Program-made: the position numbers and the translations under genes | Part shown: positions 1 to 39,030 of the stretch, in pieces | Numbering within the stretch: the first letter of the stretch is position 1 | How the letters are laid out: each line of letters begins with the position of its first letter | Origin: a virus | Length of the DNA: 39,030 bases | Reading direction: 5' to 3' (one strand) | UHGV virus genome: UHGV-1520160 | The notes under the pieces: generated by a model | Seen by the model: only the letters and a program-made list of their open reading frames with translations | Database searches by the model: none | What the model was told of the DNA's origin: nothing

Positions 1-194
1 TTTATCTTCTTTTTATCCTCCCACTCTTTGATTGACTCAGAGCGCCAGCGGTTAGGGTTGCCGGGCCAGTCAGGGGGTGGGAACGGGCATACGAAGCCCC
101 GAGGCATTGTGTCTGCACTTTGCCATGACCAAAGGGTTTTGCGTGAAATTTTGTAGCGACTGGTCAGGTCTGACGTTACCAAAATATCATCCAT
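1..194 (-). CDS. AlpA/Xis-family DNA-binding protein (phage excisionase/regulator-like); C-terminus runs off window start
   Basis: Manual minus-strand translation from ATG at 194: MDDILVTSDLTSRYKISRKTLWSWQSADTMPRGFVCPFPPPDWPGNPNRWRSESIKEWEDKKKI..., open to position 1. HTH-like segment plus F-P-x-P...RW...E..W pattern typical of AlpA/Xis family. Not in ORF track because it is partial. Confidence 0.4.
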   Translation of the reverse strand, partial: MDDILVTSDLTSRYKISRKTLWSWQSADTMPRGFVCPFPPPDWPGNPNRWRSESIKEWEDKKKI

Positions 195-235
195 AGCTCT
201 CTCCAGTTGCCCGTTCGGGCCATTCAAAATCTTTT

Positions 236-478
236 TCAACCAACCTGCCCGGGCAGGGAGCGGAGACGGCGCATGCCTGTCATCGCCGTGGCCACGTAGC
301 TCGCCTTGCGGTTCACTACCTCCACCCAGACCTTCACACCTTCAACTCTCACCGTGTACGTTTCCTTCATCTTGCTGCGTCCGTAGTCGCCGTAGCGTTC
401 GTGATGAGTGGCCAGCGCGATGTCGCATGCCTGACGCGCTATCGGGGATTGCTGATTGCCGCGGTTAATCAGTTTCAT
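236..478 (-). CDS. hypothetical early-left operon protein (80 aa)
   Basis: ORF track; ATGA stop/start overlap with the upstream gene at 475..478 suggests translational coupling. No family recognised. Confidence 0.35.
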   Translation of the reverse strand: MKLINRGNQQSPIARQACDIALATHHERYGDYGRSKMKETYTVRVEGVKVWVEVVNRKASYVATAMTGMRRLRSLPGQVG

Positions 479-669
479 GCTTCACCGCCATCTGGGTTGG
501 ATGATTGACGGAAAATTGCTCGAGACGGCGACCAATCGCAATATGTATCAGTTTCGGTATGCCCGAAAATTGTCTTACAGCGGCGGATATGGGCGCAGTC
601 GCCGCAAGTCTTACCCTTCGGGAGTTTCATTTTGTCGGGGTCTGCCGGGTTATAATTCAGCTCAGTCAT
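475..669 (-). CDS. small Cys-rich (CxxC...C...C) protein, 64 aa; paralog of 9515..9709
   Basis: ORF 475..714 trimmed to the internal ATG at 669 where similarity to the 9515..9709 product begins (MTELNYNPADPDKMKLPKGKTCGDCAHIRRCKTIFGHTETDTYCDWSPSR vs ...LNYDPADPDKMRLPAGITCGNCHHIHRCKAIFGHTESNTYCDWSPSR). Confidence 0.5.
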   Translation of the reverse strand: MTELNYNPADPDKMKLPKGKTCGDCAHIRRCKTIFGHTETDTYCDWSPSRAIFRQSSNPDGGEA

Positions 670-1006
670 TCCAGGCCTCCAGCTCGTTCTGAATTTCCTC
701 GTCGATCTCGTCATTGGTGGCGTCTTCGTTTAGATAGTCGCGCGCCTCTTTGAGATACTGTTCTCGGCGTTCGTGGTACCAAGCAGAGAACTCCGGTGAC
801 CAGCCGCGACCATTACCTTGAAAATCAACCAGAGCGTTGTCCTCAGCCATACGCTCAACCATGCAGTCGGCAGTTGTCAGGGCGCATTCCCGGATGTAAC
901 CGCGAAGGTGGTGTTTGCGCCACCAAGGACTTACTTTCGAATCGCAACGTCCTTTGAACTCAATTTCCCAGCGGCGGATGCAGCGTGCGTTTAAAGATTT
1001 ACTCAT
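662..1006 (-). CDS. hypothetical protein (114 aa), acidic C-terminus
   Basis: ORF track; tightly packed in the minus-strand operon between the annealase gene and the Cys-rich gene. Confidence 0.4.
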   Translation of the reverse strand: MSKSLNARCIRRWEIEFKGRCDSKVSPWWRKHHLRGYIRECALTTADCMVERMAEDNALVDFQGNGRGWSPEFSAWYHERREQYLKEARDYLNEDATNDEIDEEIQNELEAWND

Positions 1007-1040
1007 CTCGTTACCGGGAGGGTTCGCCCTCCCGCCTCCC

Positions 1041-2132
1041 TTAGGCCACGTATTCCGGTTTCATATCCGCCAAGGTGATGCTGAACTGATCGTGCAGTTC
1101 GTCGCCCAGATGACGTTTTGCCGTTGCAAGAACTCGCTCAACTTCCCCAAACCGTTCAGCTGCATCCGGATCATCCGGAGACGGCAGGGAGTTTATCGCG
1201 GCTTCAACCTTGTTACGTGAATCAACCAGGTAGTAGCGCTTCACTGCCTTATTCTTCAGCTCGGTGAACAGGGCAGATCCGAGCGTGGCCTTCGCGCTTT
1301 CGATATCAGCACGCAGTGCTTTGGCGCTATCAACATCCTGTGCTGCCTCGATGCGCTCGCGGAAATCATCGGCAAGAGCGTCGATATTTACCGACGATTC
1401 GTGTGCGCTTTGCGTAGTTGTGACGGTGTCACCTGCGATTTCAGCAACGCTCATTCGTTGGGCTGAGCCAGGGTTAATAACTTTTTCTTCTCGTTCTTCG
1501 ACTTCATCGGCACTGTAAACACCAAGAATCACATCAGGGCAGTACAAGCGAGCCCAGCGCTTTACCGCGAGATAAGCGAGCTGCTGACGCGGATCACTTG
1601 CCCATAGTGTCGAATTACGAACCTGAGCCTGAGAAAGCATGAGTACCAGTTCGCGTGGCTCATCCTCGCCTTTCATCGTTGCCCACACACGAATTCCTAC
1701 ACCGGCCTCATCCTTTAAATCCCAACCGGGCGCGATGTACTTATTGCCTTTAGAACTGGTTCTCTCTACAAATCGACCAATGATGTTTTCCCATGGGCCA
1801 AACCAATCGTAATGAAGGCGATCTTTTGTAGGCGACATGTTGGTAACAACCGCATTAACCAGTTGAGCTTCGTAACCCAACACTCCGCTATTACCGACGA
1901 TGTGGGTCTTCTGAGCTACGGCAAAGGGGTCCATACCCCATCGTGCGGCCTGCATGACCACAGCCATGCAGGCATCTGGTTTTCCGCGGAAGTGGTCAGG
2001 TACAAAAGCGCCACTATTTGCCATCACTGTCGACAAGGTGCGTAGGCGGTCGAAAAGTTCCCCATTAGTCAAAATTGAGATGTTATCGATCATTTGCGTC
2101 TTGTTTTCGTTGGTAGTAATTGCAGTAGACAT
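1041..2132 (-). CDS. putative single-strand annealing recombinase (Bet/RecT superfamily), partner of RecE
   Basis: 363 aa ORF immediately downstream of the recE-like gene on the same strand. Segment ACMAVVMQAARWGMDPFAVAQKTHIV...GVLGYEAQLVNAVV resembles the lambda Bet core from memory. Family call is inferred, not searched. Confidence 0.5.
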   Translation of the reverse strand: MSTAITTNENKTQMIDNISILTNGELFDRLRTLSTVMANSGAFVPDHFRGKPDACMAVVMQAARWGMDPFAVAQKTHIVGNSGVLGYEAQLVNAVVTNMSPTKDRLHYDWFGPWENIIGRFVERTSSKGNKYIAPGWDLKDEAGVGIRVWATMKGEDEPRELVLMLSQAQVRNSTLWASDPRQQLAYLAVKRWARLYCPDVILGVYSADEVEEREEKVINPGSAQRMSVAEIAGDTVTTTQSAHESSVNIDALADDFRERIEAAQDVDSAKALRADIESAKATLGSALFTELKNKAVKRYYLVDSRNKVEAAINSLPSPDDPDAAERFGEVERVLATAKRHLGDELHDQFSITLADMKPEYVA

Positions 2133-2144
2133 GTTCTTTTCCCC

Positions 2145-5100
2145 TTATGCCTGAGTACGCAGCGCTTCAAGGCGGCGCAGGTCGAAGTCGTTCAGTTCGT
2201 CGGTGTAATCAGCGGTGATCGGCGCTGGCCATTCGCCAGTGTCAAAGCCGGTAGCGATAGCGCGCATCGCCTTGCGGTACTCGAGCATGCCCAGCTCTAG
2301 CAGTTCAGCGGATGCCTCGATGATGGCGATCCAGTGGTAGTTCTCGTCTTTGTTGACGAAAATCCAGAAGAACTGGTCAAGTGCCGCGGTCTCGCAATAC
2401 ATGGCGGCGCTCAGGTGATAGTCACGGTCGATGATTTCCCGGTGCAGTTTGGCGCGCAGACCTTCCTGCTTAATGTTCCACATGCTGATGGTTTTAAGGT
2501 CGGCACCGATGCGTACCCCGTCCAAGTCGATCTCAAGGTCAGGACGCACGCGGACTTCAAGTCCGGTTTCGTCGTCAAAGCCAAAATAGCTCACCTCAAC
2601 AGCGCGGCTCGGGTGCTGGAGTAGCATCCCGGCGGTTGGGTGCTGGAGCAGGGCTTTCTGAATGGCCAGTGCGGTGCACAGTTGCTGGCGGGTGACCAGA
2701 ACTTTTCCTTGCGGATTCTCACGCCAGGCATCCAGCAATTCGTCGGCGAAGACGGCGTCCGGATTAACAGACTTCACGGCCTGTATCAGGTCTGATTTGG
2801 TACCGGACACTTTCAGCGGTTGCGGCTTCTGCGCTTCCTGGGCCACCAGGTCAGGATTGATGATTGCCAGCTGCTCGAGTAACGCATCACGGCTACCGCT
2901 GGTTTTCACCTGTGCTGGCAGAGTGGCGTTGTATTCCTTGATGCAGGCTTTCATCGCCGCTGCGGTCTGCTTCTGGTCCGCTTCGATACGCTGATACTCT
3001 TCAGGAAGCGACATATAGCTCTGACCAGTTTCCTCGACTGAACCACCCAGCGGCACCTGTGCTGGCAGAGTGGCGTTGTATTCTTCGAGCAAGGCTTTGA
3101 TCTCATCTGCACTCAGCAGCGCTTGCAGACCTGCGTTGTAATCATCGATAAACGCGCGGATCGTTGCCGTCGTGGTGAATGCGCCTTCCGGAATTACCGG
3201 TTCAACGCTGAATTCCTCATCGAGCTGCTCTGGCTGCAACGCCAGTGCATGAACCAGGTTACCCATGTCCAGCACCGGAGAACGCTCTTTGGTGATCGTT
3301 TTGGCAACGTGGCGCGCGTTGAAGTACATCAGGCTAACGCGGGCATCTTTTACCTGCGTGCTGCTGATCCCGTTCGCTGCGTGATAAACCTCGTTCGGCA
3401 GACCTTCATAGCGACCTGGCTCGAAGTAAGCGGGGTAAACAACAGCTGGTTCGTCAGATTGGGCATCTGGCTCGGTTTGTGCCAAAACTGGTTCAGTCTG
3501 GTTTACAGAATCGCTATTTTGGGCGACAGAATCCGTATTCTGGTTTACATCGGCTTGCTGGCTGGTATCTGATTCTTCACCAGTTTCCATACTGCTTTTG
3601 CCTGACTGCACTTCAGTACCAGCCTGTTTTTCATCACTGACAGTTTCTTGAACCTGCACATTGCTGGTGGTCTCCGTAGCCTTTTTCGTGCCATGAGTAG
3701 CTGAGTTCTGCAGCAAAGCCGTAACGTCGAATATTCCGTTGCCGACATTTTTAACCAGTTCTTGTTCGACTTTCTGCGGTTGTGCCGCAGCTTCCTCTGC
3801 GCGGCGGCGTGCTCCTTCTTCACGCACGCGTTGCAGGTTCTCTTCGTGAGTGCAGAAGGATTTGCGCGGAGACTCCTTACTTTCAGGTTGGTGAATTTCC
3901 TGAGTTGCTACTTCAGCTTCATGCAACGGCAATAACTCAACCGCAGAGTTGAATTCAGCAGTCATGGTCTGGTTAACAAATTCCAGGTGAGCGACAGGGG
4001 TTAGATGAATATTTTCCGGCGCGATACGTACCAGGTTAAAAATAGCCGTGCGGTTAACGCCAAGAGCGCCAGGCTGATTGCGCAGAATGCTGCTCCATGA
4101 TTTCCACGGTTCTTCTTTTTTGGTCACGATTTCTTTGGCGCGACGAAGAATGCTGCCTGGGATCTCGAAGTGGTTGAAGTCCATAGGCAGAAGGGCACAG
4201 GCAATCTCTAAATCGAGAGTGTCCAGGGTGTGGTGTGCGTCAGGTCCACGGTCAGTGACGTAACCGCCGTTGGCATTGGTTCCGGAATCAGTACGCTGAA
4301 CACTACTGATGTGATTACCGGCAGCCCATTCACGCGCCAGGATGCCACGGTCAATGTAATCAGTAGCCGCCCACATTCTGGTGAAACGGAGTACCAGCGC
4401 GAGTTCGTGACGCTTGTCCTGGCTGAACACTTTGCGAATGGCATCGGTGTAGCGCCACAGGTCTTTGGTGTCGTAACCCTTCACTTCCGGGCAGTTCTCA
4501 GCAGCTAACAGCAAGTTCTGGACGTAACTGTTATCAGTGTCCATCTCCAGCGCGCCGATAGCTTCGTACTCTTCGCGGGTTACGTGGTGGCGCAGTTCGT
4601 CGGCGGTGAACTGGGAAAGCAGTTGCTTACGAAACGGCATCTGCACTACCGGGTAGAGGGTTGAGTCGTCGTCGTGTTCGTCCAGCGTGATGCCAGCGGT
4701 TTCTGGCAGCGTTGACTCAGTAGTTATGTGACTATCAACGGTCTGAGCCGTTTTCTCGTCAGAGTTTTCAGCTGTGACTTTTGGCAGCCAGGTGCGGTCA
4801 TCGTTCTGCAGTTCGTAGCGTTCGCACCAGGTGTAATCCACTGCGCCTTCTTCCGGCAGGTCGTCATATACCGGGAAATCGGTGCGGATTGGTTTGGCAT
4901 AATCTTTACCGCGGCCAGTTTCTTCAATTCCGGCTTCTTCCAGTGCCACATCGAGTTGGAGATTGGCGCGCGCTACACTTTTCGCAGTGAACCAAATCAC
5001 TGCATCTTTCTTGCCAGACTTCTGACTGGCTTTTATCAGATGGAAAAATTCCATGTGAGATCCTCTTTTTTGAGTGTTAGAATCCCCGGGCCAGAGATAG

Positions 5101-5159
5101 CGCCCATTGGATGTTTTTTGGTTTGGTATAAATTCCGGTGTAACTTTGGTCGGTGGCAC
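2145..5159 (-). CDS. recE: exodeoxyribonuclease VIII (RecE-like)
   Basis: 1004 aa. Recalled E. coli RecE similarity at N-terminus (DAVIWF...DFPVYDDLPEEGAVDYTWCERYELQ...DYIDRGILAREWAAGNHISSVQRTDSGTNANGGYVTDRG) and in the C-terminal nuclease region (YFEPGRYEGLPNEVYHAANGISSTQ...KTISMW). Confidence 0.8.
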   Translation of the reverse strand: MPPTKVTPEFIPNQKTSNGRYLWPGDSNTQKRGSHMEFFHLIKASQKSGKKDAVIWFTAKSVARANLQLDVALEEAGIEETGRGKDYAKPIRTDFPVYDDLPEEGAVDYTWCERYELQNDDRTWLPKVTAENSDEKTAQTVDSHITTESTLPETAGITLDEHDDDSTLYPVVQMPFRKQLLSQFTADELRHHVTREEYEAIGALEMDTDNSYVQNLLLAAENCPEVKGYDTKDLWRYTDAIRKVFSQDKRHELALVLRFTRMWAATDYIDRGILAREWAAGNHISSVQRTDSGTNANGGYVTDRGPDAHHTLDTLDLEIACALLPMDFNHFEIPGSILRRAKEIVTKKEEPWKSWSSILRNQPGALGVNRTAIFNLVRIAPENIHLTPVAHLEFVNQTMTAEFNSAVELLPLHEAEVATQEIHQPESKESPRKSFCTHEENLQRVREEGARRRAEEAAAQPQKVEQELVKNVGNGIFDVTALLQNSATHGTKKATETTSNVQVQETVSDEKQAGTEVQSGKSSMETGEESDTSQQADVNQNTDSVAQNSDSVNQTEPVLAQTEPDAQSDEPAVVYPAYFEPGRYEGLPNEVYHAANGISSTQVKDARVSLMYFNARHVAKTITKERSPVLDMGNLVHALALQPEQLDEEFSVEPVIPEGAFTTTATIRAFIDDYNAGLQALLSADEIKALLEEYNATLPAQVPLGGSVEETGQSYMSLPEEYQRIEADQKQTAAAMKACIKEYNATLPAQVKTSGSRDALLEQLAIINPDLVAQEAQKPQPLKVSGTKSDLIQAVKSVNPDAVFADELLDAWRENPQGKVLVTRQQLCTALAIQKALLQHPTAGMLLQHPSRAVEVSYFGFDDETGLEVRVRPDLEIDLDGVRIGADLKTISMWNIKQEGLRAKLHREIIDRDYHLSAAMYCETAALDQFFWIFVNKDENYHWIAIIEASAELLELGMLEYRKAMRAIATGFDTGEWPAPITADYTDELNDFDLRRLEALRTQA

Positions 5160-5192
5160 CGGACGTGAATCCCGCCTTGCGCGGGTTTTACG

Positions 5193-5354
5193 TTAGCCTT
5201 CGTGAGCCATCTGGTCGTGCGAAGCGCAACGTTTGGAGCAATACTCTTTTTCTTTGCGCGCCAGCTGTGAGCCGTTGCGATAGAGAAGGGTGCTCTTGAT
5301 TACTTCCTCCGTTTTAACCGGCTTGCCGCAATATCCGCATTTCTTGTCTAACAT
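5193..5354 (-). CDS. small zinc-ribbon protein (53 aa)
   Basis: Manual translation: MLDKKCGYCGKPVKTEEVIKSTLLYRNGSQLARKEKEYCSKRCASHDQMAHEG. Two Cys pairs (CxxC ... CxxxC), immediately upstream of recE in the same operon. Below the 60 aa cutoff of the ORF track. Confidence 0.4.
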   Translation of the reverse strand: MLDKKCGYCGKPVKTEEVIKSTLLYRNGSQLARKEKEYCSKRCASHDQMAHEG

Positions 5355-5365
5355 GACATCCTCCG

Positions 5366-5572
5366 CTAGTGGCTGAGTCCATGCCCCAGACCGTTCAGAT
5401 AAACTTCAACCAGCAAATCCTTGGTGTAAGTCATTTCTACGCCGCGATGCAGATACAAACGTCCGCGAGCGTTAGCTGATGCCGTCCAGGTTGAGTCTTT
5501 GTGTTTGACGAGCATCCCCGGCTGAACTGCGCCGCGGTTTACTGTCTGTGTACCGTAGTGCTGATGAACCAT
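5366..5572 (-). CDS. hypothetical protein (68 aa), first gene of leftward early operon
   Basis: ORF 5366..5716 trimmed to the ATG at 5572, which has a GGAG Shine-Dalgarno 7 nt upstream. The longer ORF begins with TTG at 5716 and has no SD. Confidence 0.35.
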   Translation of the reverse strand: MVHQHYGTQTVNRGAVQPGMLVKHKDSTWTASANARGRLYLHRGVEMTYTKDLLVEVYLNGLGHGLSH

Positions 5573-5591
5573 GATGTTCTCCAGTTTTTCT

Positions 5592-5676
5592 GAGTGAACT
5601 TCGCTGGTGGTGCCGCGGCGCTGATCTTCACGGTTGAGCGTTTTAACTCTGCAATTCACCACCGCGAAGCTCACTC
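5592..5676 (-). promoter_or_regulatory. long inverted repeat (about 20-bp arms, about 44-nt spacer) in the leader of the leftward early operon
   Basis: Arm 5592..5612 gagtgaacttcgctggtggtg against the reverse complement of 5657..5676 caccaccgcgaagctcactc; one mismatch and one indel. Confidence 0.35.
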
Positions 5677-5927
5677 TGTGCTTTGCCCTTGTCGCCAGGC
5701 TGGCGGAACGTTTCAAACCTACTGCGCGTTAATCTCACCACCTCATTCCGGTCTTCGTATGCCCCGGACGGCTACTTCGTGGGCTCCATGCCTGGGTGGT
5801 TCGTGGTGCGTCTTGGTGAGTTAGATTAAATCACTGGTTTATATATATGTCAACTTAAGGTTGGTGTTAATTGTAAATCTGAGGTTTATGTGGCTGGGTT
5901 TTGTGACACGTCTGCAGAATCGCAGGC

Positions 5928-5954
5928 AAAAAAAATCCCGACGCGTGGTCGGGA
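5928..5954 (-). terminator. rho-independent terminator ending the repressor-cassette transcript (tImm-like position)
   Basis: Plus strand has an A8 run 5928..5935 then stem tcccgac/gtcggga with loop gcgtg (5936..5954); on the minus strand this is a GC hairpin followed by U8. Confidence 0.55.
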
Positions 5955-6027
5955 TGAGAAGGTTCGGGGAAGGCGACAGAGTTAGTAGCTGAGAGCCTTA
6001 TAACTCAGGCGTATTGACCAAATCTGA

Positions 6028-6549
6028 CTAAAAGAAGTGCATAAAAGCTTTGTACAGCCCTGTACCAATGGCGATAATCGCAGGGACACCTAAGAGAATC
6101 GCCAATTTAGCATCAGAGATTTTCTTGTCCACTGTGTCTGATGAGGGCTTTTTGTCTACAGACTCTTTGATACTAGACAGCCTCTCCAAAACTACAGCCA
6201 TATTTTTGTCCAGTGAATTCACTGTCGTATCAACTTTTGAAACTGTGTTTTTTATCTCGGCAACATCTTTCTTGATGTGGGCAACTTCAACCTCAAGAAT
6301 AGCCAATCTCTTTTCCATGTCGTCACCTCCATCTTCAGTTGACGTATGAATGATTTCAGTATCATCCATAGCAACTGATGTGACAATCCGTTTTTGTTTA
6401 TCCGAAGCGGCAAAACTACAAGCACCCATAAGGAAGGTTGCTTGGCTCGAAGCTACTGATGAAAACTCTAAGCCTACTGTAGCTCCGCTATGGTCTGAAT
6501 ATGCAATCAATAACTTCCCTTCACCAAGAGATGATTGAGCCGCATCCAT
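6028..6549 (-). CDS. tail-anchored coiled-coil membrane protein (173 aa); candidate effector of the rex-position cassette
   Basis: ORF track trimmed to the ATG at 6549 (AGGAA about 10 nt upstream). Heptad-like central region (MEKRLAILEVEVAHIKKDVAEIKNTVSKVDTTVNSLDKNMAVVLERLSSIKESV) and one C-terminal hydrophobic helix (LAILLGVPAIIAIGTGLYKAF). Region looks AT-richer than flanks by eye. Confidence 0.5.
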   Translation of the reverse strand: MDAAQSSLGEGKLLIAYSDHSGATVGLEFSSVASSQATFLMGACSFAASDKQKRIVTSVAMDDTEIIHTSTEDGGDDMEKRLAILEVEVAHIKKDVAEIKNTVSKVDTTVNSLDKNMAVVLERLSSIKESVDKKPSSDTVDKKISDAKLAILLGVPAIIAIGTGLYKAFMHFF

Positions 6550-6555
6550 CAATTA

Positions 6556-6837
6556 TTATTCCTCAAACATACTTTTTAAGGATTGATAAAAATCATAAGC
6601 CTTTTGTTTGCTTAAAGTCACAGACACAACTTTGGTTCGCTGCATGCCCTTGACGACTATATCCGCATTATCCGTACCGATGATCGGGCTGCTATTCAGG
6701 AACACAAAATTGTAAACTTCGTAACCGGCATTTTGTGTGCCGATTGTTACGACACCGTCAGCATTGGTCTCGATGAAATTTTTCGCTTCGATTACATCAT
6801 TAAGATGCATAAGTTCGACGGTTGTTTCTTTAGACAC
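6556..6837 (-). CDS. hypothetical soluble protein (93 aa), first gene of the rex-position cassette
   Basis: GTG start at 6837 with a GGAGG Shine-Dalgarno 5 nt upstream; 6-nt gap to the downstream gene; 64-nt AT-rich spacer after the repressor stop. Confidence 0.5.
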   Translation of the reverse strand: MSKETTVELMHLNDVIEAKNFIETNADGVVTIGTQNAGYEVYNFVFLNSSPIIGTDNADIVVKGMQRTKVVSVTLSKQKAYDFYQSLKSMFEE

Positions 6838-6901
6838 CGAATCCTCCAGAAGATATTAAATCTTGAAATATTTTTATTACATGGAATTAGATACTACTGG
6901 T

Positions 6902-7291
6902 TTAGGTTTGCTCACCTTGCGATCGAATCCGACCCTTCATGTACTTCTCGTACAGCTCATCTAACTCTTTCAGGCGAAGCGCAAAAATGCGGAGCATGTT
7001 CTGCTGCTCTTCTTCCGGTAACTGGCGGTAGAGCTCGAGCAAACGCTGTTCGTCCGGTTTGAGACCGTCTTTCTCCCCAACGTCTTCACCGAGTAGCCAG
7101 GCGACAGAAATACCAACAGCGTCGGCTATGGCCAGTGCCGATTTCTTACTAATCACGCCTTTTTTGAACCAGCCGTTTACGGCCTGAGGGGTGACTCCAG
7201 CTATTCTTGCCATGTCTGCTTTGGTAACGCCGCGATCAGTGATCTCAGTAAGGCGCTCCACCAGAACGAGGTTGGGTTCTTCTTTTCTCAT
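6902..7291 (-). CDS. prophage repressor, DicA/RacR-type HTH (XRE family), no S24 peptidase domain
   Basis: ORF 6902..7561 trimmed to the ATG at 7291 (MRKEEPNLVLVERLTEITDRGVTKADMARIAGVTPQAVNGWFKKG...). C-terminal LLELYRQLPEEEQ resembles the DicA C-terminal segment from memory. Divergent from a Cro-like gene. Confidence 0.7.
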   Translation of the reverse strand: MRKEEPNLVLVERLTEITDRGVTKADMARIAGVTPQAVNGWFKKGVISKKSALAIADAVGISVAWLLGEDVGEKDGLKPDEQRLLELYRQLPEEEQQNMLRIFALRLKELDELYEKYMKGRIRSQGEQT

Positions 7292-7393
7292 ATGGTCATT
7301 GTAAATATTTGGTTTATGCACGCAATAAATCCAAAGTTTGCATGAAGTATAAATCTGTGGTTTACTTCTGCTATCAATAAGCAGGAGAAGCAC
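7292..7393. promoter_or_regulatory. immunity-region intergenic: divergent promoters with repeated operator-like motif TAAAT-N5-GGTTTA
   Basis: gtaaatatttggtttatg at 7301..7318 and taaatctgtggtttac at 7350..7365; a third copy gtaaatctgaggtttatg at 5873..5890 lies upstream of the leftward operon. Confidence 0.5.
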
Positions 7394-7612
7394 ATGTCCG
7401 CACTCGATAAAGCAATTAAAGCCGCTGGCTCTGCCAGAAAGCTCAGCATCGCGCTTGGTGTGACGAGTATGTCTGTAAGTCATTGGAAGAATCGTGACCA
7501 AGGGATCGTCCCGCCAAGCTATATCTTCCCGATTTTCAAAATGACAGGCGTAACCCCCCACGAGCTGCGCCCTGATCTCTATCCAAATCCCACTGACGGA
7601 TTACCAAAGTAG
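7394..7612 (+). CDS. Cro-like HTH regulator (YdaS-type)
   Basis: 72 aa, HTH segment ARKLSIALGVTSMSVSHWKNR, conserved ELRPDL near the C-terminus; divergent from the repressor; RBS ggagaag upstream. Confidence 0.65.
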   Translation: MSALDKAIKAAGSARKLSIALGVTSMSVSHWKNRDQGIVPPSYIFPIFKMTGVTPHELRPDLYPNPTDGLPK

Positions 7613-7623
7613 GAGCACTGACA

Positions 7624-8181
7624 ATGCAAACACTTTCTTTTCAACAGAATAACAGAGCGCCATCAGAGCACCTGAAATTCCAGTATCAACACAGTGAGGC
7701 TGAAGGCCAGCCGGTCGATCACCGGGCTATCTGTTCTGCCGTCCGCGCCTGGGCGGCGGCAGAGGGCCGCGTGGCGGTCGCTCTGGCGATTAAAGAGGCT
7801 GCCGAACAGGCCGAGCTTGACAGCATTGACATGACCGGCAGCGCCGATGTGTGGAACGTGAAGCTGTTTCGCTGGCTGGACAACCACGAGAAATCACCGG
7901 CCTACCGGGCGAACGTCGAGCAGCTGGCGCCGGTAATAATTTCGGTTCTGCCGCTGGCGTACCGGGATCGCGTGATTAAGCACGACTGCTTTGCGGTTCG
8001 TGTCGCCAGGTCGGTGAAAGAAGACGCTGAGGCGATACAGGCTGTCGTCCTCAAAGCCCCCAGACACGAACGGATGAAGGAAATCAGCGAGAGCATCGTA
8101 GCCAAGCTCTACCTGGACGGACCTGATTCTGTGGCGCCCATTATGGCGATGGTTACAACGATGCTGGGTGGTGCGCTATGA
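7624..8181 (+). CDS. YdaT-like protein at the cII position
   Basis: 185 aa ORF immediately after the Cro-like gene, the same order as racR-ydaS-ydaT in Rac. Family call from gene order and loose recollection. Confidence 0.4.
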   Translation: MQTLSFQQNNRAPSEHLKFQYQHSEAEGQPVDHRAICSAVRAWAAAEGRVAVALAIKEAAEQAELDSIDMTGSADVWNVKLFRWLDNHEKSPAYRANVEQLAPVIISVLPLAYRDRVIKHDCFAVRVARSVKEDAEAIQAVVLKAPRHERMKEISESIVAKLYLDGPDSVAPIMAMVTTMLGGAL

Positions 8182-8265
8182 CGGGCTCAGAAATGGCGAA
8201 AGCCGCGGTGCTCGAACACCAACGGCTTTCAGGTGCAAAAACTGTGCGTAATTGCGGAGAACAGT

Positions 8266-9177
8266 ATGTCAAATACCGCTGAAATATTCAAATTCCCCAC
8301 ACAGCAGGGGAAACAGGAGAGCAGCATGGCTGAACTGGAGAAAGGCTATTTGCGCCTGGCCAACCAGATTCAGGATGCCCTGTGTATCGTCGAACTATCC
8401 GGGCGCGAGTTCCGGGTGCTGAATGCTATCGTTCGTCTGACCTATGGCTGGTCTAAGAGTTCTGACCGCATCGCCAATAGCCTCATTGCAGATAAAACGA
8501 CGCTGAAGGTGAAACACGTCTCTGAAGCCGTGTTGAGCCTTGCCTATCGGAACATCATCATCCTGCGCCGCATTGGGCAAACCAGATACATAGGGATTAA
8601 TACCAGCCTGGATAAATGGGCGTATACCAAGCCAAATTGCATGAAGTGTCCAGCGGTGTTTCCTGCTGCTGAAGTTGTCACATGGGTTATTACCATCCCT
8701 GAATTCAGGGATAGCAATTTTACCCCTTCAATCATCCCTGAAAACGGGGATAACCATCCCCAAAAACAGGGAGAGGTATCCCTGAAAACAGGGAACACCA
8801 AAGACATTCTTCCAAATACAAATATAAATACAGATCTAACCCCCTCTAATCCCCCAAAGGGGAAGGGTAAGTTTGACCCGCTGACGATTCCCGTTCCTGA
8901 GTGGCTTGATTCTGTGTCCTGGAGTGAGTGGGTGGCCTACCGCCAACAGTCTGGCAAAGCCATCAAGACCGAAATGACGGTCACCAAAGCATTCAAGTTG
9001 CTCAAGGCTTGCCTGGACGCTGGGCATGACCCCGTTGATGTGATCAACACCAGTATCGCCAACGGGTACCAGGGACTGTTTAAACCGAAGTTCGCTCTCA
9101 ACGCTCGCAAAACGGGCAGGGATGTGAACCGCATTTCTGAGCCAGACAAAACAATCCCACCCGGATTCAGGGGGTAA
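8266..9177 (+). CDS. replication initiation protein, lambda O-like N-terminal domain
   Basis: ORF trimmed to the ATG at 8266 (GGAGA RBS). N-terminus MSNTAEIFKFP...ELEKGYLRLANQI...SGREFRVLNAIVRLTYGWSK matches recalled lambda O (MTNTAKILNF...DLDDGYARLSNML...RQFKVLLAILRKTYGWNK). Iterons lie inside the gene. Confidence 0.8.
   Translation: MSNTAEIFKFPTQQGKQESSMAELEKGYLRLANQIQDALCIVELSGREFRVLNAIVRLTYGWSKSSDRIANSLIADKTTLKVKHVSEAVLSLAYRNIIILRRIGQTRYIGINTSLDKWAYTKPNCMKCPAVFPAAEVVTWVITIPEFRDSNFTPSIIPENGDNHPQKQGEVSLKTGNTKDILPNTNINTDLTPSNPPKGKGKFDPLTIPVPEWLDSVSWSEWVAYRQQSGKAIKTEMTVTKAFKLLKACLDAGHDPVDVINTSIANGYQGLFKPKFALNARKTGRDVNRISEPDKTIPPGFRG
8695..8795. repeat. replication origin iterons: four copies of palindromic ATCCCT-N4-6-AGGGA, followed by an AT-rich stretch
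   Basis: atccctgaattcagggat 8695..8712; atccctgaaaacggggat 8734..8751; atccccaaaaacagggag 8756..8773; atccctgaaaacagggaa 8778..8795. AT-rich run caaatacaaatataaatacag at about 8813..8833. Same layout as ori-lambda inside O. Confidence 0.65.
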
Positions 9178-9179
9178 GC

Positions 9180-9518
9180 ATGCCAAGACCAAATACACCA
9201 GAAGAGCAGGCGGCACTTATCCGGGTGATCATCGAAGAGGTGAAAATCCGTGGACGCTTAACCGTTAGCGAGGCATCACAGATGTTGTCGCTGCATCGTC
9301 AGACTGCTGAGAAGTATTTCCGCGTAGCAGCCGAACGCGGCGAACTCATTCGTTACGGTCGTCTAGGTTTGTTCAGGGACCCAAAGGCTGTAATTGATTT
9401 CGATCTCCAACGATTCTCATACGGTTCGAGTAAGCCTCTGATTGAGTTACCAGCAGATTTTCGGGGAAGTGCGGTTATGCGTCGGGTTATAGATATCGTG
9501 GGGAGGATGCCAGCATGA
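9180..9518 (+). CDS. hypothetical protein (112 aa) in the position of a replication partner (lambda P slot)
   Basis: ORF track; aggggg RBS; possible HTH (LTVSEASQMLSLHRQTAEKYF). No resemblance to lambda P recalled. Confidence 0.4.
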   Translation: MPRPNTPEEQAALIRVIIEEVKIRGRLTVSEASQMLSLHRQTAEKYFRVAAERGELIRYGRLGLFRDPKAVIDFDLQRFSYGSSKPLIELPADFRGSAVMRRVIDIVGRMPA

Positions 9519-9709
9519 CAACCGAAAAACTGGCGTTGAATTATGACCCAGCCGATCCCGACAAGATGCGATTACCGGCTGGCATAACATGTGGTAATTG
9601 CCACCATATCCATCGTTGTAAAGCAATTTTTGGACACACGGAGTCGAACACATATTGCGATTGGTCACCGTCGCGATTTACTGCTGGCATTGGCGTGAAG
9701 GGGGATTGA
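9515..9709 (+). CDS. small Cys-rich (CxxC...C...C) protein, 64 aa; paralog of 475..669
   Basis: ORF track; about two-thirds amino-acid identity with the minus-strand product 475..669 by eye. Confidence 0.5.
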   Translation: MTTEKLALNYDPADPDKMRLPAGITCGNCHHIHRCKAIFGHTESNTYCDWSPSRFTAGIGVKGD

Positions 9710-9710
9710 G

Positions 9711-9917
9711 ATGATTGCTGCAAACTACACAGTCAATCTCTACTGCGACTGCGATGAGTGCACCGGTAAGCAATGGGGAAGCCCAGATTTTGCCGAGTAC
9801 ATTGGAAATTCATGGTCTGGCTGCGCTAAAGAGGCGCGGCCACATGGCTGGCGTATCAGCAAGGATAGAACGCGAGCGTTCGCGCCAGGTCACAAGATTT
9901 CGAGGACTAACCCATGA
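9711..9917 (+). CDS. hypothetical Cys-rich protein (68 aa)
   Basis: ORF track; CDCDEC motif plus a further Cys; gggggattgag RBS; coupled to neighbours. Confidence 0.4.
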   Translation: MIAANYTVNLYCDCDECTGKQWGSPDFAEYIGNSWSGCAKEARPHGWRISKDRTRAFAPGHKISRTNP

Positions 9918-10285
9918 CAACTATTACCAAAAAGCAACGCGCAGAGCTACGCATGAAGTTTGGCGGTCGCTGTACTTATTGTGGATGCGAACTACCAGAG
10001 AAAGGCTGGCATGCTTACCATGTAAAACCGGTCATTCGTTTTGATGGAAATATGCTTCACCAGGAACGTGACGATATATCAAACATGGTTCCAGCATGCC
10101 ACCCATGCAATCTGCACAAGCATTGCAGTAGCCTGGAAGATTACCGGCGAATTATCGGTGATGGTCGTCGTGAATTCCTTGTGTCCGGGAAAGGCAAAGC
10201 GCTGGTTCGTATGGGATTGGTTGAAATGAAATCTGACCCAGTGGTGTTCTGGTTCGAAAAATATCAAGAAGGAGCGTCAGCATGA
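9914..10285 (+). CDS. HNH endonuclease
   Basis: CTYCGC...HAYHVKPV...ACHPCNLHKH: Cys pairs with His-Asn-His spacing typical of HNH nucleases. Confidence 0.65.
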   Translation: MTTITKKQRAELRMKFGGRCTYCGCELPEKGWHAYHVKPVIRFDGNMLHQERDDISNMVPACHPCNLHKHCSSLEDYRRIIGDGRREFLVSGKGKALVRMGLVEMKSDPVVFWFEKYQEGASA

Positions 10286-10761
10286 CAACTAACAACCACC
10301 CGGCGCACGGTCCTGTATCACTCGATCGCCTGCACCAGATACGTGAAATACTCAGCAAAGCAGCAGCACAAAGCGACGGCGGTAATGTCGGCTATGCGAT
10401 GGCTGATGCTGTGAAGGTGATTAATGGAGTTCTGGAGTCGATGGCCCGTGAGCAAGTACGCCGTGAGCATGCTACATGGTCACAGGCTACTTTCGGCGAT
10501 GTCGGTCCAGTTGGTCCTCTGAAGCACCTTTCTAAAGAAGCGCTCGAGGCTGCTGCTGAACCTGGCGACCTTAGCGAATGGGCTGACATGCAATTCCTGT
10601 TATGGGATACGCAGCGTCGTGCCGGTATCAGTGATGAACAGATTACCCAAGCGATGGTAGAGAAGTTGGCGATTAACAAACAGCGCAAATGGCCTGAGCC
10701 GAAAGACGGTGAGCCATGTGTACATGACAGAATGAATCATGAGCGTATTGATTTTAGCTGA
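10282..10761 (+). CDS. putative phage nucleotide pyrophosphohydrolase-like protein (DUF550/MazG-like), tentative
   Basis: 159 aa ORF in the nin-like region; family assignment from loose recollection of the N-terminal region only. Confidence 0.35.
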   Translation: MTTNNHPAHGPVSLDRLHQIREILSKAAAQSDGGNVGYAMADAVKVINGVLESMAREQVRREHATWSQATFGDVGPVGPLKHLSKEALEAAAEPGDLSEWADMQFLLWDTQRRAGISDEQITQAMVEKLAINKQRKWPEPKDGEPCVHDRMNHERIDFS

Positions 10762-10889
10762 CTCACCGTAGCAACAATGAATAATGTTTCGAGTGTATTT
10801 GATTATGCATTGTGAGATGGACATTACTGAGAGTGTAAATCTTAGTTTATGATAATGGACAGCAATGAAATTATACCCGGAGAGCGATA

Positions 10890-11357
10890 ATGGATACTAA
10901 GAATGAAGTTGTGCAACATTCATCACCCCAGCAGGCAGTGAGAGTATTTGCCGAGGCCCTTGAACAAGCCGTTAGGGAGAACACTATAGAAGATTCGAAC
11001 TCTCGGTCGCCTGGAAAAACTGTGCTTGATTCAAATTCAGAAATAAAATCTTCAACAATTGTCGGTGCTGGTGGATTGATCGGAACTGCTGGCGTTGCAG
11101 CCACTACAGCTTCGGCCGTTACTGGTGGGTCAGCTGCTACTATAATGTCTGCAACAGCTGGAACAGTTGGAGCCAGTGTTGCATCTTTAGCAGGCGCAGC
11201 AGGAACGGCAGGGGCTGCGTCGATCTCATCCGGAATGGCAGCCGTTGGTTCGGTTGTTGGAGGAGGAATGGCCGCCGGGGCAATAATCACAGCGGTGGCA
11301 CCTGTCGCAGCAGTCGCAAGTGTTGCTTACTTGGCTTTTAAGCTTTTTGAAGATTAA
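10890..11357 (+). CDS. Gly/Ala/Thr/Ser-rich hydrophobic (glycine-zipper-like) membrane protein with about 55-aa polar N-terminal domain
   Basis: 155 aa; C-terminal two-thirds is low-complexity (GAGGLIGTAGVAATTASAVTGGSAATIMSATAGTVGASV...AYLAFKLFED). AT-rich 128-bp upstream spacer; GGAG RBS 9 nt before the ATG. Confidence 0.5.
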   Translation: MDTKNEVVQHSSPQQAVRVFAEALEQAVRENTIEDSNSRSPGKTVLDSNSEIKSSTIVGAGGLIGTAGVAATTASAVTGGSAATIMSATAGTVGASVASLAGAAGTAGAASISSGMAAVGSVVGGGMAAGAIITAVAPVAAVASVAYLAFKLFED

Positions 11358-11561
11358 CTAACCTTTCATAAAGGCTGTTTAAGCAGGCTAATTTTCATAT
11401 CTTAGTAAAGTTTCTGCTGGTTAATAATTAGCAGATACAAAACAGAATCCCGCGATTTCACGGCGGAGCCAGCTATGTTTGCTGAAGCACTGGTGCGTGC
11501 AAATTTGCCAGAGCTTTGTCAGCAGAAACAAATAGCGGCTTAATAAAACATTGCTAATTCA

Positions 11562-11589
11562 ACCCGCTACGGCGGGTTTTCTTTTTTTA
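11562..11589 (+). terminator. rho-independent terminator
   Basis: cccgc-tacg-gcggg hairpin followed by ttttcttttttt. Confidence 0.5.
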
Positions 11590-11650
11590 CTACTGACAGA
11601 AAATTAACAATTTGTGCTCTTAAAACGTTGATCATTTCCGTGCATAGGTA

Positions 11651-11670
11651 TACTGTATAAAAACACAGTA
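11651..11670. promoter_or_regulatory. LexA (SOS) box upstream of the dinI homolog
   Basis: tactgtataaaaacacagta fits the CTGT-N8-ACAG consensus exactly and overlaps a TATAAA -10-like element; a TTGATC -35-like hexamer lies at 11628..11633. Confidence 0.7.
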
Positions 11671-11688
11671 CATGCAATGGAGGCCATT

Positions 11689-11922
11689 ATGAAAGTTGAA
11701 TTAACCATTGATCGCATGAAAGAACTTCCTAAAGGCGCGGTACCAGCACTGGAGAAAGAATTGCTTAAGCGCCTGAATGATCACTATGACAATTGCAGGC
11801 TCACAATCCGCCGTGCCGGGTCCGATGGGTTAAGTGTTTTCGGTGGAGACAAGGACGATAAAAAGAAAATCGAATCCATCCTCCAGGAAACCTGGGAAAG
11901 CGCTGACGACTGGTTTTATTAG
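11689..11922 (+). CDS. dinI: DinI-family DNA damage-inducible protein
   Basis: ORF trimmed to the ATG at 11689 (GGAGG RBS). MKVELTIDRMKELPKGAVPALEKELLKRL...ILQETWESADDWFY matches recalled E. coli DinI (MRIEVTIAK...ISEILQETWESADDWF). Confidence 0.85.
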   Translation: MKVELTIDRMKELPKGAVPALEKELLKRLNDHYDNCRLTIRRAGSDGLSVFGGDKDDKKKIESILQETWESADDWFY

Positions 11923-12039
11923 AATTGCGCTTAAGGCTGGCGCGCATTTATCAGAATACCGCAATTTGCGTAACCCTCTGATGCTGCTGCCGACAATCTT
12001 TAATCGCGTCTGTTAGTCGCTCGAAGGGAGAACATAAAT

Positions 12040-12288
12040 GTGAGTGATTCAGCTTTGCAAACGTCAGATGACAACTGGTATGACATTGTAAGAAGGTCTG
12101 ACGGCTGCGTGGTGTTTAGCTTTCCTTCATCGGGCAGGCATCTAATTTATCGCGTCAATGGCATGGTTTCTATGCGGCCTTTGCTGGATGATGAAGAGGT
12201 CTTTACTCCTAATGGTTTTATGCAGTTTATTCACCGTCTCGGCTACCGGGTAACCCCACCTTCTGATAATATGAAATCAACGGTCTGA
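12040..12288 (+). CDS. hypothetical protein (82 aa)
   Basis: ORF track; GTG start with GGGAG RBS. Confidence 0.35.
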   Translation: MSDSALQTSDDNWYDIVRRSDGCVVFSFPSSGRHLIYRVNGMVSMRPLLDDEEVFTPNGFMQFIHRLGYRVTPPSDNMKSTV

Positions 12289-12322
12289 ACAACCGTAACC
12301 TACTGCGCCACGGAGAGAAACC

Positions 12323-12922
12323 ATGGCGCACGAACTACAACTCATCAAGCAGTCATCAGGAATCCTGATCCCCGCGACGCCGGAGACCAGCGATATTCTG
12401 CAATCAAAAATCAAACTCGGCGCCGTGCTGGTAGCCGAATTTCGCCAGGTGAGGAATCCCGCATTCCATCGCCGTTTTTTTGCGCTCCTGAATCTCGGGT
12501 TTGAATACTGGGAACCTACTGGAGGGGCGATATCCAGCAATGAGCGTAAGCTCGTAAATGGTTATGCTAAATTCCTCGCGGCATTTGGTGGAAACGAAGG
12601 CGCACTGCTGGATGCTGCCGAGCAATATCTGGACCGCATCGCCGATAAGCGCGCCGGTAGCATCAGCATCTGCAAATCCTATGATGCTTATCGCGCCTGG
12701 GTGATCGTCGAGTCTGGTCACTATGACGCTATTCAGCTTCCTGACGGAACACTTCGCAAACATCCCCGCAGTATTGCCTTCGCTAACATGGACGAAACCG
12801 AGTTCCAGCAGCTGTACAAAGCCGCGCTCGATGTTCTGTGGCGATGGATACTCTCCCGATCATTTCGCAGTTGTGAAGAGGCAGAAAACGCCGCCGCCCA
12901 GCTGATGAGCTTTGCGGGGTGA
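12323..12922 (+). CDS. YbcN-like nin-region protein, tentative
   Basis: 199 aa ORF directly upstream of YbcO/RusA/YlcG-like genes, the DLP12 order; the family call rests on gene order. Confidence 0.4.
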   Translation: MAHELQLIKQSSGILIPATPETSDILQSKIKLGAVLVAEFRQVRNPAFHRRFFALLNLGFEYWEPTGGAISSNERKLVNGYAKFLAAFGGNEGALLDAAEQYLDRIADKRAGSISICKSYDAYRAWVIVESGHYDAIQLPDGTLRKHPRSIAFANMDETEFQQLYKAALDVLWRWILSRSFRSCEEAENAAAQLMSFAG

Positions 12923-13128
12923 TGGCGATGAAATTTTCCTGGTTCCACCATCACGAATGCACCACCGAACAGGCCGACGAGCTGGTGGAGAAATACCGGG
13001 CGCGCGGTGTAAAGACAGAGCGCAGCCTGAATCGCGACAACATCACCTGGACCGTCAGCGCGCAATTGCCGGAAGGCGACAACGCGCCTCGCCCGAGCTG
13101 GGTATGGCAAAGCAAGGCGTGGGGGTGA
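12919..13128 (+). CDS. hypothetical small protein (69 aa) in the NinE position
   Basis: ORF track; ATGA overlap with the upstream gene. No similarity to lambda NinE recalled. Confidence 0.35.
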   Translation: MMAMKFSWFHHHECTTEQADELVEKYRARGVKTERSLNRDNITWTVSAQLPEGDNAPRPSWVWQSKAWG

Positions 13129-13130
13129 GC

Positions 13131-13421
13131 ATGGCAAATTTACGCAAAGAGGCTCGTGGTCGTGATTGTCAGGTTCGAATTCCCGGCGTCTGCAACGGTA
13201 ACCCGGAAACGTCTGTACTGGCGCACATTCGCCTGGCCGGGTTATGTGGCACCGGAATCAAACCGCCTGATCTGATTGCCACCATTGCATGCTCTGCCTG
13301 TCACGACGAGATCGACCGCCGTACACATTTTGTCGATGCTGAGTATGCTAAAGAATGCTCGCTGGAAGGTATGGCGAGAACGCAGGTCATCTGGCTTAAA
13401 GAGGGGCTCGTGAAAGCATGA
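13131..13421 (+). CDS. YbcO-like protein (DUF1364-type Cys-rich putative nuclease)
   Basis: ORF 12912..13421 trimmed to the ATG at 13131: [64 protein letters not shown]... closely matches recalled DLP12 YbcO. Confidence 0.7.
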
Positions 13422-13780
13422 ATGAATACCGCATTAGCCTCCCGTGGCCGCCGAGCAACAACCGCTACTACCGGCATAACCGCGGGCGCACGCACATCAG
13501 CACAGAGGGGCAGGCGTACCGCGACAGTGTCGCCAGAATCATCAAAGACTCAATGCTGGATATCGGCCTGGCTACACCCGTGAAAATCCGCATTGAGTGC
13601 CACATGCCGGATCGCCGTCGCCGTGACCTGGATAATCTGCAAAAGGCCGCTTTTGACGCACTCACCAAAGCAGGTTTCTGGCTGGACGATGCTCAGGTCG
13701 TTGATTATCGCGTTGTGAAGATGCCCGTTACCAAAGGTGGAAAGCTGGAACTGACAATCACCGGGCTGGAGGCCGTATGA
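13418..13780 (+). CDS. rusA: Holliday junction resolvase RusA
   Basis: [36 protein letters not shown]...[52 protein letters not shown] is near-identical to recalled E. coli RusA. Confidence 0.9.
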
Positions 13781-13917
13781 CATTTGAATCCTGTTTTTCC
13801 GATCACCTCCGCGTTCGCTGGCAGCGGCTTCGCTTATACCACTTTCCCGGCTCTGTGCTAACGGACTACCGGATACTGAAGAATTACGTGAAAACTTATG
13901 CTGGAGAAGCGCTATGA
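13777..13917 (+). CDS. YlcG-like small protein (46 aa)
   Basis: Manual translation: [46 protein letters not shown]; overlaps the rusA stop and the Q start; conserved core [20 protein letters not shown]. Confidence 0.6.
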
Positions 13918-14729
13918 ACCTTGAAAACACAGTGAAATACCACTTCGCTAAATCCACACTGATTAGCGATTCTCCGCGCGCTACCGTCTCCGATTCACTG
14001 ACCGGTACCGACATAATGGCTGCCATGGGCATGACGCAGGAACGCGCCGCAATGGGTTACAGCGCCTTCCTCGGCAAGATGGGCATAAGCAATAACGACC
14101 GGGATCGGGCGATCGGTCTGCTGGCTGAGTACGCGATGACAAAATGCGACAAGGTTGCCGCACTGCGTAAGCTCGGTGCCGCGGTTAAACCTCAGGTGAT
14201 GCACCAGTTGGCCACCTTCGCTTTTGAGGACTATTCCCGCAGCGCTGCCAGCGTGAAGCAGTGCGATTGTTGTGACGGTCAGGGCTTCATTGAGGCTGAC
14301 GTGTTCACAATGAAATCTCATTATTCAATGAGGATTCCTCAATGGGCGAAAGAGCTTGGTCAGTCACCGAGTGATTTCGAGGTTAAACGACAGGTTCGAG
14401 AGGTGGTTCGAGTGCTGTGCTCGAACTGCAAGGGGAAGAAGGTTGTCAGTTGTGCCTGCAATGATTGCCGGGGACGTGGGAAAGCCGTAGACCAGAAGGA
14501 AACGAAGAAACAGGGGGTGCCGGTTATGACTGACTGCAAGCGCTGCGGCGGGCGTGGATATGAACGCATTCCTTCAACTGAGGCCCACGCAGCTATTTGC
14601 CAGATTACGGATGTAATCAGCCTGGATACGTGGAAGAAGTCCGTTAAACCGTTCTATGATCAGCTGATTACGAAATTCGATATTGAAGAGGCATGGGCAG
14701 AAAACCAACTGAAACAAATAACACGATAA
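13914..14729 (+). CDS. late-gene antitermination protein Q (phage 82 / QuuD-like, Cys-rich zinc-binding)
   Basis: 271 aa; position after rusA/ylcG and before the lysis genes; multiple Cys clusters (CDCCDGQG, CSNCKGKK, CACNDCRGRG, CKRCGGRG). Confidence 0.75.
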   Translation: MNLENTVKYHFAKSTLISDSPRATVSDSLTGTDIMAAMGMTQERAAMGYSAFLGKMGISNNDRDRAIGLLAEYAMTKCDKVAALRKLGAAVKPQVMHQLATFAFEDYSRSAASVKQCDCCDGQGFIEADVFTMKSHYSMRIPQWAKELGQSPSDFEVKRQVREVVRVLCSNCKGKKVVSCACNDCRGRGKAVDQKETKKQGVPVMTDCKRCGGRGYERIPSTEAHAAICQITDVISLDTWKKSVKPFYDQLITKFDIEEAWAENQLKQITR

Positions 14730-14734
14730 CGGCT

Positions 14735-14790
14735 ATGGAAGTTAATTCCAGCTATTTACTTTTCCCGAATCTGTGTTAATTTTATCCCAA
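14735..14790 (+). promoter_or_regulatory. probable late promoter (pR-prime-like) / Q-utilisation region
   Basis: Position immediately after Q; AT-rich with TTACTT and TAATTT hexamers; boundaries approximate. Confidence 0.3.
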
Positions 14791-14813
14791 CGATGGGTTA
14801 ATGCCTTCGTTTC

Positions 14814-14850
14814 AAGCCCCGCGGATAACACCGTGGGGCTTTTGCGTTTC
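14814..14850 (+). terminator. tR-prime-like terminator (hairpin plus T-rich tail) downstream of the late promoter
   Basis: aagccccgcgg-ataaca-ccgtggggctt followed by ttgcgtttc; a second GC hairpin ggcgagg-cgcta-cctcgcc lies at 14861..14880. Confidence 0.45.
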
Positions 14851-14886
14851 TGGAGGTAACGGCGAGGCGCTACCCTCGCCTTAACA

Positions 14887-15303
14887 TTAAGGGAGGGTTT
14901 TCATTACGCTATCAATCTCCCTTCCTTCAAATCTTGAAGTCCAGCCGCAGGAGCCGCAATGGTAAGGAAAGTCATCGAACCCGCTACCGACCTGTTTAAG
15001 ACAGTTGGGGCAATAAACCGCGCTGATATACCCACCCGCGGGATTTTTTCTAAAGGCCGCACCCATGTGCTCGACAAACTCATCCTTTGCCCGATAAGCC
15101 GCTATTTCCTTCTCAAGTTCTACGTTCTTGGCTTTCGCCTCGGCAAGTTCTGCTATGGTGGCAGCATGGGCTTTTTGAAGTACGTCGATCTGCTCTCCAA
15201 TGAAAGCGATGCGCTCGCGCAGGACCTCGTTACTTTGCACAGCAGAAAGCGCGCCGATCCCGTTTTTAAGGGACGCGATAAGTAATCCTACATCCATGGT
15301 CAT
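14887..15303 (-). CDS. coiled-coil protein with C-terminal zinc ribbon (138 aa), convergent to late transcription
   Basis: ORF track; heptad-rich middle (IAELAEAKAKNVELEKEIAAYRAKDEF), C-terminal CPNC...CGSC; ATGA coupling to the upstream 69 aa ORF. Confidence 0.5.
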   Translation of the reverse strand: MTMDVGLLIASLKNGIGALSAVQSNEVLRERIAFIGEQIDVLQKAHAATIAELAEAKAKNVELEKEIAAYRAKDEFVEHMGAAFRKNPAGGYISAVYCPNCLKQVGSGFDDFPYHCGSCGWTSRFEGREIDSVMKTLP

Positions 15304-15509
15304 TCCCTAATTGTCTGTGGAATGACCAATTTAGCAATTTCCTTTGTCTGTGGAAAGCAGGGAAACCACGCGCCGGGCGTGGATAAATATCCCGGTATTG
15401 AATCGACTGTTGGCTGCCGCTTGGCGGCCTTTTTCATTTCAGGCTCACGGGAATCATCCGCTACGTGCTTTGTTGATAAATCCAGCCCGTGAAGCCTGAG
15501 CCTTTTCAT
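15300..15509 (-). CDS. hypothetical small protein (69 aa), possible partner of 14887..15303
   Basis: ORF track; weak Shine-Dalgarno, so the start is uncertain. Confidence 0.3.
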   Translation of the reverse strand: MKRLRLHGLDLSTKHVADDSREPEMKKAAKRQPTVDSIPGYLSTPGAWFPCFPQTKEIAKLVIPQTIRE

Positions 15510-15547
15510 ACACGCACAGCGCCATCCGAAAAATCGGAGGTGAGGCT

Positions 15548-15826
15548 ATGACCAGAATGAGCACCATTTACAGCAGACTTTCATATGGAACAGGAACCAC
15601 GCTGACCGGCTGCGGTGTATCAGCGAAGGCATATGCCGAAACAGCTAAAACAGCAAAAGAGGTGTCCTGGATGTTGGCCGACAGAATTGCAGGGTTAAGC
15701 CTGAGCGACTGGGCAATTATTGTCGGTATCGCATGCACGGTAATCACCTGTGCAGTGAACTGGTATTTCCGCTGGAAAGAACGGGAGGATCGGCGCAATG
15801 GCTATGTCTCTAAAGCTGAAGAATAA
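15548..15826 (+). CDS. holin (class II / pinholin-like)
   Basis: 92 aa; hydrophobic helices (WAIIVGIACTVITCAVNWYF) followed by a charged tail (RWKEREDRRNGY); immediately upstream of the lysozyme. Confidence 0.65.
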   Translation: MTRMSTIYSRLSYGTGTTLTGCGVSAKAYAETAKTAKEVSWMLADRIAGLSLSDWAIIVGIACTVITCAVNWYFRWKEREDRRNGYVSKAEE

Positions 15827-16346
15827 ATTGAGCGCAGCGGTCGTTGGTTTGATTCTTGCCGGGGCTTCCGCACCCGTGATTCTCGATCAGTTTCTGGATG
15901 AGAAAGAGGGTAACAGCTTGACAGCATATCGCGACGGCGGCGGACTCTGGACCATTTGCCGTGGTGCAACAATGGTTGATGGCAAGCCAGTAGTACAGGG
16001 CATGAAGCTGTCAGCTGAGAAATGCGCCCAGGTAAACGCCATTGAACGCGACAAGGCGCTGGCGTGGGTTGACCGAAATATCAAAGTACCACTGACCGAA
16101 CCACAGAAAGCGGGTATCGCTTCTTTCTGCCCATATAACATCGGCCCCGGAAAATGTTTCCCGTCTACGTTCTATAAGCGAATTAATGCTGGCGATACGA
16201 AAGGAGCCTGTGAAGCTATCCGCTGGTGGATTAAAGACGGTGGCCGCGATTGCCGCCTGACCAAAGGCCAGAAGAATGGCTGCTATGGTCAGGTTGAGCG
16301 ACGGGACCAGGAAAGCGCGCTGGCGTGCTGGGGGTTAGACCAATGA
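15798..16346 (+). CDS. phage lysozyme (GH24 family) with N-terminal signal-anchor (SAR endolysin)
   Basis: Catalytic motif EKEGNSLTAYRDGGGLWTICRGAT (E...D...T of T4/P21-type lysozymes); N-terminal hydrophobic LSAAVVGLILAGASAPVIL; GGGAGG RBS. Confidence 0.8.
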   Translation: MAMSLKLKNKLSAAVVGLILAGASAPVILDQFLDEKEGNSLTAYRDGGGLWTICRGATMVDGKPVVQGMKLSAEKCAQVNAIERDKALAWVDRNIKVPLTEPQKAGIASFCPYNIGPGKCFPSTFYKRINAGDTKGACEAIRWWIKDGGRDCRLTKGQKNGCYGQVERRDQESALACWGLDQ

Positions 16347-16858
16347 AAATTAATCCGGGTCTTATAGGCGTTGTTGTTATTGCTGTCCTTTCGGTCGCTC
16401 TCGCTAAGAGTTGCTCCAACGCCAGTCGCCTTCAGAGCGATAACGACGTTCTGCGAAGTGACAACTCTATGCAGGGGCAGGTGATCGCCACCCAGGCATT
16501 CAACTTCAATCGATTCAATCAGGTTGCAGAACATGCCAACAGGCTAAACTCCCTGATCGACACCAGCACCGAAGAAACTGTAATCGAATACCGGGAGATT
16601 CTCCGCCGTGAAAAAACCTGTGATCTGCCTGTTCCTGCTGACATTGCTGGTGGGCTGCTCGAATACGCGTACCGTTTACGTTCCAGCGCAATGCACGCCG
16701 ATACCGACGGACCTGACGCAGCCGATGATAGTACCGCTGCCGCCGGCTCAATAACGTACTGCCAGGCTGTACTCTGGATTAAGCCGCTGCTGGCCGTGAT
16801 TGAAAAGGGCAATAACAATTTCGCTGGAATTCGTCAAATAGAGAGCGAGCGTCAATAG
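16343..16858 (+). CDS. Rz-like inner-membrane spanin
   Basis: ORF 16325..16858 trimmed to the ATG at 16343 (ATGA overlap with the lysozyme stop); N-terminal TM (LIGVVVIAVLSVALA) and coiled-coil body. Confidence 0.65.
   Translation: MKINPGLIGVVVIAVLSVALAKSCSNASRLQSDNDVLRSDNSMQGQVIATQAFNFNRFNQVAEHANRLNSLIDTSTEETVIEYREILRREKTCDLPVPADIAGGLLEYAYRLRSSAMHADTDGPDAADDSTAAAGSITYCQAVLWIKPLLAVIEKGNNNFAGIRQIESERQ
16608..16754 (+). CDS. Rz1-like outer-membrane lipoprotein spanin embedded in Rz (+1 frame)
   Basis: Manual translation from GTG at 16608: (M)KKPVICLFLLTLLVGCSNTRTVYVPAQCTPIPTDLTQPMIVPLPPAQ; lipobox LVGC and Pro-rich mature part; GGGAG 10 nt upstream. Confidence 0.6.
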   Translation: MKKPVICLFLLTLLVGCSNTRTVYVPAQCTPIPTDLTQPMIVPLPPAQ

Positions 16859-16861
16859 TCT

Positions 16862-16908
16862 TTATCCCTAGCAAGGGATAAAGCAACCATTATCCCCGCT
16901 AAGGGATA
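16862..16908. repeat. two tandem palindromes TTATCCCT-AGCA-AGGGATAA and TATCCCC-GCTA-AGGGATA resembling the ori iteron half-sites
   Basis: ttatccctagcaagggataa at 16862..16881 and ttatccccgctaagggata at 16890..16908; compare ori iterons ATCCCT...AGGGA at 8695..8795. Confidence 0.4.
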
Positions 16909-16965
16909 GGCGTTACAGCAGACACTCACCTAATGCCTGTTGCCATTCAGCCAAGGAGCCAGCCT

Positions 16966-17211
16966 ATGAAAAAAGTTAAAGTTACAATTGCTCACCTTGA
17001 AGAGCACTACGAGGGTATTGTTCGAGCCGCAAACGTCACATTCCAGGTTATTCAGAATGAAAGTGTGATAGTGAAGGATTCTTTATCCGGTAAAGCTTCC
17101 CATCCCTTCACTAAAATTTACGCTGTCGATGTTGATGAATCAGCTGTACATGTGATGCATGATCGGCCTGATTTGAGCTGGTTAACAATTACAGCAGAGC
17201 TTGTTGAATAG
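16966..17211 (+). CDS. hypothetical protein (81 aa)
   Basis: ORF trimmed to the ATG at 16966 with AAGGAG RBS. Confidence 0.4.
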   Translation: MKKVKVTIAHLEEHYEGIVRAANVTFQVIQNESVIVKDSLSGKASHPFTKIYAVDVDESAVHVMHDRPDLSWLTITAELVE

Positions 17212-17270
17212 TATTTATTTTGCAGCTTCAATTGCTTAGCATTATCTCCGGGTACCCAAAGGAGATAAAT

Positions 17271-17492
17271 ATGTTTGTTGCAGAAGGCTTGAAGCCTGAC
17301 CTTGATAATATAGGTTGGGTTATGGGGTGGGGGGTTGTAAGGAATGCCCCGTGGCATTTAGTCGGTGTTTACGCCACCAAAGATGTGGCCGAAACTAAGG
17401 CAGCCTCACTAGGTGAGGGCTATGAAGCCAATTATGGCTCACATCGGTTAGGCTCTGACGACTTCATCCACCACAACTTCACGCGCAGTTAA
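17271..17492 (+). CDS. hypothetical protein (73 aa)
   Basis: ORF trimmed to the ATG at 17271 with AAGGAGA RBS; followed by a terminator. Confidence 0.4.
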   Translation: MFVAEGLKPDLDNIGWVMGWGVVRNAPWHLVGVYATKDVAETKAASLGEGYEANYGSHRLGSDDFIHHNFTRS

Positions 17493-17514
17493 CAAAAGAA
17501 GTTGTTCGATATTT

Positions 17515-17540
17515 AGCCTCGCTTATGCGGGGCTTTTTTA
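17515..17540 (+). terminator. rho-independent terminator
   Basis: agcctcgc-ttat-gcggggct hairpin (one mismatch) followed by tttttt. Confidence 0.5.
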
Positions 17541-17652
17541 TGCGCATCGCACGCGCACACCGTAGAAAGTCTTTCAGCTGTGAGCCTGGGCAAACCGTTA
17601 ACTTTCGGCGGCTTTGCCGTGCGACAGGCTCACGCCTAAAAGGAAATATTCC

Positions 17653-17904
17653 ATGAGTAACAAAATCATTACGCTATCTGGCGCTGCTAATGAAGTGCTT
17701 TATGCGCTGTTTTTCCGTGGCGCGTTGCTGTCTGGTGATCTGCCTTCTAAATCTGGCACAGCCGAATTGCGCGAGCTTGGTTTTGCTGAAACCAGACACA
17801 CAGCAACTGAATACCAGAAAGAAAATCACTTTACCTTTCTGACATCAGAAGGGCAGAAATTTGCCGTTGAACACCTGGTCAATACGCGTTTTGGTGAGCA
17901 GTAA
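17653..17904 (+). CDS. hypothetical protein (83 aa)
   Basis: ORF trimmed to the ATG at 17653 (AAGGAAA RBS). Confidence 0.4.
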   Translation: MSNKIITLSGAANEVLYALFFRGALLSGDLPSKSGTAELRELGFAETRHTATEYQKENHFTFLTSEGQKFAVEHLVNTRFGEQ

Positions 17905-17916
17905 TATTGCGCTTCG

Positions 17917-18381
17917 ATGACGCTTGGCGTTGAGATTGATACCTCTGCTGCACAAAAGGCAATCGACGAGCTGGACCAGCGCATTCGTGACACCGTCTCC
18001 TTCGAACTTATTCGCAATGGAGTGTCATTCATCAAGGACGCCGCTATCGCAAATGGTGCTATCCACGCAGCGGCAATCGAAACACCTCAGCCGGTGACCA
18101 ATATCTACAACATCAGCCTTGGTATCCAGCGTGATGAGCCAGCGCAGAACAAGGTAACCGTCAGTGCCGATAAGTTCAAAGTTAAACCTGGTGTTGATAC
18201 CAACATTGAAACGTTGATCGAAAACGCGCTGAAAAACGCTGCTGAATGTGCGGCGCTGGATGTCACAAAGCAAATGGCAGCAGACAAGAAAGCGATGGAT
18301 GAACTGGCTTCCTATGTCCGCACGGCCATCATGATGGAATGTTTCCCCGGTGGTGTTATCTGGCAGCAGTGCCGTCGATAG
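17917..18381 (+). CDS. hypothetical protein (154 aa) immediately upstream of cos
   Basis: ORF track; no clear Shine-Dalgarno; start uncertain. Confidence 0.35.
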   Translation: MTLGVEIDTSAAQKAIDELDQRIRDTVSFELIRNGVSFIKDAAIANGAIHAAAIETPQPVTNIYNISLGIQRDEPAQNKVTVSADKFKVKPGVDTNIETLIENALKNAAECAALDVTKQMAADKKAMDELASYVRTAIMMECFPGGVIWQQCRR

Positions 18382-18439
18382 TGTGCAATTGATAATTATT
18401 ATCGTTTGCGGGTCCTTTCCGGCGATCCGCCTTGTTACG

Positions 18440-18626
18440 GGGCGGCGTCCGCGCAGATTCTCGCTATTTATGAAAATTTTCTGGTTTATGCCATTTCCGT
18501 TCTTCTTCTTGTTTACTCATTGTTTTTGTTAAAAACGTCCTCTCTCCAGAAAGGAAATGCTGAGCAAGGAAAACGGAAGTTTACCGTTGATTGTTTCCTT
18601 TCTCTGTTTTTTGCCAGGAGTAAGCC
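18440..18626 (+). other. cos site: cosN cohesive-end sequence GGGCGGCGTCCG (18440..18451) and cosB-like region up to nu1
   Basis: Aligns by eye with recalled lambda cos (acg|GGGCGGCGACCT|cgcgggttttcgctatttatgaaaattttccggttta...); window has acg|GGGCGGCGTCCG|cgcagattctcgctatttatgaaaattttctggttta. Present as an uncut junction. Confidence 0.7.
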
Positions 18627-19172
18627 ATGGAGGTTAACAAAAAACGCTTATCCGAAATTTTCGGGGTAAGCGTCCGAACGATTCAGAACTGGCAGGAGCA
18701 AGGTATGCCGGTTGTCCGCGGTGGTGGCAAAGGTAATGAGGTTCTCTTTGAATCTGCTGCTGCAATCGAATGGTACAGTGCGCGCGATGCAGCTATAGAA
18801 AATGAAAAGTTGCGGAAGGAAGTTGAAGATCTCCGTATCGCTTCTGAGTCCGATCTTCAACCTGGCACGATTGAATATGAGCGACACCGACTTACGCGAG
18901 CTCAGGCTGACGCTCAGGAATTAAAAAATGCAAAAGAGTCCGCTGAAGTGGTGGAGACCGCATTCTGCACGTTCGTGCTGTCGCGGGTAGCCGGAGAAAT
19001 CGCCAGCATTCTCGATGGAATACCTCTGTCGGTTCAGCGGCGCTTCCCGGAGCTGGAGAACCGACATATTGATTTCCTCAAGAAGGACATCATTAAGGCC
19101 ATGAACAAGGCAGCTGCGCTGGATGAAATGATACCGGGGTTGCTGAGTGAATATATCGAACAGTCAGGTTAA
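18627..19172 (+). CDS. nu1: terminase small subunit (lambda Nu1-like)
   Basis: MEVNKKRLSEIFGVSVRTIQNWQEQGMPVVRGGGKGNEVLFESAAAIEWY...LSEYIEQSG is near-identical to recalled lambda Nu1. Confidence 0.95.
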   Translation: MEVNKKRLSEIFGVSVRTIQNWQEQGMPVVRGGGKGNEVLFESAAAIEWYSARDAAIENEKLRKEVEDLRIASESDLQPGTIEYERHRLTRAQADAQELKNAKESAEVVETAFCTFVLSRVAGEIASILDGIPLSVQRRFPELENRHIDFLKKDIIKAMNKAAALDEMIPGLLSEYIEQSG

Positions 19173-21069
19173 GGGGCTGCAGCACTCTGCGCGGGCGGGG
19201 TTACGTTCGCTGTACCGGCCGCAACCGCAAACAGCAGTTGAATGGGCAGATGAGAATTATTATCTCCCGAAAGAGTCTGCCTACCAGGAAGGGCGCTGGG
19301 AAACACTGCCATTTCAGCGTGCAATTATGAATGCGATGGGTAATGACTATATTCGCGAGGTGAATGTCGTTAAATCGGCTCGTGTCGGCTACTCAAAAAT
19401 GTTGCTCGGCGTTTACGCATATTTCATCCAACATAAACAGCGTAACTCCCTAATATGGTTACCAACCGACGGTGATGCTGAAAACTTCATGAAGTCTCAT
19501 GTAGAACCGACCATTCGTGATATTCCGACGTTGCTGGCGCTTGCTCCCTGGTACGGTAAAAAACACCGGGACAATACGCTGAGCATGAAGCGTTTCTCGA
19601 ATGGTCGTGGTTTCTGGTGCCTGGGCGGTAAGGCTGCAAAAAACTACCGTGAAAAATCAGTTGATGTGGCTGGCTACGACGAGCTCGCCGCTTTCGATGA
19701 TGACATCGAGAAAGAAGGTTCTCCCACCTTTCTGGGTGATAAGCGTATTGAGGGTTCTGTATGGCCGAAATCCATTCGCGGATCTACACCGAAAGTCAAA
19801 GGTACGTGCCAGATAGAAAGAGCTGCTAAGGAGTCTGAACATTTTCTTCGGTTCCATGTTCCATGCCCACACTGTGGGGAAGAGCAGTATCTGAAATTCG
19901 GTGATAAAGAGACACCATTTGGCTTCAAATGGTCTCCGGGAGAACCTGCCAGCGTTTACTACCTCTGTGAACACAATGCCTGTGTGATTAAACAACAGGA
20001 GCTGGAATTTCTGGAGGCCAGGTATATTTGTGATGAAACAGGTATCTGGACACGAGACGGCCTTAACTGGTTTTCTTCATCCGGTACCGAAATTGAACCT
20101 CCTGACAGCGTTACATTCCACATCTGGACCGCATATAGCCCGTTCACAACCTGGGTGCAGATCGTCAAGGACTGGATAAAAACAAAAGGTGATACGGGTA
20201 AGCGAAAAACTTTCGTTAACACGACCCTGGGCGAAACGTGGGAACCGAAAATAGGTGAACGACCCGATGCTGAAGTTTTAGCGGAACGAAAAGAGCACTT
20301 TGAAGCGTCTGTGCCGGAGCGAGTGGCATATCTGACAGCGGGTATTGACTCCCAGCTTGACCGTTACGAAATGCGTGTTTGGGGATGGGGGCCGGGAGAG
20401 GAAAGCTGGCTTATCGACAAAATTATCATTATGGGTCGTCATGATGATGAGTCGACTCTCGCTCGAGTTGATGAAGCGATCAACAGGACGTATAAGCGCC
20501 AGAACGGTCTCGAAATGGTTATATCCCGCACTTGCTGGGATATTGGCGGCATTGATCCCACCATCGTCTACAACCGCTCAAAAAAACACGGTCTGTTTCG
20601 TGTGATCCCTATAAAGGGGGCGTCGGTTTATGGAAAGCCAGTGGCGAACATGCCACGCAAGCGTAACAAGAATGGTGTTTACCTCACAGAGGTAGGAACA
20701 GACACCGCAAAAGAGCAGATTTATAACCGTTTCACGCTGGTGGCGCAAAGAGACGAGCCGCTGGCGGGAGCGGTTCATTTCCCGAATAACCCAGAAATCT
20801 ACGATCTAACAGAGGCCCAACAACTAACAGCTGAAGAGCAGGTGGAAAAATGGGTAGACGGAAAGAAAAAGATCGTCTGGGACAGCAAAAAACGACGAAA
20901 TGAGGCGCTCGATTGCTTTGTTTATGCACTGGCGGCGCTGCGTATAAGCATATCCCGCTGGCAGCTAAATCTTGATTCACTTCTGGCCAGCCTGCTGGAG
21001 GAAGAAGGCAGCCGTAACAATAACAAGACCCTGGCGGATTACGCGCGGGCATTATCTGGAGATGAATAA
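19147..21069 (+). CDS. A: terminase large subunit (lambda gpA-like)
   Basis: 640 aa, collinear with recalled lambda A (…[37 protein letters not shown]…); overlaps the nu1 3-prime end as in lambda. Confidence 0.95.
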
Positions 21070-21275
21070 TGGCAACACAGACTGAACTGGATGCCGCGCG
21101 CGCTGCGTTACATGACCTGATGATGGGAAAGCGCGTGGCGACGGTACAGAAAGACGGTCGAAGAGTGGAATTTACAGCCACTTCAGTCAGCGATCTCAAA
21201 AAATATATTGCTGACCTTGAATCTCAGGTTGGCACCACATCACGACGCCGGGGGCCAGCAGGGTTTTACGTATGA
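21069..21275 (+). CDS. W: head-tail joining protein W
   Basis: 68 aa; [38 protein letters not shown]...[10 protein letters not shown] matches recalled lambda W. Confidence 0.9.
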
Positions 21276-22864
21276 AAATACCATCTTTGGTGGGACCTGA
21301 CGGGAAAACATCCCTTCGGGAATACGCAGGATATCATGGCGGTGGAGGCGGGTTTGGTGGGCAGCTGCGAGGCTGGAATCCGCCGAGTGAAAGTGCAGAT
21401 GCCGCACTCCTACCCAACTATTCTCGCGGAAATGCCCGCGCTGACGATCTGGTGCGAAATAATGGCTACGCGGCAAACGCCGTGCAGCTCCACCAGGACC
21501 ACATCGTCGGGTCATTTTTCAGACTCAGTTATCGACCAAGCTGGCGTTATCTGGGAATAAATGAGGAGGATTCACGGGCATTCTCGCGGGATGTGGAAGC
21601 TGCATGGAATGAGTATGCCGAGGACGACTTTTGCGGGATTGATGCCGAGCGTAAGCGAACGTTTACGATGATGATCCGAGAAGGTGTGGCCATGCACGCG
21701 TTTAACGGTGAATTATGCACGCAGGCGACCTGGGACAGCGATTCAACGCGTCTTTTCCGTACTCAGTTCAAAATGGTCAGTCCGAAGCGCGTCAGCAATC
21801 CGAATAATATCGGTGATACCCGGAACTGTCGCGCCGGTGTGAAAATAAATGATAGCGGTGCTGCGCTGGGATATTACGTCAGCGACGATGGTTATCCCGG
21901 CTGGATGGCGCAGAACTGGACCTACATTCCTCGCGAACTACCCGGCGGTCGACCTTCATTTATCCATGTATTCGAACCGATGGAGGATGGACAGACCCGT
22001 GGGGCCAATGCGTTTTACAGCGTGATGGAGCAGATGAAAATGCTCGATACCCTGCAAAATACCCAGCTCCAGAGCGCGATAGTGAAGGCTATGTATGCCG
22101 CTACCATCGAGAGTGAACTGGATACCCAATCGGCGATGGACTTTATTCTCGGCGCGGATAATAAAGAGCAGCAGAGCAAACTTACGGGCTGGCTCGGTGA
22201 AATGGCGTCCTATTACTCAGCTGCGCCTGTTCGCCTGGGTGGGGCAAGGGTTCCACACCTGTTGCCGGGTGATTCTCTCAACCTTCAGTCGGCGCAGGAT
22301 ACCGATAACGGCTACTCGACTTTTGAACAGTCCCTGCTGCGTTATATTGCCGCTGGGCTTGGTGTGTCGTATGAGCAGCTTTCGCGAAACTATTCGCAGA
22401 TGAGCTACTCGACCGCACGCGCAAGTGCTAACGAGTCCTGGGCGTACTTTATGGGGCGTCGCAAGTTTGTGGCATCCCGACAGGCCTGTCAGATGTTTCT
22501 TTGCTGGCTTGAAGAGGCGATTGTCCGCCGCGTGGTCACGCTTCCTTCGAAAGCCCGGTTCAGTTTCCAGGAGGCGAGAACAGCCTGGGGGAATGCCAAC
22601 TGGATTGGCTCTGGTCGAATGGCAATTGACGGGCTGAAAGAGGTACAGGAGGCCGTCATGCTCATTGAGGCAGGTCTCAGCACGTATGAAAAAGAGTGCG
22701 CCAAACGCGGTGATGATTATCAGGAGATTTTTGCCCAGCAGGTCCGGGAAACCATGGAGCGTCGTGCTGCGGGTCTGAAACCACCGGCATGGGCCGCTGC
22801 AGCTTTTGAGGCCGGAGTGAAAAAATCAAACGAGGAGGAGCAAGATGGCGCACGAGCTGCGTAA
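21272..22864 (+). CDS. B: portal protein (lambda gpB-like)
   Basis: 530 aa, collinear with recalled lambda B (…[33 protein letters not shown]…). Confidence 0.95.
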
Positions 22865-24188
22865 TCTTCCGCATATTGCCAGTATGGCCTTTAATGAGCC
22901 GCTGATGCTTGAACCCGCCTATGCGCGGGTTTTCTTTTGCGCGCTGGCTGGCCAGTTGGGCATCACCCGGCTGACAGATACCGTCTCTGGCATCACGCTT
23001 GATGCCGGACAAATAGCCGAACCGCTGGCGCTGTTTGGTGAGGATGATGACATGGATCCCCGTCCATCACGCAGCTATCAGGTGGCAAATGGTATCGCGG
23101 TCTTGCCGGTTTCCGGCACGCTGGTCAGTAAAACCCGTGCGCTTCAGCCTTATTCCGGCATGACGGGTTACAACGGGATCATTGCTCGCCTGCAGCAGGC
23201 AATCAGTGACCCCGGCGTTGACGGCATTCTTCTGGATATGGATACGCCGGGTGGAATGGTGTCCGGGGCGTTTGACTGCGCCGACATTATAGCCCGTATG
23301 CGCGATATCAAACCCATCTGGGCGCTGGCCAATGACATGAACTGCAGTGCAGGGCAGCTTATAGCCAGTTCGGCATCGCGACGGCTGGTCACACAAACGG
23401 CCAGAACCGGCTCCATTGGGGTCATGATGGCGCACAGCAACTATGGCGCTGCGCTCAAAACTAACGGCGTTGAGGTCACGCTGATTTACAGCGGCGATCG
23501 CAAGGTCGACGGCAACCCTTACGAAAAGCTTCCGAAAGATGTGCGTGCTGATTTCCAGACGCGTATCGATGCCACTCGTCAGATGTTTGCCGAAAAGGTT
23601 TCCGCTTATACCGGCATGTCTGTTCAGGACGTGCTGGACACCGAAGCGGCAGTATTCTCCGGCCAGGAGTCTTTGGATAACGGACTGGCGGATGAACTTG
23701 TTAACAATACCGATGCGCTCGGCGTGATGCGCGAAGCACTCGACAGACGCAAAAAAACAACCCTTGGAGGAACTATGCCATCACTTTCTGCTTCAGCTGT
23801 GACCACTAAGCCAGTTGACCAGGCAGCAACTCAGACAACTGCCTCAGCTGAACAGGTCACTACCGTTGACACGACCATTGCTTCCGTAGCGGCCCCTGTA
23901 GATGTCAGTGCGCAGGTTACTGCAGCAGTAGCTGCAGAGAATAGCCGCATCATGGGCATCCTGAACTGCGATGAGGCTAAAGGGCGTGAGTCACAGGCGC
24001 GAGCACTGGCCGAAACGCCGGGTATGACGGTAGAGAGCGCACAGCGCATTCTGGCTGCTGCACCGCAAAGTGCCCAGGCGCGTACCGATACGGCGCTGGA
24101 TCGTTTGATGGAAACAGCACCCGGTGCACTCCCAGCAGGTAGCGCATCTTCTGATGCCGCTGACGATTTGTTAAACACCCCCGTTTAA
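22845..24188 (+). CDS. C: head maturation protease/scaffold (lambda gpC-like; may include a nested Nu3-like scaffold start)
   Basis: 447 aa; [37 protein letters not shown]... matches recalled lambda C; C-terminal AAVAAENSRIMGILNCDEA conserved. Confidence 0.9.
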   Translation: MAHELRNLPHIASMAFNEPLMLEPAYARVFFCALAGQLGITRLTDTVSGITLDAGQIAEPLALFGEDDDMDPRPSRSYQVANGIAVLPVSGTLVSKTRALQPYSGMTGYNGIIARLQQAISDPGVDGILLDMDTPGGMVSGAFDCADIIARMRDIKPIWALANDMNCSAGQLIASSASRRLVTQTARTGSIGVMMAHSNYGAALKTNGVEVTLIYSGDRKVDGNPYEKLPKDVRADFQTRIDATRQMFAEKVSAYTGMSVQDVLDTEAAVFSGQESLDNGLADELVNNTDALGVMREALDRRKKTTLGGTMPSLSASAVTTKPVDQAATQTTASAEQVTTVDTTIASVAAPVDVSAQVTAAVAAENSRIMGILNCDEAKGRESQARALAETPGMTVESAQRILAAAPQSAQARTDTALDRLMETAPGALPAGSASSDAADDLLNTPV

Positions 24189-24197
24189 GAGGCTATC

Positions 24198-24530
24198 ATG
24201 GCAATTACTGAAGTTTTCACACATAACCAGCCGCTCGGTAACAGCGACCCGGCGCACACTGCGTATGGTCCTGGCGAACTGACGGCTTCCACTCCAGCCA
24301 TGACGCCGCTCATGCTGGATGCCACTTCTGGCAAGCTGACCGTCTGGGATGGTGCTCATGCTGGCGCGGCAATGGGCATCCTGGCTGTAACCGCAGACCA
24401 GAACAGCGCGGAACTGGCATATTACAAATCTGGCTCTTTCCGTATTGAAGATGTCCTCTGGCCATCTGCCGTCACCGACGACAACATTAAACGTAACGCG
24501 TTCGCCGGTACTGCAATCAGCATCGTTTAA
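24198..24530 (+). CDS. D: head decoration protein D
   Basis: 110 aa; NSDPAHTA...PAMTPLMLD...[10 protein letters not shown] matches recalled lambda D. Confidence 0.9.
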
Positions 24531-24597
24531 TCCGCATTTCTACAACCATCATCATTCATAAAAGCCGCTTGCGCGGCTTTTTTTACGGGAAAAATCT

Positions 24598-25623
24598 ATG
24601 TCCGTTTACACCACTGCCCAACTGCTGGCGGTCAATGAGAAGAAATTCAAATTCGATCCGCTTTTCCTGCGTATCTTTTTCCGCGAAACCTATCCCTTCA
24701 GTACAGAGAAGGTTTACCTGTCGCAAATTCCTGGCCTGGTCAATATGGCGCTTTACGTCTCGCCGATTGTCTCCGGCAAAGTGATCCGCTCCCGTGGCGG
24801 CAGCACGTCTGAATTCACGCCGGGTTATGTGAAGCCGAAACACGAAGTTAACCCACTGATGACTCTCCGCCGCCTGCCGGATGAGGATCCGCAGAATCTC
24901 GCTGACCCGGTCTATCGCCGTCGCCGCATTATCCTTCAGAACATGAAGGATGAAGAGCTGGCGATTGCTCAGGTCGAAGAGAAACAGGCTGTTTCGGCGG
25001 TGCTCAGCGGTAAATACACCATGACCGGGGAAGCGTTCGAGCCTGTTGAAGTCGATATGGGCCGCAGCGCTGGTAACAACATTGTCCAGGCCGGTGCGGC
25101 TGCATGGTCAACCCGCGACAAAGAAACGTATGACCCGACCGATGACATTGAAGCCTACGCGCTCAACGCCAGCGGTGTGGTCAACATCATTGTGTTCGAT
25201 CCGAAAGGCTGGGCGCTGTTCCGTTCCTTCAAGGCTGTTGAGAAGAAGCTGGATACGCGTCGTGGTTCTAACTCTGAGCTGGAAACTGCCGTGAAAGACC
25301 TGGGTATGGCTGTTTCATACAAGGGGATGTTTGGCGATGTGGCCATCGTGGTGTACTCCGGCCAGTACGTCGAAAACGACGTCAAAAAGAATTATCTGCC
25401 GGACCTGACAATGGTGCTGGGGAATACCCAGGCTCGTGGCCTGCGTACCTATGGCTGCATTCTTGATGCTGATGCCCAGCGCGAAGGTATCAATGCCTCG
25501 ACACGCTACCCGAAAAACTGGGTGCAGTCGGGGGATCCGGCGCGCGAATTCACCATGATTCAGTCAGCTCCGCTGATGCTGCTGCCAGACCCTGACGCAT
25601 TCGTCTCCGTCAAACTGGCATAA
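24598..25623 (+). CDS. E: major capsid protein E
   Basis: 341 aa, near-identical to recalled lambda E (MS.YTTAQLLA.NE.KFKFDPLFLR.FFRE.YPF.TEKVYLSQIPGLVNMALYVSPIVSG). Confidence 0.95.
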   Translation: MSVYTTAQLLAVNEKKFKFDPLFLRIFFRETYPFSTEKVYLSQIPGLVNMALYVSPIVSGKVIRSRGGSTSEFTPGYVKPKHEVNPLMTLRRLPDEDPQNLADPVYRRRRIILQNMKDEELAIAQVEEKQAVSAVLSGKYTMTGEAFEPVEVDMGRSAGNNIVQAGAAAWSTRDKETYDPTDDIEAYALNASGVVNIIVFDPKGWALFRSFKAVEKKLDTRRGSNSELETAVKDLGMAVSYKGMFGDVAIVVYSGQYVENDVKKNYLPDLTMVLGNTQARGLRTYGCILDADAQREGINASTRYPKNWVQSGDPAREFTMIQSAPLMLLPDPDAFVSVKLA

Positions 25624-25668
25624 CTTCCCCCAGTGGCCCTGTCGGGCCACCTTTCTGGAGTATTTCCC

Positions 25669-26085
25669 ATGACAGAAAAAGAAAAGCTGGTCGCCCGCCT
25701 GAATGAACTTGGGACCCAGCTTAACCGCGAGGTCAGTACCAGCGGCACCATTCAGGAACTGACGATGCGTATTGCTGAGCTTGAAGAGGAACTGGATGGC
25801 AATGCCGGGTCAGTTGACGGTGAAAACGGCGTGCAGAATGCTTCCGACAGCACCGACAGCACCGACAGCACCGACAACAATGTTGCTAACGTGGCAAAAG
25901 TAAAAACGGAATCGGCCACAACGGGTGACCTGGTATCAGTAGAAACGCTGGCCACCCTGCATATTGACGCTCTGCATGCCACGCGTAACGAGCCGGTATC
26001 TATCGTAGAGCCTGGTGTGATTATCCGCGTATCTGAACAGGATGCCGACGACTTGATCGCAAAGGGGCTGGCTTTCGAAGTCTGA
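25669..26085 (+). CDS. FI: DNA packaging protein FI
   Basis: ORF 25633..26085 trimmed to the ATG at 25669 (CTGGAG RBS); coiled-coil N-terminus, Ser/Thr/Asp-rich linker with DSTDSTDSTD repeat, conserved C-terminus LHIDALHATRNEPV as in lambda FI. Confidence 0.8.
   Translation: MTEKEKLVARLNELGTQLNREVSTSGTIQELTMRIAELEEELDGNAGSVDGENGVQNASDSTDSTDSTDNNVANVAKVKTESATTGDLVSVETLATLHIDALHATRNEPVSIVEPGVIIRVSEQDADDLIAKGLAFEV
25845..25877 (+). repeat. 9-bp tandem repeat (cgacagcac, about 3.5 copies) encoding a DST-repeat linker in FI
   Basis: ccgacagcaccgacagcaccgacagcaccgacaac read directly. Confidence 0.55.
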
Positions 26086-26095
26086 AGGGGGCCAC

Positions 26096-26449
26096 ATGGC
26101 TGATTTCGATAATCTCTTTGACGAGGCCATGTCGCGAGCTGATAGCGCTATCCGTGGTGTGATGGGCACAGAGGCAAAGGTGATGTCAGGCGCTTTGTCA
26201 GGTGCCACCCTGGTCGGTGTATTCGATGATCCAGAAAATATCGGATATGCCGGTGCCGGGATTCGTGTTGAAGGAACCAGCCCGACCCTGTTTGTGGAAA
26301 CCGCCACTGTCAGGCAGCTGCAGCGTATGGACACGCTGACGATTAACGGTCGGCAATTCTGGGTTGAACGTATTGGTCCGGATGACTGTGGCTCCTGTCA
26401 TATCTGTCTGGGTAACGGCTCTCCACCTGCATCTTCGCGTCGCCGTTAA
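26096..26449 (+). CDS. FII: head completion protein FII
   Basis: 117 aa; MADFDNLFD...VFDDPENI.YAG.G.RVEG.SP.LFV matches recalled lambda FII. Confidence 0.9.
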   Translation: MADFDNLFDEAMSRADSAIRGVMGTEAKVMSGALSGATLVGVFDDPENIGYAGAGIRVEGTSPTLFVETATVRQLQRMDTLTINGRQFWVERIGPDDCGSCHICLGNGSPPASSRRR

Positions 26450-26458
26450 GGAGCACAT

Positions 26459-27013
26459 ATGTCCATAAAAGGCCTTGAACAGGCCATAGAAAACCTTAAC
26501 AGCATCAGCAAAACGGCTGTTCCGCGGGCATCGGCGCAGGCCGTTAACCGCGTGGCAAACCGGGCCGTCAGCCGCAGCGTGGCAGTCGTATCAAAAGATA
26601 CGCGCGTACCGCGAAAACTGGTAAAGCAACGCGCCAGGGTGAAGCGTGCGACGGTCAATAGACCTCGTGCACTTATCCGGGTAAACCGGGGAAATTTACC
26701 GGCCATTAAACTCGGTACCGCAAGCGTGCGACTTTCCCGCAGAAAACGGGACAAGAAAGGGGCCAACAGCGTTCTGCGCATAGGGCCATTTCGTTTTCCG
26801 GGCGGCTTTATCCAGCAACTTAAAAATGGTCGCTGGCATGTCATGAGGCGGACTTCAAAACCTCGTTACCCCATTGAAGTGGTCAGCATCCCGCTGGCAG
26901 CTCCATTAACTACGGCATTTAAAGAAGAACTGCCGAAGCTCATGGAGTCAGATATGCCCAAAGAGCTCCGGGCATCCCTTACCAACCAACTCAGGTTAAT
27001 TCTGACACGATGA
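26459..27013 (+). CDS. Z: tail completion protein Z
   Basis: 184 aa; M.IKGLEQA.ENL..ISKTAVP...QLKNGRWHVM.R matches recalled lambda Z. Confidence 0.85.
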   Translation: MSIKGLEQAIENLNSISKTAVPRASAQAVNRVANRAVSRSVAVVSKDTRVPRKLVKQRARVKRATVNRPRALIRVNRGNLPAIKLGTASVRLSRRKRDKKGANSVLRIGPFRFPGGFIQQLKNGRWHVMRRTSKPRYPIEVVSIPLAAPLTTAFKEELPKLMESDMPKELRASLTNQLRLILTR

Positions 27014-27408
27014 AACACAGCGATATTCGCAAGGTGATTATTGACGCGCTGGAAAGCGCGATTGGTACTGATGTCATTTATTTTGACGGCAGACCTGCAG
27101 TGCTCGAAGAGGGTGATTTTCCCGCTGTTGCCGTCTACCTGACAGATGCGGAATACACAGGGGAAGAACTGGACGCCGATAGCTGGCAGGCCATTCTGCA
27201 TATCGAAGTCTTTCTTGAGGCTCAGGTACCTGATTCTGATCTGGATGACTGGATGGAGACGAGAGTGTATCCGGTTCTCGCAGAGGTTCCGGGGCTTGAA
27301 TCTCTTATCACCACAATGGTTCAGCAGGGCTATGACTACCAGCGCGATGACGATATGGCGCTGTGGAGTTCTGCCGACCTGAAATATTCCATTACTTACG
27401 ACATGTGA
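27010..27408 (+). CDS. U: tail terminator protein U
   Basis: 132 aa; [50 protein letters not shown] matches recalled lambda U. Confidence 0.9.
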
Positions 27409-27415
27409 GGACCCT

Positions 27416-28153
27416 ATGGCCACACCAAACCCGCTGGCACCAACAAAAGGTGCTGGTACCACCCTCTGGGTTTACACCGGAACTGGTGATCCATACGCCA
27501 ATCCGCTTTCAGACGTTGACTGGCTGCGCCTGGCAAAGATTAAAGACCTGCAGCCCGGAGAACTGACAGCTGAATCGGAAGATGACACCTACATCGATGA
27601 TGAGAATGCCGACTGGACATCAACGATGCAGGGGCAGAAATCAGCCGGTGAAACAAACCTGACGCTCGCATGGATGCCGGAGGATTCCGGTCAGCAGGAC
27701 CTGGTGAACTGGTTCGATGAAGGCACCGTGAAGGGGTATAAAATCAAATATCCGAATGGTGTTGTCGATGTCTTTAAGGGCTGGGTGAGCAGTCTCGGCA
27801 AGACCATCTCGTCTAAAGAGGTCATGACCCGCACGGCAAAAATCACCAACAATGGCAAACCATCGCTGGCCGAAGACAGTGGTACCGCGCCGATTGCCGT
27901 TACGGGGATCAGCCTGGATAAATCCACGGCGGCTGTGGCTGTCGCGGCCACGAAGCAACTGGTTGTTTCTGTCCTGCCAGCAAGTGCTTCAGATAAGTCT
28001 TTCCGCGTAGCCAGTTCTGATCCGTCAAAAGCAACGGTCACCGTCAGCGGCAATACCCTGACTGTTACCGGCGTGGCGGCAGGCACCGTCGAGATCATCG
28101 TAATGAGCAATGACGGTAACTTTGTGGCGATCTGCAAAGTCACTGTTTCCTGA
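27416..28153 (+). CDS. V: major tail protein V
   Basis: 245 aa; [39 protein letters not shown] matches recalled lambda V. Confidence 0.9.
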
Positions 28154-28189
28154 TAACCGGGGCGAAAGCCCCGTTCCCCCGGAGTAATT

Positions 28190-28941
28190 ATGTTTCTAAA
28201 GAGCGAGCTGCTTGAAAGTAACGGCAGCAGCGTCACATTGTTCCAGCTGTCGGCGCTGCAGCGTATTGAATACCTCGAATACCTGAAACAACTTGAGGCG
28301 GTTGAAGCTGGTGATTTTCAGGCTGCCATTACCCTTACCGTGAAGAGTGGAGCATATCTGGTGGCAATGTCACTCTGGCATGGCCACGCGCTTAAAGGAT
28401 CGCAGGGAGAAAACGCGGCGGCGGAAGTGGAGCAGATTCAGGATGAGGTCATGCAGACATGGCCGACCGAACTTGTTGCCGAAGCCGAATATAAGGTGAA
28501 ACTCCTGTCCGGGATGATTGCGCCGGTCACTGATGACCAGGCTGAGCCCGGTGAAGAACGTAATGAACCCGCTGAACCTGTTACTGCGGAAAAGCCCTCG
28601 CCAGTGAGCTGAAGTTTGCCATGAAACTGGCGCGTGAGTTCGGTCGCCCGGACTGGCGTGCCATGCTTGCTGGCATGTCCTCAACGGAATACGGCGACTG
28701 GAAAATCTTCTACCAGGACAATTACTTTCATGATGCGCAGCTGGACGCACATTTCTCCGGCTTGCTCTACACCATCTCAACCCTGTTTTTTGCCGATCCG
28801 GAGTTAACCCCGGACAGTTTCAGCATTCTTTCCTCTGCACCGGAAGCCATCGACATCGATGATCCGGATGACGATACGCTGATGGCGAAGGCTGCAGGTA
28901 TTTCAGGAGGCGTGCGCTATGGCCCAGACGGCAGTCGGTGA
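28190..28941 (+). CDS. G: tail assembly chaperones G (28190..28612) and GT fusion via programmed -1 frameshift (T segment open from about 28576 to 28941)
   Basis: G: MFLK.E...NG..VTL.ELSALQRIE.L...K; -1 frame continues ...KFAMKLAREFGRPDWRAMLAGMSSTEY.DW matching recalled lambda gpGT. Candidate slip site gcG GAA AAG cc at 28588..28594. Confidence 0.85.
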
Positions 28942-31435
28942 TCTGGTCGTTAACCTTGACGTTAACTCGACAAAATTCAACGAGCAGCTCAGCTACGTCA
29001 AAAAAGAATTAAAACAGACCGGCAATACGGCAAACGATGAAGCGTTACGTATCCAGCAGTCCTTCAGCCGCCAGGAGAACGCCGCGCGTAAGGCCGGTAT
29101 TTCAGTGGGTCAGTATAACGCAGCGATGCGTATGCTCCCGGCGCAGTTTACTGACGTGGCCACGCAGCTGGCGGGTGGGCAGAACCCCTGGCTGATTCTG
29201 CTTCAGCAGGGCGGTCAGGTTAAGGACTCCTTTGGCGGGATCATTCCGACATTCCGGGCGTTGCTGGGGACGATTTCCCCGTTGATGGTCGGCATTGGTG
29301 CATTGTCCGTTGCAACGGGCGCGTTGTTCTATGCCTGGTACCAGGGCTCTTCCACTCTGTCTGATTTCAACAAAACGCTGGTACTGTCGGGGAACACAGC
29401 CGGACTGACAGCTGACCGCATGCTGGCACTGGCGCGGAACGGACAGGCAGCGGGGCTAACGTTCAACCAGACCAGTGAAGCCCTGACCGAGCTTATCAAT
29501 GCAGGTGTGCGTACTGGCTCGCGCTTTGATGAAATGAGCCAGGCGGTGGCGCGGTTTACTGATGCCTCCGGCGTGCCGGTGGAGAAAGTCGCTGCAGCCT
29601 ACGGCAAGCTCGCAACTGACCCGACATCGGGCCTGATCGCGATGGCCCAGCAGTTCCATAACGTTACCGCAGAACAGATTGCCCATGTGGCGCAGCTGCA
29701 GCGTGCCGGTGATGAGGCTGGCGCACTGCAGGCGGCTAACGAGGCGGCTACAGCCGGATTCAACGATCAGACCAAAGCCATCCGCGACAATATGGGGACG
29801 ATAGAGTCTTCAGCGGACTCCCTGAAGCGCGCCTTCAAGTCGATGTGGGATGCAGCCCTCGATATTGGCCGACCTGACACCGCGCAGGAGATGGTGGCAA
29901 AAGCCGAAGCCGCGTTCAAAAAAGCTGATGAAATCTGGAACCTGCGTAAAGGTGACCGATATGTCAATGATGAGGCTCGCGCCCGATTCTGGAATGACCG
30001 CGAAACGGCCAGGCTTGCGCTGGATATGGCGCAGCAGCAGGCGGGAATTGCCAGGGCGAACGAAGAGAATGCATCGCGCGAAGCGGCTGCGGAATCGGAT
30101 CGCCAGAAGTATGCTGCGCAGGCACAGGCAAACTATGCCAAAACGCAGACGGCACTGGAGAAATACACGGCCAGGCAGAGCGAGCTCAACAAGGCGCTGA
30201 AAGAGGGGCGGATCCTCCAGGCTGACTACAACATCAACCTGGCTGCCGCGAAAAAAGAGTACGAAGACACCCTTAAAAAGCCGAAGAAGACCCCGGCAAT
30301 CAGAACCCCCGCAGGTGCCCGTGCCACCGATACGGCCAGTGCCCAGACGCTGGAGCTACAGACACAGCTGCGCACCCTGCAGGAGCATAAGAGCATCAAT
30401 GACACCATCAGCCAGCAGCGTCAGGAGCTGTGGCGTCAGCAGTCCCGCTTTACGGTTCTGGAAGAGGCCGCGAAGACCCGAACGCTTTCTGCTGAGGAAA
30501 AATCCCTGCTGGCCAGTAAAAGTGAGGTGCTTTCCCGTGCGGAGCTGAATGCGAAGCTCGGCGATCAGATAGTGGCGCAGGAGCGGCTTAATCGCCTGCA
30601 GGATACGTCCCAAAAATACGTCACGCAGATCGGCGAGAAAACCCGAGCCCTTGCGGAAAGTGCTGGTATGAGCAGTCGTGCAGCACAACGTCGCAATGAA
30701 GAGGCCCAGCTTCTTCAGGGCTGGAAAAATGGTGGTGGTTCGGAGAACGATGCTGGTTATCAGAATGAGCTGCAGGCGCTGCAGGCGTATTACGCCGAGC
30801 AGGATAAGCTGCGGGACGACTGGCAGTCCGGAGCCAAATCCGCATGGGCAGATTATGTTGATTCTGCTTCAGATGCTTATGGCCAGATAAAGTCGGCTGC
30901 CACCAGTGCGTTTGATGGCATCGGGCAAAATATGGCTGACATGCTGACGCGCGGAAAGGCTGACTGGGCTGACTTCACCCGCTCCACGCTCTCCATGCTG
31001 ACACAGATCCTGCTGAAACAGGCGATGGTAGGCCTGGTGGATTCAGCGACAACCGCGCTGGGATTTGCAGGTGGCGGTTATACCGGTTCAGGCGGGAAAT
31101 ATGAACCTGCAGGTGTCGTTCACCGTGGTGAATTTGTTTTCACCAAAGAGGCTACCAGCCGGATCGGCGTCGGCAATCTTTACCGGATGATGAAAGGGTA
31201 TGCCACGGGTGGGTATGTCGGGGGCGGTGGTACAGGCCCGGCTGCAGCACCTTTCGGTGTCAGTGTATATGCCCCGGTGACGGTCGAGAATGCTTCCGGT
31301 AACGCACAGCAGCAAAACGACGGAGACAGGCTGGGTAAGGCGTATCAGCAGGTGATTAACAAATCTGTCAACGATGGTATCGCCAGGGCAATCCAGCCCG
31401 GTGGGCTTATCTGGAATGCGACCAATCGCAGGTAA
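28919..31435 (+). CDS. H: tail tape measure protein H
   Basis: 838 aa; GISVGQYNAAMRMLPAQFTDVATQLAGGQNPWLILLQQGGQVKDSFGG and C-terminal KYEPAGVVHRGEFVFTKEATSRIGVGNLYRMMKGYATGGYVG match recalled lambda H. Confidence 0.9.
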   Translation: MAQTAVGDLVVNLDVNSTKFNEQLSYVKKELKQTGNTANDEALRIQQSFSRQENAARKAGISVGQYNAAMRMLPAQFTDVATQLAGGQNPWLILLQQGGQVKDSFGGIIPTFRALLGTISPLMVGIGALSVATGALFYAWYQGSSTLSDFNKTLVLSGNTAGLTADRMLALARNGQAAGLTFNQTSEALTELINAGVRTGSRFDEMSQAVARFTDASGVPVEKVAAAYGKLATDPTSGLIAMAQQFHNVTAEQIAHVAQLQRAGDEAGALQAANEAATAGFNDQTKAIRDNMGTIESSADSLKRAFKSMWDAALDIGRPDTAQEMVAKAEAAFKKADEIWNLRKGDRYVNDEARARFWNDRETARLALDMAQQQAGIARANEENASREAAAESDRQKYAAQAQANYAKTQTALEKYTARQSELNKALKEGRILQADYNINLAAAKKEYEDTLKKPKKTPAIRTPAGARATDTASAQTLELQTQLRTLQEHKSINDTISQQRQELWRQQSRFTVLEEAAKTRTLSAEEKSLLASKSEVLSRAELNAKLGDQIVAQERLNRLQDTSQKYVTQIGEKTRALAESAGMSSRAAQRRNEEAQLLQGWKNGGGSENDAGYQNELQALQAYYAEQDKLRDDWQSGAKSAWADYVDSASDAYGQIKSAATSAFDGIGQNMADMLTRGKADWADFTRSTLSMLTQILLKQAMVGLVDSATTALGFAGGGYTGSGGKYEPAGVVHRGEFVFTKEATSRIGVGNLYRMMKGYATGGYVGGGGTGPAAAPFGVSVYAPVTVENASGNAQQQNDGDRLGKAYQQVINKSVNDGIARAIQPGGLIWNATNRR

Positions 31436-31440
31436 CAGTT

Positions 31441-31788
31441 ATGACGATAGAAACATTCCCCTGGGGCATTAAGGTTTCCAGCCAGCCCACCGAGGGAAGC
31501 AAAGACACAGTCAGGAAGGTCCAGTTCGGCGACGGGTACGCACAGGTGAGCGGCTCCGGCCTGAATGATGAGATTCGTACCTATGAATATTCCTTTTCAG
31601 GGGATCCGACTACAGCGAATGAAATTCACGCTTTCCTTCGGCGGCATAAAGTGAAGTCGTTTATTTTCACACCGCCTTTCGGCGATACCGCGCTGTGGCG
31701 TGTCGAGGCTGACACGCTCAAAAAGGTGGTTAAAAACGTAAAAGTGATAACCGTAACCGCAACGTTTGAACAGGCATTTGCACCATGA
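31441..31788 (+). CDS. M: minor tail protein M
   Basis: 115 aa; RKV.FGDGY.Q core and position after H, as lambda M. Confidence 0.8.
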   Translation: MTIETFPWGIKVSSQPTEGSKDTVRKVQFGDGYAQVSGSGLNDEIRTYEYSFSGDPTTANEIHAFLRRHKVKSFIFTPPFGDTALWRVEADTLKKVVKNVKVITVTATFEQAFAP

Positions 31789-32540
31789 GTCTTAATGCTG
31801 ATTATCAAAAACTCGAGCCGGGCAATGAAGTCCGGCTTTTTTCTGTCGATGGCACAGCGTTCGGTATGTCAGATGTACTCCGCTTCCACGCACATAATAT
31901 CGCGCATACCCCGGAAGAGATTGAGGCTGCAGGCGGGGATGAGAATAAACTTCCGGCGAAGTCCATCTGGTGGCAGGGGGAGGAGTATAAAGCCTGGCCG
32001 TGTCAGGTTGAGGGTATTGAAGCGACTACGGACGGTACCAGTCCACAGCCAAAACTGAGTGTGGCGAACCTGGACAGCTCGATCTCAGCGCTCTGTCTGG
32101 CGTATGACGATCTGCTGCAGGCGAAAGTGAGTATCCACGACACGCTGGCACAGTATCTGGACGCCAGAAATTTTCCGCAGGGCAATCCCACTGCAGACCC
32201 GTCACAGGAAAAGCTGAAGGTCTTTTATATCGATGCCAGAAGCACCGAGACGGATGAATCTGTTGAATTTACGCTTTCCAGTCCGATGGATTTACAGGGC
32301 CAGATGATACCCACGCGGCAGCTGCATTCGTTATGCAGCTGGTGCATCCGGAACAAGTACCGGACCGGCGACGGCTGCGACTATGCCGGAACGCGCTATT
32401 TCGACAAAAACAATAATCCGGTTGACGATCCATCGCTGGATGTCTGCAACGGCACGCTGACGGCCTGCAAGCTCCGGCACGGAGACAGCAACGAGCTGCC
32501 GTTTGGCGGTTTCCCCGGTACATCTCTTATCAGGAGCTGA
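31785..32540 (+). CDS. L: minor tail protein L
   Basis: 251 aa; position and Cys-rich C-terminus (CSWCIRNKYRTGDGCDYAG...CNGTLTACKLRHG) as in lambda L. Confidence 0.8.
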   Translation: MSLNADYQKLEPGNEVRLFSVDGTAFGMSDVLRFHAHNIAHTPEEIEAAGGDENKLPAKSIWWQGEEYKAWPCQVEGIEATTDGTSPQPKLSVANLDSSISALCLAYDDLLQAKVSIHDTLAQYLDARNFPQGNPTADPSQEKLKVFYIDARSTETDESVEFTLSSPMDLQGQMIPTRQLHSLCSWCIRNKYRTGDGCDYAGTRYFDKNNNPVDDPSLDVCNGTLTACKLRHGDSNELPFGGFPGTSLIRS

Positions 32541-32541
32541 T

Positions 32542-33276
32542 ATGCGCCAGAAAACCATTGATGCCATCATGGCACACGCTGCAGCGGAATATCCGCGAGA
32601 GTGCTGCGGCGTGGTGGCACAGAAAAGCCGGGTTGAGCGCTATTTTCCCTGTCGTAATCTCGCAGCAGAGCCGACTGAACATTTTCACCTGTCCCCCGAA
32701 GATTACGCAGCGGCAGAAGACTGGGGGACGGTGGTGGCCATTGTTCACAGCCATCCTGATGCGACGACGCAGGCCAGCGAGCTGGATAAGGCGCAGTGTG
32801 ATGCAACGCTGCTGCCCTGGCATATTGTGAGCTGGCCAGAGGGGGATTTACGTACCATTCAGCCACGCGGGGAGCTGCCATTGCTGGAGCGTCCGTTCGT
32901 GCTTGGCCACTTCGATTGCTGGGGTCTGGTAATGAGCTATTTCCGGCAGACCCACTGTATCGAGCTCCATGATTACCGCGTCGATTATCCCTGGTGGGAG
33001 AACAGCTATCCGGACAACTTCTATCAGGACTGCTGGTACGAGTGCGGATTCAGGGAGTTTGACGGCCCGCCTCAGGAAGGCGATCTGGTCATCATGCAGG
33101 TGCAGGCCGATAAGTGGAATCATGCCGGGATTTTACTGGAGGGTAACATGCTGCTGCACCATCTTTACGGGCATCTGAGTCAGCGTGTTCCTTATGGCGG
33201 ATACTGGCAGGAGCGCACGATGAAAATCGTTCGCTATAAAGATTTAAGGGGGAATGAATCATGCAGGAAGTCATGA
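32542..33276 (+). CDS. K: tail assembly protein K (JAB/MPN plus NlpC/P60-like)
   Basis: ORF trimmed to the ATG at 32542 (CAGGAG RBS); HSHPD metal-binding motif of JAB/MPN and downstream Cys/His peptidase-like region, as lambda K. Confidence 0.8.
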   Translation: MRQKTIDAIMAHAAAEYPRECCGVVAQKSRVERYFPCRNLAAEPTEHFHLSPEDYAAAEDWGTVVAIVHSHPDATTQASELDKAQCDATLLPWHIVSWPEGDLRTIQPRGELPLLERPFVLGHFDCWGLVMSYFRQTHCIELHDYRVDYPWWENSYPDNFYQDCWYECGFREFDGPPQEGDLVIMQVQADKWNHAGILLEGNMLLHHLYGHLSQRVPYGGYWQERTMKIVRYKDLRGNESCRKS

Positions 33277-33851
33277 GCCGCATTGAGCTTGGCGGCGTGC
33301 TCGGCAAAACGTTCGGTAAAGTTCACCACCGCCTGATTTCCCGCGTTAACGAGGCGAGTGTTGCGCTGGCAAAGACGGTTCCGGGATTTGAGCAGTTTAT
33401 GATCTCCAGCCAGCGCCGTGGGCTCACTTATTCCGTATTCAAAGGGAAAAAGAATATTGGTGTTGATGACCTTGGCTTCCCGGTCACCGGCGATGTTATC
33501 CGCATTGTCCCGGTCATTATCGGGAGTAAAAAAGCGGGTGTACTACAGACTATTTTAGGTGCGGTTCTGGTTGCTGTCGGTGTGGTTCTTAATTTCACGC
33601 CCTGGGCTGCGGCTTCACCATTCTTCTACAAACTTGGTGCCGCAGTCATGCTGGGCGGCGTTGTCCAGATGCTTTCCCCTCAACCAGCAGGTCTGGCCAG
33701 CAAACAAAGCTCTGATAACCGCGCCTCCTACGCGTTTGGCGGGGTCACAAACACCGCTGCGCAGGGCTACCCGGTACCACTTCTTTATGGTCGCCGGCGA
33801 ATCGGCGGTGCGATTATTTCTGCCGGGATATATGTCGAAGATCAGCAGTAA
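33261..33851 (+). CDS. I: tail assembly protein I
   Basis: 196 aa; position between K and J; hydrophobic C-terminal half as in lambda I. Confidence 0.8.
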   Translation: MQEVMSRIELGGVLGKTFGKVHHRLISRVNEASVALAKTVPGFEQFMISSQRRGLTYSVFKGKKNIGVDDLGFPVTGDVIRIVPVIIGSKKAGVLQTILGAVLVAVGVVLNFTPWAAASPFFYKLGAAVMLGGVVQMLSPQPAGLASKQSSDNRASYAFGGVTNTAAQGYPVPLLYGRRRIGGAIISAGIYVEDQQ

Positions 33852-33867
33852 ATAAAACCTTCTTTCA

Positions 33868-33891
33868 GGCCACCTCAGGGTGGCTTTTTTT
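33868..33891 (+). terminator. hairpin plus T-run between I and J (terminator/attenuator-like)
   Basis: gccacc-tcag-ggtggc followed by ttttttt. Confidence 0.45.
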
Positions 33892-33902
33892 ATGGGCGCA
33901 AT

Positions 33903-36900
33903 ATGGCTACTTCCACTCCGATTAGAGGCCGCAAGGGCGGCAGTTCCAGTTCCCGTACCCCTACAGAACAGCCAGACGATCTCCAGTCCGTAGCGAAGGC
34001 CAAGATTCTTGTTGCGCTGGGAGAAGGGGAATTTGCGGGGCAGTTAACGGCTAAAGATATCTATCTTGACGGCACGCCACTGGAGAATGCAGACGGATCG
34101 CAAAACTTCAGCGGCGTGGCATGGGAGTTCCGCCCGGGGACTCAGGCTCAAAAGTATATTCAGGGCATCCCCGGTACCGAGAATGAAATCAGCGTAGGTA
34201 CCGAAGTTTCAAGCGCTACGGCCTGGACGCATACCTTTACCAACACCCAGCTGTCAGCCATTCGTCTGCGCCTCAAATGGCCATCACTGTTTAAACAGGA
34301 GGACGACGGCGATCTGGTCGGCTATTCGATTAATTACGCTATCGATCTGCAGACAGATGGCGGTACCTGGCAGACCGTGCTTAATACCAGCGTCACCGGG
34401 AAAACCACGTCAGGCTACGAACGCAGCCACCGTATCGACTTACCGCAGGCGGGAAGCACCTGGACGGTACGTCTTCGTAAGCTCACCGCAGATGCGAACA
34501 GTGCGAAAATTGGCGACACGATGACGCTGCAGAGCTACACGGAGGTAATCGATGCCAAACTGCGCTATCCAAACACCGCGCTGCTGTACATTGAATTCGA
34601 TTCAAGCCAGTTTAACGGCTCCATCCCGCAAATTTCCTGTGAACCGCGCGGGCGCGTTATCCGCGTGCCGGATACTTACGATCCGGAAACCCGGACCTAT
34701 AGCGGTACCTGGACGGGGGCGTTTAAGTGGGCATGGACGGACAATCCGGCGTGGATTTTTTACGATCTGGTGGTGAGCGACCGTTTTGGACTTGGCGACC
34801 GCCTGACGGCGGCAAATATTGATAAATGGACGCTTTACCAGGTCGCACAATATTGCGATCAGCTGGTTCCTGATGGTAAAGGCGGTAGCGGCACCGAGCC
34901 TCGCTATACCTGTAACGTGTACGTGCAGGAGAGGAATGACGCCTATACCGTGTTACGTGATTTTGCGGCGATATTCCGTGGCATGACGTACTGGGGCGGC
35001 AATCAAATCGTTGCACTGGCAGATATGCCCCGCGATGTTGATTACAGCTACACCCGCGCTAACGTGGTTGACGGCCGCTTTACCTATTCTGGCAGCACCA
35101 CTAAAAACCGCTATACCACCGCGCTGGTTTCCTGGTCAGATCCGGGTAATGCCTACGCAGATGCGATGGAGCCGGTTTTTGAACAGGAGCTCGTCGCTCG
35201 CTTTGGCACAAACCAGCTCGAGATGACAGCCATTGGCTGTACCCGGCAGTCTGAGGCAAACCGTAAGGGGCGCTGGGGGATTCAGACCAATAACAAGGAT
35301 CGCATCGTATCGTTTGATGTTGGTCTGGACGGCAACATTCCACAGCCTGGTTATATTATCGCGGTTGCCGATGAGCTGTTATCCGGAAAGGTGATGGGAG
35401 GGCGTATCAGCGCGGTTAATGGTCGCGTTATCACGCTTGATCGTGATTCCGCTGCCGTTGCCGGAAGCCGTCTTATGGTTAACCTGCCGTCTGGCGCATC
35501 GCAGAGCAGGACGATTCAGAGCGTAAACGGCCGGGCTGTCACCGTGACCACGGCATACAGCGAAACACCGGCAGTCGAATCGGTATGGATTGTCGAATCC
35601 GACGAGCTTTATGCACAGCAATATCGTGTTATCAGCGTCTCTGATAATAACGACGGCACGTTTTCTATTACTGGTGCTTTTCACGATCCGGATAAGTATG
35701 CCCGTATCGATACCGGCGCCATCGTCGACCAGCGGCCAATAAGTGTAATTCCGCCCGGTAATCAGTCCCCGCCAGCTAATATCGCGATCAGTTCGTTTTC
35801 TGTCGTTCAGCAGAATATCAGCGTTGAGACCATGTGCGTCAGCTGGGACCAGGCGAAAAATGCTATCGCGTATGAGGCACAGTGGCGTCGCAATGACGGG
35901 AACTGGGTGAATGTGCCGCGCAGCTCCACCACGTCATTCGATGTTCCGGGGATTTATGCAGGACGCTACCTGGTTCGCGTGCGTGCCATCAATGCCGCCG
36001 AAATTTCATCTGGGTGGGGCTATTCAGAAGAGAAAACGTTGACGGGTAAAGTGGGAAACCCACCGAAGCCGGTTGGCTTCATCGCTTCTGAAAACGTGGT
36101 ATTCGGTATTGAGCTGAACTGGGGATTCCCGGCGAATACCGAAGACACGCTGAAGACGGAAATTCAGTACAGCCTGACCGGTACTGAAGACGATGCCATG
36201 CTGCTGGCCGATGTGCCTTACCCGCAGCGCAAATATCAGCAGATGGGCCTTAAGGCTGGGCAGATTTTCTGGTACCGCGCGCAGCTGGTGGACCGCAGCG
36301 GCAACGAATCAGGGTACACAGAATGGGTGCGAGGACAGGCCAGCATCGATGTTTCCGATATCACAGATGTGATTCTGGAGGAAATTAAAGACTCCGATAC
36401 GTTCAAAGACCTGATCGAGAACGCGGTGGACAGCAATGAAAAAATTGCTGGCATGGCTGACGACATCAAACAGGCCAACGATGAACTTGAGCTCCAGGCG
36501 CAGGAAATCGCAAAAAACGCGCAGGACATTGGGCAGGTTCAGACCAGTGTTAATGAGCTTTCGAGCACGGTCGGTGATGTATCTTCCTCTCTATCAGATC
36601 TTGAGCAGACCGTCGCAACGGCTGATACCGCGCTGGGCCAGCGAATCGACAGCATCAGCGTGTCTATGGACGGCATGACGGGCGGGGTTAAGAACTCAGC
36701 CATTGCCATTATCCAGAACGGGCTGGCGCAGGTGGCCACACGCAAAAGGCTTTCCGCGACGGTCGCCGGTAACAGTGCGCAGCTGGATCGTATTGATGAG
36801 GTAATCGTTAACGAGAAGGAGGCAACGGCGCGCTCTCTGCTGAGCCTGCAGACGGATGTCAACGGCAACAAGGCATCCATAAACAGCCTGAATCAGACGT

Positions 36901-37454
36901 TCTCCGACTATCAGCAGGCAACGGCCACGCAGATAAACGGCATTACGGCTACGGTGAACGGGCATACCTCAGCCATCACCACTAACGCTCAGGCTATAGC
37001 CAACGTTAATGGCGAACTCAGCGCGATGTACAACATCAAGGTTGGTGTCTCCAGCAACGGGCAGTATTACGCCGCGGGGATGGGTATCGGCGTGGAGAAT
37101 ACACCCTCCGGCATGCAGTCACAGGTAATCTTCCTGGCAGACCGTTTCGCCGTGACTACTATGGTCGGCGGGACTGTAACACTGCCGTTCGTTATCCAGA
37201 ATGGCCAGGCCATTATCAGGGATACAGTCATTGGCGACGGGACCATAAGCAATGCAAAAATTGGCAATTACATCCAGTCGAACAATTATGTTGCCGGCTC
37301 TGTTGGCTGGAAACTGGATAAGTCCGGGACGTTTGAGAACTACGGTTCGACAGCTGGGGAGGGAGCCATGAAGCAGACCAACCAGACAATCAGCGTCAAG
37401 GATGGCAACAACGTTCTGAGAGTGCAGGTTGGCCGATTAACGGGGGTGTTCTGA
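33903..37454 (+). CDS. J: tail tip / host specificity protein J; C-terminal region diverged from lambda
   Basis: 1183 aa; collinear with recalled lambda J over the N-terminal and central parts (DNPAWIFYDLVVSDRFGLG...QYCDQLVPDGKGG); distal part has an extended heptad-like region and lacks the recalled lambda C-terminal receptor-binding end. Confidence 0.9.
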   Translation: MATSTPIRGRKGGSSSSRTPTEQPDDLQSVAKAKILVALGEGEFAGQLTAKDIYLDGTPLENADGSQNFSGVAWEFRPGTQAQKYIQGIPGTENEISVGTEVSSATAWTHTFTNTQLSAIRLRLKWPSLFKQEDDGDLVGYSINYAIDLQTDGGTWQTVLNTSVTGKTTSGYERSHRIDLPQAGSTWTVRLRKLTADANSAKIGDTMTLQSYTEVIDAKLRYPNTALLYIEFDSSQFNGSIPQISCEPRGRVIRVPDTYDPETRTYSGTWTGAFKWAWTDNPAWIFYDLVVSDRFGLGDRLTAANIDKWTLYQVAQYCDQLVPDGKGGSGTEPRYTCNVYVQERNDAYTVLRDFAAIFRGMTYWGGNQIVALADMPRDVDYSYTRANVVDGRFTYSGSTTKNRYTTALVSWSDPGNAYADAMEPVFEQELVARFGTNQLEMTAIGCTRQSEANRKGRWGIQTNNKDRIVSFDVGLDGNIPQPGYIIAVADELLSGKVMGGRISAVNGRVITLDRDSAAVAGSRLMVNLPSGASQSRTIQSVNGRAVTVTTAYSETPAVESVWIVESDELYAQQYRVISVSDNNDGTFSITGAFHDPDKYARIDTGAIVDQRPISVIPPGNQSPPANIAISSFSVVQQNISVETMCVSWDQAKNAIAYEAQWRRNDGNWVNVPRSSTTSFDVPGIYAGRYLVRVRAINAAEISSGWGYSEEKTLTGKVGNPPKPVGFIASENVVFGIELNWGFPANTEDTLKTEIQYSLTGTEDDAMLLADVPYPQRKYQQMGLKAGQIFWYRAQLVDRSGNESGYTEWVRGQASIDVSDITDVILEEIKDSDTFKDLIENAVDSNEKIAGMADDIKQANDELELQAQEIAKNAQDIGQVQTSVNELSSTVGDVSSSLSDLEQTVATADTALGQRIDSISVSMDGMTGGVKNSAIAIIQNGLAQVATRKRLSATVAGNSAQLDRIDEVIVNEKEATARSLLSLQTDVNGNKASINSLNQTFSDYQQATATQINGITATVNGHTSAITTNAQAIANVNGELSAMYNIKVGVSSNGQYYAAGMGIGVENTPSGMQSQVIFLADRFAVTTMVGGTVTLPFVIQNGQAIIRDTVIGDGTISNAKIGNYIQSNNYVAGSVGWKLDKSGTFENYGSTAGEGAMKQTNQTISVKDGNNVLRVQVGRLTGVF

Positions 37455-37455
37455 T

Positions 37456-37758
37456 ATGGCTTATGGAATACAGACCTGGGATGCTTCGGGAAACCCCAAC
37501 AACTACGGAATCAAGCCCGTTTCCGTTGTTGGACGTATACAACTTGCCGCCGGACAAAACTCCGGCAGCTGGTCTTTCACTGTACCCTCAGGAATGAAGG
37601 TCGGTTTTGCGCTCTCACTTGATGAAGGAGGTAACAGCGTAGGGAGGAGCATTGTCGCGTCAGGGAACACAATAACCGTAACCGCAGCCTCTTCTGTGGG
37701 CCTGGGTAATTACCCGGCCTCTAAATGTGAGGTGGTCGTTTTCATGGAGAAAGCATAA
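37456..37758 (+). CDS. hypothetical protein (100 aa) sharing a domain with the next gene
   Basis: YGIQTWDASGNPNNYG motif recurs in 37758..38432 (GAMILMDNGNPF and WGLAIWDASGKLVL); tight coupling to the J stop. Confidence 0.45.
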   Translation: MAYGIQTWDASGNPNNYGIKPVSVVGRIQLAAGQNSGSWSFTVPSGMKVGFALSLDEGGNSVGRSIVASGNTITVTAASSVGLGNYPASKCEVVVFMEKA

Positions 37759-38432
37759 TGGCCGAATTTGGCGCGATGATATTAATGGATAACGGGAATC
37801 CCTTTGTAACGCCACAATCAACGCCTTTCTGTCTTTACGGGAAGTATACCTTCAATTCATCCGCGAATGGCAGTTCTCAGCAGGTTGCTCAAAATATCGC
37901 TTTAAACGCTGATTACCCAGTGATGGTTTTTATCAAAACCACCAATACAGCACAGCCCACTCCGGTTATGTCTTACAGGAACGGCGGTAATGTGTATGTT
38001 GCTGGTGTTAATCCCTACAACCAAAGTTTCACTTTAACGGCGTACGTTTTTGCCATATTCCCGCAGATATTACCGAAATGGGGTTTGGCAATATGGGATG
38101 CGAGCGGAAAGCTTGTGTTAACTAATGAGTCCCGTGTGCTATCAGACCTGCAGACGGTTGGCACGCCTGGTGCAAACGGCGGGATAAATATTGACCAGAC
38201 GCTGAGCGGGTCATGGGCCGTTGCACCTGCTCAGTTGGGTCAGACCATCATTGTGAATAATTCAACCCAGCCTCCGACTATCTACACGATAAATGCTTAT
38301 TCTTCATGCAGGTTTGACGGGGCCAATACGAGGATAAACGCAGGGGGGACCTCCACTGGGACAGGTTCACCTGTAGGGGGAACGAATACTGGCATTTCAT
38401 TAACCGCCATAAATACAGCGGCCTATGATTGA
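37758..38432 (+). CDS. hypothetical protein (224 aa) with two copies of the same domain plus Gly/Thr/Asn-rich C-terminus
   Basis: ORF track; internal repeat and paralogy with 37456..37758; C-terminus GGTSTGTGSPVGGTNTGISL. Confidence 0.45.
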   Translation: MAEFGAMILMDNGNPFVTPQSTPFCLYGKYTFNSSANGSSQQVAQNIALNADYPVMVFIKTTNTAQPTPVMSYRNGGNVYVAGVNPYNQSFTLTAYVFAIFPQILPKWGLAIWDASGKLVLTNESRVLSDLQTVGTPGANGGINIDQTLSGSWAVAPAQLGQTIIVNNSTQPPTIYTINAYSSCRFDGANTRINAGGTSTGTGSPVGGTNTGISLTAINTAAYD

Positions 38433-38543
38433 TTGATCGTTTTTAGCGATCAATAACATAATATTGATCTATCCAATCAATTATACCCACCAGAATTGTA
38501 TTGGTATCGTCTAAGATACTGAATTCCTCTGGATACTATCAAA

Positions 38544-38777
38544 ATGAGAAAACTGATTATCTGCATGGCAGGCGCTGTCATGCTTACAGGATGCGCTGGC
38601 GTAATTGAGAAACAGGAACCAGTTTGCAGCGGCACTGCAATCGTTGGCGGTCAGGAAACTACGGTTCAGATTTACGGTGTGCGTAAACAAAACAACCAGA
38701 CGCAGTACCGGGCTGGATATCCTTTCAGCTGGCGCTGGGTAAGTGCGAATACATTTACCGAAACAACCTGCAAATAA
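38544..38777 (+). CDS. small lipoprotein (77 aa); possibly Cor-like superinfection-exclusion protein
   Basis: Signal peptide with lipobox MRKLIICMAGAVMLTGC; AT-rich upstream spacer and terminator downstream; location after tail genes is where cor-type genes sit. Family call is tentative. Confidence 0.45.
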   Translation: MRKLIICMAGAVMLTGCAGVIEKQEPVCSGTAIVGGQETTVQIYGVRKQNNQTQYRAGYPFSWRWVSANTFTETTCK

Positions 38778-38797
38778 CCCACTACGCTTAAACATAA

Positions 38798-38822
38798 ACC
38801 TCGCTCCGGCGGGGTTTTTTTA
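38798..38822 (+). terminator. rho-independent terminator
   Basis: cctcgc-tccg-gcgggg hairpin (one mismatch) followed by ttttttt. Confidence 0.45.
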
Positions 38823-38837
38823 TTGCCTGGAGAAAAT

Positions 38838-39030
38838 ATGCTTTATAACACCGGCACCATCGCCATTAATGGAAATACCGCCACCGGGACGGGTACAAAC
38901 TGGACGGCACCGGCCAGCCAGGTCCGCGCTGGCCAGACGATTATCGTGATGTCTAACCCGGTGCAGCTGTTTCATATTTCATCCGTGAACAGCGCCACGT
39001 CAATGACGGTTACGCCTGCCGCTTCCCCGG
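38838..39030 (+). CDS. hypothetical protein, N-terminal fragment (possible tail fibre); runs off window end
   Basis: ATG at 38838 with GGAG RBS; open to the window end; MLYNTGTIAINGNTATGTGTNWTAPASQ... is Thr/Gly/Asn-rich like fibre N-termini. Confidence 0.3.
   Translation, partial: MLYNTGTIAINGNTATGTGTNWTAPASQVRAGQTIIVMSNPVQLFHISSVNSATSMTVTPAASP

Follow-up and report, generated by a model that had tools for sequence, protein, structure and literature searches.

The two genes for a small cysteine-rich protein in the window are xenologues, which were joined by mosaicism and not by duplication in place. The window is the whole stretch of DNA analysed here, 39,030 nucleotides of the virus genome UHGV-1520160. 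The explanation that fits the data best is that both are real genes of the family phrog_10154, that they were united in a recombinant prophage, and that they encode an early protein with a putative metal site of four cysteines. As a whole, this explanation is considered likely. The two copies and the genes adjoining them are located as follows.

236 to 478, minus strand: DUF4060 gene (PF13269, E=6e-35), ATGA-coupled downstream of copy 1
475 to 669, minus strand: copy 1, 64-aa protein with four cysteines (translation; phrog_10154, E=9e-33), left-arm type
662 to 1006, minus strand: gene of a 114-aa protein (phrog_6675, E=1e-68), directly upstream of copy 1
9180 to 9518, plus strand: DUF977 gene (PF06163, E=5e-15), upstream of copy 2
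9515 to 9709, plus strand: copy 2, 64-aa protein with four cysteines (translation; phrog_10154, E=1e-25), right-arm type
9711 to 9917, plus strand: gene of a 68-aa Cys-rich protein (phrog_926, E=4e-30), directly downstream of copy 2

The preliminary description had placed 64-aa products at both positions, and an intact open reading frame of 64 codons plus stop, with zero frameshifts, was found at each. Copy 1 is preceded by the Shine-Dalgarno sequence GGAGG. It shares 8 nt with the end of the 114-aa gene that precedes it, and an ATGA joins its stop to the start of the DUF4060 gene. Copy 2 has the Shine-Dalgarno sequence GGGGAGGA, its start forms an ATGA overlap with the DUF977 gene, and the 68-aa gene starts one base past its stop. 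For neither copy was a promoter or terminator of its own detected beyond shuffle expectation, and a third copy of the family was absent from the window.

The two proteins were aligned by BLASTP with 37/47 identities (79% over a 47-aa core; E=2e-30), which is far beyond chance. The full-length protein identity was 63 to 64%, and 102 of 141 core nucleotides (72%) were identical, in good agreement with the earlier estimates of two-thirds for the protein and about 70 percent for the DNA. The cysteines C22, C25, C31 and C44 are conserved in both copies, as had also been described. Copy 1 has the tail ...SPSRAIF...GGEA, while copy 2 reads TCGNCHHI...SPSRF; consistent differences between the types were seen at the N-terminus, at CGDC versus CGNC and in the tail. 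The differences between the copies were distributed over codon positions 1, 2 and 3 as 10, 5 and 24. The pairwise comparison gave a pS of 0.81, which is saturated, and a dN of 0.144. The earlier statement that this is not a recent duplication was therefore right; only the bringing together of the copies is recent.

The exact copy 1 protein was present on 629 contigs, each time named 'hypothetical protein', and the exact copy 2 protein on 226 contigs. Since both occur in hundreds of assemblies, neither copy is a pseudogene. The idea that the similarity is fortuitous or non-coding, or that one copy is decaying, has practically no probability left and is refuted by these data. Although the reading frames are short and are overlapped by antisense reading frames, the E value between the copies, the excess of differences at the third position (24 versus 10 and 5), a median dN/dS of 0.087 in the family (647 pairs, 90 distinct core DNAs), the 1370 related clusters and the wide occurrence of both exact proteins all contradict it.

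The origin of the double copy was evident from the sliding identity between the window and related prophages. The following features belong to the region concerned.

1041 to 2132, minus strand: recT (open reading frame list; annotation of near-identical loci), upstream of the copy 1 cassette
2145 to 5159, minus strand: recE (open reading frame list; annotation of near-identical loci), upstream of the copy 1 cassette
5100 to 5400, no strand: recombination switch zone (sliding identity), at the 5' end of recE and ydaE
5193 to 5354, early-left operon: YdaE (PF27493), a small Cys-containing Rac prophage protein

From position 301 to 5100 the window was approximately 100% identical to prophage L013, which contains copy 1 only, and 67 to 90% identical to L004 and L009. 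From 5400 to 12000 it was approximately 100% identical to L004 and L009, which contain copy 2 only, while L013 gave little or no match. The identity of L013 to the window was 100% up to 5100 and 79% after it. The identity of L004 was 78.7% up to 5100, 95% in 5101 to 5400 and 100% from 5401. Because the identity switches parents at about 5100 to 5400, the window is a recent recombinant of two Rac-like prophages. In the prophages with copy 2 only, recT directly adjoins the DUF4060 gene, and the prophages with copy 1 only have different replication modules. Of 93 family representatives, 69 were nearer to copy 1 than copy 2 is to copy 1, and 36 were nearer to copy 2 than copy 1 is to copy 2. A tandem or segmental duplication in place was rejected, as the copies are not mutual closest relatives and prophages of the parental types are single-copy. 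Mosaic assembly from two phages, one of the two origins proposed earlier, is thus strongly supported, with each arm approximately 100% identical to single-copy prophages.

The first parent was of the Rac-like type with a cassette of phrog_6675 and copy 1 in the left slot, and the second of the Rac-like type with copy 2 in the right slot. Homologous recombination close to the 5' end of recE recently combined the left arm of the first with the rest of the second. Homology-driven formation of lambdoid mosaics by Rad52-like recombinases, Rac RecT included, is established (De Paepe et al. 2014, PMC3945230). The exchange seen here is of the same kind, in that related temperate or defective prophages recombine at diverged homologous sequences. 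The junction lies inside or beside the recET module itself, and the one particular consequence of the exchange is that a single genome now has two members of one accessory family. The double copy is a case of routine lambdoid mosaicism, produced by a clean and recent exchange with its junction at recE.

Three further features define the surroundings of the copies.

474 to 1015, minus strand: two-gene cassette of phrog_6675 and copy 1 (blastn breakpoints)
1015 to 1034, minus strand: GC-rich 8-bp hairpin cGGGAGGGcgaaCCCTCCCg, directly after the recT stop and without a T-run
8233 to 9177, plus strand: replication protein O-like gene (PF04492, E=1e-27), upstream of copy 2

Comparison with L004 and L001 by blastn showed that window positions 1 to 473 and 1016 to 1586 align, and that 474 to 1015 are missing. 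The cassette is thus present or absent between recT and the DUF4060 gene in Rac-like prophages; it was absent from H1 and L003 to L010, and present in L011 to L020. The hairpin cGGGAGGGcgaaCCCTCCCg was kept with or without the cassette, and the insertion point lies just 3' of it (L004 junction alignment). A role in transcript stability, or as a landmark for recombination, is conceivable. The 114-aa phrog_6675 protein had zero matches in Pfam and NCBIfam. On the right side, the order O-like gene, DUF977 gene and copy 2 was the same in L003 to L010. The 68-aa phrog_926 protein had zero Pfam matches, and its reading frame was called inconsistently in otherwise identical loci (L003, L006 and L007 versus L004, L005 and L008).

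RecE was of variable length among near-identical Rac-like prophages (920, 944, 969, 1004, 1080, 1109 and 1129 aa), and window positions of about 4367 to 4778, within recE, were missing from several relatives. At 5935 to 5955 on the minus strand, between a 173-aa gene (6028 to 6552) and kilR/ydaE/recET, the sequence ATCCCGACcacgcGTCGGGAT with a subsequent T7 forms a strong terminator-like hairpin. For recET and copy 1 to be expressed, transcription may therefore have to pass it by read-through or antitermination.

In every context examined, the family gene was part of an early operon of a temperate phage or prophage. One location is the early-left slot between the recombination genes and xis/int, which is occupied in E. 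coli (copy 1), Klebsiella, Pectobacterium, Enterobacter, Bordetella, Azospirillum and Hafnia phage yong2. The other is the early-right slot after the replication genes, as in E. coli (copy 2), Raoultella, Bordetella phage PBb001 and the second double-copy prophage described below. The neighbours varied and included phrog_6675 with DUF4060, DUF977 with phrog_926, a Lar-domain protein, ParB-like proteins, DUF7446 with NinX or DUF1382, and Ead/Ea22. Clustering of the flanking genes in 96 unique contexts revealed no universal partner gene. The commonest upstream gene, phrog_6675, was present in 22 of these contexts, a count explained by the centring of the sampling on copy 1.

The family gene was nearly always translationally coupled to the gene upstream. 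Unrelated upstream proteins shared a few convergent C-terminal tails (...REAK*, ...AQESE* and ...EAWND*), and the Shine-Dalgarno sequence and start of the family gene were embedded in the last codons of the upstream gene (L100, L118, L106, L113 and window positions 662 to 680). The gene therefore seems to travel with the 3' end of the preceding gene.

The frequency of double carriage was determined in two ways. Among 237 complete E. coli genomes, 20 contained the cassette, 3 contained copy 2 and 0 contained both. Under independence, about 0.25 doubles are expected (237 x (20/237) x (3/237)). Expressed per family-bearing complete E. coli genome, double carriage was 0/22. A per-locus HMM scan of the 189 family-bearing loci listed, with 10-kb flanks, slightly undercounts doubles; among these loci it revealed two copies only in IMGVR_UViG_2778261419_000003 from IMG/VR, which is 100% identical to window positions 1 to 10669 and is apparently the source of the window. 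A second double, IMGVR_UViG_2848626167_000006, was found by comparing contig names across two IMG/VR scans. This contig (L065/L150) contains a copy-1-type gene (89% identical) that adjoins recT at about 2311 to 2499, and a copy-2-type gene (84% identical) at 13128 to 13319 in the early-right operon. The latter is located after a DnaT-like/DnaC-like module and before a dATP/dGTP pyrophosphohydrolase gene. The scans with 10-kb flanks missed this double because its copies are 10.6 kb apart. At least two distinct double-copy contigs were thus present among about 190 sampled family-bearing loci.

Two other loci were observed in this context. Locus L014 (GCA_016664165.1, DADCKB010000001.1) carries copy 1 and was 100% identical to window positions 1 to 4200 and 7201 to 8300 (ydaS/ydaT/repO). 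It has an immunity-left region with HicAB and ends inside repO, and its prophage may be a third double. Citrobacter pasteurii CIP 55.13 contained family members on two contigs of one genome (L033 and L042); two copies per genome can therefore also come from separate prophages.

Doubles are rare but recurrent, and their rate is about that of random assortment. Within the 10-kb flanks of the loci listed, no evidence of selection for or against two copies was seen. The preliminary description had offered a need for the function at two stages as the other explanation, which is unsupported at this frequency. The operons had also been called differently regulated. This is not clearly the case, as both appear, from the lambdoid architecture, to be early operons diverging from the same immunity region. 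Retention of the double copy by selection, whether for dosage, timing or separate targets (subfunctionalisation), is improbable. In its favour, neither copy is interrupted and purifying selection acts on each lineage, the types differ consistently at the positions given above, and the independently assembled IMGVR_UViG_2848626167_000006 has the same left and right arrangement with a different replication module. However, nearly all sampled prophages were single-copy, the absence of doubles from the 22 genomes is close to the approximately 0.25 predicted by random assortment, and the junction in the window is recent, with about 100% identity to both parents. In addition, the sequence type does not strictly follow the slot, as family member P0087 is of the SPSRF type, yet belongs to an early-left operon.

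Profile searches assigned both copies to phrog_10154, which is annotated as 'unknown function' and which also matches fused and distant members. The phrog_10154 HMM matched copy 1 with E=9e-33 (residues 1 to 57 on profile positions 6 to 62 of 63) and copy 2 with E=9.9e-26 (residues 8 to 56). A word-indexed search yielded 93 family clusters at 90% identity, every one named 'hypothetical protein'; they were mainly from Enterobacteriaceae, and Bordetella, Azospirillum and Pectobacterium were represented too. The exhaustive profile search gave 1370 clusters at 50% identity (E<=1e-3), 276 of them at E<=1e-10. Among isolated phage genomes, relatives were present in five records only, all annotated as hypothetical. 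Neither copy had a match in Pfam, NCBIfam or PADLOC, and 147 diverse family members had zero matches in Pfam. Sequence and profile searches of the PDB gave chance matches only (Apaf-1 WD40, E=0.12; Nqo3, E=1.1), and a Foldseek fold search gave none that was significant. A literature search found no paper mentioning phrog_10154 or DUF4060, and a keyword search on small Cys-rich early prophage proteins gave nothing relevant.

Both copies share the core motif C-x2-C-x5-C-x12-C-D-W, with L-P-x-G-x-T before the first cysteine and P-S-R-[FA] after the last. Of 240 family sequences, 210 had the cysteine spacing 2/5/12. In the wide family, C22 was invariant, C25, C31 and C44 were kept in at least 90% of the sequences, and M14, L16, P17, T21, G36, D45, P48 and F51 were kept as well. 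The histidines of the close family, H27 and H37, varied. The core identity was 70 to 88% across Gamma- and Betaproteobacteria and 53% in an alphaproteobacterial Sphingobium MAG. The family is under strong purifying selection. Distant homologues (P0184, P0153, P0203 and P0143) contained tandem copies of the domain or fusions to unannotated extensions, including phrog_1273; in P0184 the domain was a tandem repeat within one protein. Domain fusions were discarded as a functional clue, as the longer members had only such unannotated extensions or a tandem domain.

Four known groups of small cysteine proteins were compared with the family. In the Rac prophage of E. coli K-12, the gene of the 64-aa zinc-ribbon protein Lar/RalR lies close behind recT in the early-left operon. 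Lar/RalR (PF14354) is thus similar in size (about 64 aa), cysteine content and position downstream of recT, and in Bordetella the gene immediately preceding a family member encodes a Lar domain. The zinc ribbon of Lar contains two CxxC pairs; phrog_10154 has one CxxC and two single cysteines. Lar was rejected as a relative, with no Pfam match to Lar_restr_allev at E<=1 and an hhalign probability of 0.04% for RalR. YdaE is also small and Cys-containing and is encoded in the same early-left operon, but it gave no Pfam match and an hhalign probability of 1.6% for a 7-residue CxxC stretch only.

High-potential iron-sulfur proteins (HiPIPs) are likewise small, with four cysteines including CxxC and a Y/W-C-D-aromatic motif, and they were the top, non-significant fold matches. 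Homology to HiPIP (PF01355), suggested by these weak Foldseek matches and by CxxC...YCDW, was rejected at an hhalign probability of 0.5%. WhiB-like (Wbl) proteins are also small, with four cysteines and the C-x2-C-x5-C spacing. The family differs from them in the absence of GVWGG and in having the fourth cysteine downstream instead of upstream. They were rejected at an hhalign probability of 0.07% for WhiB1, and the G[VI]WGG turn was absent.

Taken together, the near-invariant cysteines, their rigid spacing, the very low dN/dS and a model rich in loops suggest a Cys4 metal-binding mini-domain, in which zinc or possibly an Fe-S cluster would hold the 47 residues together. AlphaFold2 was run with 95 and with 147 sequences, and the two results agreed, with a mean pLDDT of 77 and values of 81 to 92 for the core (residues 11 to 50). 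The predicted model contains one helix (residues 28 to 34), the remainder being loops and bridges, and it has the look of a small metal-stabilised domain. The four cysteines would most likely hold one Zn(II), or alternatively an Fe-S cluster, and the metal would fold the loop-rich mini-domain around its single helix.

The alternative that the cysteines bind [4Fe-4S] and not Zn, in a redox- or O2-sensitive mini Fe-S protein, is a real but less probable one, zinc being the default. WhiB-like proteins have the C-x2-C-x5-C spacing among their cluster ligands, and the cluster loop of Endo III/MutY has it too. The family has only a single CxxC knuckle, two isolated cysteines and five conserved aromatic residues, which would suit a cluster. 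The top Foldseek matches were HiPIPs (1isu_A, E=6.8; a phage HiPIP, E=7.6), and the best PDB profile match was the N4 cluster region of Nqo3, none of them significant.

With regard to the role of the protein, the lack of a fixed partner, the early DNA-metabolism setting and the core identity of 70 to 88% suggest a stand-alone early binder. It would be made early after induction and would act alone, without a fixed partner gene. Conservation and gene neighbourhood suggest that it probably binds a conserved macromolecule of host or phage in DNA transactions. With a median pI of 7.7 the core is nearly neutral, and nucleic-acid binding is therefore not suggested.

It is unlikely that the protein counters restriction or other defences in the manner of Lar/Ral, being made early to shield the DNA of incoming or induced phage. 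Copy 1 is located downstream of recT, as RalR is in K-12 Rac, and the overlapping gene upstream of the Bordetella member carries the Lar_restr_allev domain. Klebsiella prophages have DNA methyltransferase genes two or three genes upstream, and the gene belongs to accessory regions of early operons. Such a function is nevertheless hard to reconcile with the absence of any sequence relation to Lar and of a PADLOC match, with the highly variable neighbours, and with a core identity that would be unusual for counter-defence genes, which tend to diversify. Little weight is also given to a more far-reaching proposal, in which phrog_10154 would be a new C-x2-C-x5-C-x12-C metalloprotein fold, possibly a minimal Fe-S one, directed early in the lytic cycle against a highly conserved host machine by temperate phages of Proteobacteria, and in which the pairing of left and right copies would be favoured through different targets or timing.

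With the Cys4 metal site and the stand-alone early role as the preferred reading, phrog_10154 is a large family of 1370 clusters that is catalogued in PHROG, yet has no Pfam model, structural relative or annotation. For an accessory phage protein of 47 residues, this level of conservation suggests that the interaction partner is conserved as well, and the family is therefore a reasonable candidate for biochemical characterisation.

Follow-up and report, generated by a model that had tools for sequence, protein, structure and literature searches.

The put RNA of phage HK022 is the textbook example of an RNA that confers termination resistance on bacterial RNA polymerase unaided, and to our knowledge only about ten close relatives of it are known. 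Antitermination in the rrn operons uses a boxB hairpin, boxA and boxC together with NusA/B/E/G, SuhB and S4, and in Bacillus the eps-associated RNA (EAR), a structured and possibly pseudoknotted RNA within a long operon, has been implicated in processive antitermination. Many lambdoid phages carry no N, and we know of no explanation for how their delayed-early genes are expressed. The putL element of HK022 lies directly downstream of the leftward promoter (PMC9378689), which is also the position of the RNA that we describe here. For the N-less phage LLS, whose left operon is like those of ST64B and phiNP, it has been proposed that it "may have" put-type antitermination, with no element identified (PMC12315714; 2025).

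We consider the leftward early leader of a 39,030-nucleotide viral DNA (UHGV virus genome UHGV-1520160), the whole of which we call the window. The window is a lambdoid prophage, and its leftward operon opens with kil, followed by a 53-aa ORF, recE and recT (Table 1). The closest sequenced phage is mEp237 (97.6% identical DNA over 5300-5805), in which the same ORF is annotated as Kil and the leader bears no annotation. PHROG scans of the left-operon and right-operon ORFs find Kil, RecE, RecT, Cro, a CII-like protein, O and a Q-like protein, and no arginine-rich N protein among them. This agrees with an earlier note, made from the sequence of this DNA, in which no N-like antiterminator could be recognised; Q without N is true of both the window and mEp237. 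Chi sites (GCTGGTGG) occur in the window eight times on the + strand and never on the - strand.

The leftward immunity operon ends in an intrinsic terminator that takes the position of lambda t-imm, immediately upstream of PL, and the related loci repeat this layout of a terminator and then a promoter. The TTGACA of the window, together with a -10-like hexamer, aligns in 11 phages. The pseudo-palindrome TAAATC-N4-GGTTTA, present twice at the leftward promoter, is found twice more in the interval that separates the repressor gene from cro (7302-7316 and 7350-7364). Judged from their sequence and placement, the four copies are probably the OL and OR operators of the immunity type of this prophage, and the sharing of the motif between the two regions indicates that PL is repressor-controlled. 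Transcription from PL would start near 5817, so that the transcribed leader would run for about 245 nt (~5817 to 5573). The earlier note had described a non-coding leader of roughly 350 nt; the non-coding part of that description stands, and the length does not, since it takes in the promoter and the operators. Its view of an untranslated, structured leader ahead of the first leftward gene (ATG at 5572) is borne out by RNA folding and by the evidence on kil. The leader is a chain of three RNA modules: a core, a second domain and a 20-bp hairpin.

Table 1. Coordinates of the leader modules, the PL region and the early genes in the window
Feature	Position	Strand	Details
recT	1041-2132	-	
recE	2145-5054	-	
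53-aa ORF	5193-5354	-	between kil and recE
kil	5366-5572	-	68 aa, ATG 5572; phrog_294, E 2e-34
kil Shine-Dalgarno	5582-5579	-	GGAG
Long inverted repeat	5592-5676	-	20-bp stem with branched 44-nt top; RNA folding
Second conserved domain	5682-5736	-	words CGCAG-N-AGG and ACGUUCCG, then small pseudoknot
Second domain, S1	5705-5701 with 5697-5693	-	
Second domain, S2	5700-5697 with 5688-5685	-	
Core RNA	5737-5800	-	three-way junction of ~64 nt; covariance model 88.6 bits, E 4.5e-27
Core, closing helix P1	5800-5795 with 5742-5737	-	
Core, hairpin PA	5792-5782	-	GGC / 5-nt GGA-containing loop / GCC
Core, junction	5781-5769	-	CACGAAGUAGCCG
Core, P3	5768-5764 with 5751-5747	-	encloses loop GGCAUACGAAGA at 5763-5752
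Core, junction	5746-5743	-	AUGA
Core, possible pseudoknot	5772-5770 with 5763-5761	-	3 bp
PL -10	5830-5825	-	TTTAAT; 17-nt spacer after -35
PL -35	5853-5848	-	TTGACA; sequence read
Operators	5827-5841, 5874-5888		TAAATC-N4-GGTTTA; flank and overlap leftward promoter
Terminator of leftward immunity operon	5955-5935	-	intrinsic; 8-bp stem with 5 G-C, then TTTTTTTT
Two accessory genes	6028-6552, 6556-6837	-	leftward immunity operon
Repressor gene	6902-7303	-	leftward immunity operon
cro	7394-7612	+	
cII-like gene, O, ninB, rusA		+	
Q-like antiterminator	13914-14729	+	

The next question is which part of this leader is conserved. A sensitive BLAST search of phage genomes with 5573-5930 as the query singled out 5682-5811, not the long hairpin, with 80-86% identity in unannotated DNA of unrelated phages. 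The matches are in Salmonella phages (SPN3UB, SEN34, SW-37 and FSL SP-016), Klebsiella phages, the Citrobacter phages Chris1 and phiNP, and the E. coli phages PHB10 and mEp237; they always have the repressor-side genes on one side and the first leftward early genes on the other, and the latter differ from phage to phage. When these relatives are aligned, a TTGACA promoter is followed by a conserved block whose flanking helix carries compensatory changes. The earlier note had pointed to the long inverted repeat of the leader; the widely conserved, covarying RNA is found instead in the core and the second domain (5737-5800 and 5682-5736).

The fold of the core can be read from its family alignment, which is 80 nt long and gap-free, and on which an RNAalifold prediction and a separate analysis of the columns agree. 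The closing helix P1 has 5-6 bp and occurs as CCACC/GGUGG, GUCAUC/GAUGAC, GCGAA/UUCGC, ACGAA/UUCGU and GGAAC/GUUCC. The hairpin PA has three GGC/GCC pairs and always carries GGA in its 5-nt loop. P3 has 5 bp, one position of which shows all four Watson-Crick pair types; its further variants include CCCCA/UGGGG, CCACC/GGUGG and CCAGC/GCUGG. Over 52 distinct viral sequences, 94.4% of the cells are paired, and the covariation is 0.422 against 0.145 in shuffled alignments (reached in 0 of 500) and 0.03-0.12 when the partners are slid. The same analysis on the bacterial-genome hits (68 distinct sequences) gives 0.589 against 0.166. The heavy compensatory variation falls in two helices, P1 and P3. 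The most conserved segments are the unpaired ones (AGGCA, CACG-N-AGUAGC-Y-G, GGC-NNNN-GAA and AUGA), and the junction and loop bases are nearly invariant across the family. As a single sequence the core does not fold with unusual stability (z -0.35), a point against the function proposed below. We are nearly certain that the core represents a real, conserved family of structured non-coding RNA.

The alignment also suggests a 3-bp pseudoknot that would stack on P3. The pair between alignment columns 40 and 47 covaries (CG/UG/UA/GC), and columns 38-39 and 48-49 are invariant, so that the interaction is plausible on the evidence of one varying pair. Column 33 and columns 50-53 were forced by the first search pattern, and in a second, differently anchored scan they really vary. 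An extended pairing of columns 35-37 with 51-53 was considered and ruled out, since columns 50-53 vary freely in that scan.

How widely the core is distributed was examined with three scans. A pattern scan of IMG/VR gives at least 120 loci, the second scan, anchored elsewhere, adds 43 further loci, and a scan of bacterial genomes gives 75 loci, about 67 of them true. Altogether the core is present in more than 200 prophage loci and is nearly always single-copy. It is found in phages of Escherichia, Salmonella, Klebsiella, Citrobacter, Enterobacter, Erwinia, Yersinia and Xenorhabdus; the hosts within the Enterobacteriaceae comprise Escherichia/Shigella, Klebsiella, Citrobacter, Enterobacter, Kosakonia, Leclercia, Atlantibacter and others, and those beyond it belong to the Erwiniaceae, the Yersiniaceae and Xenorhabdus. 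Among 5426 complete E. coli genomes, 101 have the core, in one copy each, and no listed record annotates an RNA there. Both ST64B (91.6 bits) and phiNP carry it, and in the examined stretch of ST64B no N-like gene is annotated or apparent.

In all loci the core is located just downstream of a TTGACA-type leftward early promoter that follows the terminator of the immunity operon, with P1 beginning at about +2 to +17 from the predicted start; in the window the core begins some 17 nt past it. Across the promoter, the genes most often found nearby are cro, the repressor, cII-like genes and O. The first genes downstream are diverse and not N-like, and no universal gene family that could supply a common, nearby-encoded protein partner is found downstream among the core loci. 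The commonest first gene after the element encodes a protein of about 52 aa (MIDFARKP...; phrog_31129 and phrog_22279; 80 related loci), as in L035, where it follows the second domain by about 50 nt; the window lacks this gene and has the long hairpin and kil in its place. In short, the core family is widespread, uncatalogued and confined to the 5' ends of the PL operons of Enterobacterales lambdoid prophages, where it is RNA-structured, non-coding and promoter-proximal, and it occurs mostly in phages that lack N.

Several loci show departures from this arrangement. The core is also found on IncF plasmids (L253 and L254; NZ_CP130097.1 at ~18213-18264 and CP070404.1 at ~15610-15661), where it sits in prophage remnants beside an excisionase, IS elements and the gene for a subtilase AB5 toxin B-subunit. 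In the window the covariance model finds one copy only, and a model search with the filters off finds no second, putR-like copy in it. A search of the 8-kb bacterial loci likewise gives no second copy, with L237 and L244 as the sole double hits. In these two (L237 3630-3696 and L244 976-1042, both on the - strand), the intact core is followed after about 670 nt, behind an inserted gene on the opposite strand, by a truncated copy; this keeps P1, P3 and the loops, has no PA hairpin and resembles a scar left by recombination where two modules meet. A separate RNA, the Hfq-binding sRNA isrB of Rfam, is found antisense to the left operon in SPN3UB (L004 1761-1848, + strand) and in Rouxiella (L143 7687-7775, + strand), in the latter on the opposite strand just downstream of the core; the window has no isrB hit.

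What follows the core differs between classes of loci. About half of the family has the second domain (94 of 187 distinct tails), the window among them. Its helix S1 occurs as CGCC/GGCG, CGUC/GACG and GGCU/GGCC, and S2 as GCCU/GGGC, GCCU/AGGC, GCCA/UGGC, GCCG/CGGC, GCUG/CAGC and CCC/GGG; on a direct reading of these variants, both change in a compensatory manner between lineages. In 22 of the 187 tails the core is followed by a hairpin and an rrn-type boxA, GCUCUUUAACAA, and the frequency of such a boxA in the first 130 nt past the core exceeds background more than 30-fold. In some other loci the core stands alone, 25-35 nt before the first start codon, with neither hairpin nor terminator. ST64B (L255) has a structured non-coding leader of about 630 nt between the core and the first gene (9238-9866, - strand), in which one branched hairpin precedes CUUUUUC (~9655-9697) and another hairpin is very stable (z -2.8); similar long structured leaders are seen in L020, L026 and L065. 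Three Xenorhabdus loci (L186, L187 and L196) have a boxA and a boxB-type hairpin (nutL) after the core and a nutR-like site after cro. An N-like gene (phrog_271) is then present in L187 and L196, whose nutL and nutR hairpins have the loop AGGCAYUCUU in common; in L186 the next ORF resembles a transposase rather than N.

We turn to what such an RNA might do. The earlier note had named a cis-acting RNA element as one possibility for this leader, and we find it the most reasonable reading. We propose, tentatively, that the core works in cis as an RNA and renders the elongating RNA polymerase termination-resistant. The core would fold while it emerges from the polymerase and would act in cis on its own elongation complex, which would then resist pausing and Rho-dependent or intrinsic termination along kil, recE and recT and onward to xis. 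It might do so by binding the polymerase directly, like HK022 put, or by nucleating host Nus factors in the rrn manner, the latter option being suggested by the association with boxA. The second domain would be an accessory to the core, and the 20-bp hairpin would have a local role of its own, plausibly as a site for RNase III or as a control on the translation of the toxic kil. Because the bases of the core are invariant across phages that differ in repressor, downstream genes and host genus, its partner is expected to be a conserved host factor and not a phage protein. In some loci the core alone precedes the first gene, so the function should reside in the core itself.

The proposal has to be read together with the terminators and antiterminators around the core. 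For the 4 kb downstream of the core in the window, prediction yields no intrinsic terminator on the sense strand, so any termination overcome there would be Rho-dependent. For the family, intrinsic-terminator candidates downstream of the element number 123 on the sense strand and 503 on the antisense strand, with none in the window. An excess of terminators was considered as support for antitermination and is uninformative, as sense candidates are rarer than antisense ones; the deficit is probably due to base composition. The rightward operon has no copy of the core despite a strong terminator before Q. This intrinsic terminator (11561-11578, + strand) lies upstream of ninB and Q, and about 40 nt past it is a boxA-like TGCTCTTAAAA (11616-11625, + strand). 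L187 and L196 combine the core with nutL, an N-like gene and a nutR-like site, which argues that the core is not merely a substitute for N. Where boxA or nutL follows the core, the downstream module may be the real antiterminator and the core may have another role.

Alternatively, the long inverted repeat itself could be the key element, as an RNase III-processed or antiterminating stem that controls the first gene, in the way of the hairpin in the lambda N leader. The repeat that the earlier note had seen does fold as one stem of 20 pairs, between a 5' arm at 5676-5657 and a 3' arm at 5612-5592, with one G-U and one bulged A, and a repeat search recovers its outer 13-nt part. The minus-strand RNA of 5685-5585 has a minimum free energy of -44.3 kcal/mol, whereas shuffled sequences average -23.7 (z -6.4), and none of 200 shuffles reaches its stability. 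This very stable, nearly perfect stem ends 9 nt before the Shine-Dalgarno of kil and provides about two helical turns of duplex upstream of a gene, which is long enough for RNase III. RNAalifold on nine homologues retains the stem, with four pairs changed on both sides and none broken. The hairpin is limited, however, to mEp237-like relatives and one other lineage, L071, to which the four compensatory pairs belong. It is present in about 8 of the more than 200 element-bearing loci and in a single phage of the phage collection, and in L071 a small ORF precedes it and its distance from the core is about 200 nt greater. A structure with this distribution cannot serve the early operons of this phage group in general, and with no U-run after it, it is not an intrinsic terminator. 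We therefore regard this explanation as rather unlikely. The hairpin is at most a local processing or translation element, perhaps cut by RNase III, and a local role in kil expression would be compatible with an antiterminating core. Two further features touch the hairpin: one of the Chi sites of the window (5603-5610, + strand) falls within the DNA of its 3' arm, and in L071 the non-coding sequence beyond the hairpin contains an ops-like GGCGGTAGTTGT (4468-4479, - strand), which agrees with the 12-base RfaH ops consensus in its first 8 bases, possibly by chance.

Other readings concern the core or the leader as a whole. The leader might be translated, as part of the 116-aa ORF at 5366-5716 or as an antisense ORF such as 5594-5824; one frame is open over the hairpin region in all nine homologues, and some annotators call small ORFs over the element. 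We find this scarcely credible. The 116-aa ORF requires a TTG or GTG start that has no Shine-Dalgarno and is buried in the 20-bp stem; in mEp237 and L121 the extension and kil are in different frames, owing to a 1-nt indel; and the PHROG match lies essentially within the 68-aa kil, the extension adding just 7 residues. The earlier note had already remarked that the 116-aa reading depends on a TTG start without a Shine-Dalgarno. Of the reading frames on both strands of the core, none is open throughout the 105 distinct sequences (best 69 of 105), and the variation is compensatory for RNA pairing. A 36-aa peptide inside the hairpin, considered along with these ORFs, was rejected as coding too. 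That the core serves as a platform for a host RNA-binding regulator such as CsrA, setting the stability or Rho sensitivity of the PL transcript, is improbable. Two GGA motifs, presumably resembling the CsrA consensus, lie about 40 nt apart in the core: the one in the PA loop is kept despite a shift of register (AGGAC, AGGAA and AGGAU against AUGGA), and the second is kept at the border of P3 and the junction (GGAUGA or GGAAUGA). The invariant bases also imply a conserved partner. But CsrA requires just a GGA in a loop, which leaves CACG-AGUAGC, GGC....GAA, AUGA and the three-way junction unexplained; moreover, no Shine-Dalgarno overlaps the core, and the second GGA is a trivial consequence of conserved pairs. 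Small ribozymes are common in phages, and the core, a compact junction that lies at the very 5' end and has invariant unpaired bases and perhaps a pseudoknot, could be a self-cleaving ribozyme or a processing signal that trims the early transcript. The core, however, matches no Rfam ribozyme even at E<=10 and offers no nameable cleavage-site signature, and its junction strands of 2, 13 and 4 nt are incompatible with a hammerhead, which makes such an activity very improbable. The chance is slim, too, that the core is a riboswitch aptamer that senses a host metabolite or ion and gates lytic early expression. The variable closing helix, conserved junctions and possible pseudoknot are aptamer-like, but no expression platform is conserved: the sequence after P1 differs by class, some loci have only 25-35 unstructured nt to the start codon, and neither a conserved terminator, nor an alternative that sequesters the Shine-Dalgarno, nor an Rfam match is found. 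A released small RNA is a further alternative. The position of the core, its distribution among phages and the fact that no conserved platform is needed would favour an effect on the elongation complex.

An antiterminating core would have consequences beyond this prophage. It is conceivable, and we say this with more reserve than the proposal itself, that the core founds a class of protein-independent antiterminators unrelated to put, or is an RNA that reprograms polymerase or Rho in cis, and that it supplies the early antitermination device missing from the many N-less lambdoid prophages of Enterobacterales, among them mEp237, ST64B, phiNP, SPN3UB, SEN34 and their relatives. The core is a concrete, testable candidate in culturable phages (mEp237, ST64B, SPN3UB, SEN34 and phiNP), and it offers obvious point mutants (CACGAAGUAGC, GGC....GAA and AUGA) as well as compensatory ones. 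If it acts on the polymerase, it would show that RNA-mediated antitermination has a second, independent solution, and it would provide a new handle for work on the elongation complex as well as a compact synthetic-biology part. If it self-cleaves or binds a ligand or a regulator, it would still be a new and widespread class of RNA, one now missed or mislabelled as small ORFs.

How does the core compare with the known RNAs? A search of the whole window against Rfam 15 at gathering thresholds gives no hits, at E<=10 only chance snoRNA matches appear in 5500-5950, and Rfam searches on 16 related loci do not match the core. EAR is in Rfam, whereas the core has no Rfam hit; the two belong to different phyla and show no relation in sequence or model. 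With the lambda nutL/N leader, the leader of the window shares its place after PL and a long duplex ahead of the first gene. It differs in having no boxB-type hairpin, and the window has no N. A lambda-type boxA (CGCUCUUA / GCUCUUUAA) is absent from this leader, the sole match in the window being at 11616 (+ strand). Some words of the lambda PL leader resemble the core (CAGGACGC, CCACC...AUGA..GGUG and AUACGAA), a resemblance that we take as chance because the core model has no hit on the lambda leader; where the core and nutL occur together, the core is upstream of nutL and is therefore a different element. The GCUCUUUAACAA that follows the core in a subset of the family is identical to the core of the rrn boxA, with no N gene nearby, whereas the class to which the window belongs has no boxA, and the rrn leaders have no counterpart of the core.

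The put RNAs of HK022 and HK639 remain the nearest comparison. Homology between them and the core was considered and rejected after both putL sequences were read and searched with the model: the core covariance model does not match HK022 or HK639 (best 12.7 bits), the putL sequences do not align with the core, and nothing in it recognisably resembles the put consensus (GxCGAACGGCGCGxC...UAAACCAUGCGUCGG...). The folds differ as well, put being two side-by-side stem-loops without a closing helix and the core a closed three-way junction. HK022 has a second put copy after PR, whereas the window has one core; in HK639, as in the window, the element is annotated in the left operon alone. In the rightward operon of HK639 (L132), an RNA annotated as "M3-like RNA" (37910-37969) follows the cII-like gene; no counterpart of it was found in the window. 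The function of put, read-through of terminators in cis that needs no phage protein and depends on the zinc-binding domain of the beta-prime subunit, has been demonstrated experimentally; antitermination by the core is what we propose from its setting. That setting is put-like in several respects. Both are folded RNAs of ~60-130 nt, transcribed immediately after an early promoter in a lambdoid phage without N, and in the window the promoter, the operators and a core within about 17 nt of the predicted start occur together, with no N found. Furthermore, the genes that flank PL in mEp237 are homologous to those in HK639 on either side, and mEp237 carries the core where HK639 has its annotated putL-like RNA.

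Follow-up and report, generated by a model that had tools for sequence, protein, structure and literature searches.

In the window, by which we mean the whole 39,030-nt stretch of UHGV virus genome UHGV-1520160 analyzed here, the interval between the repressor of this E. coli prophage and a strong terminator holds two open reading frames, one for a 93-aa soluble protein (gene A) and one for a 173-aa protein with a predicted membrane anchor (gene B). We propose that this pair may be a prophage-encoded exclusion module combining a sensor with a membrane effector, with Rex-like abortive infection as the likeliest mode, and we give this reading a probability of roughly 45%. Phage-exclusion genes have been known from the interval behind the repressor for longer than from any other location (rex, 1955). 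Occupation of this exclusion slot makes A-B, in our analysis, a good candidate for a new anti-phage system, and the lysogen-expressed design of two small proteins in about 800 bp is simple and experimentally tractable.

Organization and composition of the immunity block

The first-pass annotation had described a lambda-like order in which the repressor, A, B and a terminator precede an operator region, and this order was confirmed. The repressor (6902..7291, minus strand) is a DicA-like HTH_3 protein of 129 aa (Pfam HTH_3, 1.5e-6; NCBIfam DicA, 1.9e-8, below the cut-off) and lacks an S24 domain. An operator motif, TAAATNNNNGGTTTA, was found four times in the 39 kb, against a chance expectation of 0.01, and only at 5827, 5874, 7302 and 7350. 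Two of these copies (7302-7316 and 7350-7364) make up OR (7302..7364), between the repressor and a divergent ydaS/cro-like gene, and the other two (5827-5841 and 5874-5888) lie in OL/pL (5825..5888, minus strand), which was delimited by motif matches and a promoter reading. One and the same motif brackets the repressor-A-B-terminator block on both sides. The longer repressor start used by RefSeq, at 7321, would run into the operator at 7302-7316. A putative leftward pL promoter (TTGACA at 5853..5848, a 17-nt spacer and TTTAAT at 5830..5825) was read by eye and was not called by the promoter scan.

The transcript of repressor, A and B is closed 3' of B by an intrinsic terminator (5928..5955, minus strand), the equivalent of tImm. 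Its 8-bp stem (5955..5935), with five GC pairs, is followed by T7, which bears out the strong terminator proposed earlier at 5928..5954, and a terminator is annotated at the equivalent place in the HK544 and VT1-Sakai records. No terminator-like sites were detected from the repressor stop to A. Promoter-like sites in the region numbered five, compared with 3.0 +/- 1.7 in shuffles, and were not enriched, so we make no claim that the region contains a counterpart of lambda pLit. In a check for type II toxin-antitoxin systems, neither protein had a toxin-antitoxin domain in Pfam or NCBIfam, and no convincing promoter belonging to the pair itself was seen.

The cassette had been noted by eye as AT-rich, and it is indeed the lowest-GC stretch of the window. 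Its GC content is 41.0% compared with 52.4% for the window, and GC3 of its genes is 0.39-0.44 compared with 0.57-0.58 for the repressor and recE. Equally low GC occurs in only 0.5% of 810-nt windows, and the minimum of the whole 39 kb falls within the cassette. This dip, together with the differing cargo carried by relatives with an identical type of repressor gene upstream, supports the earlier suggestion of horizontal acquisition.

Features of the two proteins

Gene A (6556..6837, minus strand) encodes a soluble protein of acidic pI (4.9) that is rich in beta structure and ends in a helix, and no hydrophobic segment was found in it (best KD19 1.0). It starts with GTG, 5 nt downstream of a Shine-Dalgarno sequence, GGAGG, read from the sequence (6843..6847, minus strand), and its stop lies 6 nt before the ATG of B; the size, solubility, start signals and spacing all agree with the first reading. 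RefSeq instead uses an internal ATG that yields 84 aa. The 93-aa form is supported by the full-length match to phrog_12039 (residues 1-93 of 93 aligned, E = 1.6e-47), the GTG-initiated annotation of HK544c104 and the invariance of S2 and L9. The family comprises 56 clusters, all from Enterobacterales and 53-101 aa long (mostly 93-95), which always stand alone, with no fusion to other domains among them. Comparison of distant homologues gives a pN of 0.18 and a pS of 0.86 for A and a dN/dS of 0.16-0.24 for B, and this purifying selection indicates that both are genuine genes.

Profile searches with A gave no match in Pfam, NCBIfam, PADLOC (PADLOC-DB 2.0.0) or PDB sequences, and a Foldseek search of BFVD with its structure model gave nothing at E<=0.001. 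Membership in DUF4313, which just two of 14 members matched (E = 0.048), was rejected, as was homology to the N-terminal domain of B (hhalign probability 0.2%). AlphaFold2 on shallow alignments reached a pLDDT of 48 for A and 57 for B, and neither protein obtains a fold assignment from these low-confidence models. The earlier statement that neither protein matches a family was inaccurate, as each falls within PHROG families, although these carry no functional annotation. We propose A as a candidate specificity or sensor subunit.

Gene B (6028..6549, minus strand, ATG at 6549) encodes a protein of 18.4 kDa whose PHROG families are phrog_12602 (2.7e-54, aligned over residues 1-147), phrog_3556 (3.2e-28, over residues 63-173) and phrog_6136. 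Residues 1-52 (6394..6549, minus strand) appear to form a small domain of a beta-hairpin and a helix, judging from alignments and low-confidence AlphaFold2 secondary structure. They are followed by a disordered linker (residues 53-77; 6319..6393, minus strand; pLDDT below 50) that is rich in S/T and D/E and ends in a GGDDM motif, and that is poly-Gly in relatives. B resembles the O157 variant only up to near residue 93. Judged from the sequences, members of the family recombine at this linker.

Residues 78-132 (6154..6318, minus strand) form a coiled coil of eight heptads, identified from heptad positions, with L, I, V or M at all 16 a/d positions. Conservation across the whole B family is highest in its first ~4 heptads, with the consensus M(L)E.RVAKLESDV.YIK.D. 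Residues 147-167 (6049..6111, minus strand) form a single C-terminal transmembrane (TM) helix, a tail anchor recognized by hydropathy and charge: B has exactly one hydrophobic segment (~147-167, KD19 1.96), with five K/R ahead of it and ~6 residues beyond it. A KKPS motif before the helix is invariant, and together with the K-rich segment it predicts that the bulk of B should be cytoplasmic. With eight perfect heptads and a single KD19 segment, the architecture first claimed for B, an N-terminal domain, a heptad-rich coiled coil and one C-terminal TM helix, was upheld. A profile search of PDB sequences with B returned generic coiled coils only, and PADLOC-DB returned only coiled-coil noise (LmuB, DruC and JetA, E>=8.7e-4).

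The resemblance to XhlA suggested earlier for B, weakly supported overall, held for architecture, since XhlA (PBSX, PF10779) likewise has a short coiled coil (residues 78-132 in B) and then a C-terminal TM helix (~147-167). Remote similarity to XhlA/holin families also appeared in some relatives, with 19 of 94 touching PF10779 (best E = 1.8e-7), weak matches were to the "hemolysin" families phrog_937 and phrog_1193, and B itself matches a PHROG with this label at 1.4e-5. It did not extend to B in Pfam, where XhlA (gathering score 34.7 bits) gave no match even at E<=1. Although this architecture and these weak matches could point to an XhlA-type lysis accessory acting with a holin in the lytic cycle, we regard such a role as very improbable. 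XhlA belongs to a holin/endolysin lysis cassette, whereas B is encoded within the immunity block, on the same strand as the repressor and ~9 kb from the prophage lysozyme (15798..16346) and the Q antiterminator (13914..14729). Moreover, B differs from XhlA in its N-terminal domain, its poly-Gly linker and its obligatory upstream partner, and its O157 homologues are expressed in uninduced cultures.

Related loci, exchangeable partners and expression

In HK544, lambda cI is followed by homologues of A and B, tImm and oL, so that the pair, labelled "conserved hypothetical" in GenBank since 2007, replaces rexA-rexB. The pair also follows cI in the O157:H7 Stx1 prophage. These homologues (HK544c104/c103, ECs2991/ECs2992 of O157 Sakai and Z3359/Z3360 of EDL933) are 55-75% identical to A and B and are annotated throughout as "unknown function", "hypothetical" or "putative membrane protein"; the B of the window differs from the HK544/O157 version in the end of the coiled coil and the TM tail. 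The alignment-based search for related loci yielded eight loci. Behind unrelated repressors, the same order of repressor and pair recurs in E. coli, Salmonella, Serratia, Yersinia, Klebsiella, Enterobacter and Phaseolibacter, and the repressor-A-B order was seen in every examined A-family locus inside a prophage. The exception is a Rahnella locus (L005), where the gene before the pair is a DUF3024 gene and no repressor is visible. The HK544 arrangement and the recurrence of the order behind unrelated repressors lend support to the first-pass analogy with the rexA/rexB slot.

The cI-N interval is a recognized mosaic hotspot and the home of rexAB and bstA (PMC8585504). The cassette and its relatives are common, being present in 106 of 5,426 complete E. 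coli genomes, in many O157:H7 Stx1 prophages and also in Salmonella, Serratia, Yersinia and Klebsiella, and many relatives of the present prophage lack it. Literature searches with RefSeq accessions, HK544, ECs2991/2992, Z3359/3360 and repressor-linked hotspots found no functional data for any member of the A or B family. The tail assembly inhibition system Tai/Ati is unrelated to the cassette, as HK544 served only as the challenge phage in that work and Tai lies upstream of packaging genes.

The B family, which has no name, comprises 934 related clusters with a common core. Its layout is a variable N-peptide, poly-Gly, a conserved coiled-coil core and a variable tail anchor, and phrog_3556 was matched by all 94 sampled relatives. 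In all prophage and phage cases examined, a small partner gene precedes the B-like gene and either abuts it or overlaps it by 1-14 nt, whereas orphan B-like genes occur in Pantoea chromosomes outside recognizable prophages. The N-terminal domain corresponding to residues 1-52 of B always accompanies A across three different tail types, and the N-terminal counterpart of A is the GKLLIAYSD domain, on at least three tail types. Likewise, the p87 and p94 partners (95% identical) occur with an MKHDYYEAPNL N-terminus on two different tails, and the p148 partner and epsilon34 gp45 (53% identical) with a QLRPNQD..DAYS N-terminus on two different tails. The partner type thus tracks the N-terminal segment of B and not its tail, suggesting that the partner binds that segment and making a two-part complex of A and B plausible. 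A Zn-ribbon partner in PHB10 is also paired with other, unrelated membrane proteins.

These patterns raise the broader possibility, which we put forward tentatively, that A-B exemplifies a large unrecognized class of prophage anti-phage systems, with ~900 clusters at 50% identity, mostly from Enterobacterales as sampled. Such systems would share one conserved tail-anchored coiled-coil effector and would draw specificity from an exchangeable small partner and a matching N-terminal peptide or domain, recombined at the poly-Gly joint. They would have colonized the rexAB-after-cI, sieA-after-mnt and tail-gene-moron slots, including that of the O157:H7 Stx1 prophage.

Some of these relatives also bear on an alternative form of exclusion that is not abortive. 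Here A-B, located at the inner membrane on its cytoplasmic side, would block genome translocation or ejection-protein function in the manner of SieA, HK97 gp15 or T4 Imm, and the cell would survive. HK97 gp15 is a moron among tail genes, and the versions of the pair with a Zn-ribbon partner are likewise morons among tail genes. In P22, sieA adjoins mnt (PMC10883804), and in the P22-like UPF_BP1 a partner and a B-like gene occupy the sieA position after mnt, which was verified by its Arc and Repressor_Mnt domains. The tail of B is swapped in relatives for unrelated TM tails, which suggests anchoring over a specific pore, and the B homologue is constitutively abundant in an O157 lysogen. However, scarcely any of B, ~6 residues beyond the TM helix, would be periplasmic, known entry blockers are polytopic or face the periplasm, and the soluble and variable nature of the partner better suits a sensor inside the cell. 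We consider a block of entry unlikely.

Published data provide information on expression. The A homologue ECs2991 is among the proteins identified in a proteome study of O157:H7 (PMC3936929), and the B homologue Z3360 is included in a table of abundant proteins regarded by its authors as candidate lipoproteins (APEXi 858; PMC3210124). In an array comparison of RpoS wild type and mutant, Z3360 had a log2 signal of 11.8-13.0 and differed ~2-fold between wild type and rpoS mutant (PMC2907692). These proteome and array data support the earlier claim of expression in lysogens for the O157 homologues only.

Another possibility is that the pair has no part in defense and serves lysogeny or host physiology, with B tethering A or a host factor to the membrane so as to tune the lysis-lysogeny switch or induction, or to change envelope or stress physiology by lysogenic conversion. 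Co-transcription with the repressor would fit such a role, as would the ~2-fold rpoS difference of Z3360 and the orphan B-like genes in Pantoea. The first stalk heptads, being the most conserved element, hint at a conserved and possibly host binding partner, and RexA and RexB themselves have recently been reported to bias the lysis-lysogeny switch (bioRxiv 10.1101/2021.04.19.439022). Against this, partner and N-peptide types and whole slot cargos are swapped rapidly between near-identical prophages, a signature of an arms race and not of core regulation, and many relatives of the present prophage manage without the cassette. A role outside defense seems improbable to us.

Proposed action and comparison with known systems

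In the preferred reading as an abortive exclusion module, A and B would be a two-gene moron within an immunity block ordered OR, repressor-A-B-terminator and OL, and would share the repressor's transcript in lysogens and be translationally coupled. B would be a tail-anchored inner-membrane protein whose cytoplasmic, probably oligomeric coiled-coil stalk carries the small N-terminal domain on a flexible Gly/acidic linker. A would dock on this domain and confer specificity, and the unit formed by A and the B N-terminus would most likely sense a product of a superinfecting phage, after which the coiled coil and tail anchor would disturb the inner membrane. Physical A-B binding, the oligomeric state, the cytoplasmic orientation, the anti-phage role and the membrane damage are all elements that we infer. 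The abundance of B in O157 lysogens without obvious toxicity counts against this reading, and, because the tail is exchanged for unrelated TM tails, a mere anchor fits as well as a pore. The orphan Pantoea genes and the Rahnella pair with no visible repressor also count against it, as do the PADLOC search, with nothing beyond coiled-coil noise, the low-confidence structure models and the literature searches that found no functional data.

If A-B is a defense system, its tail-anchored coiled coil would be a novel kind of effector and its specificity modules a clear case of plug-in design in nature. It could also affect which phages, including therapeutic and other Stx phages, are able to multiply in such lysogens. 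Even with a role other than defense, B would be noteworthy as a membrane protein that prophages of pathogenic E. coli make in abundance.

The closest parallel is lambda RexAB. Both loci have the order OR, repressor, two genes, terminator and OL, with the soluble protein first and the membrane protein second, expressed in lysogens. However, no Rex family was among the Pfam, NCBIfam or PADLOC matches to A or B at E<=1. RexB is a polytopic, channel-like protein with four TM helices, whereas B is a single-pass, tail-anchored coiled coil, and RexA has 279 aa compared with 93 aa for A. Lambda RexAB excludes T4 rII and other phages through abortive infection in which the membrane is depolarized.

BstA and Stk each consist of one large soluble protein, and no homology to A or B was detected for BstA, Stk or Sbash gp30/31. 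Mycobacteriophage Sbash gp30/31 is likewise reported to be a pair of a soluble and a membrane protein (PMC6426596). The likeness to P22 SieA lies in the UPF_BP1 pair that takes the place of sieA after mnt, a position shared by that relative only; SieA is a polytopic protein for which several TM helices are predicted (PMC10883804), whereas B is single-pass, and no homology was detected between them. What SieA, BstA of BTP1, 933W Stk and Sbash gp30/31 have in common with A-B is their place as lysogen-expressed cargo directly after a prophage repressor.

Anatomy of the cassette and its immunity block

The window represents a Rac-like lambdoid E. coli prophage integrated beside kch, with the gene order int, RecT, RecE, YdaE, immunity block, YdaS, YdaT, O and P; the prophage genes for lysozyme and the Q antiterminator are 9 kb from the cassette. 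The two-gene arrangement that the first-pass annotation had described after the HTH repressor gene (6902..7291, minus strand) was present in all its parts. Gene A (6556..6837, minus strand) encodes 93 aa from a GTG start, and a GGAGG Shine-Dalgarno sequence was read 5 nt 5' of this codon (6847..6843, minus strand). Gene B (6028..6549, minus strand) follows after 6 nt, encodes 173 aa from an ATG at 6549, and is succeeded by an intrinsic terminator on the same strand with an 8-bp stem (5955..5935) and a run of seven Ts.

The RefSeq starts of A and of the repressor look wrong. RefSeq gives A as 84 aa from an internal ATG (region 6810-6837); the 93-aa form is the supported one, given the GGAGG ahead of the GTG, and given that phrog_12039 aligned with A over its entire length in a profile search, that the phage HK544 annotation has this form and is likewise GTG-initiated, and that S2 and L9 were invariant in the homologue alignment. 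The repressor is annotated in RefSeq from 7321 (region 7292-7321), which would place an operator copy (7302-7316) within the coding sequence, so the ATG at 7291 fits better.

This operator is a 15-nt motif, TAAATNNNNGGTTTA, of which the window has exactly four copies (chance expectation 0.01): two at 5827 and 5874, just past the terminator (OL), and two at 7302 and 7350, in the interval that separates the repressor from the divergent ydaS/cro-like gene (OR). Because the copies flank both ends, the layout is OR / repressor, A, B, terminator / OL, the same as oR / cI, rexA, rexB, tImm / oL in lambda. A putative leftward promoter overlaps OL on the minus strand (TTGACA 5853..5848, 17-nt spacer, TTTAAT 5830..5825); this is our own reading, and the promoter scan made no such call.

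Hydropathy analysis found no hydrophobic segment in A and exactly one in B (residues ~147-167), just after a K-rich stretch. Residues 78-132 of B form eight unbroken heptads with L, I, V or M at 16 of 16 a/d positions, in agreement with the coiled coil and single C-terminal TM helix proposed earlier. Both genes are under purifying selection (A, pN 0.18 with synonymous sites saturated at 0.86; B, dN/dS 0.16-0.24). The AT-richness noted by eye was borne out by windowed GC, at 41.0% for the cassette versus 52.4% for the window, with the lowest-GC 810-nt stretch of the 39 kb falling within the cassette and GC3 at 0.39-0.44 versus 0.57-0.58 in neighboring genes.

Elsewhere in the prophage, a second low-GC patch (0.41-0.46) occupies the nin-like region (10600-11800), where two ORFs without a Pfam match overlap (10871-11290, minus strand; 10890-11357, plus strand); this patch may be another moron. 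An HNH endonuclease ORF and, directly after it, a dATP/dGTP pyrophosphohydrolase (PF04447) ORF lie downstream of the replication genes (9914-10761).

The rex position and its variable cargo

In a tblastn search of sequenced phages, HK544, VT1-Sakai and phiSTEC801-Stx1a each carried A together with B. The HK544 immunity record (EF120455) reads lambda-type cI, HK544c104, HK544c103, tImm, oL3-oL1 and pL, with HK544c104 a 74% identical homologue of A and HK544c103 B-like, exactly where lambda has rexA-rexB. With operators bracketing the block in the window and the HK544 pair standing between cI and tImm, the suggested analogy to the rexA/rexB position holds. Stx1 prophage Sp15 of O157:H7 Sakai has the order cI, A, B (H0053/ECs2992), terminator, operators, N and sieB, and the EDL933 locus tags of the pair are Z3359/Z3360. 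The A-like genes of Salmonella, Serratia and Yersinia (94-101 aa) lie directly after an S24-type repressor and before a B gene of type 1. The sole exception among the fetched A-family loci was a pair on a Rahnella metagenome contig (L005, 4305-5528; 36% and 54% identical to A and B), which follows a DUF3024 gene and has transporter genes as neighbors. Neither a repressor nor any phage gene was visible there, and the pair may be what is left of a prophage or may belong to the chromosome.

A distant-mode DNA search located the A + B (type 1) cassette in 106 of 5,426 complete E. coli genomes, and the exact region of the window was present in 13 of the 5,426. Other prophages whose repressor, ydaS and ydaT are almost identical carried different cargo in this slot: a 467-aa protein without a domain match in strain ET881 (locus L002, 4545-5948); a second HTH protein, YoaK, HicA/HicB and a 141-aa protein in strain AR_0118 (locus L003, 4126-5953); and, in phage PHB10 (locus L004, 4772-5898), two multi-TM proteins with a Zn-ribbon protein whose relatives include Zn-ribbon partners of B-like genes at other loci. 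The slot is thus variable and the cassette mobile. The cI-N interval is already known in the literature as a mosaic hotspot, with rexAB and bstA among its contents (PMC8585504, citing Degnan et al. 2007).

B-like genes also occupy other positions. In the immI region of the P22-like phage UPF_BP1, mnt is succeeded by the partner gene (94 aa) and a B-like gene (149 aa), the Mnt identity being confirmed by Arc and Repressor_Mnt domains; in P22, sieA adjoins mnt (PMC10883804). Pairs with a Zn-ribbon partner were located outside the immunity region, among apparent tail genes: in Salmonella phage 29485 (locus L030, 2553-3297) immediately before the tape-measure gene, and in Serratia grimesii (locus L018, 3556-4300) behind several unassigned ORFs. 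This position resembles that of the HK97 gp15 moron.

Modular organization of the B family

A profile of the B coiled coil and tail anchor, searched against 1.84 billion representatives, retrieved 934 related clusters at E<=1e-3, 55 of them at <=1e-10. The best 150 clusters were mostly 53-250 aa; the few much longer, multi-stretch matches are probably coiled-coil noise. Small members in the sample follow a common plan. An N-terminal peptide, short and variable, or a small domain precedes a poly-Gly run and a strongly conserved coil start (M(L)E.RVAKLESDV.YIK.D); the remainder of the coil varies and often has a KKPS motif, and the C-terminal TM helix is of several types unrelated to one another. 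Each of the 94 members sampled matched phrog_3556, whose function is not assigned. The XhlA likeness suggested earlier is remote and one of architecture: Pfam XhlA was touched by only 19 of the 94 (best E 1.8e-7), and B itself had no XhlA match at E<=1. On Pantoea chromosomes, short B-like genes consisting only of coiled coil and tail anchor occur without an upstream partner, two different ones in tandem at one locus (L021, 3567-3866 and 3896-4306) and one at ~3974-4276 in L022-L024; no repressor or phage genes were seen among the adjoining ORFs.

Every B-like gene examined within a prophage or phage has a small gene directly before it that adjoins or overlaps its start. These partners comprise the A family (93-101 aa; window, HK544, Sp15, Salmonella, Serratia and Yersinia), proteins of 87 aa (E. 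coli L010), 94 aa (UPF_BP1), 148 aa (Enterobacter L017), 147 aa (MAG L019) and 139 aa (Phaseolibacter L020), gp45 of epsilon34 (156 aa), and Zn-ribbon proteins of 109 aa (Klebsiella L014), 124 aa (Salmonella phage 29485) and 119 aa (Serratia L018). All-against-all BLAST revealed their co-variation with the B N-terminus. The 87- and 94-aa partners are 95% identical and accompany one N-terminus (MKHDYYEAPNL...), which is joined to two different tails; the 148-aa partner and gp45 (53% identical) share another (..QLRPNQD..DAYS..) on B-like proteins whose coiled-coil and TM halves are quite different; and the GKLLIAYSD domain of B goes with A across three or more tail types. Since partner type tracks the N-terminus and not the tail, partner and N-terminal segment form one inherited unit, and stalk and anchor another. 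The joint between them is the Gly-rich linker; in keeping with this, the window and the O157 variant cease to be similar at the DNA level near residue 93 of B. The simplest reading of this pattern is that the partner binds the N-terminal segment of B.

In E. coli KL53 (NZ_CP030919; positions 727-2311 of locus L037), an IS3 element lies in the 3' part of B (about 6028-6190 of the window), cutting B to 119 aa with loss of the TM anchor and leaving A and the repressor intact. Shortened B-like ORFs also stand beside an intact A in Salmonella (99 aa) and Serratia (93 aa). The KL53 anchor loss is compatible both with neutral decay and with B being costly to carry.

Possible function and relation to known systems

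Searches with Pfam, NCBIfam and PADLOC models returned no characterized family for A and only coiled-coil noise for B, and no PDB relatives of either were found by sequence; the AF2 models were too poor for fold comparison. The initial statement that neither protein matches a family therefore stands for characterized families and fails for PHROG families, which both proteins match. Both were already in databases, as PHROG families, in the 2007 HK544 record and as O157 locus tags. The Tai/Ati system was rejected as unrelated, and a comparison of A with the N-terminal domain of B showed that the two are not homologous. No functional study of any family member was found in the literature searched, of which coverage was incomplete.

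The O157 homologues are expressed. ECs2991, the homologue of A, is listed among proteins identified in an O157:H7 rumen-fluid proteome (PMC3936929), and Z3360, the homologue of B, appears in a table of abundant proteins as one of the authors' candidate lipoproteins (APEXi 858; PMC3210124), with an array signal of log2 11.8-13.0 in RpoS wild type versus mutant (PMC2907692). From the identical operon structure, we infer that A and B of the window are expressed in the lysogen.

The best-supported reading is that the cassette is a lysogen-expressed two-part exclusion module. A, which is soluble, acidic and beta-rich, would sit on the N-terminal domain of B, which would be kept at the cytoplasmic face of the inner membrane by its C-terminal anchor and would oligomerize via the coiled coil; the weak PDB matches of B were mostly trimeric coils, only a hint in this regard. 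The exchangeable unit of A and N-terminus may recognize a phage product, and the conserved stalk and anchor may give the output. Analogy with RexAB and other pairs of soluble sensor and membrane effector favors membrane perturbation and abortive infection as this output, with moderate to low confidence. A SieA-like block of phage entry and a role outside defense are both serious alternatives. They stay plausible because the TM tails are interchangeable, B is abundant in healthy lysogens, and Pantoea carries orphan B-like genes.

The cassette is less a surprise than a solid candidate for a two-part exclusion module that can be tested. It would belong to a known kind, in which exclusion cargo lies behind the repressor and a soluble protein precedes a membrane one; what is new is the proteins themselves and their modular design.

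What the first reader, a model, noticed from the sequence alone, without database searches (positions are those of the whole stretch)
8695..8835. Lambda-like origin inside the O-like gene: four palindromic iterons plus AT-rich tract
Four copies of ATCCCT-N4-6-AGGGA at 8695, 8734, 8756 and 8778, followed by an AT-rich run, lie within the coding sequence of the O-like initiator, mirroring ori-lambda. The O-like protein has a different C-terminal half from lambda O, and no lambda-P-like gene follows (only a 112-aa protein), so the helicase-loading route probably differs from lambda.
Basis: partly seen in the sequence, partly recalled or inferred. Interest (0 to 1): 0.45.

Follow-up and report, generated by a model that had tools for sequence, protein, structure and literature searches.

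The report
Lambda-type origin, initiator with DnaT-like tail
This E. coli prophage has a textbook lambda-style replication origin inside its initiator gene. The initiator ends in a copy of the last ~20 residues of the host restart protein DnaT, and the phage lacks the DnaC-type helicase-loader gene that accompanies this tail in most relatives, so it probably borrows the host's DnaC.

Summary
Four 17-18 bp palindromic iterons (8695, 8734, 8756, 8778; spacing 39/22/22) and a 40-nt AT-rich tract (GC 22.5%) lie inside an intact 303-aa O-like gene (8266-9177). Its N-terminal domain is 40% identical to lambda O. The iterons nearly match lambda's and are conserved in relatives.

- **C-terminal half.** It is a three-helix domain common in phage initiators, plus a tail (RDVNRISEPDKTIPPGFRG) about 65% identical to the extreme C-terminus of host DnaT.
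- **Tail tracks loader.** In relatives the tail, not the rest of the protein, tracks the loader gene. DnaT-like tail pairs with an EcDnaC-like ATPase 2 nt downstream (16/16 genome loci, 73/79 viral loci). Lambda-O-like or HWN tails pair with P-like loaders. KDYG tails pair with phiP27-type DnaC.
- **Host parallel.** E. coli dnaT-dnaC has the same stop+2-nt+ATG layout and nearly the same junction DNA as the Gifsy-2 O/dnaC-like junction.
- **This window is an exception.** The loader gene is missing, the DUF977 gene follows directly, and no P, DnaC-type or phiP27-type loader homologue exists anywhere in the window.

Best reading: a functional lambda-type origin whose initiator recruits host DnaB-DnaC through the DnaT-like tail. 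That last step is inferred, not shown. It is a new variant of a known kind.

The parts
8266..9177 (+). O-like replication initiator gene, 303 aa. RefSeq annotates the identical protein as 'replication protein'.
   Evidence: ORF list. Pfam PF04492 matches residues 21-118. phrog_678 'replication initiation O-like' matches residues 1-298. The identical protein is WP_029403925.1 / P0012.
8326..8619 (+). Codes for the N-terminal lambda-O-type iteron-binding domain (residues 21-118).
   Evidence: It is 40% identical to lambda O.
8695..8712 (.). Iteron 1, a perfect 18-bp palindrome ATCCCTGAATTCAGGGAT.
8734..8751 (.). Iteron 2, ATCCCTGAAAACGGGGAT.
8756..8773 (.). Iteron 3, ATCCCCAAAAACAGGGAG.
8778..8795 (.). 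Iteron 4, ATCCCTGAAAACAGGGAA.
8800..8840 (.). AT-rich tract, the presumed unwinding element. It corresponds in position to the AT-rich region right of the lambda iterons.
   Evidence: GC is 22.5% at 8800-8839. Lambda comparison.
8849..8864 (.). Short palindrome ATCCCCCAAAGGGGAA with iteron-like half-sites, just right of the AT-rich tract.
   Evidence: It is conserved about 70 bp after the last iteron in most related loci. Its function was not tested.
8869..9090 (+). Codes for a three-helix C-terminal domain (residues 202-275, KFDP...SIANGYQGLFKPK) that is widespread in phage and prophage initiators.
   Evidence: A profile search finds 2064 cluster representatives at E<=1e-3. The AF2 model has pLDDT 95.3 and three helices. 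Foldseek matches phage replisome organizers in BFVD and nothing significant in PDB.
9091..9174 (+). Codes for the C-terminal tail. Its core, R285-G303 (9118-9174, RDVNRISEPDKTIPPGFRG), matches the last 19 residues of E. coli DnaT.
   Evidence: phmmer against PDB DnaT chains 2ru8, 6aep and 9zbt. NCBIfam NF002770 positions 154-179. hhalign gives 65% identity, E 3.5e-9. The same invariant positions are seen in DnaT orthologues and in the phage family.
9175..9182 (+). Junction: O stop TAA, then GC, then the ATG of the next gene. Most relatives have the start of a DnaC-type loader gene at this spot.
   Evidence: Similarity to the loader-bearing relative L007 ends at the stop codon, and similarity to L008 starts there.
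9180..9518 (+). DUF977 gene (112 aa, DNA-binding-like). It sits at the position of lambda ren and is not a helicase loader.
   Evidence: Pfam DUF977 5e-15. phrog_2391. It follows DnaC-type loaders in Gifsy-2 and L058, and a P-type loader in L008.
7394..8181 (+). Upstream cro-like (YdaS, 7394-7612) and cII-like (YdaT, 7624-8181) genes. Rightward early transcription would run through them into O and the origin.

Best explanation
The region is a bona fide lambda-type phage origin embedded in its own initiator gene.

The proposed mechanism has three steps:
1. Dimers of the O-like protein bind the four dyad-symmetric iterons through the lambda-O-type N-terminal domain. This step rests on homology.
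2. They assemble a nucleoprotein complex and destabilise the adjacent AT-rich tract at 8800-8840. This step is inferred by analogy with lambda.
3. Helicase delivery differs from lambda. The initiator's C-terminal half is a three-helix 'organizer' domain followed by a flexible tail. That tail is a near copy of the last ~20 residues of the host replication-restart protein DnaT.

In relatives this tail is paired with an EcDnaC-like AAA+ loader encoded 2 nt downstream. This mirrors the host dnaT-dnaC operon. Initiators with the same domains but other tails are paired with other loader families.

The proposed reading is that the tail is the element that engages a DnaC-type loader, or the DnaB-DnaC complex. 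Because this prophage has lost the phage loader gene, its initiator would recruit the host DnaB6-DnaC6 complex directly to the unwound origin. No P protein would be involved, and presumably there would be no need for the DnaK/DnaJ/GrpE release step that lambda requires. The tail-to-DnaC contact and origin firing are inferred, not shown.
For: **Origin**
- Iterons far exceed chance and are phased 22 bp apart.
- An AT-rich tract follows them.
- The N-terminal domain is homologous to lambda O.
- Iteron and post-iteron DNA resemble ori-lambda.
- Arrays of 4-7 iterons are conserved at the same site across genera.

**Tail**
- Only the last 21-25 residues match DnaT.
- The pattern of invariant residues is the same in DnaT orthologues (kRD.N..SePD..IPpGFRG) and in the phage family (R-D-V-N-x-x-S-x-P-x-x-x-I-P-x-G-F-R-G).

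**Tail and loader go together**
- In genome contigs, 16/16 DnaT-tail initiators are followed by an EcDnaC-like protein, and 9/9 with lambda-O-like or HWN tails are followed by a P-like protein.
- L023 shares 82% of both the N-terminal and helical domains with the window protein, yet has a lambda-O-type tail and a P-like loader. L026 shares only 34% of the N-terminal domain, yet has a DnaT-like tail and a DnaC-like loader.
- In IMG/VR, 73 of 79 informative loci have a DnaC-like gene immediately downstream.
- Pfam confirms the downstream genes as IstB_IS21/Bac_DnaA AAA+.
- Gifsy-1/-2, SPN3UB and Rac YdaU-YdaV show the same pairing.
- KDYG tails pair with a different DnaC subfamily, the phiP27 type.
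- Reciprocal case: a prophage protein with the true DnaT three-helix domain but a non-DnaT tail is followed by P.

**Host parallel**
- In K-12, dnaT and dnaC are arranged as stop + 2 nt + ATG. The junction DNA is GGATTCAGAGGGTAACGATGAAAAACGT, against GGATTCAGGGGGTAACGATGAAAAACGT in Gifsy-2.
- EcDnaC is 47-52% identical to the phage loaders over its full length.

**Loader-less forms persist**
- The window allele is followed directly by DUF977 in every displayed context among the 19 contigs that carry it.
- The same junction occurs with a divergent 424-aa O allele (L102).
- An independent junction, O then DUF1627-like, occurs in L101.
- The isolated Klebsiella phage BUCT711 has a DnaT-tail initiator and no DnaC-type, P-type or phiP27-type loader homologue in its complete genome.

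**Open question in the field**
Against: - No experiment or structure shows that the tail binds DnaC, or anything else.
- The tail-coding DNA lies directly beside the loader gene. Co-inheritance by linkage, with mosaic breakpoints inside the conserved SIANGYQGLFKPK-coding stretch, could produce the correlation without any physical contact.
- The counted loci are phylogenetically related, so the counts are not independent events.
- Keck and colleagues propose that the DnaT N-terminal domain, not the tail, recruits DnaB/DnaC. Removing DnaT residues 154-179 changes ssDNA affinity about two-fold, so the tail may contribute to DNA binding instead.
- Most relatives keep their own loader. 17 of 19 of those loaders carry Gly at the dnaC809 position. 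This suggests wild-type host DnaC may not be an equivalent substitute.
- Whether this prophage replicates at all is unknown.
Confidence: 0.6

Rival explanations
1. The replication module is defective. The origin and O gene are intact, but loss of the phage DnaC-type loader has left the prophage unable to replicate autonomously. The DnaT-like tail is then a leftover with no partner.
For: Most relatives (16/16 genome loci, 73/79 viral loci) keep the loader immediately downstream. 17 of 19 phage loaders have Gly at the position of the dnaC809 bypass mutation, so they may do something that wild-type host DnaC cannot. The arrangement is rare: only 3 of 5426 complete E. coli genomes hold the full-length match.
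Against: The O ORF and its tail are intact in every copy seen. The same junction occurs with an O allele whose C-terminal domain is only 83% identical (L102), and a second independent loader-less junction exists (L101). The isolated phage BUCT711 carries a DnaT-tail initiator and no DnaC-type, P-type or phiP27-type loader homologue. ORFs of the sizes expected for the late genes (terminase, portal, capsid, tail) are open in the window, though most were not annotated here. The junction is a clean gene-boundary swap that keeps the 2-nt coupling to the next gene.
Confidence: 0.2
2. The tail works, but its partner is not DnaC. It might bind ssDNA, SSB, PriA or PriB. The initiator would then act as a DnaT surrogate that nucleates a restart-type primosome on the unwound origin, and DnaC-DnaB would arrive indirectly.
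For: The tail is shared with DnaT, which contacts PriA, PriB and ssDNA in the preprimosome. Truncating DnaT at residue 153 lowers ssDNA affinity and cooperativity. No DnaT-DnaC contact has ever been shown.
Against: In the solved preprimosome the contacts described are made by the DnaT three-helix domain and the linker. The mature model's DnaT chains stop at residue 154. The phage proteins lack that domain. When the true DnaT domain occurs in a prophage protein with a different tail, the partner gene is P. The tail follows the DnaC subfamily even across unrelated N-terminal domains: lambda-O type, YdaU type, and DnaT itself.
Confidence: 0.15
3. The loader is supplied in trans by another resident prophage that encodes a DnaC-type protein. 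The element would then depend on a helper rather than on host DnaC.
For: DnaC-type loaders are common in E. coli prophages such as Rac YdaV and Sakai Sp4, Sp10 and Sp12. Inter-prophage complementation of replication is documented in O157 (PMC2669165).
Against: The co-resident prophages of the host strains were not examined. BUCT711 is a free phage with no such gene. Host DnaC is about 49% identical to the phage loaders and is always present.
Confidence: 0.05

Closest known systems
ori-lambda with lambda O and P
   Same: Both have four dyad-symmetric iterons with TCCC(T/C)...(A/G)GGGA arms, followed by an AT-rich tract, all inside the initiator gene between the N- and C-terminal coding halves. 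The N-terminal domains are homologous at 40% identity. Both sit downstream of cro/cII-type genes.
   Different: The iteron spacer is 1 bp shorter here, and the first spacing is 39 bp. The C-terminal half is unrelated to lambda O's. There is no P gene. The tail is DnaT-like rather than lambda's ...LDLTNTDWIYGVDL.
Gifsy-1/Gifsy-2/SPN3UB O ('PrpO') plus a DnaC-type loader, and the other lambdoid prophages with DnaC-type loaders (PMC2669165)
   Same: The initiator architecture is the same. The C-terminal domain plus tail is 82% identical. The iteron type is the same, and a DUF977 gene lies downstream.
   Different: Those phages encode a 249-aa EcDnaC-like ATPase 2 nt after O. The window does not.
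Rac prophage YdaU-YdaV (E. coli K-12)
   Same: YdaU carries the same helical domain and a DnaT-like tail (...RQVNTVSLPDSAIPPGFRG). It is followed by the DnaC-like YdaV.
   Different: YdaU has a DUF1376-type N-terminal domain, not the lambda-O type, and no lambda-like iterons were examined there. Its loader is present.
E. coli DnaT-DnaC (replication-restart adaptor and helicase loader)
   Same: The C-terminal 19-23 residues of DnaT match the tail at 65% identity. The gene order tail-then-dnaC is the same, with a 2-nt spacer and near-identical junction DNA. DnaC is 47-52% identical to the phage loaders.
   Different: The DnaT N-terminal domain and its three-helix ssDNA-binding domain (PF17948) are not detectably related to the O-like protein. 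DnaT is recruited by PriA/PriB to forks, not to iterons.
DopC-DopE (domesticated lambda O/P-like pair, Brezellec et al. 2017, PMC5509034)
   Same: DopC is an O-like N-terminal domain fused to a DnaT C-terminal element, next to a helicase-loader gene.
   Different: DopC is reported to carry the DnaT C-terminal motif/domain of 2ru8, is paired with a P-like protein, has no iterons and is chromosomal. Here only the tail is shared, and the family partner is DnaC-type.
Iteron plasmids that rely on the host DnaB-DnaC complex (for example pSC101 RepA and R6K pi; from general knowledge, not checked here)
   Same: An iteron-binding initiator with no loader of its own would have to recruit the host helicase complex directly.
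   Different: Those origins also use DnaA boxes. None is found near this origin. The initiators are unrelated.

Membership tests
Lambda-type (O-type) iteron origin | Three or more phased direct repeats of about 18-19 bp, each with internal dyad symmetry | tested here: met
   Four copies with spacing 39/22/22. 11 strand-matches against 0.29 expected.
Lambda-type (O-type) iteron origin | AT-rich unwinding tract immediately to one side of the iterons | tested here: met
   GC is 22.5% at 8800-8839. The position matches lambda.
Lambda-type (O-type) iteron origin | Origin lies inside the initiator gene, in the linker between the N- and C-terminal domains | tested here: met
   The iterons encode residues about 144-177 of the 303-aa protein.
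Lambda-type (O-type) iteron origin | Initiator N-terminal domain homologous to lambda O (PF04492 / TIGR01610) | tested here: met
   E 1.3e-27 and 1.9e-26. 40% identity to lambda O.
Lambda-type (O-type) iteron origin | Iteron binding by the initiator and origin activity in vivo | not testable with these tools
   Needs EMSA or footprinting and plasmid replication assays.
Lambda O-P replication module | Initiator C-terminal domain of the lambda O type that binds P | tested here: not met
   No similarity to lambda O after residue about 120. No Pfam hit in the C-terminal half.
Lambda O-P replication module | P-type loader gene immediately downstream | tested here: not met
   The next gene is DUF977. 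tblastn with lambda P and an E. coli prophage P finds nothing (best E 0.17).
Gifsy/Rac-type initiator plus DnaC-type loader module | Initiator with the SIANG(Y/W)QGLF three-helix domain followed by a DnaT-like tail | tested here: met
   82% identical to Gifsy-1/-2 and SPN3UB, and 45% identical to YdaU, over the domain plus tail. Profile search.
Gifsy/Rac-type initiator plus DnaC-type loader module | EcDnaC-like AAA+ gene starting about 2 nt after the initiator stop codon | tested here: not met
   Absent from the window and from every displayed context among the 19 contigs with the identical protein. Present in 16/16 and 73/79 relatives.
DnaT (primosomal protein i) | Three-helix ssDNA-binding domain PF17948 | tested here: not met
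   Pfam finds it in DnaT but not in the O-like C-terminal domain. hhalign E 0.16. Foldseek of a pLDDT-95 model finds no DnaT chain.
DnaT (primosomal protein i) | DnaT N-terminal oligomerisation domain and acidic PriB-binding linker | tested here: not met
   No alignment outside the tail in phmmer or hhalign.
DnaT (primosomal protein i) | Conserved C-terminal tail RD(V/I)N..S.PD..IP.GFRG | tested here: met
   (65% identity, E 3.5e-9). The same invariant positions occur in both families.

The most novel reading that the evidence does not exclude
The last ~20 residues of DnaT are a portable peptide that engages DnaC-type loaders, and phage initiators share it. On this view the host dnaT-dnaC operon and the phage 'initiator tail plus dnaC' cassette have a common origin. 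Initiator tails in general (DnaT-like, lambda-O-like, HWN, KDYG) would be swappable address labels that decide which helicase loader an origin uses. Loader-less phages such as this one would then replicate by mimicking DnaT to capture the host DnaB-DnaC complex.
Probability: 0.4. Interest if true: 0.8.

Novelty: new variant of a known kind. Interest (0 to 1): 0.55.

Why it matters
The origin itself is ordinary for a lambdoid prophage.

The value lies in what the initiator's C-terminus suggests about two open questions. The first is how E. coli DnaT hands the DnaB-DnaC complex to a restart site. This is still unknown, and no DnaT-DnaC contact has been shown (PMC11087952, PMC13377028). The second is how mosaic phages keep initiators and helicase loaders matched.

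The comparison acts as a natural domain-swap series:
- The N-terminal and helical domains can stay the same while the tail and the loader change together.
- The only part DnaT shares with DnaC-linked phage initiators is the tail.

That makes a specific 19-residue peptide directly testable as the DnaC-recruiting element. It also predicts that this loader-less prophage, and the isolated phage BUCT711, depend on host dnaC but not on P-type chaperone release.

If the tail hypothesis is wrong, the finding reduces to a well-supported annotation: a lambda-type origin in a Gifsy-type replication module that has lost its loader.

Tried and rejected
- **Is the whole C-terminal half a DnaT C-terminal domain? 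No.** Pfam finds PF17948 in DnaT but not here. Profile comparison of the helical domain with DnaT is not significant (E 0.16). Foldseek of a high-confidence model against PDB finds no DnaT chain.
- **Full-length AF2 model.** It was unusable (mean pLDDT 34.7). Only the 74-residue helical domain, modelled with a broad alignment, gave a good model.
- **Word-indexed homology search with the C-terminal domain alone.** It returned only 11 short fragments. The full-length query and the exhaustive profile search were needed.
- **The search for related loci with the broad alignment A3.** The close-family alignment A1 was used instead, so the locus sets are biased towards Enterobacteriaceae.
- **Is the 112-aa protein a loader or a Ren homologue? 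No.** It is DUF977. It shows no similarity to lambda Ren and only a weak PHROG 'Ren-like' hit (6e-5). It co-occurs with both loader types.
- **DnaA boxes near the origin.** None found. The two in the window lie at 35.6 and 38.3 kb, at chance level.
- **Promoter and terminator scans around the origin.** They gave only chance-level or iteron-derived hits.
- **Prior reports.** Literature searches found none of a DnaT-like tail on Gifsy/Rac-type initiators: 'DnaT-like' gave 0 papers, and YdaU+YdaV+replication gave 0 papers. Only open-access papers and bioRxiv were searchable.
Full report
**1. The observation**

The sequence at 8680-8870 contains four 17-18 bp dyad-symmetric repeats:
- ATCCCTGAATTCAGGGAT (8695-8712)
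- ATCCCTGAAAACGGGGAT (8734-8751)
- ATCCCCAAAAACAGGGAG (8756-8773)
- ATCCCTGAAAACAGGGAA (8778-8795)

The pattern ATCCCY-N4-8-RGGGA matches 11 times (both strands) in the 39-kb window, against 0.29 expected. None of 100 shuffles reaches that number. The repeat finder recovers the four as one family with spacing 39, 22 and 22.

Immediately to the right, GC falls to 22.5% at 8800-8839. Everything lies in an ORF whose most likely start is the ATG at 8266 (303 aa, stop at 9177). A 112-aa ORF follows 2 nt later.

**2. What the window is**

The window is an E. coli prophage.
- The 1.4 kb around the finding is 99.9% identical to three of 5426 complete E. coli genomes. There the prophage sits next to kch, and the gene is annotated 'replication protein'.
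- The early region reads: RecE/RecT, kil-like, repressor, cro-like (YdaS), cII-like (YdaT), O-like, DUF977, small ORFs, HNH, DUF550, DinI, NinB-like, RusA, Q.
- After that come lysis genes and long open ORFs in the late region.

**3. The origin is homologous to ori-lambda**

- Residues 21-118 match Pfam Phage_rep_O (1.3e-27) and TIGR01610 (1.9e-26).
- The first 120 residues are 40% identical to lambda O (E 1e-22).
- The annotated lambda iterons (ATCCCTCAAAACGAGGGA, ATCCCCTAAAACGAGGGA and others) share the same arms. Their spacer is one base longer.
- The DNA after the fourth iteron is recognisably similar: lambda GGGGGACACAAAAGACACTATTAC against window CAGGGAACACCAAAGACATTCTTCC.
- In 15 related loci from Citrobacter, Kluyvera, Leclercia, Enterobacter, Salmonella (Gifsy-2) and others, 4-7 such iterons sit at the same place in the O gene, with the same 22-bp phasing and a single 39-bp gap. 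None lies elsewhere in the 5-8 kb loci.
- The protein alignment shows that the iteron-encoded linker varies by whole repeat units.

I regard the identification as a lambda-type origin as secure at the level of homology. Binding and firing are untested.

**4. The C-terminal half**

Beyond residue about 120 there is no similarity to lambda O and no Pfam hit. PHROG families covering the whole protein exist (phrog_678). A 'primosomal protein' PHROG matches residues 176-303.

Searching solved structures gave one kind of hit only: the last 25 residues align with the extreme C-terminus of DnaT (2ru8, 6aep, 9zbt). NCBIfam's DnaT model matches the same stretch. I verified the DnaT sequence I used against PDB 9zbt_D at 100% identity.

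A profile of 19 family C-termini aligns to DnaT only at residues 157-179. That alignment has 65% identity and E 3.5e-9:
- Window: RDVNRISEPDKTIPPGFRG
- DnaT: RDVNTVSEPDSQIPPGFRG

The invariant positions are the same in the phage family and in 104 DnaT orthologues. Some members of both families even share a GFRGAK ending.

The part between the origin-encoded linker and the tail (residues 202-275) is not a DnaT domain:
- hhalign against DnaT gives E 0.16.
- A pLDDT-95 three-helix model finds no DnaT chain and nothing significant in PDB.
- It does match many phage 'replisome organizer', 'replication protein' and DUF1376 models in BFVD.

An exhaustive profile search finds this domain in 2064 cluster representatives. 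It usually sits at the C-terminus of 250-300-aa proteins and is followed by variable tails.

Recognisable tail classes:
- DnaT-like (IPxGFRG)
- Lambda-O-like (LDFNNTDWIxG; compare lambda O ...LDLTNTDWIYGVDL)
- HWNSxExWxxF(I/L)
- KDYGxTExPxWA
- Several others

**5. The tail tracks the helicase loader**

Known phages carrying this tail have a DnaC-like ATPase of about 249 aa beginning 2 nt after the initiator stop codon. These include:
- Gifsy-1/-2, SPN3UB and Rac YdaU
- Phage vB_EcoS-683R6
- An E. coli prophage whose O gene is 95.5% identical to the window's

I scanned one genome per species with the family profile, then extracted ORFs and clustered them:

| Tail class | Loci | Gene immediately downstream |
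|---|---|---|
| DnaT-like | 16 of 16 | EcDnaC-like |
| Lambda-O-like or HWN | 9 of 9 | Lambda-P-like |

Two loci separate the tail from the rest of the protein:
- L023 has N-terminal and helical domains each 82% identical to the window protein, but a lambda-O-type tail and a P-like loader.
- L026 has only 34% N-terminal identity, but a DnaT-like tail and a DnaC-like loader.

Further support:
- Pfam confirms the downstream genes as IstB_IS21/Bac_DnaA AAA+ proteins.
- KDYG tails go with a different DnaC subfamily, the phiP27 type, which has a distinct N-terminus and is about 34% identical to EcDnaC.
- In a reciprocal case, an E. coli prophage protein that really contains the DnaT three-helix domain, but ends in a different tail, is followed by a P gene.

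The host itself shows the same layout. In K-12, dnaT is followed by dnaC after a 2-nt spacer. The junction DNA is almost the same as in Gifsy-2...GGATTCAGAGGGTAACGATGAAAAACGT... against ...GGATTCAGGGGGTAACGATGAAAAACGT... EcDnaC is 47-52% identical to the phage loaders over its full length. The similarity between the host operon and the phage cassette therefore runs continuously from the tail through the loader.

**6. The window is an exception**

Here the O stop codon (9175-9177) is followed by GC and then the ATG of DUF977. No DnaC-like or P-like sequence exists anywhere in the window (best tblastn E 0.17-0.9).
- Every displayed context among the 19 contigs that carry the identical protein shows the same arrangement.
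- Similarity to a loader-bearing relative ends exactly at the stop codon, and similarity to another prophage begins there. This is a gene-boundary mosaic junction.
- DUF977 is not a substitute loader. It follows DnaC-type loaders in Gifsy-2, SPN3UB and L058, and a P-type loader in L008.

Among 79 informative IMG/VR loci, 73 have the loader and 6 do not. The six are:
- Four copies of the window allele
- L102, a 424-aa O variant whose C-terminal domain is only 83% identical but has the same junction
- L101, an independent junction: O, then a DUF1627-like protein, then DUF977

The isolated Klebsiella phage BUCT711 has a YdaU-like initiator ending in ...RDVNTISRPDTEIPPGFRGGPAP. Its complete 38-kb genome has no DnaC-type, P-type or phiP27-type loader homologue. 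Loader-less DnaT-tail initiators therefore recur, and at least one belongs to a phage that was isolated and propagated.

**7. Mechanism**

Steps supported by homology:
- The initiator binds the iterons through the lambda-O-type domain.
- The AT-rich tract serves as the unwinding element.

Inferred steps:
- The tail engages a DnaC-type loader, or the DnaB-DnaC complex.
- In this prophage the partner is the host complex.

The main caveats:
- The tail is encoded right beside the loader gene, so linkage could mimic functional coupling.
- The counted loci are related to one another.
- No physical interaction has been shown.

The rivals are a replication-defective module, a tail that binds something else (ssDNA, SSB, PriA or PriB), and a loader supplied by another prophage.

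**8. Relation to what is known**

- Lambdoid prophages with lambda-type, DnaC-type or DnaB-type loaders are documented (PMC2669165).
- An O-like N-terminal domain fused to a DnaT C-terminal element has been described for the domesticated DopC-DopE pair, where the partner is P-like (PMC5509034).
- RefSeq's annotation of an E. coli genome already uses the name 'DnaT-like ssDNA-binding domain-containing protein' for some prophage proteins.
- I found no report that Gifsy/Rac-type initiators carry the DnaT tail, that tail class predicts loader class, or that loader-less variants exist. Only open-access literature could be searched.
- Recent work states that no direct DnaT-DnaC contact is known, and that the way the preprimosome recruits DnaB-DnaC is unknown.

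**9. Verdict**

The origin and initiator belong to a known kind. The DnaT-like tail combined with loss of the cognate loader is a new variant, and it offers a concrete, testable lead on DnaC recruitment. Interest is 0.55.

Noticed in passing
window 8849-8864: A short palindrome, ATCCCCCAAAGGGGAA, has iteron-like arms but only a 3-4 nt spacer. It lies just right of the AT-rich tract. It is conserved about 70 bp after the last iteron in most related O genes, which recalls the inverted repeat to the right of ori-lambda.
   Followed up: partly
window 8293-8310: An iteron-like sequence, TTCCCCACACAGCAGGGG, lies near the 5' end of the O gene. It is present at the same offset (+27) in several relatives (L007, L009, L012, L015, L021). 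It could be an autoregulatory site or simply conserved coding sequence.
   Followed up: no
window 16864-16907: Two palindromes, ATCCCTAGCAAGGGAT and ATCCCCGCTAAGGGAT, lie 28 bp apart just after the stop codon of the ORF ending at 16858. Their half-sites are the same as those of the origin iterons, but the spacer is shorter.
   Followed up: no
L003, L007, L009-L022, L026 (genes downstream of O), compared with L055 (K-12 dnaC): 17 of 19 phage DnaC-like loaders have Gly at the position of E. coli DnaC E176. That is exactly the dnaC809 (E176G) change, which lets DnaC load DnaB without the restart proteins. Only the two Rac-type loaders keep Glu. DnaC A84, the site of dnaC1331 that blocks the PriA/PriB/DnaT pathway, is invariant in all 19.
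   Followed up: partly
L055 (K-12 dnaT-dnaC) compared with L003 (Gifsy-2): The host dnaT/dnaC junction and the Gifsy-2 O/dnaC-like junction have the same stop + 2 nt + ATG layout and nearly identical DNA (TTCAG(A/G)GGGTAACGATGAAAAACGT). This suggests common ancestry or exchange between the host operon and the phage cassette.
   Followed up: partly
L102 2035-3309; proteins P0067, P0077-P0096: Some O variants of 424-426 aa carry an insert of about 120 residues (...GRIDIVVTDG.G..CGIELD...) between the origin-encoded linker and the C-terminal domain. Pfam finds no domain in the insert.
   Followed up: no
window 9711-10285: A 68-aa ORF and an HNH endonuclease gene (9914-10285) lie between the 64-aa ORF and the DUF550 gene. 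They are absent from otherwise near-identical prophages (L001, L048-L053), where DUF550 is 185 aa rather than 159 aa. This looks like an HNH insertion.
   Followed up: no
L143 (Klebsiella phage vB_KpnP_BUCT711) 4330-5091, minus strand: This isolated Uetakevirus encodes a 253-aa initiator with a YdaU-like N-terminus and a DnaT-like tail (RDVNTISRPDTEIPPGFRGGPAP). tblastn with DnaC-type, P-type and phiP27-type loader queries finds nothing in its 38-kb genome.
   Followed up: partly
protein P0188 (2075 aa): A very large protein holds eight separate matches to the helical-domain profile, an unusual repeated use of this small domain.
   Followed up: no
L008 1197-2109 (E. coli SC476 prophage): The initiator region is annotated as two ORFs. 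The second carries a true DnaT-type three-helix domain (GKFSMADSWLP...YWESEGKVFTQIQWEQKFAR), has a non-DnaT tail and is followed by a P gene. The split may be a frameshift in an originally single initiator gene.
   Followed up: no

Follow-up and report, generated by a model that had tools for sequence, protein, structure and literature searches.

A putatively LexA-controlled dinI-antirepressor operon as the probable SOS induction module of a Gifsy/Rac-like Escherichia coli prophage

How can a prophage respond to DNA damage when its repressor appears to lack the means of cleaving itself, and what does a LexA box placed just ahead of its dinI gene serve? These questions are raised by the UHGV virus genome UHGV-1520160, of which the whole stretch of 39,030 nucleotides was analysed here (hereafter the window). 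Its gene content (Table 1) marks the window as a Gifsy/Rac-type lambdoid prophage. The ORF map, together with the way in which the related AR_0119 prophage of E. coli is annotated, places the lysis, head and tail genes after Q. The operon that begins with dinI lies rightward of the replication genes and is not part of the immunity region.

Table 1. Features of the window that bear on its early regulation and on the dinI operon, in order of position.
Feature	Position	Strand	Basis or remark
RecT	1041-2132	-	
RecE	2145-5159	-	
Kil	5366-5716	-	
GfoR/DicA-type short prophage repressor, 129 aa	6902-7291	-	HTH_3 only; gfoR 3' primer
Cro/YdaS-like regulator, 72 aa, divergent from the repressor	7394-7612	+	PHROG 35, E=4e-21
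cII/YdaT-like	7624-8181	+	YdaT Pfam, E=1.5e-17; PHROG 163 'CII-like', E=3e-40
O-like replication gene	8233-9177	+	
Rho-independent terminator-like hairpin AACCCGCTACGGCGGGTT plus T run	11561-11588	+	Terminator prediction
Putative sigma-70 promoter PdinI-antirepressor	11628-11656	+	Read from the sequence
LexA (SOS) box TACTGTATAAAAACACAGTA	11651-11670	+	Overlaps the -10 candidates and the probable transcription start
Prophage DinI homologue, 77 aa, first operon gene	11689-11922 (ATG to TAG)	+	Pfam, PHROG, PDB
dinI-antirepressor spacer, 117 nt	11923-12039	+	Comparison with Gifsy and SEN34
GfoA-type small antirepressor, 82 aa, GTG start	12040-12288	+	gfoA primers, P0003, PHROG 340
irsA homologue (DUF1367; PHROG label 'NinB/Orf'), third operon gene	12323-12922	+	Pfam, E=3e-92
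RusA	13418-13780	+	Domain search
Q antiterminator	13914-14729	+	Domain search

The repressor was called mechanically as an ORF of 219 aa, which we reject because it starts at a spurious upstream GTG: its HTH occupies residues 110-156, and the true ATG at position 7291 gives a protein of 129 aa. HTH_3 is its sole Pfam domain, with S24 absent, and a tblastn search of the whole window for S24-like segments with LexA, UmuD and lambda CI (approximate query sequences) returned nothing below E=3. A repressor with an HTH only and no S24 domain is most likely unable to cleave itself. In its size, its N-terminal lambda-CI-like HTH and its lack of an S24/Ala-Gly module it resembles the repressors of the GfoR/GtgR/DicA/RacR type (~130-160 aa). 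A search of PDB sequences with the repressor gave spurious polyubiquitin matches only.

The core of the LexA box, CTGT-N8-ACAG, is read directly from the sequence at positions 11653-11668. The complete site agrees with the 20-nt enterobacterial LexA consensus TACTGTATATATATACAGTA at 17 of 20 positions, and all three mismatches are confined to the central A/T spacer. It has the form of an enterobacterial SOS operator (TACTGT-(AT)4-ACAGTA, with invariant CTG...CAG) and lies over the putative promoter. When up to three mismatches to TACTGTATATATATACAGTA were allowed, this was the sole match in the window, and none of 100 shuffles contained one. The loose 16-nt motif CTGT-N8-ACAG is found twice in the window against 0.48 expected, and at least two copies were reached in 8 of 100 shuffles; by itself this shorter motif is weak evidence. 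Its second copy (29384-29399) is located inside a large tail gene and has a GC-rich spacer.

The candidate promoter is composed of a -35 hexamer TTGATC (11628-11633) and a -10 hexamer whose only plausible reading is either TATACT (11649-11654; 15-nt spacer) or TACTGT (11651-11656; 17-nt spacer). A consensus promoter scanner did not call it, the spacer being 15 nt for the best -10 and the -10 being weak at 17 nt; its placement is therefore inferred from the conserved geometry of related loci and from the literature. A TTGA-type hexamer stands at an equal distance from the LexA box in seven of eight related loci. The terminator-like hairpin that precedes the promoter is also found upstream of the LexA box in mEp237, Gifsy-1, SEN34, Chris1 and SPN3UB, and may insulate the SOS operon from early-right transcription arriving from upstream.

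The ATG of the first gene lies 18 nt from the last base of the box and is preceded at 5 nt by the Shine-Dalgarno sequence GGAGG. Its product matches the Pfam family DinI (PF06183) over the entire profile (1-63 of 63; E=1.7e-26, 92.7 bits with a cutoff of 24.2), PHROG 189 'RecA filament binding protein DinI' (E=4.9e-27) and, end to end, the E. coli DinI protein of PDB 1GHH (1-76 against 1-78; E=1.1e-17). The acidic C-terminal helix ILQETWESADDWF, which is the RecA-binding, DNA-mimic region of E. coli DinI, is identical to that in 1GHH, and the prophage protein presumably binds RecA filaments as host DinI does. A preliminary description of this locus had recognised the DinI homologue with its E. 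coli-like C-terminus, the fit of the box to the LexA consensus, the position of the box over the -10 region of the dinI promoter and the lack of an S24 autocleavage domain in the repressor. All of these are in agreement with our results, the overlap applying to the putative -10 hexamers TATACT/TACTGT on which the scanner is silent.

The answer to the first question seems to lie in the gene that follows. An ORF on the same strand begins 117 nt downstream of dinI, with the Shine-Dalgarno sequence AAGGGAG (12024-12030) 9 nt before its GTG. Primers carrying the gene ends were taken from Table S1 of PMC3121763 and aligned to the window: the gfoA 5' primer matches at 18 of 19 nt (12043-12061) and the gfoA 3' primer at 33 of 34 nt (12235-12268). 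In a large database, the Salmonella protein closest to the ORF product is P0003 (82 aa; 270 member sequences), with an identity of 89%, and the N-terminus of P0003, MSNSALQK, is the same as that encoded by the gfoA primer. On the basis of the primer-encoded termini and of the N-terminus shared by P0003, we regard the ORF as orthologous to the gene of the Gifsy-1 antirepressor GfoA. The window protein reads PPSDNMKSTV at the point where the primer-encoded GfoA ends in ...PPSDI, and thus has a C-terminal tail 5 aa longer than that of GfoA. Small size (~75-85 aa) and a non-canonical start characterise the GfoA/GfhA family, and both are found here, the homologues starting with GTG, TTG or ATG. Seventeen columns are invariant among 20 sequences of the antirepressor family.

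The relationship to GftA, the other antirepressor type, appears to be distant. The ORF product belongs to PHROG 340 ('unknown function'; E=4e-20), and GftA of LT2 belongs to PHROG 4847 with a weak match to PHROG 340 (E=0.23). A close relationship between the 82-aa protein and GftA was rejected, as BLASTP gave no alignment to LT2 GftA and only the comparison of profiles shows distant homology (hhalign of the ORF family profile with GftA: E=5e-5, 67% probability, 66 columns). This picture fits PMC3121763, where GfoA is described as no more than a distant relative of GftA. No match to the antirepressor was found in Pfam or among PDB sequences. Its AlphaFold model, composed of four strands and one helix, is of modest confidence (pLDDT 67, pTM 0.37), and Foldseek of this model against the PDB gave no match below E=1.

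The preliminary description had reasoned that, with such a repressor, induction would presumably proceed through an antirepressor or another route, and the combination of an HTH-only repressor with a GfoA-type gene indicates that this was right. It had also stated that the induction factor was not evident in the window, which was mistaken, because the gfoA primers and P0003 identify it as the very next gene after dinI. The gene is labelled 'hypothetical protein' in the RefSeq E. coli genomes and phage records examined, those of mEp237 and SEN34 giving no other annotation, and this label explains why a reading of the sequence alone saw a non-cleavable repressor without its inducer.

The arrangement is shared by a broader set of phages. 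We compared eight loci, namely the window, coliphage mEp237, Gifsy-1 (LT2), SEN34 and SPN3UB of Salmonella, ST974-OXA48phi18.2 of Klebsiella, PHB10 of E. coli and Chris1 of Citrobacter. A TACTGT-N8-ACAGT box occupies the same position in all eight, 18 nt from the dinI ATG in seven and 19 nt in PHB10; since identity of the flanking DNA drops to 50-60%, the box seems to be conserved selectively. In every locus, the gene directly after dinI encodes either GftA or a homologue of the 82-aa protein. The full order of terminator, box, dinI, small ORF and irsA is also seen in Gifsy-1, mEp237, SEN34, SPN3UB, PHB10 and the Klebsiella phage phi18.2, and Chris1 retains dinI and the small ORF with no full-length irsA gene annotated. 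Over positions 11511-12400, nucleotide identity to the window is 97.5% for mEp237 (gp48-gp50; NC_019704) and 85% for Salmonella phage SEN34 (genes 54-56), and both phages keep the gene content and gene order. Between the repressors of mEp237 and the window the identity is 73%, and mEp237 is hence probably heteroimmune. Among 5,426 complete E. coli genomes, the segment is at least 95% identical in 51 (~1%), any match being found in 52, and it is always chromosomal and single-copy in the genomes carrying it.

The function of this arrangement has been worked out in Salmonella. Lemire, Figueroa-Bossi and Bossi (2011) found that the LexA box is preceded by a terminator-like palindrome in all Gifsy prophages, and that it is followed by dinI, a small antirepressor gene with a non-canonical start (gfoA, gfhA or gftA) and irsA (PMC3121763). 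The non-cleavable lexA3 allele abolishes Gifsy induction, exchange of the box region for PBAD renders induction arabinose-dependent, the antirepressor is sufficient on its own, and a complex of antirepressor and repressor is formed (PMC3121763). Moreover, a single SNP in the -10 of PdinI-gfoA makes Gifsy-1 non-inducible in the ST313 strain D23580 and abolishes production of Gifsy-1 phage (Owen 2017; PMC5322425). The three Gifsy dinI homologues are upregulated 23-, 14- and 4.6-fold with nalidixic acid, and their boxes, described as '19 bp from the ATG', have heterology indices of 3.9-5.3 (PMC8072944); the box in the window has the same geometry.

The closest known counterparts are PdinI-gfoA of Gifsy-1 and gfhA of Gifsy-3 in S. 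Typhimurium ATCC14028, which agree with the window in gene order, in the distance from box to ATG and in the non-ATG start of the antirepressor. The 5' primer of the 14028 Gifsy-1 irsA gene matches the window at 38 of 40 nt (12317-12355). Gifsy-1 and the window also have in common a short HTH-only repressor with a similar 3' end and a recE/recT early-left arm. They differ in their host, which for the window element, known here from sequence, is E. coli and not Salmonella, and in the N-terminal DNA-recognition part of the repressor, which is unlike that of GfoR and therefore points to a different immunity.

Other systems are less similar. Tum of coliphage 186 (split tum in PSP3 and Fels-2) and AntC of N15 are also LexA-controlled antirepressors, and a DinI-like half of Tum links the antirepressor and DinI functions by fusion (PMC3121763). 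However, these belong to other phage families (P2-like and N15), and their order is either reversed relative to the window, with the antirepressor ahead of DinI, or replaced by fusion. Rem of Qin is described as a GfoA-related antirepressor of the DicA repressor (PMC10448788). The chromosomal dinI of E. coli (1GHH) and the Klebsiella dinI-DinR locus likewise have a LexA box just upstream of a DinI of ~80 aa, but chromosomal dinI is a monocistronic unit closed by a terminator, whereas dinI in the window is followed by a conserved, terminator-free spacer and then by further genes.

Taken together, the segment from 11561 to 12922 is very probably the SOS-sensing induction module of a Gifsy/Rac-like lambdoid E. 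coli prophage, with the antirepressor acting on the 129-aa repressor. The sequence features, homology, synteny and co-occurrence come from the window and the relatives analysed here, and LexA dependence, co-transcription, sufficiency of the antirepressor and the complex with the repressor were established by others for homologues; the transfer to this E. coli element and the repressor surface that is contacted are what we infer. In an undamaged lysogen, host LexA on its box would block the overlapped promoter, and the hairpin (11561-11578) would halt read-through from upstream. Upon DNA damage, RecA filaments would bring about the self-cleavage of LexA and the promoter would fire, giving a single transcript of dinI, the antirepressor gene and the irsA homologue. 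The antirepressor would then bind the 129-aa repressor, probably via its conserved C-terminal half, and remove it from its operators. This titration would open the divergent early promoters, leftward towards kil, recE and recT, and rightward towards the cro-like, cII-like and replication genes. By analogy with Gifsy, the LexA box would mainly gate the antirepressor as the functionally decisive product.

An alternative closer to the emphasis of the preliminary description is that the box mainly serves an SOS-inducible extra DinI, which feeds back on RecA in the lysogen and so affects LexA/UmuD cleavage, mutagenesis and induction kinetics, the induction factor being encoded elsewhere. In its favour, dinI comes first among the genes behind the box and is the best conserved of them, it precedes the antirepressor in all eight loci, and the helix by which its product would contact RecA is identical to that of E. 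coli; Lemire et al. (2011) also took the conservation of dinI to argue for some regulatory role (PMC3121763). However, the antirepressor gene comes next after dinI in the same predicted transcription unit, non-polar deletions of dinI in Gifsy-1 and Gifsy-3 caused no significant change in the level or rate of induction, and the antirepressor alone expressed from PBAD suffices (PMC3121763). Non-polar deletions of irsA in Gifsy likewise had no significant effect on induction (PMC3121763). With the dinI deletions neutral and the antirepressor decisive in Gifsy (PMC3121763, PMC5322425), the weight previously placed on DinI as the point of the box is not supported, and we consider this alternative improbable. 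As in Gifsy, DinI would rather be a co-transcribed passenger that is dispensable for induction.

The assumption that the antirepressor acts on the resident repressor also has to be weighed. The gfoR 3' primer, which covers the repressor C-terminus, matches at 30 of 33 nt (6951-6919, minus strand), and the gfoR 5' primer and the gfhR 3' primer have no match in the window. As the repressor N-terminus is unlike that of GfoR, the cognate pairing is deduced from C-terminal similarity and from co-occurrence. Homologues of the antirepressor were found in 12 distinct phages, 10 of which also possess a homologue of the 129-aa repressor. When four such repressors were aligned, the HTH half was variable and the C-terminal half almost invariant (GLKPDEQRLLELYRQLPEEEQQNM.RIF.LRLKELDELY.KYM). 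This suggests that the conserved half may be a docking or dimerisation surface, and it fits the finding that GfoA inactivates heteroimmune repressors (PMC3121763).

It could still be argued that the module is an orphan, that is, a cassette brought in by recombination whose 82-aa protein acts in trans on other prophages or on nothing. Flanked by conserved DNA on both sides, the antirepressor gene has clearly been swapped as a cassette, the repressor N-terminus differs from that of GfoR, and the antirepressor of mEp237 is 96% identical to that of the window in spite of the lower identity of the two repressors; in addition, antirepressors of Gifsy and Fels-1 are known to act in trans on non-cognate repressors (PMC3121763). 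Nevertheless, it is precisely the GfoR-like C-terminal half of the repressor that is conserved, an antirepressor of this type is accompanied by a repressor of the type found here in the great majority of the phages, and the heteroimmune repressors that GfoA inactivates are of the same architecture (PMC3121763). The early region offered no other candidate route of induction, such as an S24 domain or a large Ant/KilAC gene, and we find an orphan module very unlikely. That the palindrome matches CTGT-N8-ACAG by chance or is a relic, with the dinI promoter constitutive or under the phage repressor, is scarcely credible: the recurrence of the loose motif in the window and in shuffles and the silence of the promoter scanner would allow it, but the 20-nt match is unique, its position is kept in eight loci with diverged flanks, and LexA dependence of the homologous boxes has been shown experimentally (PMC3121763, PMC8072944).

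Within the probable induction module, the antirepressor gene stands out as the exchanged part. It is only 38% identical to Gifsy-1 (LT2) at the nucleotide level and lies between conserved flanks, the last 46 nt of dinI with 100 nt of spacer being 89-91% identical and the first 200 nt of irsA 90%. The dinI-gftA-irsA operon of Gifsy-2 and LT2 Gifsy-1 (repressor GtgR/GftR) has the same architecture, LexA control and a GTG start of the antirepressor as the window, and differs in that its antirepressor cassette is of another, distantly related type. Such a pattern of mosaic junctions would allow the determinant of antirepressor specificity to be exchanged.

Neither a terminator nor a promoter is predicted in the 117 nt between dinI and the antirepressor gene, which is consistent with their co-transcription. 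The first 100 nt of this spacer (11923-12022) are 88-89% identical to Gifsy-1/-2 and SEN34. A coding role of the alternative-frame ORF at 11834-12016 was rejected, because four synonymous and four non-synonymous differences from Gifsy-1 were counted by eye and because more distant spacers contain indels whose lengths are not divisible by three. The spacer is kept at ~89% between E. coli and Salmonella prophages even though the 5' part of dinI is at 61% and the antirepressor cassette at 38%; 11923-12022 might form a functional RNA element of the SOS transcript and be more than a recombination linker. We regard this as doubtful. At gathering thresholds, Rfam has no family in the window, the spacer included; from six spacers, RNAalifold predicted a weak consensus structure (-10.6 kcal/mol) backed by essentially no covariation, and further spacer variants in phages and E. 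coli genomes were of the same lineage only. If there is such an element, it could be an RNase E processing site or a stable dinI 3' fragment, analogous to Klebsiella, where the 3' end of dinI is processed into the sRNA DinR (PMC10907235). It could also be a translational throttle which, together with the GTG start, sets the threshold of LexA cleavage at which enough antirepressor is made.

The transcript may run further than irsA. No intrinsic terminator is predicted on the plus strand from 11579 to 14814, and the LexA-controlled transcript may therefore read into the Q gene. Such read-through from PdinI into the antiterminator gene is conceivable, and if true it would provide a repressor-independent SOS input into late gene expression.

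The system itself is already known, and the locus is another copy of the Gifsy-type antirepressor route, which Lemire et al. predicted to be widespread in E. coli (PMC3121763). Its residual value lies in the transfer of annotation: PHROG 340 and proteins like WP_071524885 should be labelled as GfoA-type antirepressors. Lysogens of this element are predicted to be SOS-inducible in a lexA-dependent and reversible manner, and may also bring about cross-induction of further resident prophages whose repressors are of the GfoR type. The element is thus relevant to the release of phages triggered by antibiotics in the ~1% of E. coli genomes harbouring it.

The GfoA-type antirepressors form a characterised family that is under-labelled in databases, an annotation gap. 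In the prophage of E. coli AR_0119 (L008) the gene occupies 6500-6748 (WP_071524885.1), and its product is listed as 'hypothetical protein' in RefSeq E. coli as well as in all phage records examined (L001 and L003-L007), while the corresponding family, PHROG 340, is labelled 'unknown function'. A start-stop ATG-TGA (aATGTGAgt) was also seen to overlap the GTG start of the antirepressor gene. It is common to the window and mEp237 and is not found in SEN34 or Gifsy; the overlap is probably incidental.

The repressor begins at the ATG at 7291 and comprises 129 aa. The 219-aa ORF listed mechanically for this locus (6902-7561, minus strand) was rejected, being too long for the repressor and placing the HTH at residues 110-156. 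When the repressor was aligned with those of L009, L010 and L011, its C-terminal half was nearly invariant among these heteroimmune phages and the HTH half variable, which makes the former a candidate surface for antirepressor docking or dimerisation.

No intrinsic terminator was predicted on the plus strand from 11579 up to a hairpin that looks like tR' (see the table below). As the dinI promoter has no predicted terminator ahead of it until this hairpin, the LexA-controlled transcript might extend through irsA, ybcO, rusA and ylcG into Q. A second CTGT-N8-ACAG motif, CTGTCGGGGAACACAG, lies within an 838-aa ORF (28919-31435) and is most likely a chance match, since its spacer is GC-rich and it lacks promoter context.

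Features of the window discussed here, with coordinates
Feature	Position	Strand	Remark
Repressor	6902-7291	-	
155-aa ORF	10890-11357	+	C-terminal half Gly/Ala-rich
Probable methyltransferase remnant	~11375-11544		just 5' of terminator
Spacer	11923-12022		100 nt, non-coding, 3' of dinI
ATG-TGA	12038-12043		
Hairpin	14814-14841	+	shortly after Q; tR'-like
Second CTGT-N8-ACAG motif	29384-29399		

Upstream of the operon, the C-terminal half of the 155-aa ORF is probably membrane-associated; the ORF has no family in Pfam or PHROG and is not present at the corresponding position in mEp237 or E. coli AR_0119. The DNA that follows is probably what is left of the 3' end of a DNA cytosine methyltransferase gene, a call based on how PGAP annotates the equivalent stretch in E. 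coli AR_0119.

Prophages of E. coli and Salmonella share the spacer at ~89% conservation. It gave no Rfam match and no predicted terminator, and its consensus fold is weak and without covariation. The spacer might serve as a linker for recombination or act as an RNA element, for which Klebsiella DinR offers a comparison case (PMC10907235).

When 11877-12522 is compared with Gifsy-1 of LT2 (L002), both flanks of the antirepressor gene prove to be conserved with Gifsy-1/-2: on one side the 3' end of dinI together with the spacer (89-91% identity), on the other the initial 200 nt of irsA (90%). Between these flanks the antirepressor gene itself is 38% identical to its Gifsy-1 counterpart, and by these identities it is a swapped cassette. 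Such a mosaic junction around the gene would allow the specificity determinant to be exchanged.

Follow-up and report, generated by a model that had tools for sequence, protein, structure and literature searches.

A minus-strand gene between Q and the holin of a lambdoid phage genome lies behind a promoter and antisense RNA element homologous to those of P22 sieB

The window analysed here is a stretch of 39,030 nucleotides, virus genome UHGV-1520160, in which we examined the interval between the antiterminator and holin genes. Upstream lies Q (271 aa, plus strand, 13914-14729; PF03589, E 2.7e-46; phrog_127, E 3.6e-106) and downstream the holin that opens the lysis cassette (plus strand, 15548-15826; PF16080, E 1.7e-11; phrog_20). 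With both flanking genes identified by profile match, the gap of about 0.8 kb described in the first-pass annotation of this DNA stands, at 818 bp, and phage HK225 is 100% identical to the window there. The late promoter pR' is predicted at 14755-14794 (plus strand) from a column-by-column alignment with lambda, Louie, mEp237 and Gifsy-2. Its -35 element is TTTACT (14755-60) and its extended -10 is TGtTAATTT (hexamer at 14777-82), with the predicted +1 near 14789, an AACGAT pause-type element at 14789-94 and an initial transcribed region, CAACGATGGGTTAAT, that is conserved in the alignment with lambda; the counterpart in lambda and Louie reads TTGACT...TAAATT...AACGATGGGTTAAT. We take the established roles of the lambda pR' elements to apply to the aligned sites. 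The terminator scan located tR' at 14814-14850 (plus strand), an 11-bp G+C-rich hairpin (14814-14841) followed by TTTTGCGTTT, with a T tract that runs to 14850; it is annotated as rho-independent in HK225 and conserved in mEp237 and Louie, and the RNA terminated there is predicted to be ~60 nt long. The late promoter and tR'-like terminator that had been proposed for the gap are therefore both present, and because they directly follow Q, Q-modified late transcription must traverse the cassette downstream in antisense, as had also been claimed. Two hairpins had been offered as candidates for tR'. The one at 14814-14850 is the terminator, whereas GGCGAGG-N6-CCTCGCC (14861-14880, minus strand) exists but belongs to the part of the cargo that is missing from mEp237; it lies directly 3' of the stop codon of the minus-strand gene, and is probably a 3'-end or stabiliser hairpin.

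The segment at 14860-15425 (minus strand) is an exchangeable cargo cassette of the kind called a moron. Phage mEp237 has the same Q family and matches the window up to 14859 and again from 15426, with a different plus-strand gene between these points, and Louie has the same cassette, but the Q and the holin on either side of it both differ; the cassette is thus swapped between conserved flanks. As to signals of its own, a promoter is indicated by homology, the 3' hairpin at 14861-14880 has no U tract, and the terminator scan called no minus-strand terminator in the gap. The G+C content of the cassette is not deviant. The interval holds minus-strand STM1025 and gtgA in Gifsy-2, tRNA arrays in Klebsiella phages and antisense uspF in Chris1, which together with mEp237 confirm the earlier view of it as a cargo site. 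Among complete E. coli genomes, 10 of 5,426 carry the cassette.

The right edge of the cargo slot is formed by a second intrinsic terminator (plus strand, 15412-15440), which the terminator scan identified as GGCTGCC-GCTT-GGCGGCC followed by TTTTTCATTT; in mEp237 and other phages the same T tract is preceded at this position by a hairpin whose sequence differs. A conserved leader of the lysis cassette (plus strand, 15426-15547) was found in 57 phage records, directly 5' of different holins in the records inspected. It folds into a long stem (15439-51/15486-99) followed by CCTTTT, and a further hairpin (15522-28/15535-42) covers the Shine-Dalgarno sequence of the holin. The consensus fold of this leader has 28 pairs, and compensatory changes occur in 8 of these.

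The minus-strand gene of the cassette was first called as an ORF of 138 codons (14887-15303). All of its homologues begin at the second ATG (MD..., 15297), with which the HK225 annotation agrees, and the start is most likely there, giving a protein of 136 aa (14887-15297) that is two codons shorter. This is a real gene under purifying selection: among relatives at ≥94% identity, 29 polymorphic sites are synonymous and 12 non-synonymous, with 8, 6 and 27 at the first, second and third codon positions. We found 66 homologues of 136-138 aa with 58-96% identity, and the family at large comprises 455 cluster representatives at E≤1e-3 (clusters at 50% identity). The AlphaFold model (pLDDT 87.7) predicts N-terminal helices at residues 5-22 and 26-74, a beta-rich four-Cys zinc ribbon at 76-126 and a C-terminal helix. 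Apart from the length, this upholds the first-pass description of a coiled coil ending in a zinc ribbon, since CPNC...CGSC does follow a long predicted helix. The four Cys are invariant across the family, in which a basic FRK/FKRK motif adjoining the ribbon is also conserved. The model contains no membrane helix, and no in-frame internal Met that could act as an Esc-like start is conserved among the homologues. The profile and structure search that had been suggested for this protein gave a confident model, yet the one profile matched was phrog_1244, a family of unknown function. No named or characterised family was found in Pfam, NCBIfam or PHROG, where the remaining hits were generic coiled-coil noise, and there was no match in PADLOC v2 at E≤10 or in the PDB, no significant similarity to DNA-binding families, and neither a profile match nor a convincing fold superposition with coiled-coil zinc-finger proteins of the DksA/TraR or HP0958/CT398 type. 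Because PADLOC, Pfam, NCBIfam and PDB matches are absent, the argument for an anti-phage role comes only from position and regulation. Our literature search returned nothing relevant on HK225 gp66.

Alignment with the regions upstream of sieB in P22 and lambda predicts a sieB-type promoter and short 5' UTR in front of this gene (minus strand, 15298-15356). The -35 element is TTTCCA (15356-51), separated by a 17-nt spacer from an extended -10, TGcTAAATT (hexamer at 15333-28). Transcription is predicted to start near 15321-15323, ~30 nt before the ORF as in PsieB, and a Shine-Dalgarno sequence, AGGGA, precedes the ATG at 15297. The P22 promoter, transcript start and ATG annotated in BK000583 map onto the window leader, and the alignment makes the promoter a homologue of that of P22 sieB, which was mapped by experiment. 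Across 22 diverse copies, positions 1, 2 and 6 of the -10 hexamer (TAnnnT) are the only invariant bases. A promoter scan with a strict consensus did not detect this minus-strand promoter because its -35 is weak.

The opposite strand of the same DNA carries a sas-like antisense RNA element of ~110 nt (plus strand, 15292-15399), which gave the only match in the window to our covariance model (100.6 bits, 15292-15399). The P22 sas RNA sequence obtained by small-RNA sequencing (Table 2 of PMC13397905) covers exactly the window element; the role of sas and the sieB-esc-sas cassette are summarised in PMC12197685. As in a sieB cassette, the structured element spans the start codon and the promoter, and the gene opposite it lies antisense inside an operon transcribed only in lytic growth, here the late operon rather than that of pL. 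The element comprises hairpins A and B and two overlapping helices, C and D, in a pseudoknot-like arrangement. Using helix-anchored extraction with shuffle controls, we counted 12 distinct stems for helix C and 6 for helix D, in related sequences whose counts are not independent events; the observed stems average 5.7 bp (C) and 5.2 bp (D), against 3.4 and 3.0 bp in shuffles. Column-based covariation counts on MAFFT and covariance-model alignments were dropped, as helix C was one column off between subtypes. In 26 of 29 copies the segment comprising A and B folds more stably when read in the sas orientation, and the comparison of structures gave 92 G-U pairs for the sas strand versus 44. The element together with the adjoining terminator (15292-15440) has a fold z-score of -2.28; for the mRNA leader by itself no significant structure was found (z -0.27). 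Divergence of the element is strong among lineages with the 136-aa gene, yet compensatory changes have preserved all of its helices. From these comparisons we infer that RNA structure is selected on the sas strand, its hairpins being retained despite different sequences. We also considered an mRNA hairpin that would sequester the Shine-Dalgarno sequence, but most of the full 9-bp hairpin falls 5' of where the transcript is predicted to begin, and the antisense RNA accounts for it better. Nor did we find a conserved sigma-70 promoter within the cargo genes ahead of the element, and the idea of a dedicated antisense-RNA promoter there was set aside; this fits an antisense RNA made from the operon transcript.

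In other phages the promoter/sas module precedes unrelated cargo, which includes SieB, small zinc ribbons, the 136-aa family and coiled-coil/zinc-ribbon proteins of larger size. We examined the orientation of 33 copies of the module, of which one has no long flanking ORFs and one, in a tandem cassette pair, is balanced; in the remaining copies the neighbouring genes are found predominantly on the sas strand, and clearly so in most. What the sequence shows directly is that the module is homologous to the sieB promoter and sas, how it is oriented, and where pR' and tR' lie. Members of the 136-aa family occur between Q and the holin with several different Q alleles, and also downstream of the lysozyme gene, beside cI in the classical sieB slot and in a tail cluster; cI adjoins the gene in many prophages, and the gene is antisense to its neighbours wherever those are identifiable. 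A Salmonella homologue is co-transcribed with an Arc-domain protein and divergent from a Bro-N gene, a layout that resembles a lysogen-expressed, immI-like arrangement. Many family members lack the sas element and have another kind of leader, either type B or that of an operon shared with an Arc-like gene, so antisense control is not obligatory for the protein. At the Gifsy-2 and mEp237 loci, which hold antisense or other cargo, the covariance model found no match to a sas-type element. In HK639 and Edno5, the small zinc-ribbon genes that follow the module have no annotation. A literature search returned nothing relevant describing portability of the promoter/sas module.

Taken together, we think it fairly probable that the Q-to-holin insert is a single-gene moron on a sieB regulatory chassis, expressed in the prophage and turned off in lytic growth through a sas-like antisense RNA, and that its product is an exclusion or abortive-infection effector. 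In the proposed scheme a minus-strand sigma-70 promoter, constitutive and with TAAATT (15333-15328) as its -10, would direct synthesis of a ~25-nt leader followed by the 136-aa coding sequence. In the lysogen, transcripts from pR' would end at tR' (14850) and any leak-through at the second terminator (15440), so that the gene would be expressed with little interference. After induction, Q-modified polymerase would ignore the terminators and read the whole cassette in antisense, and the last ~110 nt of this antisense stretch would be homologous to the sas RNA of P22. The leader, the Shine-Dalgarno sequence and the start codon have their complement in the first hairpin of this segment; the remaining hairpin and pseudoknot-like helices, opposite promoter DNA, would stabilise the RNA. 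As in P22, the antisense RNA would then block translation of the resident gene, and the phage's own lytic growth would therefore go unharmed, a form of self-immunity. The protein would act against other phages, as suggested by analogy with SieB. The first-pass annotation had the genes expressed in the lysogen and silenced by transcriptional interference at induction; homology of the upstream region to the mapped P22 sieB promoter, transcript start and sas favours this pattern of expression, but the silencing device is likely to be a dedicated structured antisense RNA and not merely generic interference. RNA processing like that of sas and translational shut-off are likewise predicted parts of the scheme. 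The 136-aa sequence is unlike the SieB proteins found behind the same module, and with no SieB similarity, no transmembrane segment and no Esc-like start, the 'translational switch' of P22 cannot apply literally.

Two other readings concern the DNA to which we assign the promoter and sas element. A 69-codon open frame (minus strand, 15300-15509) overlaps the larger ORF by ATGA, and the first-pass annotation had taken the pair for coupled genes; on that reading translation of the two frames (69 + 138 aa) would be coupled in a minus-strand operon, and nothing but collision with late transcription would silence it. Both frames and their overlap exist, and the upper frame is uninterrupted in the window, HK225 and Louie, whose annotators called it as a gene, but only one of the two behaves as coding sequence. 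The 69-codon frame has 3 synonymous versus 20 non-synonymous polymorphic sites in relatives at the same level of identity, with 7, 10 and 6 at the three codon positions and no third-position excess, and in relatives with the same leader and an intact 136-aa gene it ranges from 9 to 112 aa and starts with ATG, GTG or TTG. The HK225 annotation has a single CDS in the cassette, and the NCBI annotation of the 10 cassette-bearing E. coli genomes gives a single protein name at the matched position. The database 'homologues' that the 69-aa ORF retrieves, at 35-52% coverage and of variable length, reflect conserved non-coding DNA. The frame overlies the promoter/sas element, the terminator and the lysis leader: its N-terminal half lies within the leader and terminator, which are conserved in cassette-free phages, and its C-terminal half lies on the sieB-type promoter and hence upstream of the transcription start. 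Since the homologues and HK225 use the second ATG, the ATGA overlap ties a non-gene to a probable non-start codon. The DNA beneath the 69-aa ORF is regulatory, the annotation is corrected accordingly, and similar ORFs called on the sas-like element in other genomes are probably spurious too. On the codon tests and the variation in frame length we rejected the two-gene operon, which we regard as highly improbable. Scarcely credible, in our estimate, is a trans-acting sRNA with its own promoter and terminator at 15357-15434 (plus strand), regulating the lysis leader as IsrK does orf45-anrP in Gifsy-1. IsrK itself is likewise encoded 3' of a Q antiterminator gene (PMC4825925), and there is a weak Rfam match (21.2 bits, E 0.013-0.057) that ends at the 15412-15440 terminator. 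This score is, however, far under the gathering threshold of 50 for RF01394, one of three model hairpins is unmatched, no promoter was found upstream, a larger search with the identical Louie locus among its targets did not return the match, and the same bases are explained by the much stronger sas homology; we did not retain the IsrK identity.

Two further readings concern function. With the architecture as described, the protein may be not an anti-phage effector but a prophage-expressed regulator or host-modulating factor, turned off at induction to spare lytic gene expression, such as a zinc-ribbon protein that binds nucleic acid or RNA polymerase in support of lysogeny. The basic motif beside the ribbon would suit such a role, as would the Salmonella operon with its Arc-domain repressor opposite the Bro-N gene and the proximity to cI in many prophages; the lack of significant similarity to DNA-binding or DksA/TraR-type families speaks against it, as does the fact that the shared module is otherwise known only for an exclusion gene, and we judge this reading rather unlikely. 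Much less plausible is that the sas-like element was inherited with the promoter and is functionless, the gene being on in all states or hardly at all. The rarity of the cassette in E. coli and the family members that do without the element are compatible with an inert passenger, but the element has kept every helix by compensatory change despite strong divergence, the protein is under purifying selection, and the orientation rule holds in nearly all copies.

If the preferred reading of an antisense-controlled exclusion moron is correct, the 30-year-old sieB/sas mechanism of P22 would not be unique but a reusable regulatory cassette, carrying at least six unrelated cargo genes and moved from the early-left into the late operon. 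The covariance model would offer a sequence handle with which to catalogue lysogen-only prophage genes silenced for replication, and 455 clusters (50% identity, no Pfam domain) would be nominated as candidate anti-phage effectors. More speculatively, and at somewhat less than even confidence, the sieB promoter/sas module may be a portable 'lysogen-on, lytic-off' switch for many lambdoid effectors, so that searching for it would be a marker for new prophage defence genes, and the 136-aa and 164-171-aa proteins may form a new, widespread class of abortive-infection or exclusion proteins that need antisense self-immunity.

The closest known system is the sieB-esc-sas superinfection-exclusion cassette of P22 and lambda, reportedly described by Ranade and Poteete in 1993; mutants of P22 in sas show a 'suicide' phenotype. 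The window cassette shares with it a homologous promoter and leader and a ~110-nt antisense element reaching from the start codon into the promoter, and both are compact cassettes with their own promoter, predicted by homology in the window, placed antisense in an antiterminated lytic operon. They differ in that SieB is a membrane protein and the window cargo an unrelated soluble coiled coil with a zinc ribbon, that the window cassette has no Esc-type internal start, and that its place is the late operon, where tR' and the lysis leader flank it, instead of the pL operon. HK629 gp43, HK446_037 and HK620 gp16-like proteins (164-171 aa) have the same promoter/sas module, the same antisense position and the same order of coiled coil, short beta segment and CxxC...CxxC, but are longer, share ~14% identity with the 136-aa family and are equally uncharacterised in function; profile-profile comparison aligned the Cys pairs with a probability of 83% (E 9e-6), a score that coiled-coil composition may inflate. 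Like the Q-to-S morons represented by Stx and by gtgA/STM1025 of Gifsy-2, the cassette is variable cargo between conserved flanks downstream of pR' and tR'; the nmpC/lc porin genes of DLP12 and PA-2 occupy this interval as well. It shares its orientation, opposite to late transcription, with gtgA and STM1025 and with uspF of Chris1, whereas the Stx genes run in the direction of late transcription and need Q read-through to be expressed. In concept the arrangement also resembles BstA, a KilA-N-type protein paired with a DNA element, aba (PMC8585504). Both combine a prophage anti-phage gene, putatively so here, with a cis-acting device that spares the phage's own lytic cycle; the device is a DNA element in BstA and a putative antisense RNA here, with no sequence relationship and no PADLOC match to connect them.

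The window is a lambdoid prophage or phage: recE, recT and other pL-side genes occupy ~660-5700 on the minus strand, a cI-like gene lies at 6902-7561, and the plus strand carries replication and nin genes, RusA and then Q (13914-14729), followed by lysis genes (15548-16858) and terminase through tail genes. Sequence identity over the Q-to-holin interval (14730-15547) is 100% with phage HK225 and 98.5% with phage Louie; the adjoining Q gene is only 93.6% identical to HK225 Q. Over 14750-15350 the G+C content of the cassette (0.49-0.51) does not deviate from that of its flanks, and GC skew goes negative over the cassette, as expected for a minus-strand gene.

The first-pass annotation had described a two-gene insert here: a minus-strand ORF ending in CPNC...CGSC (14887-15303) and, overlapping it at an ATGA, a 69-codon frame (15300-15509). 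Both frames exist, and only the larger is a gene. Among relatives at ≥94% identity its polymorphic sites comprise 29 synonymous versus 12 non-synonymous changes, with 27 of the 41 in the third codon position. Its 66 homologues in Enterobacterales and Vibrio (58-96% identity) are nearly all 136-138 aa long. Since all homologues and the HK225 annotation begin at the second ATG (MD...), the start is at 15297 and the product has 136 aa, not the 138 originally proposed. The wider family numbers 455 cluster representatives in a profile search (E≤1e-3); its four cysteines are invariant and its common motif reads VLRER ... EFVEHRGALFKRKPxGGY..VYCPxC...C..C.W..F. The 69-aa frame was rejected as a gene by the same test (3 synonymous versus 20 non-synonymous sites; 7, 10 and 6 by codon position). 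Relatives that share the leader have frames of 9, 32, 45, 69, 71, 72, 91 or 112 codons up to this stop, with varied start codons, the kind of disruption that the earlier proposal had itself taken to count against translation. Its database "homologues" align over just one-third to one-half of its length, HK225 has one annotated CDS in the cassette, and NCBI annotation of the E. coli copies gives one protein name under the cassette match.

A distant DNA search with 15300-15547 returned two kinds of match. Positions 15333-15411 matched intergenic pL-operon DNA of HK639, Edno5 and a P22-like phage, each time directly upstream of an opposite-strand gene. In HK639 and Edno5 this gene is an unannotated 70-73-aa zinc-ribbon ORF; in the P22-like phage it is sieB. 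The region upstream of lambda sieB also aligns with the element, and the P22 record BK000583 has the sieB promoter, transcript start and ATG annotated inside it. Mapping from P22 and lambda places on the minus strand of the window a -35 (TTTCCA, 15356-51), a 17-nt spacer, an extended -10 (TGcTAAATT, hexamer 15333-28) and a Shine-Dalgarno AGGGA before the ATG at 15297; the predicted transcript start, mapped from P22, is near 15321-15323. Across 22 diverse copies the invariant bases of the -10 hexamer are exactly positions 1, 2 and 6 (TAnnnT). The sas antisense RNA of P22 is known from small-RNA sequencing as a 127-nt species (PMC13397905, Table 2), and its extent coincides exactly with the homologous segment: it runs from the bases complementary to the start codon through to the distal edge of the promoter.

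A profile HMM and a covariance model placed a single sas-like element in the window (15292-15399, plus strand, 100.6 bits); the collected loci have 33 copies in total. The genes around the copies are predominantly on the sas strand, in most cases clearly, and the cassettes are thus antisense islands; the two exceptions among the 33 are a copy without long flanking ORFs to count and a balanced one inside a tandem cassette pair. The element folds into hairpins A and B and overlapping helices C and D arranged like an H-type pseudoknot, and the "direct repeat" TTGTCTGTGGAA is present because the loops of A and B are similar. The helices are kept with quite different sequences across copies, as in hairpin A (GGUCAUUCC/GGAAUGACC in the window versus AAUUCAAUC/GAUUGAAUU in another copy). 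Helix C occurs as 12 distinct stems and helix D as 6, counted in related sequences by helix-anchored extraction rather than in a curated structural alignment, and mean stem lengths are 5.7 and 5.2 bp, respectively, versus 3.4 and 3.0 in shuffles. For hairpins A and B the sas orientation is the more stable one in 26 of the 29 distinct copies (-17.0 versus -13.0 kcal/mol), with 92 G-U pairs versus 44. Hairpins B, C and D precede the point at which the mRNA begins and so cannot act in it. The element together with the adjacent terminator (15292-15440) folds with z = -2.28. These comparisons make a good case, short of proof, for a functional RNA on the antisense strand. Within the various cargo genes no conserved promoter was found ahead of the element, which fits an RNA derived from the long lytic transcript.

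The predicted source of such a transcript lies just after Q. Louie reproduces lambda pR' exactly in the sequence following its lambda-type Q (TTGACT-17-TAAATT, then AACGATGGGTTAAT), and the window, mEp237 and Gifsy-2 align with it column by column. By this alignment the window has a plus-strand -35 (TTTACT, 14755-60), an extended -10 (TGtTAATTT, hexamer 14777-82) and a predicted start near 14789; with tR' at 14814-14850, the terminated RNA would be only ~60 nt. Both hairpins proposed earlier exist, one at 14814-14841 with a T tract, annotated as a terminator in HK225, and one at 14861-14880. In Louie, lambda-type Q and the lambda pR' -35/-10 are joined to the short-leader/tR' version present in the window, with the recombination joint inside the -10 region (window 14768; position 3001 of the Louie locus, L002). 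The pause-region sequence CAACGATGGGTTAAT is common to phages with different Q families. A weak sub-threshold Rfam match to RsmY (26 bits) in Gifsy-2 (L007, 2078-2187) coincides with the evident pR' short terminated transcript (CCAACGATGGGTTAT... plus terminator); we regard the family assignment as false and the match as a marker of that transcript.

The Q-to-S interval is, as the first-pass annotation held, a classic cargo site, with different fillings in mEp237, Gifsy-2, Chris1 and Klebsiella phages; these include tRNA arrays, uspF, and gtgA with STM1025. mEp237, which has the same Q family as the window, shares the left flank to 14859 and the right flank from 15426 and carries a different plus-strand gene between them, so the exchangeable cargo is 14860-15425. 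Louie has the same cargo flanked by a different Q and a different holin, and in IMG/VR relatives the cargo lies beside several Q alleles, always antisense to Q and holin. The uspF filling is an antisense universal stress protein F gene in Citrobacter phage Chris1 (L105, 243-677), and the tRNA arrays, each of four tRNAs (Asn, Phe, Thr, Arg), are those of Klebsiella phages (L102 and L106, 438-765).

The second kind of match, 15412-15547, was found in 57 phage records; in each one inspected, the first lysis gene follows it directly. On the plus strand it contains a terminator hairpin with T tract (15412-15440), a long stem followed by CCTTTT (15439-51/15486-99) and, in its 3' part, a hairpin over the holin Shine-Dalgarno. 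Its consensus fold has 28 pairs, 8 of them with compensatory changes, and it may serve as a multi-terminator and translational gate for the lysis genes. The ~120-nt leader (15426-15547; also in L003, L007 and L102-L106) is kept despite different holin families and upstream cargo.

The cargo behind the promoter/sas module includes SieB (P22, lambda), the 136-aa family, 164-171-aa coiled-coil/zinc-ribbon proteins (HK629 gp43, HK446_037 and a Klebsiella phage ORF), small zinc-ribbon proteins of 65-73 aa and other small ORFs such as SfII_36. In a profile-profile comparison the 164-171-aa proteins match the 136-aa family with both Cys pairs in register (probability 83%, E 9e-6). The unannotated minus-strand ORFs directly behind the module in HK639 (L004, ~2241-2460, 73 aa) and Edno5 (L005, 2246-2458, 70 aa) have Cys pairs CPDC/CPNC ... 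CADC/CASC; HK639_45 and Edno5 gp50, which overlap them on the other strand, may be mis-calls. Two IMG/VR contigs carry a tandem pair of sas-type cassettes ~500 bp apart (L066, 1601-2208; L067, 3370-4012), pairing the 136-aa gene with another cargo whose product is 84 aa or, as a small Cys-rich protein, 65 aa long.

Copies of the 136-aa gene at ≥95% identity lie between Q and holin, and those at 88-89% lie after the lysozyme gene, again antisense. Citrobacter, Vibrio and Morganella copies (66-72%) occupy the classical sieB slot, from cI to kil/gam/recT, antisense to pL. The cassette is rare in E. coli, with 10 carriers among 5,426 complete genomes. The sas-type leader is absent from some members, which have a second leader type or an Arc-operon arrangement. 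The second leader, unrelated and conserved (...CTGATCTTTTATCAGGAT...CCAGGTTAGGCTG..., with a short palindrome), precedes homologues sited elsewhere in their phages (L034-L049, L057, L060, L064), after the lysozyme gene in four. A Salmonella copy is embedded in a tail-gene cluster: in L098/L099 (3043-3914) this 82%-identity homologue follows a 151-aa Arc-domain gene after 2 nt and forms an operon with it, and the pair is divergent from a 55-aa gene and a Bro-N gene and antisense to the tail genes. This resembles the lysogen-expressed type of layout of the P22 immI (mnt/arc/ant) region.

We propose that in the lysogen the sieB-type promoter would drive the 136-aa gene, with pR' transcripts ending at tR' and any leakage caught by the second terminator and the lysis leader. 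Once the prophage is induced, Q-modified polymerase would read through and yield antisense RNA across the gene; that it must cross the gene, as the first-pass annotation held, is required by the position of pR'/tR' upstream. The terminal sas-like segment would then pair with the leader, Shine-Dalgarno and start codon and block translation. Without its sas device, P22 would have its own lytic growth aborted by SieB (PMC12197685). The device is retained, with compensatory changes, in lineages carrying the 136-aa gene. This retention suggests that the 136-aa protein, too, would damage the lytic cycle of its own phage, which would point to an exclusion or abortive-infection role. The cassette architecture is well supported, and we infer its expression, RNA processing and anti-phage role.

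In the literature searched we found no account of the sieB promoter/sas unit as a portable many-cargo module, or of the 136-aa protein family. Among known systems the P22/lambda sieB-esc-sas cassette comes closest, sharing the promoter, the antisense element and the antisense embedding; unlike it, the window cassette has a different effector, no Esc and a late-operon location. It fits the moron concept and the known habit of cargo to lie between Q and S.

Follow-up and report, generated by a model that had tools for sequence, protein, structure and literature searches.

Directly behind the Rz-like gene of virus genome UHGV-1520160, analysed here as a stretch of 39,030 nucleotides (the window), lie two palindromes that we read as an orphan pair of HipB-type operator sites, probably bound by the HipB protein of the host. 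From the sequence comparisons described below, we put the probability of this reading at roughly 0.55. Site 1 (TATCCCTAGCAAGGGATA, positions 16863-16880) and site 2 (TATCCCCGCTAAGGGATA, positions 16891-16908), neither assigned to a strand, both fit the HipB-operator consensus TATCC-N8-GGATA exactly. They are separated by a 10-bp linker, AAGCAACCAT (16881-16890, also unstranded), which sets their start-to-start spacing at 28 bp and is akin to the linkers of other phage pairs, for instance AAGCAACCCT in locus L134.

The palindromes lie on a mosaic joint

The initial annotation had described two adjacent palindromes after the lysis genes, and both are present in the sequence. The first, P1, can be read as ttatccctagcaagggataa / TTATCCCTAGCAAGGGATAA at 16862-16881, and its perfect dyad extends to 16860-16883 with arms CTTTATCCCT and AGGGATAAAG; the second, P2, can be read as ttatccccgctaagggata / TTATCCCCGCTAAGGGATA at 16890-16908. 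Together they form a direct repeat. The consensus is matched exactly twice in the whole window, in both cases within 16863-16908, and the origin iterons of the same window do not match it. A 17-mer of site 2 recurs as the first site of the pair located upstream of a gp60 homologue in Klebsiella sp. I138 (L032).

The preceding Rz-like i-spanin gene (16343-16858, + strand) is annotated as an Rz-like spanin in phage mEp237, with 99.9% identity; by analogy with the annotation of phage LLS, an o-spanin gene is embedded in it at 16608-16754. As its TAG stop codon occupies 16856-16858, P1 begins 3 nt past the stop: the palindromes are indeed close behind Rz, at a distance slightly shorter than the 4 bp first given. 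The remark that they are not simple terminators also stands, for neither palindrome is followed by a T-run and the terminator scan reports nothing at the pair; an intrinsic terminator at this place was accordingly rejected. The promoter scan of the window found no sigma-70 promoter within or beside the pair. By eye, the linker offers a single -10-like sequence, CATTAT, whose -35 element is poor.

Some other identities were set aside. P2 (TTATCCCCGCT) bears what we take to be a resemblance to the CRISPR I-E repeat; this reading was dropped because the family consensus does not retain the resemblance and the 28-bp period is too short to accommodate spacers. CsrA-type GGA sites, DnaA boxes and partition sites, which fit the palindromes poorly, were dropped as well.

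The Rz stop codon at 16856-16858 is at the same time the upstream boundary of a mosaic segment. Phages HK225, Flotzy, LLS and PHB10 have Rz in common with the window, but their homology stops at the Rz stop codon, and beyond it they carry unrelated sequence without palindromes, which assigns the palindromes to the downstream segment. On the + strand this segment carries two small genes without known function: a gp60-like gene (16966-17211, 81 aa, phrog_2571), with a Shine-Dalgarno sequence AAGGAG at 16953-16958, and a gp61-like gene (17271-17492, 73 aa, phrog_4280). This two-gene cassette is closed by an intrinsic-terminator-like hairpin found by the terminator scan at 17515-17534 (+ strand), with an 8-bp stem containing 6 GC pairs and then TTTTTAT. 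The palindrome pair is thus the 5' edge of a gp60-gp61-terminator cassette. An earlier suggestion, that the palindromes might be a recombination scar, agrees with this position exactly on the mosaic joint. In LR536430, an 11-bp deletion takes out the ATG at 16933, upstream of the gp60-like start. Searches of Pfam, NCBIfam and PADLOC returned no domain for gp60 or gp61. The Ser/Thr kinase that Flotzy carries in the same slot was considered as a HipA and rejected, being a Hanks-type Pkinase instead.

Over the late region, the window and mEp237 agree at about 99.9% identity; their early regions differ. In the window, positions 6902-8181 encode an immunity region of the RacR/YdaS/YdaT type, with Pfam matches to an HTH_3 repressor, YdaS_toxin and YdaT_toxin, and not of the lambda cI/cro/cII type. 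Upstream of the lysis genes, positions 15357-15434 give a weak isrK-like match (21 bits, under the gathering score) and end in a strong terminator (15412-15429) shortly before the holin gene; the segment looks like the Q-dependent late leader (pR'/tR') of a lambdoid prophage. Downstream of the cassette, a phi80-like protein that is a single 301-302-aa ORF in L018 and L087 is distributed over two ORFs, 17614-17904 and 17917-18381: its N-terminal part corresponds to 17653-17904, and its C-terminal part has a weak Phage_Tail_Tip match. This split may be due to a frameshift or to a mosaic replacement relative to gp62/gp63 of mEp237.

The pair matches the operators of hipBA

A viral-contig scan for the pair returned a diverged three-copy array with a 28-bp period (L018); looser scans of viral contigs then gave further pair loci. 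A scan of one genome per species yielded 21 loci, most of them composed of 2-5 dyads at 28 bp. The genome arrays directly precede a gene whose product starts with MIYSPxQLAN..., an HTH_3 protein, followed by a gene for a Couple_hipA/HipA_C kinase: this gene pair is hipB-hipA. Such arrays precede hipB-hipA in many Gammaproteobacteria, and the distance between neighbouring dyads is 28 bp in 24 of 30 cases.

In E. coli, HipB binds cooperatively to four operators with the consensus TATCCN8GGATA, and an O1O2 oligonucleotide, TTATCCGCTTAAGGGGATATTATAAGTTTTATCCTTTAGTGAGGATAA, has its two sites 28 bp apart (PMC3376134; PMC3920265). The native hipBA promoter has the order O4 -28- O3 -39- O2 -28- O1, then 21 nt to the ATG of hipB. 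The window sites, starting at 16863 and 16891, reproduce both the 18-bp dyad and the spacing of O1-O2 and O3-O4. What they do not reproduce is the context, since they lie outside any hipB-hipA promoter and overlap no detected core promoter.

Orphan pairs are widespread in phages

We scanned the viral contigs of IMG/VR for two TATCC-N8-GGATA sites 8-12 bp apart, i.e. over 5 gap lengths. The pair occurs in more than 119 contigs, with 93 distinct sequences among the matches listed. Of these 93, 71 have a spacing of 28 bp, 21 of 27 bp and 1 of 30 bp; no pair shows 26 or 29 bp, both of which the pattern permits. At the positions left unforced (T before the site, C6, C/T7 and T8), the phage pairs favour the same bases as the hipBA-linked sites, a reference set biased in that its search pattern fixes some inner positions in two sites per locus. 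A hipA gene is found nearby in only 1 of 125 loci, namely the E. coli hipBA locus itself.

As a control, we searched viral contigs for a pair built on the Shewanella HipB operator, GTGTA-N6-TACAC, which has equal information content, over 27 gap lengths. It gave 55 heterogeneous loci with no preferred spacing and no common context, against the more than 119 loci over 5 gap lengths for TATCC-N8-GGATA; the comparison serves as a rough control of abundance only.

With a handful of query proteins, an endolysin, spanin, HNH or terminase gene could be located no more than 3 kb away for at least 52 of the 93 pairs, and at least 6 pairs directly abut a spanin stop codon, like the window pair. The genes that come after the pairs are varied: small ORFs of phrog_6581, 698, 4567, 571 and 10509, an HNH gene and a zinc ribbon, with no HTH protein among those adjoining a pair. 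Homologues of three products encoded after other pairs (MSDIYQ..., MQDYLL... and MKSLKI...) are absent from the window. We propose that the cassette would have spread among temperate phages of enterobacteria and their relatives, detached from hipBA, and that its usual place would be the accessory-gene slot that separates the lysis genes from the packaging genes, with differing small genes behind it.

Three loci illustrate the range of arrangements. L092 (6960-7110; also L079, L125, L140 and L170) has a clearly regulatory layout: a promoter-like sequence, TTTACA-N15-TATACT, is overlapped by the LexA-box-like sequence CTGTATGTATATCCAG, and is followed by a TATCC-N8-GGATA pair, a Shine-Dalgarno sequence and a 62-aa gene (phrog_698). 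This suggests a dual control, by the SOS response and by a HipB-type regulator, of a small phage gene. In L053, a second pair with 28-bp spacing (1439-1484) stands upstream of a 440-aa gene with a weak pectate-lyase-like match, and the gp60 homologue of the same contig has only the hairpin described further below; the pairs are therefore not bound to one cargo gene. In the GC-rich viral contig L021 (6020-6058), two dyads of the form (G/T)ATCCC-N4-AAGGGATA follow each other with a 31-bp period inside a unit that is repeated exactly; a small membrane-protein gene immediately precedes them, and ClpP-protease, terminase and portal genes lie downstream. They are possibly a distant relative of the cassette outside enterobacteria.

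The sites behave as DNA half-sites

Both palindromes can fold as RNA, P1 into a 10-bp stem of -13.6 kcal/mol and P2 into a 7-bp stem of -7.7 kcal/mol, and the region is transcribed along with the late operon. This is what one would expect of hairpins on the late transcript, be it a processing site, a stabiliser or a terminator devoid of a T-run. The variation of the sites, however, speaks against it: across 139 distinct sites, positions 6/13, 7/12 and 8/11 pair as often as shuffling predicts (P = 0.59, 0.78 and 0.70, respectively). The absence of covariation, and with it of the compensatory base pairs of a structured RNA, argues for a protein site on DNA and against an RNA hairpin. Many family members have a non-complementary N8, and P1 of L052, TATCCCCAGTAAAGGATA, retains the consensus with only five pairs left in its stem. 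An Rfam scan of positions 15000-19500 of the window and of nine related loci gave just weak, unrelated matches, and known RNA families were discarded on that account. Adding the missing T-run, we hold an RNA function of the palindromes to be very improbable. The arms behave instead as two independently varying half-sites of a putative protein-binding dyad.

Conservation and loss of the pair

In close relatives the palindromes are conserved: mEp237, Phi06_2987 and seven complete E. coli genomes carry them without a single difference. Between the window and the more distant L052, none of 20 consensus positions is changed, against 16 of 87 for all non-consensus intergenic positions (Fisher one-sided P = 0.027), a within-lineage test that rests on few substitutions, as the close relatives are all identical at the sites. 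The N8 segments account for 4 changes in 16 positions and the linker for 2 in 10. A further variant, L014, has its changes confined to N8 and linker bases. In the Klebsiella prophage L032, and likewise in L177, the stop codon of an unrelated Rz gene lies inside the first site; the two sites are 28 bp apart and a gp60 homologue follows.

The pair is nonetheless often missing. Among 16 loci sampled for gp60 homologues, L052 alone has it directly upstream; pattern scans add L032, L177 and L014, and in L059 and L060 neither the pair nor the neighbouring RNA hairpin precedes the gp60 homologue. For a sample free of ascertainment, we took 51 distinct upstream regions of the phrog_6581 family, one of the frequent downstream gene families: 8 contain an intact pair, 3 a near-intact one and about 9 a single site, the remainder being decayed or unrelated. 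Phages can thus do without the cassette; in many of them, and perhaps in this one, it may be neutral.

These losses bring up the alternative that the pair has no function and is a remnant of a hipBA-type promoter or mobile regulatory cassette, one that came along with gp60/gp61 by illegitimate recombination and has yet to decay. The frequent loss, halving or mutation of pairs in homologous contexts, the many gp60 homologues that do without them, the place of the window pair exactly on the mosaic joint, the negative promoter scan and the decay of the adjacent hairpin element in both the window and L052 would all agree with a relic. A relic is, on the other hand, hard to reconcile with the sequences that do persist: L052, L014, L032 and L177 vary at N8 and linker positions and not in the consensus, 92 of the 93 distinct pairs listed have a spacing of 27-28 bp, and the motif pair is far commoner in viral contigs than the control dyad pair. 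We regard a pure relic as fairly improbable, and keep the reading of the palindromes as HipB-type operators.

A link to the replication origin is not supported

The initial annotation had linked the palindromes to the origin, on the grounds that ATCCC(T)/(A)GGGAT half-sites are common to both, and the likeness is confirmed. Four ori iterons of the type ATCCCTGAAAACGGGGAT lie at 8695-8800, within the Phage_rep_O gene (8233-9177), and the window contains 6 occurrences of ATCCC-N3-12-GGGAT where 0.27 would be expected, so that the observation is real and not due to chance. The palindromes could in principle be extra sites of the O-like initiator, for copy control or as a secondary origin; the half-site of 6-7 nt, (T)ATCCCT/AGGGAT(A), that they have in common with the iterons is the evidence for it.

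Geometry and the comparison with relatives speak against this. The iterons, like those of lambda-type origins, are inverted ATCCC/GGGAT half-sites: 18-bp dyads with a 6-bp spacer (ATCCCT GAATTC AGGGAT), four of which, roughly 22 bp apart, form an array within the O gene. In the palindromes the spacer is 2 bp shorter (ATCCCT AGCA AGGGAT); there are two copies, at 28-bp spacing, in the interval from Rz to a small gene and 7.7 kb away from the O gene, and not an array of about four repeats with an AT-rich region at the initiator gene. Nor does their sequence track the initiator type across relatives. Phage mEp237 has palindromes identical to those of the window together with phi80-type iterons, TTCCCGAAAACGGGAA (TTCCCG/CGGGAA), and contains no ATCCC...GGGAT site of this kind besides the palindromes. 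Among the complete E. coli genomes searched, 4 contain the ori segment of the window and 7 the palindromes, with no genome containing both. In L052 (88% identical), the right arm of P1 is AAGGAT, so that AGGGAT is gone, and TATCC/GGATA is retained. Across the 93 distinct phage pairs among the matches listed, position 6 is C in just 69%; the family-defining unit is therefore TATCC/GGATA and not ATCCCT/AGGGAT.

Both the additional initiator sites and the second origin were therefore rejected, on geometry and on the lack of association with O type, and we consider them extremely unlikely. The 6-mer common to palindromes and iterons is best regarded as a coincidence arising from mosaic reassortment. 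The regulatory proposal fared differently in its two halves: control of the downstream small genes is compatible with the data, and the O-like initiator as the binder is not supported by them. Recognition of the HipB-type consensus would replace a misleading, origin-related interpretation of the window, and it predicts a specific binder.

Candidate binders and mode of action

No HipB or HipA homologue is found in the window by tblastn, and a phage-encoded HipB or HipA was rejected as the binder. The regulators that the window does encode are a CI/RacR-like HTH_3 protein, YdaS, YdaT, O and Q, and its immunity region contains no TATCC-N8-GGATA site. Neither gp60 nor gp61 was retained as a candidate: they have no recognised domain, pairs also stand before many genes unrelated to them, and the majority of gp60 homologues have no pair. 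On the host side, 4802 of 5426 complete E. coli genomes (88%) contain hipB, and in Enterobacter soli ATCC BAA-2102 a hipBA locus with its operators (L034) coexists with an orphan pair in a prophage (L041). Taken together with the lack of HipB and HipA in the window, this makes host HipB the most economical candidate.

The same E. soli strain offers a natural system for cross-talk: L034 has four operators before hipBA, and L041 has the order Rz - small gene - pair - HNH - terS. A different configuration occurs in E. coli strains of the L109 type, in which hipB and most of hipA are deleted and all four hipBA operators are fused directly to the 3' end of hipA (L109 7235-7347; L261 2050-2160). Full or partial matches to the hipBA operator region are found in 5392 of the 5426 complete genomes, against 4802 for hipB.

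We infer the following course of events, from HipB binding to its physiological effects. Dimers of a HipB-like Cro/C1-type HTH protein would bind both sites on double-stranded DNA, host HipB being the likeliest such protein and HipA its co-repressor. The bound complex would block or dampen transcription into gp60/gp61 as a roadblock; alternatively, it would retain HipB-HipA on phage DNA. As no promoter was detected near the pair, classical promoter repression is not claimed.

The main rival to host HipB is another protein of the same specificity, such as an XRE-family regulator of this or a co-resident prophage, or a host factor, which would control the accessory genes in its place. Many phages have the cassette without hipBA, and distant HipB-like HTH matches lie several kb off in L139, L161, L180 and L070; moreover, sites are carried by the GC-rich L021 and by non-enteric assemblies, where a HipB of the E. 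coli type may not exist. Against it, the window encodes no HipB-like protein, its own RacR/CI-like HTH_3, YdaS and YdaT regulators have no such site in their immunity region, the genes adjoining pairs are diverse and never HTH, and HipB is the sole protein tied to this consensus in the literature searched. Such a protein is an unlikely binder, if a credible one, and host HipB remains our preferred candidate.

A more specific role would be to aim the orphan pairs at host hipBA itself, as a DNA sponge for HipB-HipA or as a sensor of the HipB level. As a sponge, the amplified phage genome would hold HipB-HipA, shield HipB from Lon and keep the HipA kinase silent during lytic growth; as a sensor, it would let accessory-gene expression follow the host HipB level and hence the host's dormancy switch. 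Operator DNA slows the degradation of HipB by Lon in vitro, to a half-life of more than 200 min (PMC3376134), and HipA-family kinases were recently validated as anti-phage defences (PMC13092281), which gives a rationale for a phage counter-measure. The literature searched contains no operator-DNA decoy of an antitoxin, and we consider either role quite improbable.

If HipB does bind, the regulon of a chromosomal toxin-antitoxin regulator would extend, so far unnoticed, to prophages. Binding would also account for a sequence that recurs, hitherto undescribed, where the lysis and packaging genes of enterobacterial phages meet. The hipBA persistence and defence module would in that case have many phages connected to it or interfering with it, and persister biology and phage-host conflict would be joined through a simple, testable element.

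A covarying hairpin neighbours many pairs

Between the pair and the gp60-like gene, the window contains a decayed copy of another element (16911-16948, + strand), recognised by alignment with intact copies. Its consensus is CATTA-CA-[9-10 bp stem]-GA-TAATG, roughly 40 nt long, on the sense strand of the late region. The window copy retains the left part, CGTTACAGCAGACA, and has lost the right outer arm, with TGCCATT in place of GATAATG; L052 likewise lacks that arm. Intact hairpins are found in L051, L053-L058, L061-L066, L018, L020, L068, L085 and many other loci, directly upstream of operator pairs or small genes. The hairpin adjoins many pairs, and it stands alone upstream in 14 of the 16 sampled gp60-homologue loci.

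The stem of this hairpin covaries strongly (e.g. A-T 17 / C-G 7 at one position, G-C 15 / C-G 8 at another). It contains G-U pairs and is therefore strand-specific; its mean folding energy is -20.3 kcal/mol in the sense and -15.5 kcal/mol in the antisense orientation. There is no Rfam match to it. The hairpin could be an RNase III site or a protein-binding site, and, whatever the role of HipB, it is a candidate new phage RNA motif.

Comparison with known systems

As a cassette, the segment headed by the pair resembles the morons, which are reportedly accessory gene cassettes of lambdoid phages: it consists of functionally uncharacterised small genes set between lysis and packaging genes, with an intrinsic terminator and sharp mosaic boundaries. 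A classical moron has its own promoter. Here the scan detects none, and repressor-type operator sites stand at the 5' edge instead.

As binding sites, the palindromes are closest to O1-O4 of hipBA, with which they have in common the exact consensus, the 28-bp pairing, the flanking T and the inner C, C/T and T preferences; palindromic 18-bp sites also suit a dimer of a Cro/C1-type HTH protein. They differ in that the window has no hipB or hipA, one pair instead of two, and no detected overlap with -10 and -35 elements; the pair is found in a lambdoid late region after Rz, ahead of unrelated small phage genes.

HipB sites beyond hipBA are known from the E. coli chromosome, in the relA, eutH and fadH promoters (Lin et al. 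2013, as relayed in PMC10305079). As far as that account goes, these too are HipB-type palindromes controlling genes other than hipBA; they belong to host promoters, whereas the window sites are phage-borne and paired at the native 28-bp spacing. The literature searched holds no description of phage-borne HipB-type sites. HipB sites in host promoters outside hipBA are known, and the novelty would lie in orphan operator pairs carried by phages.
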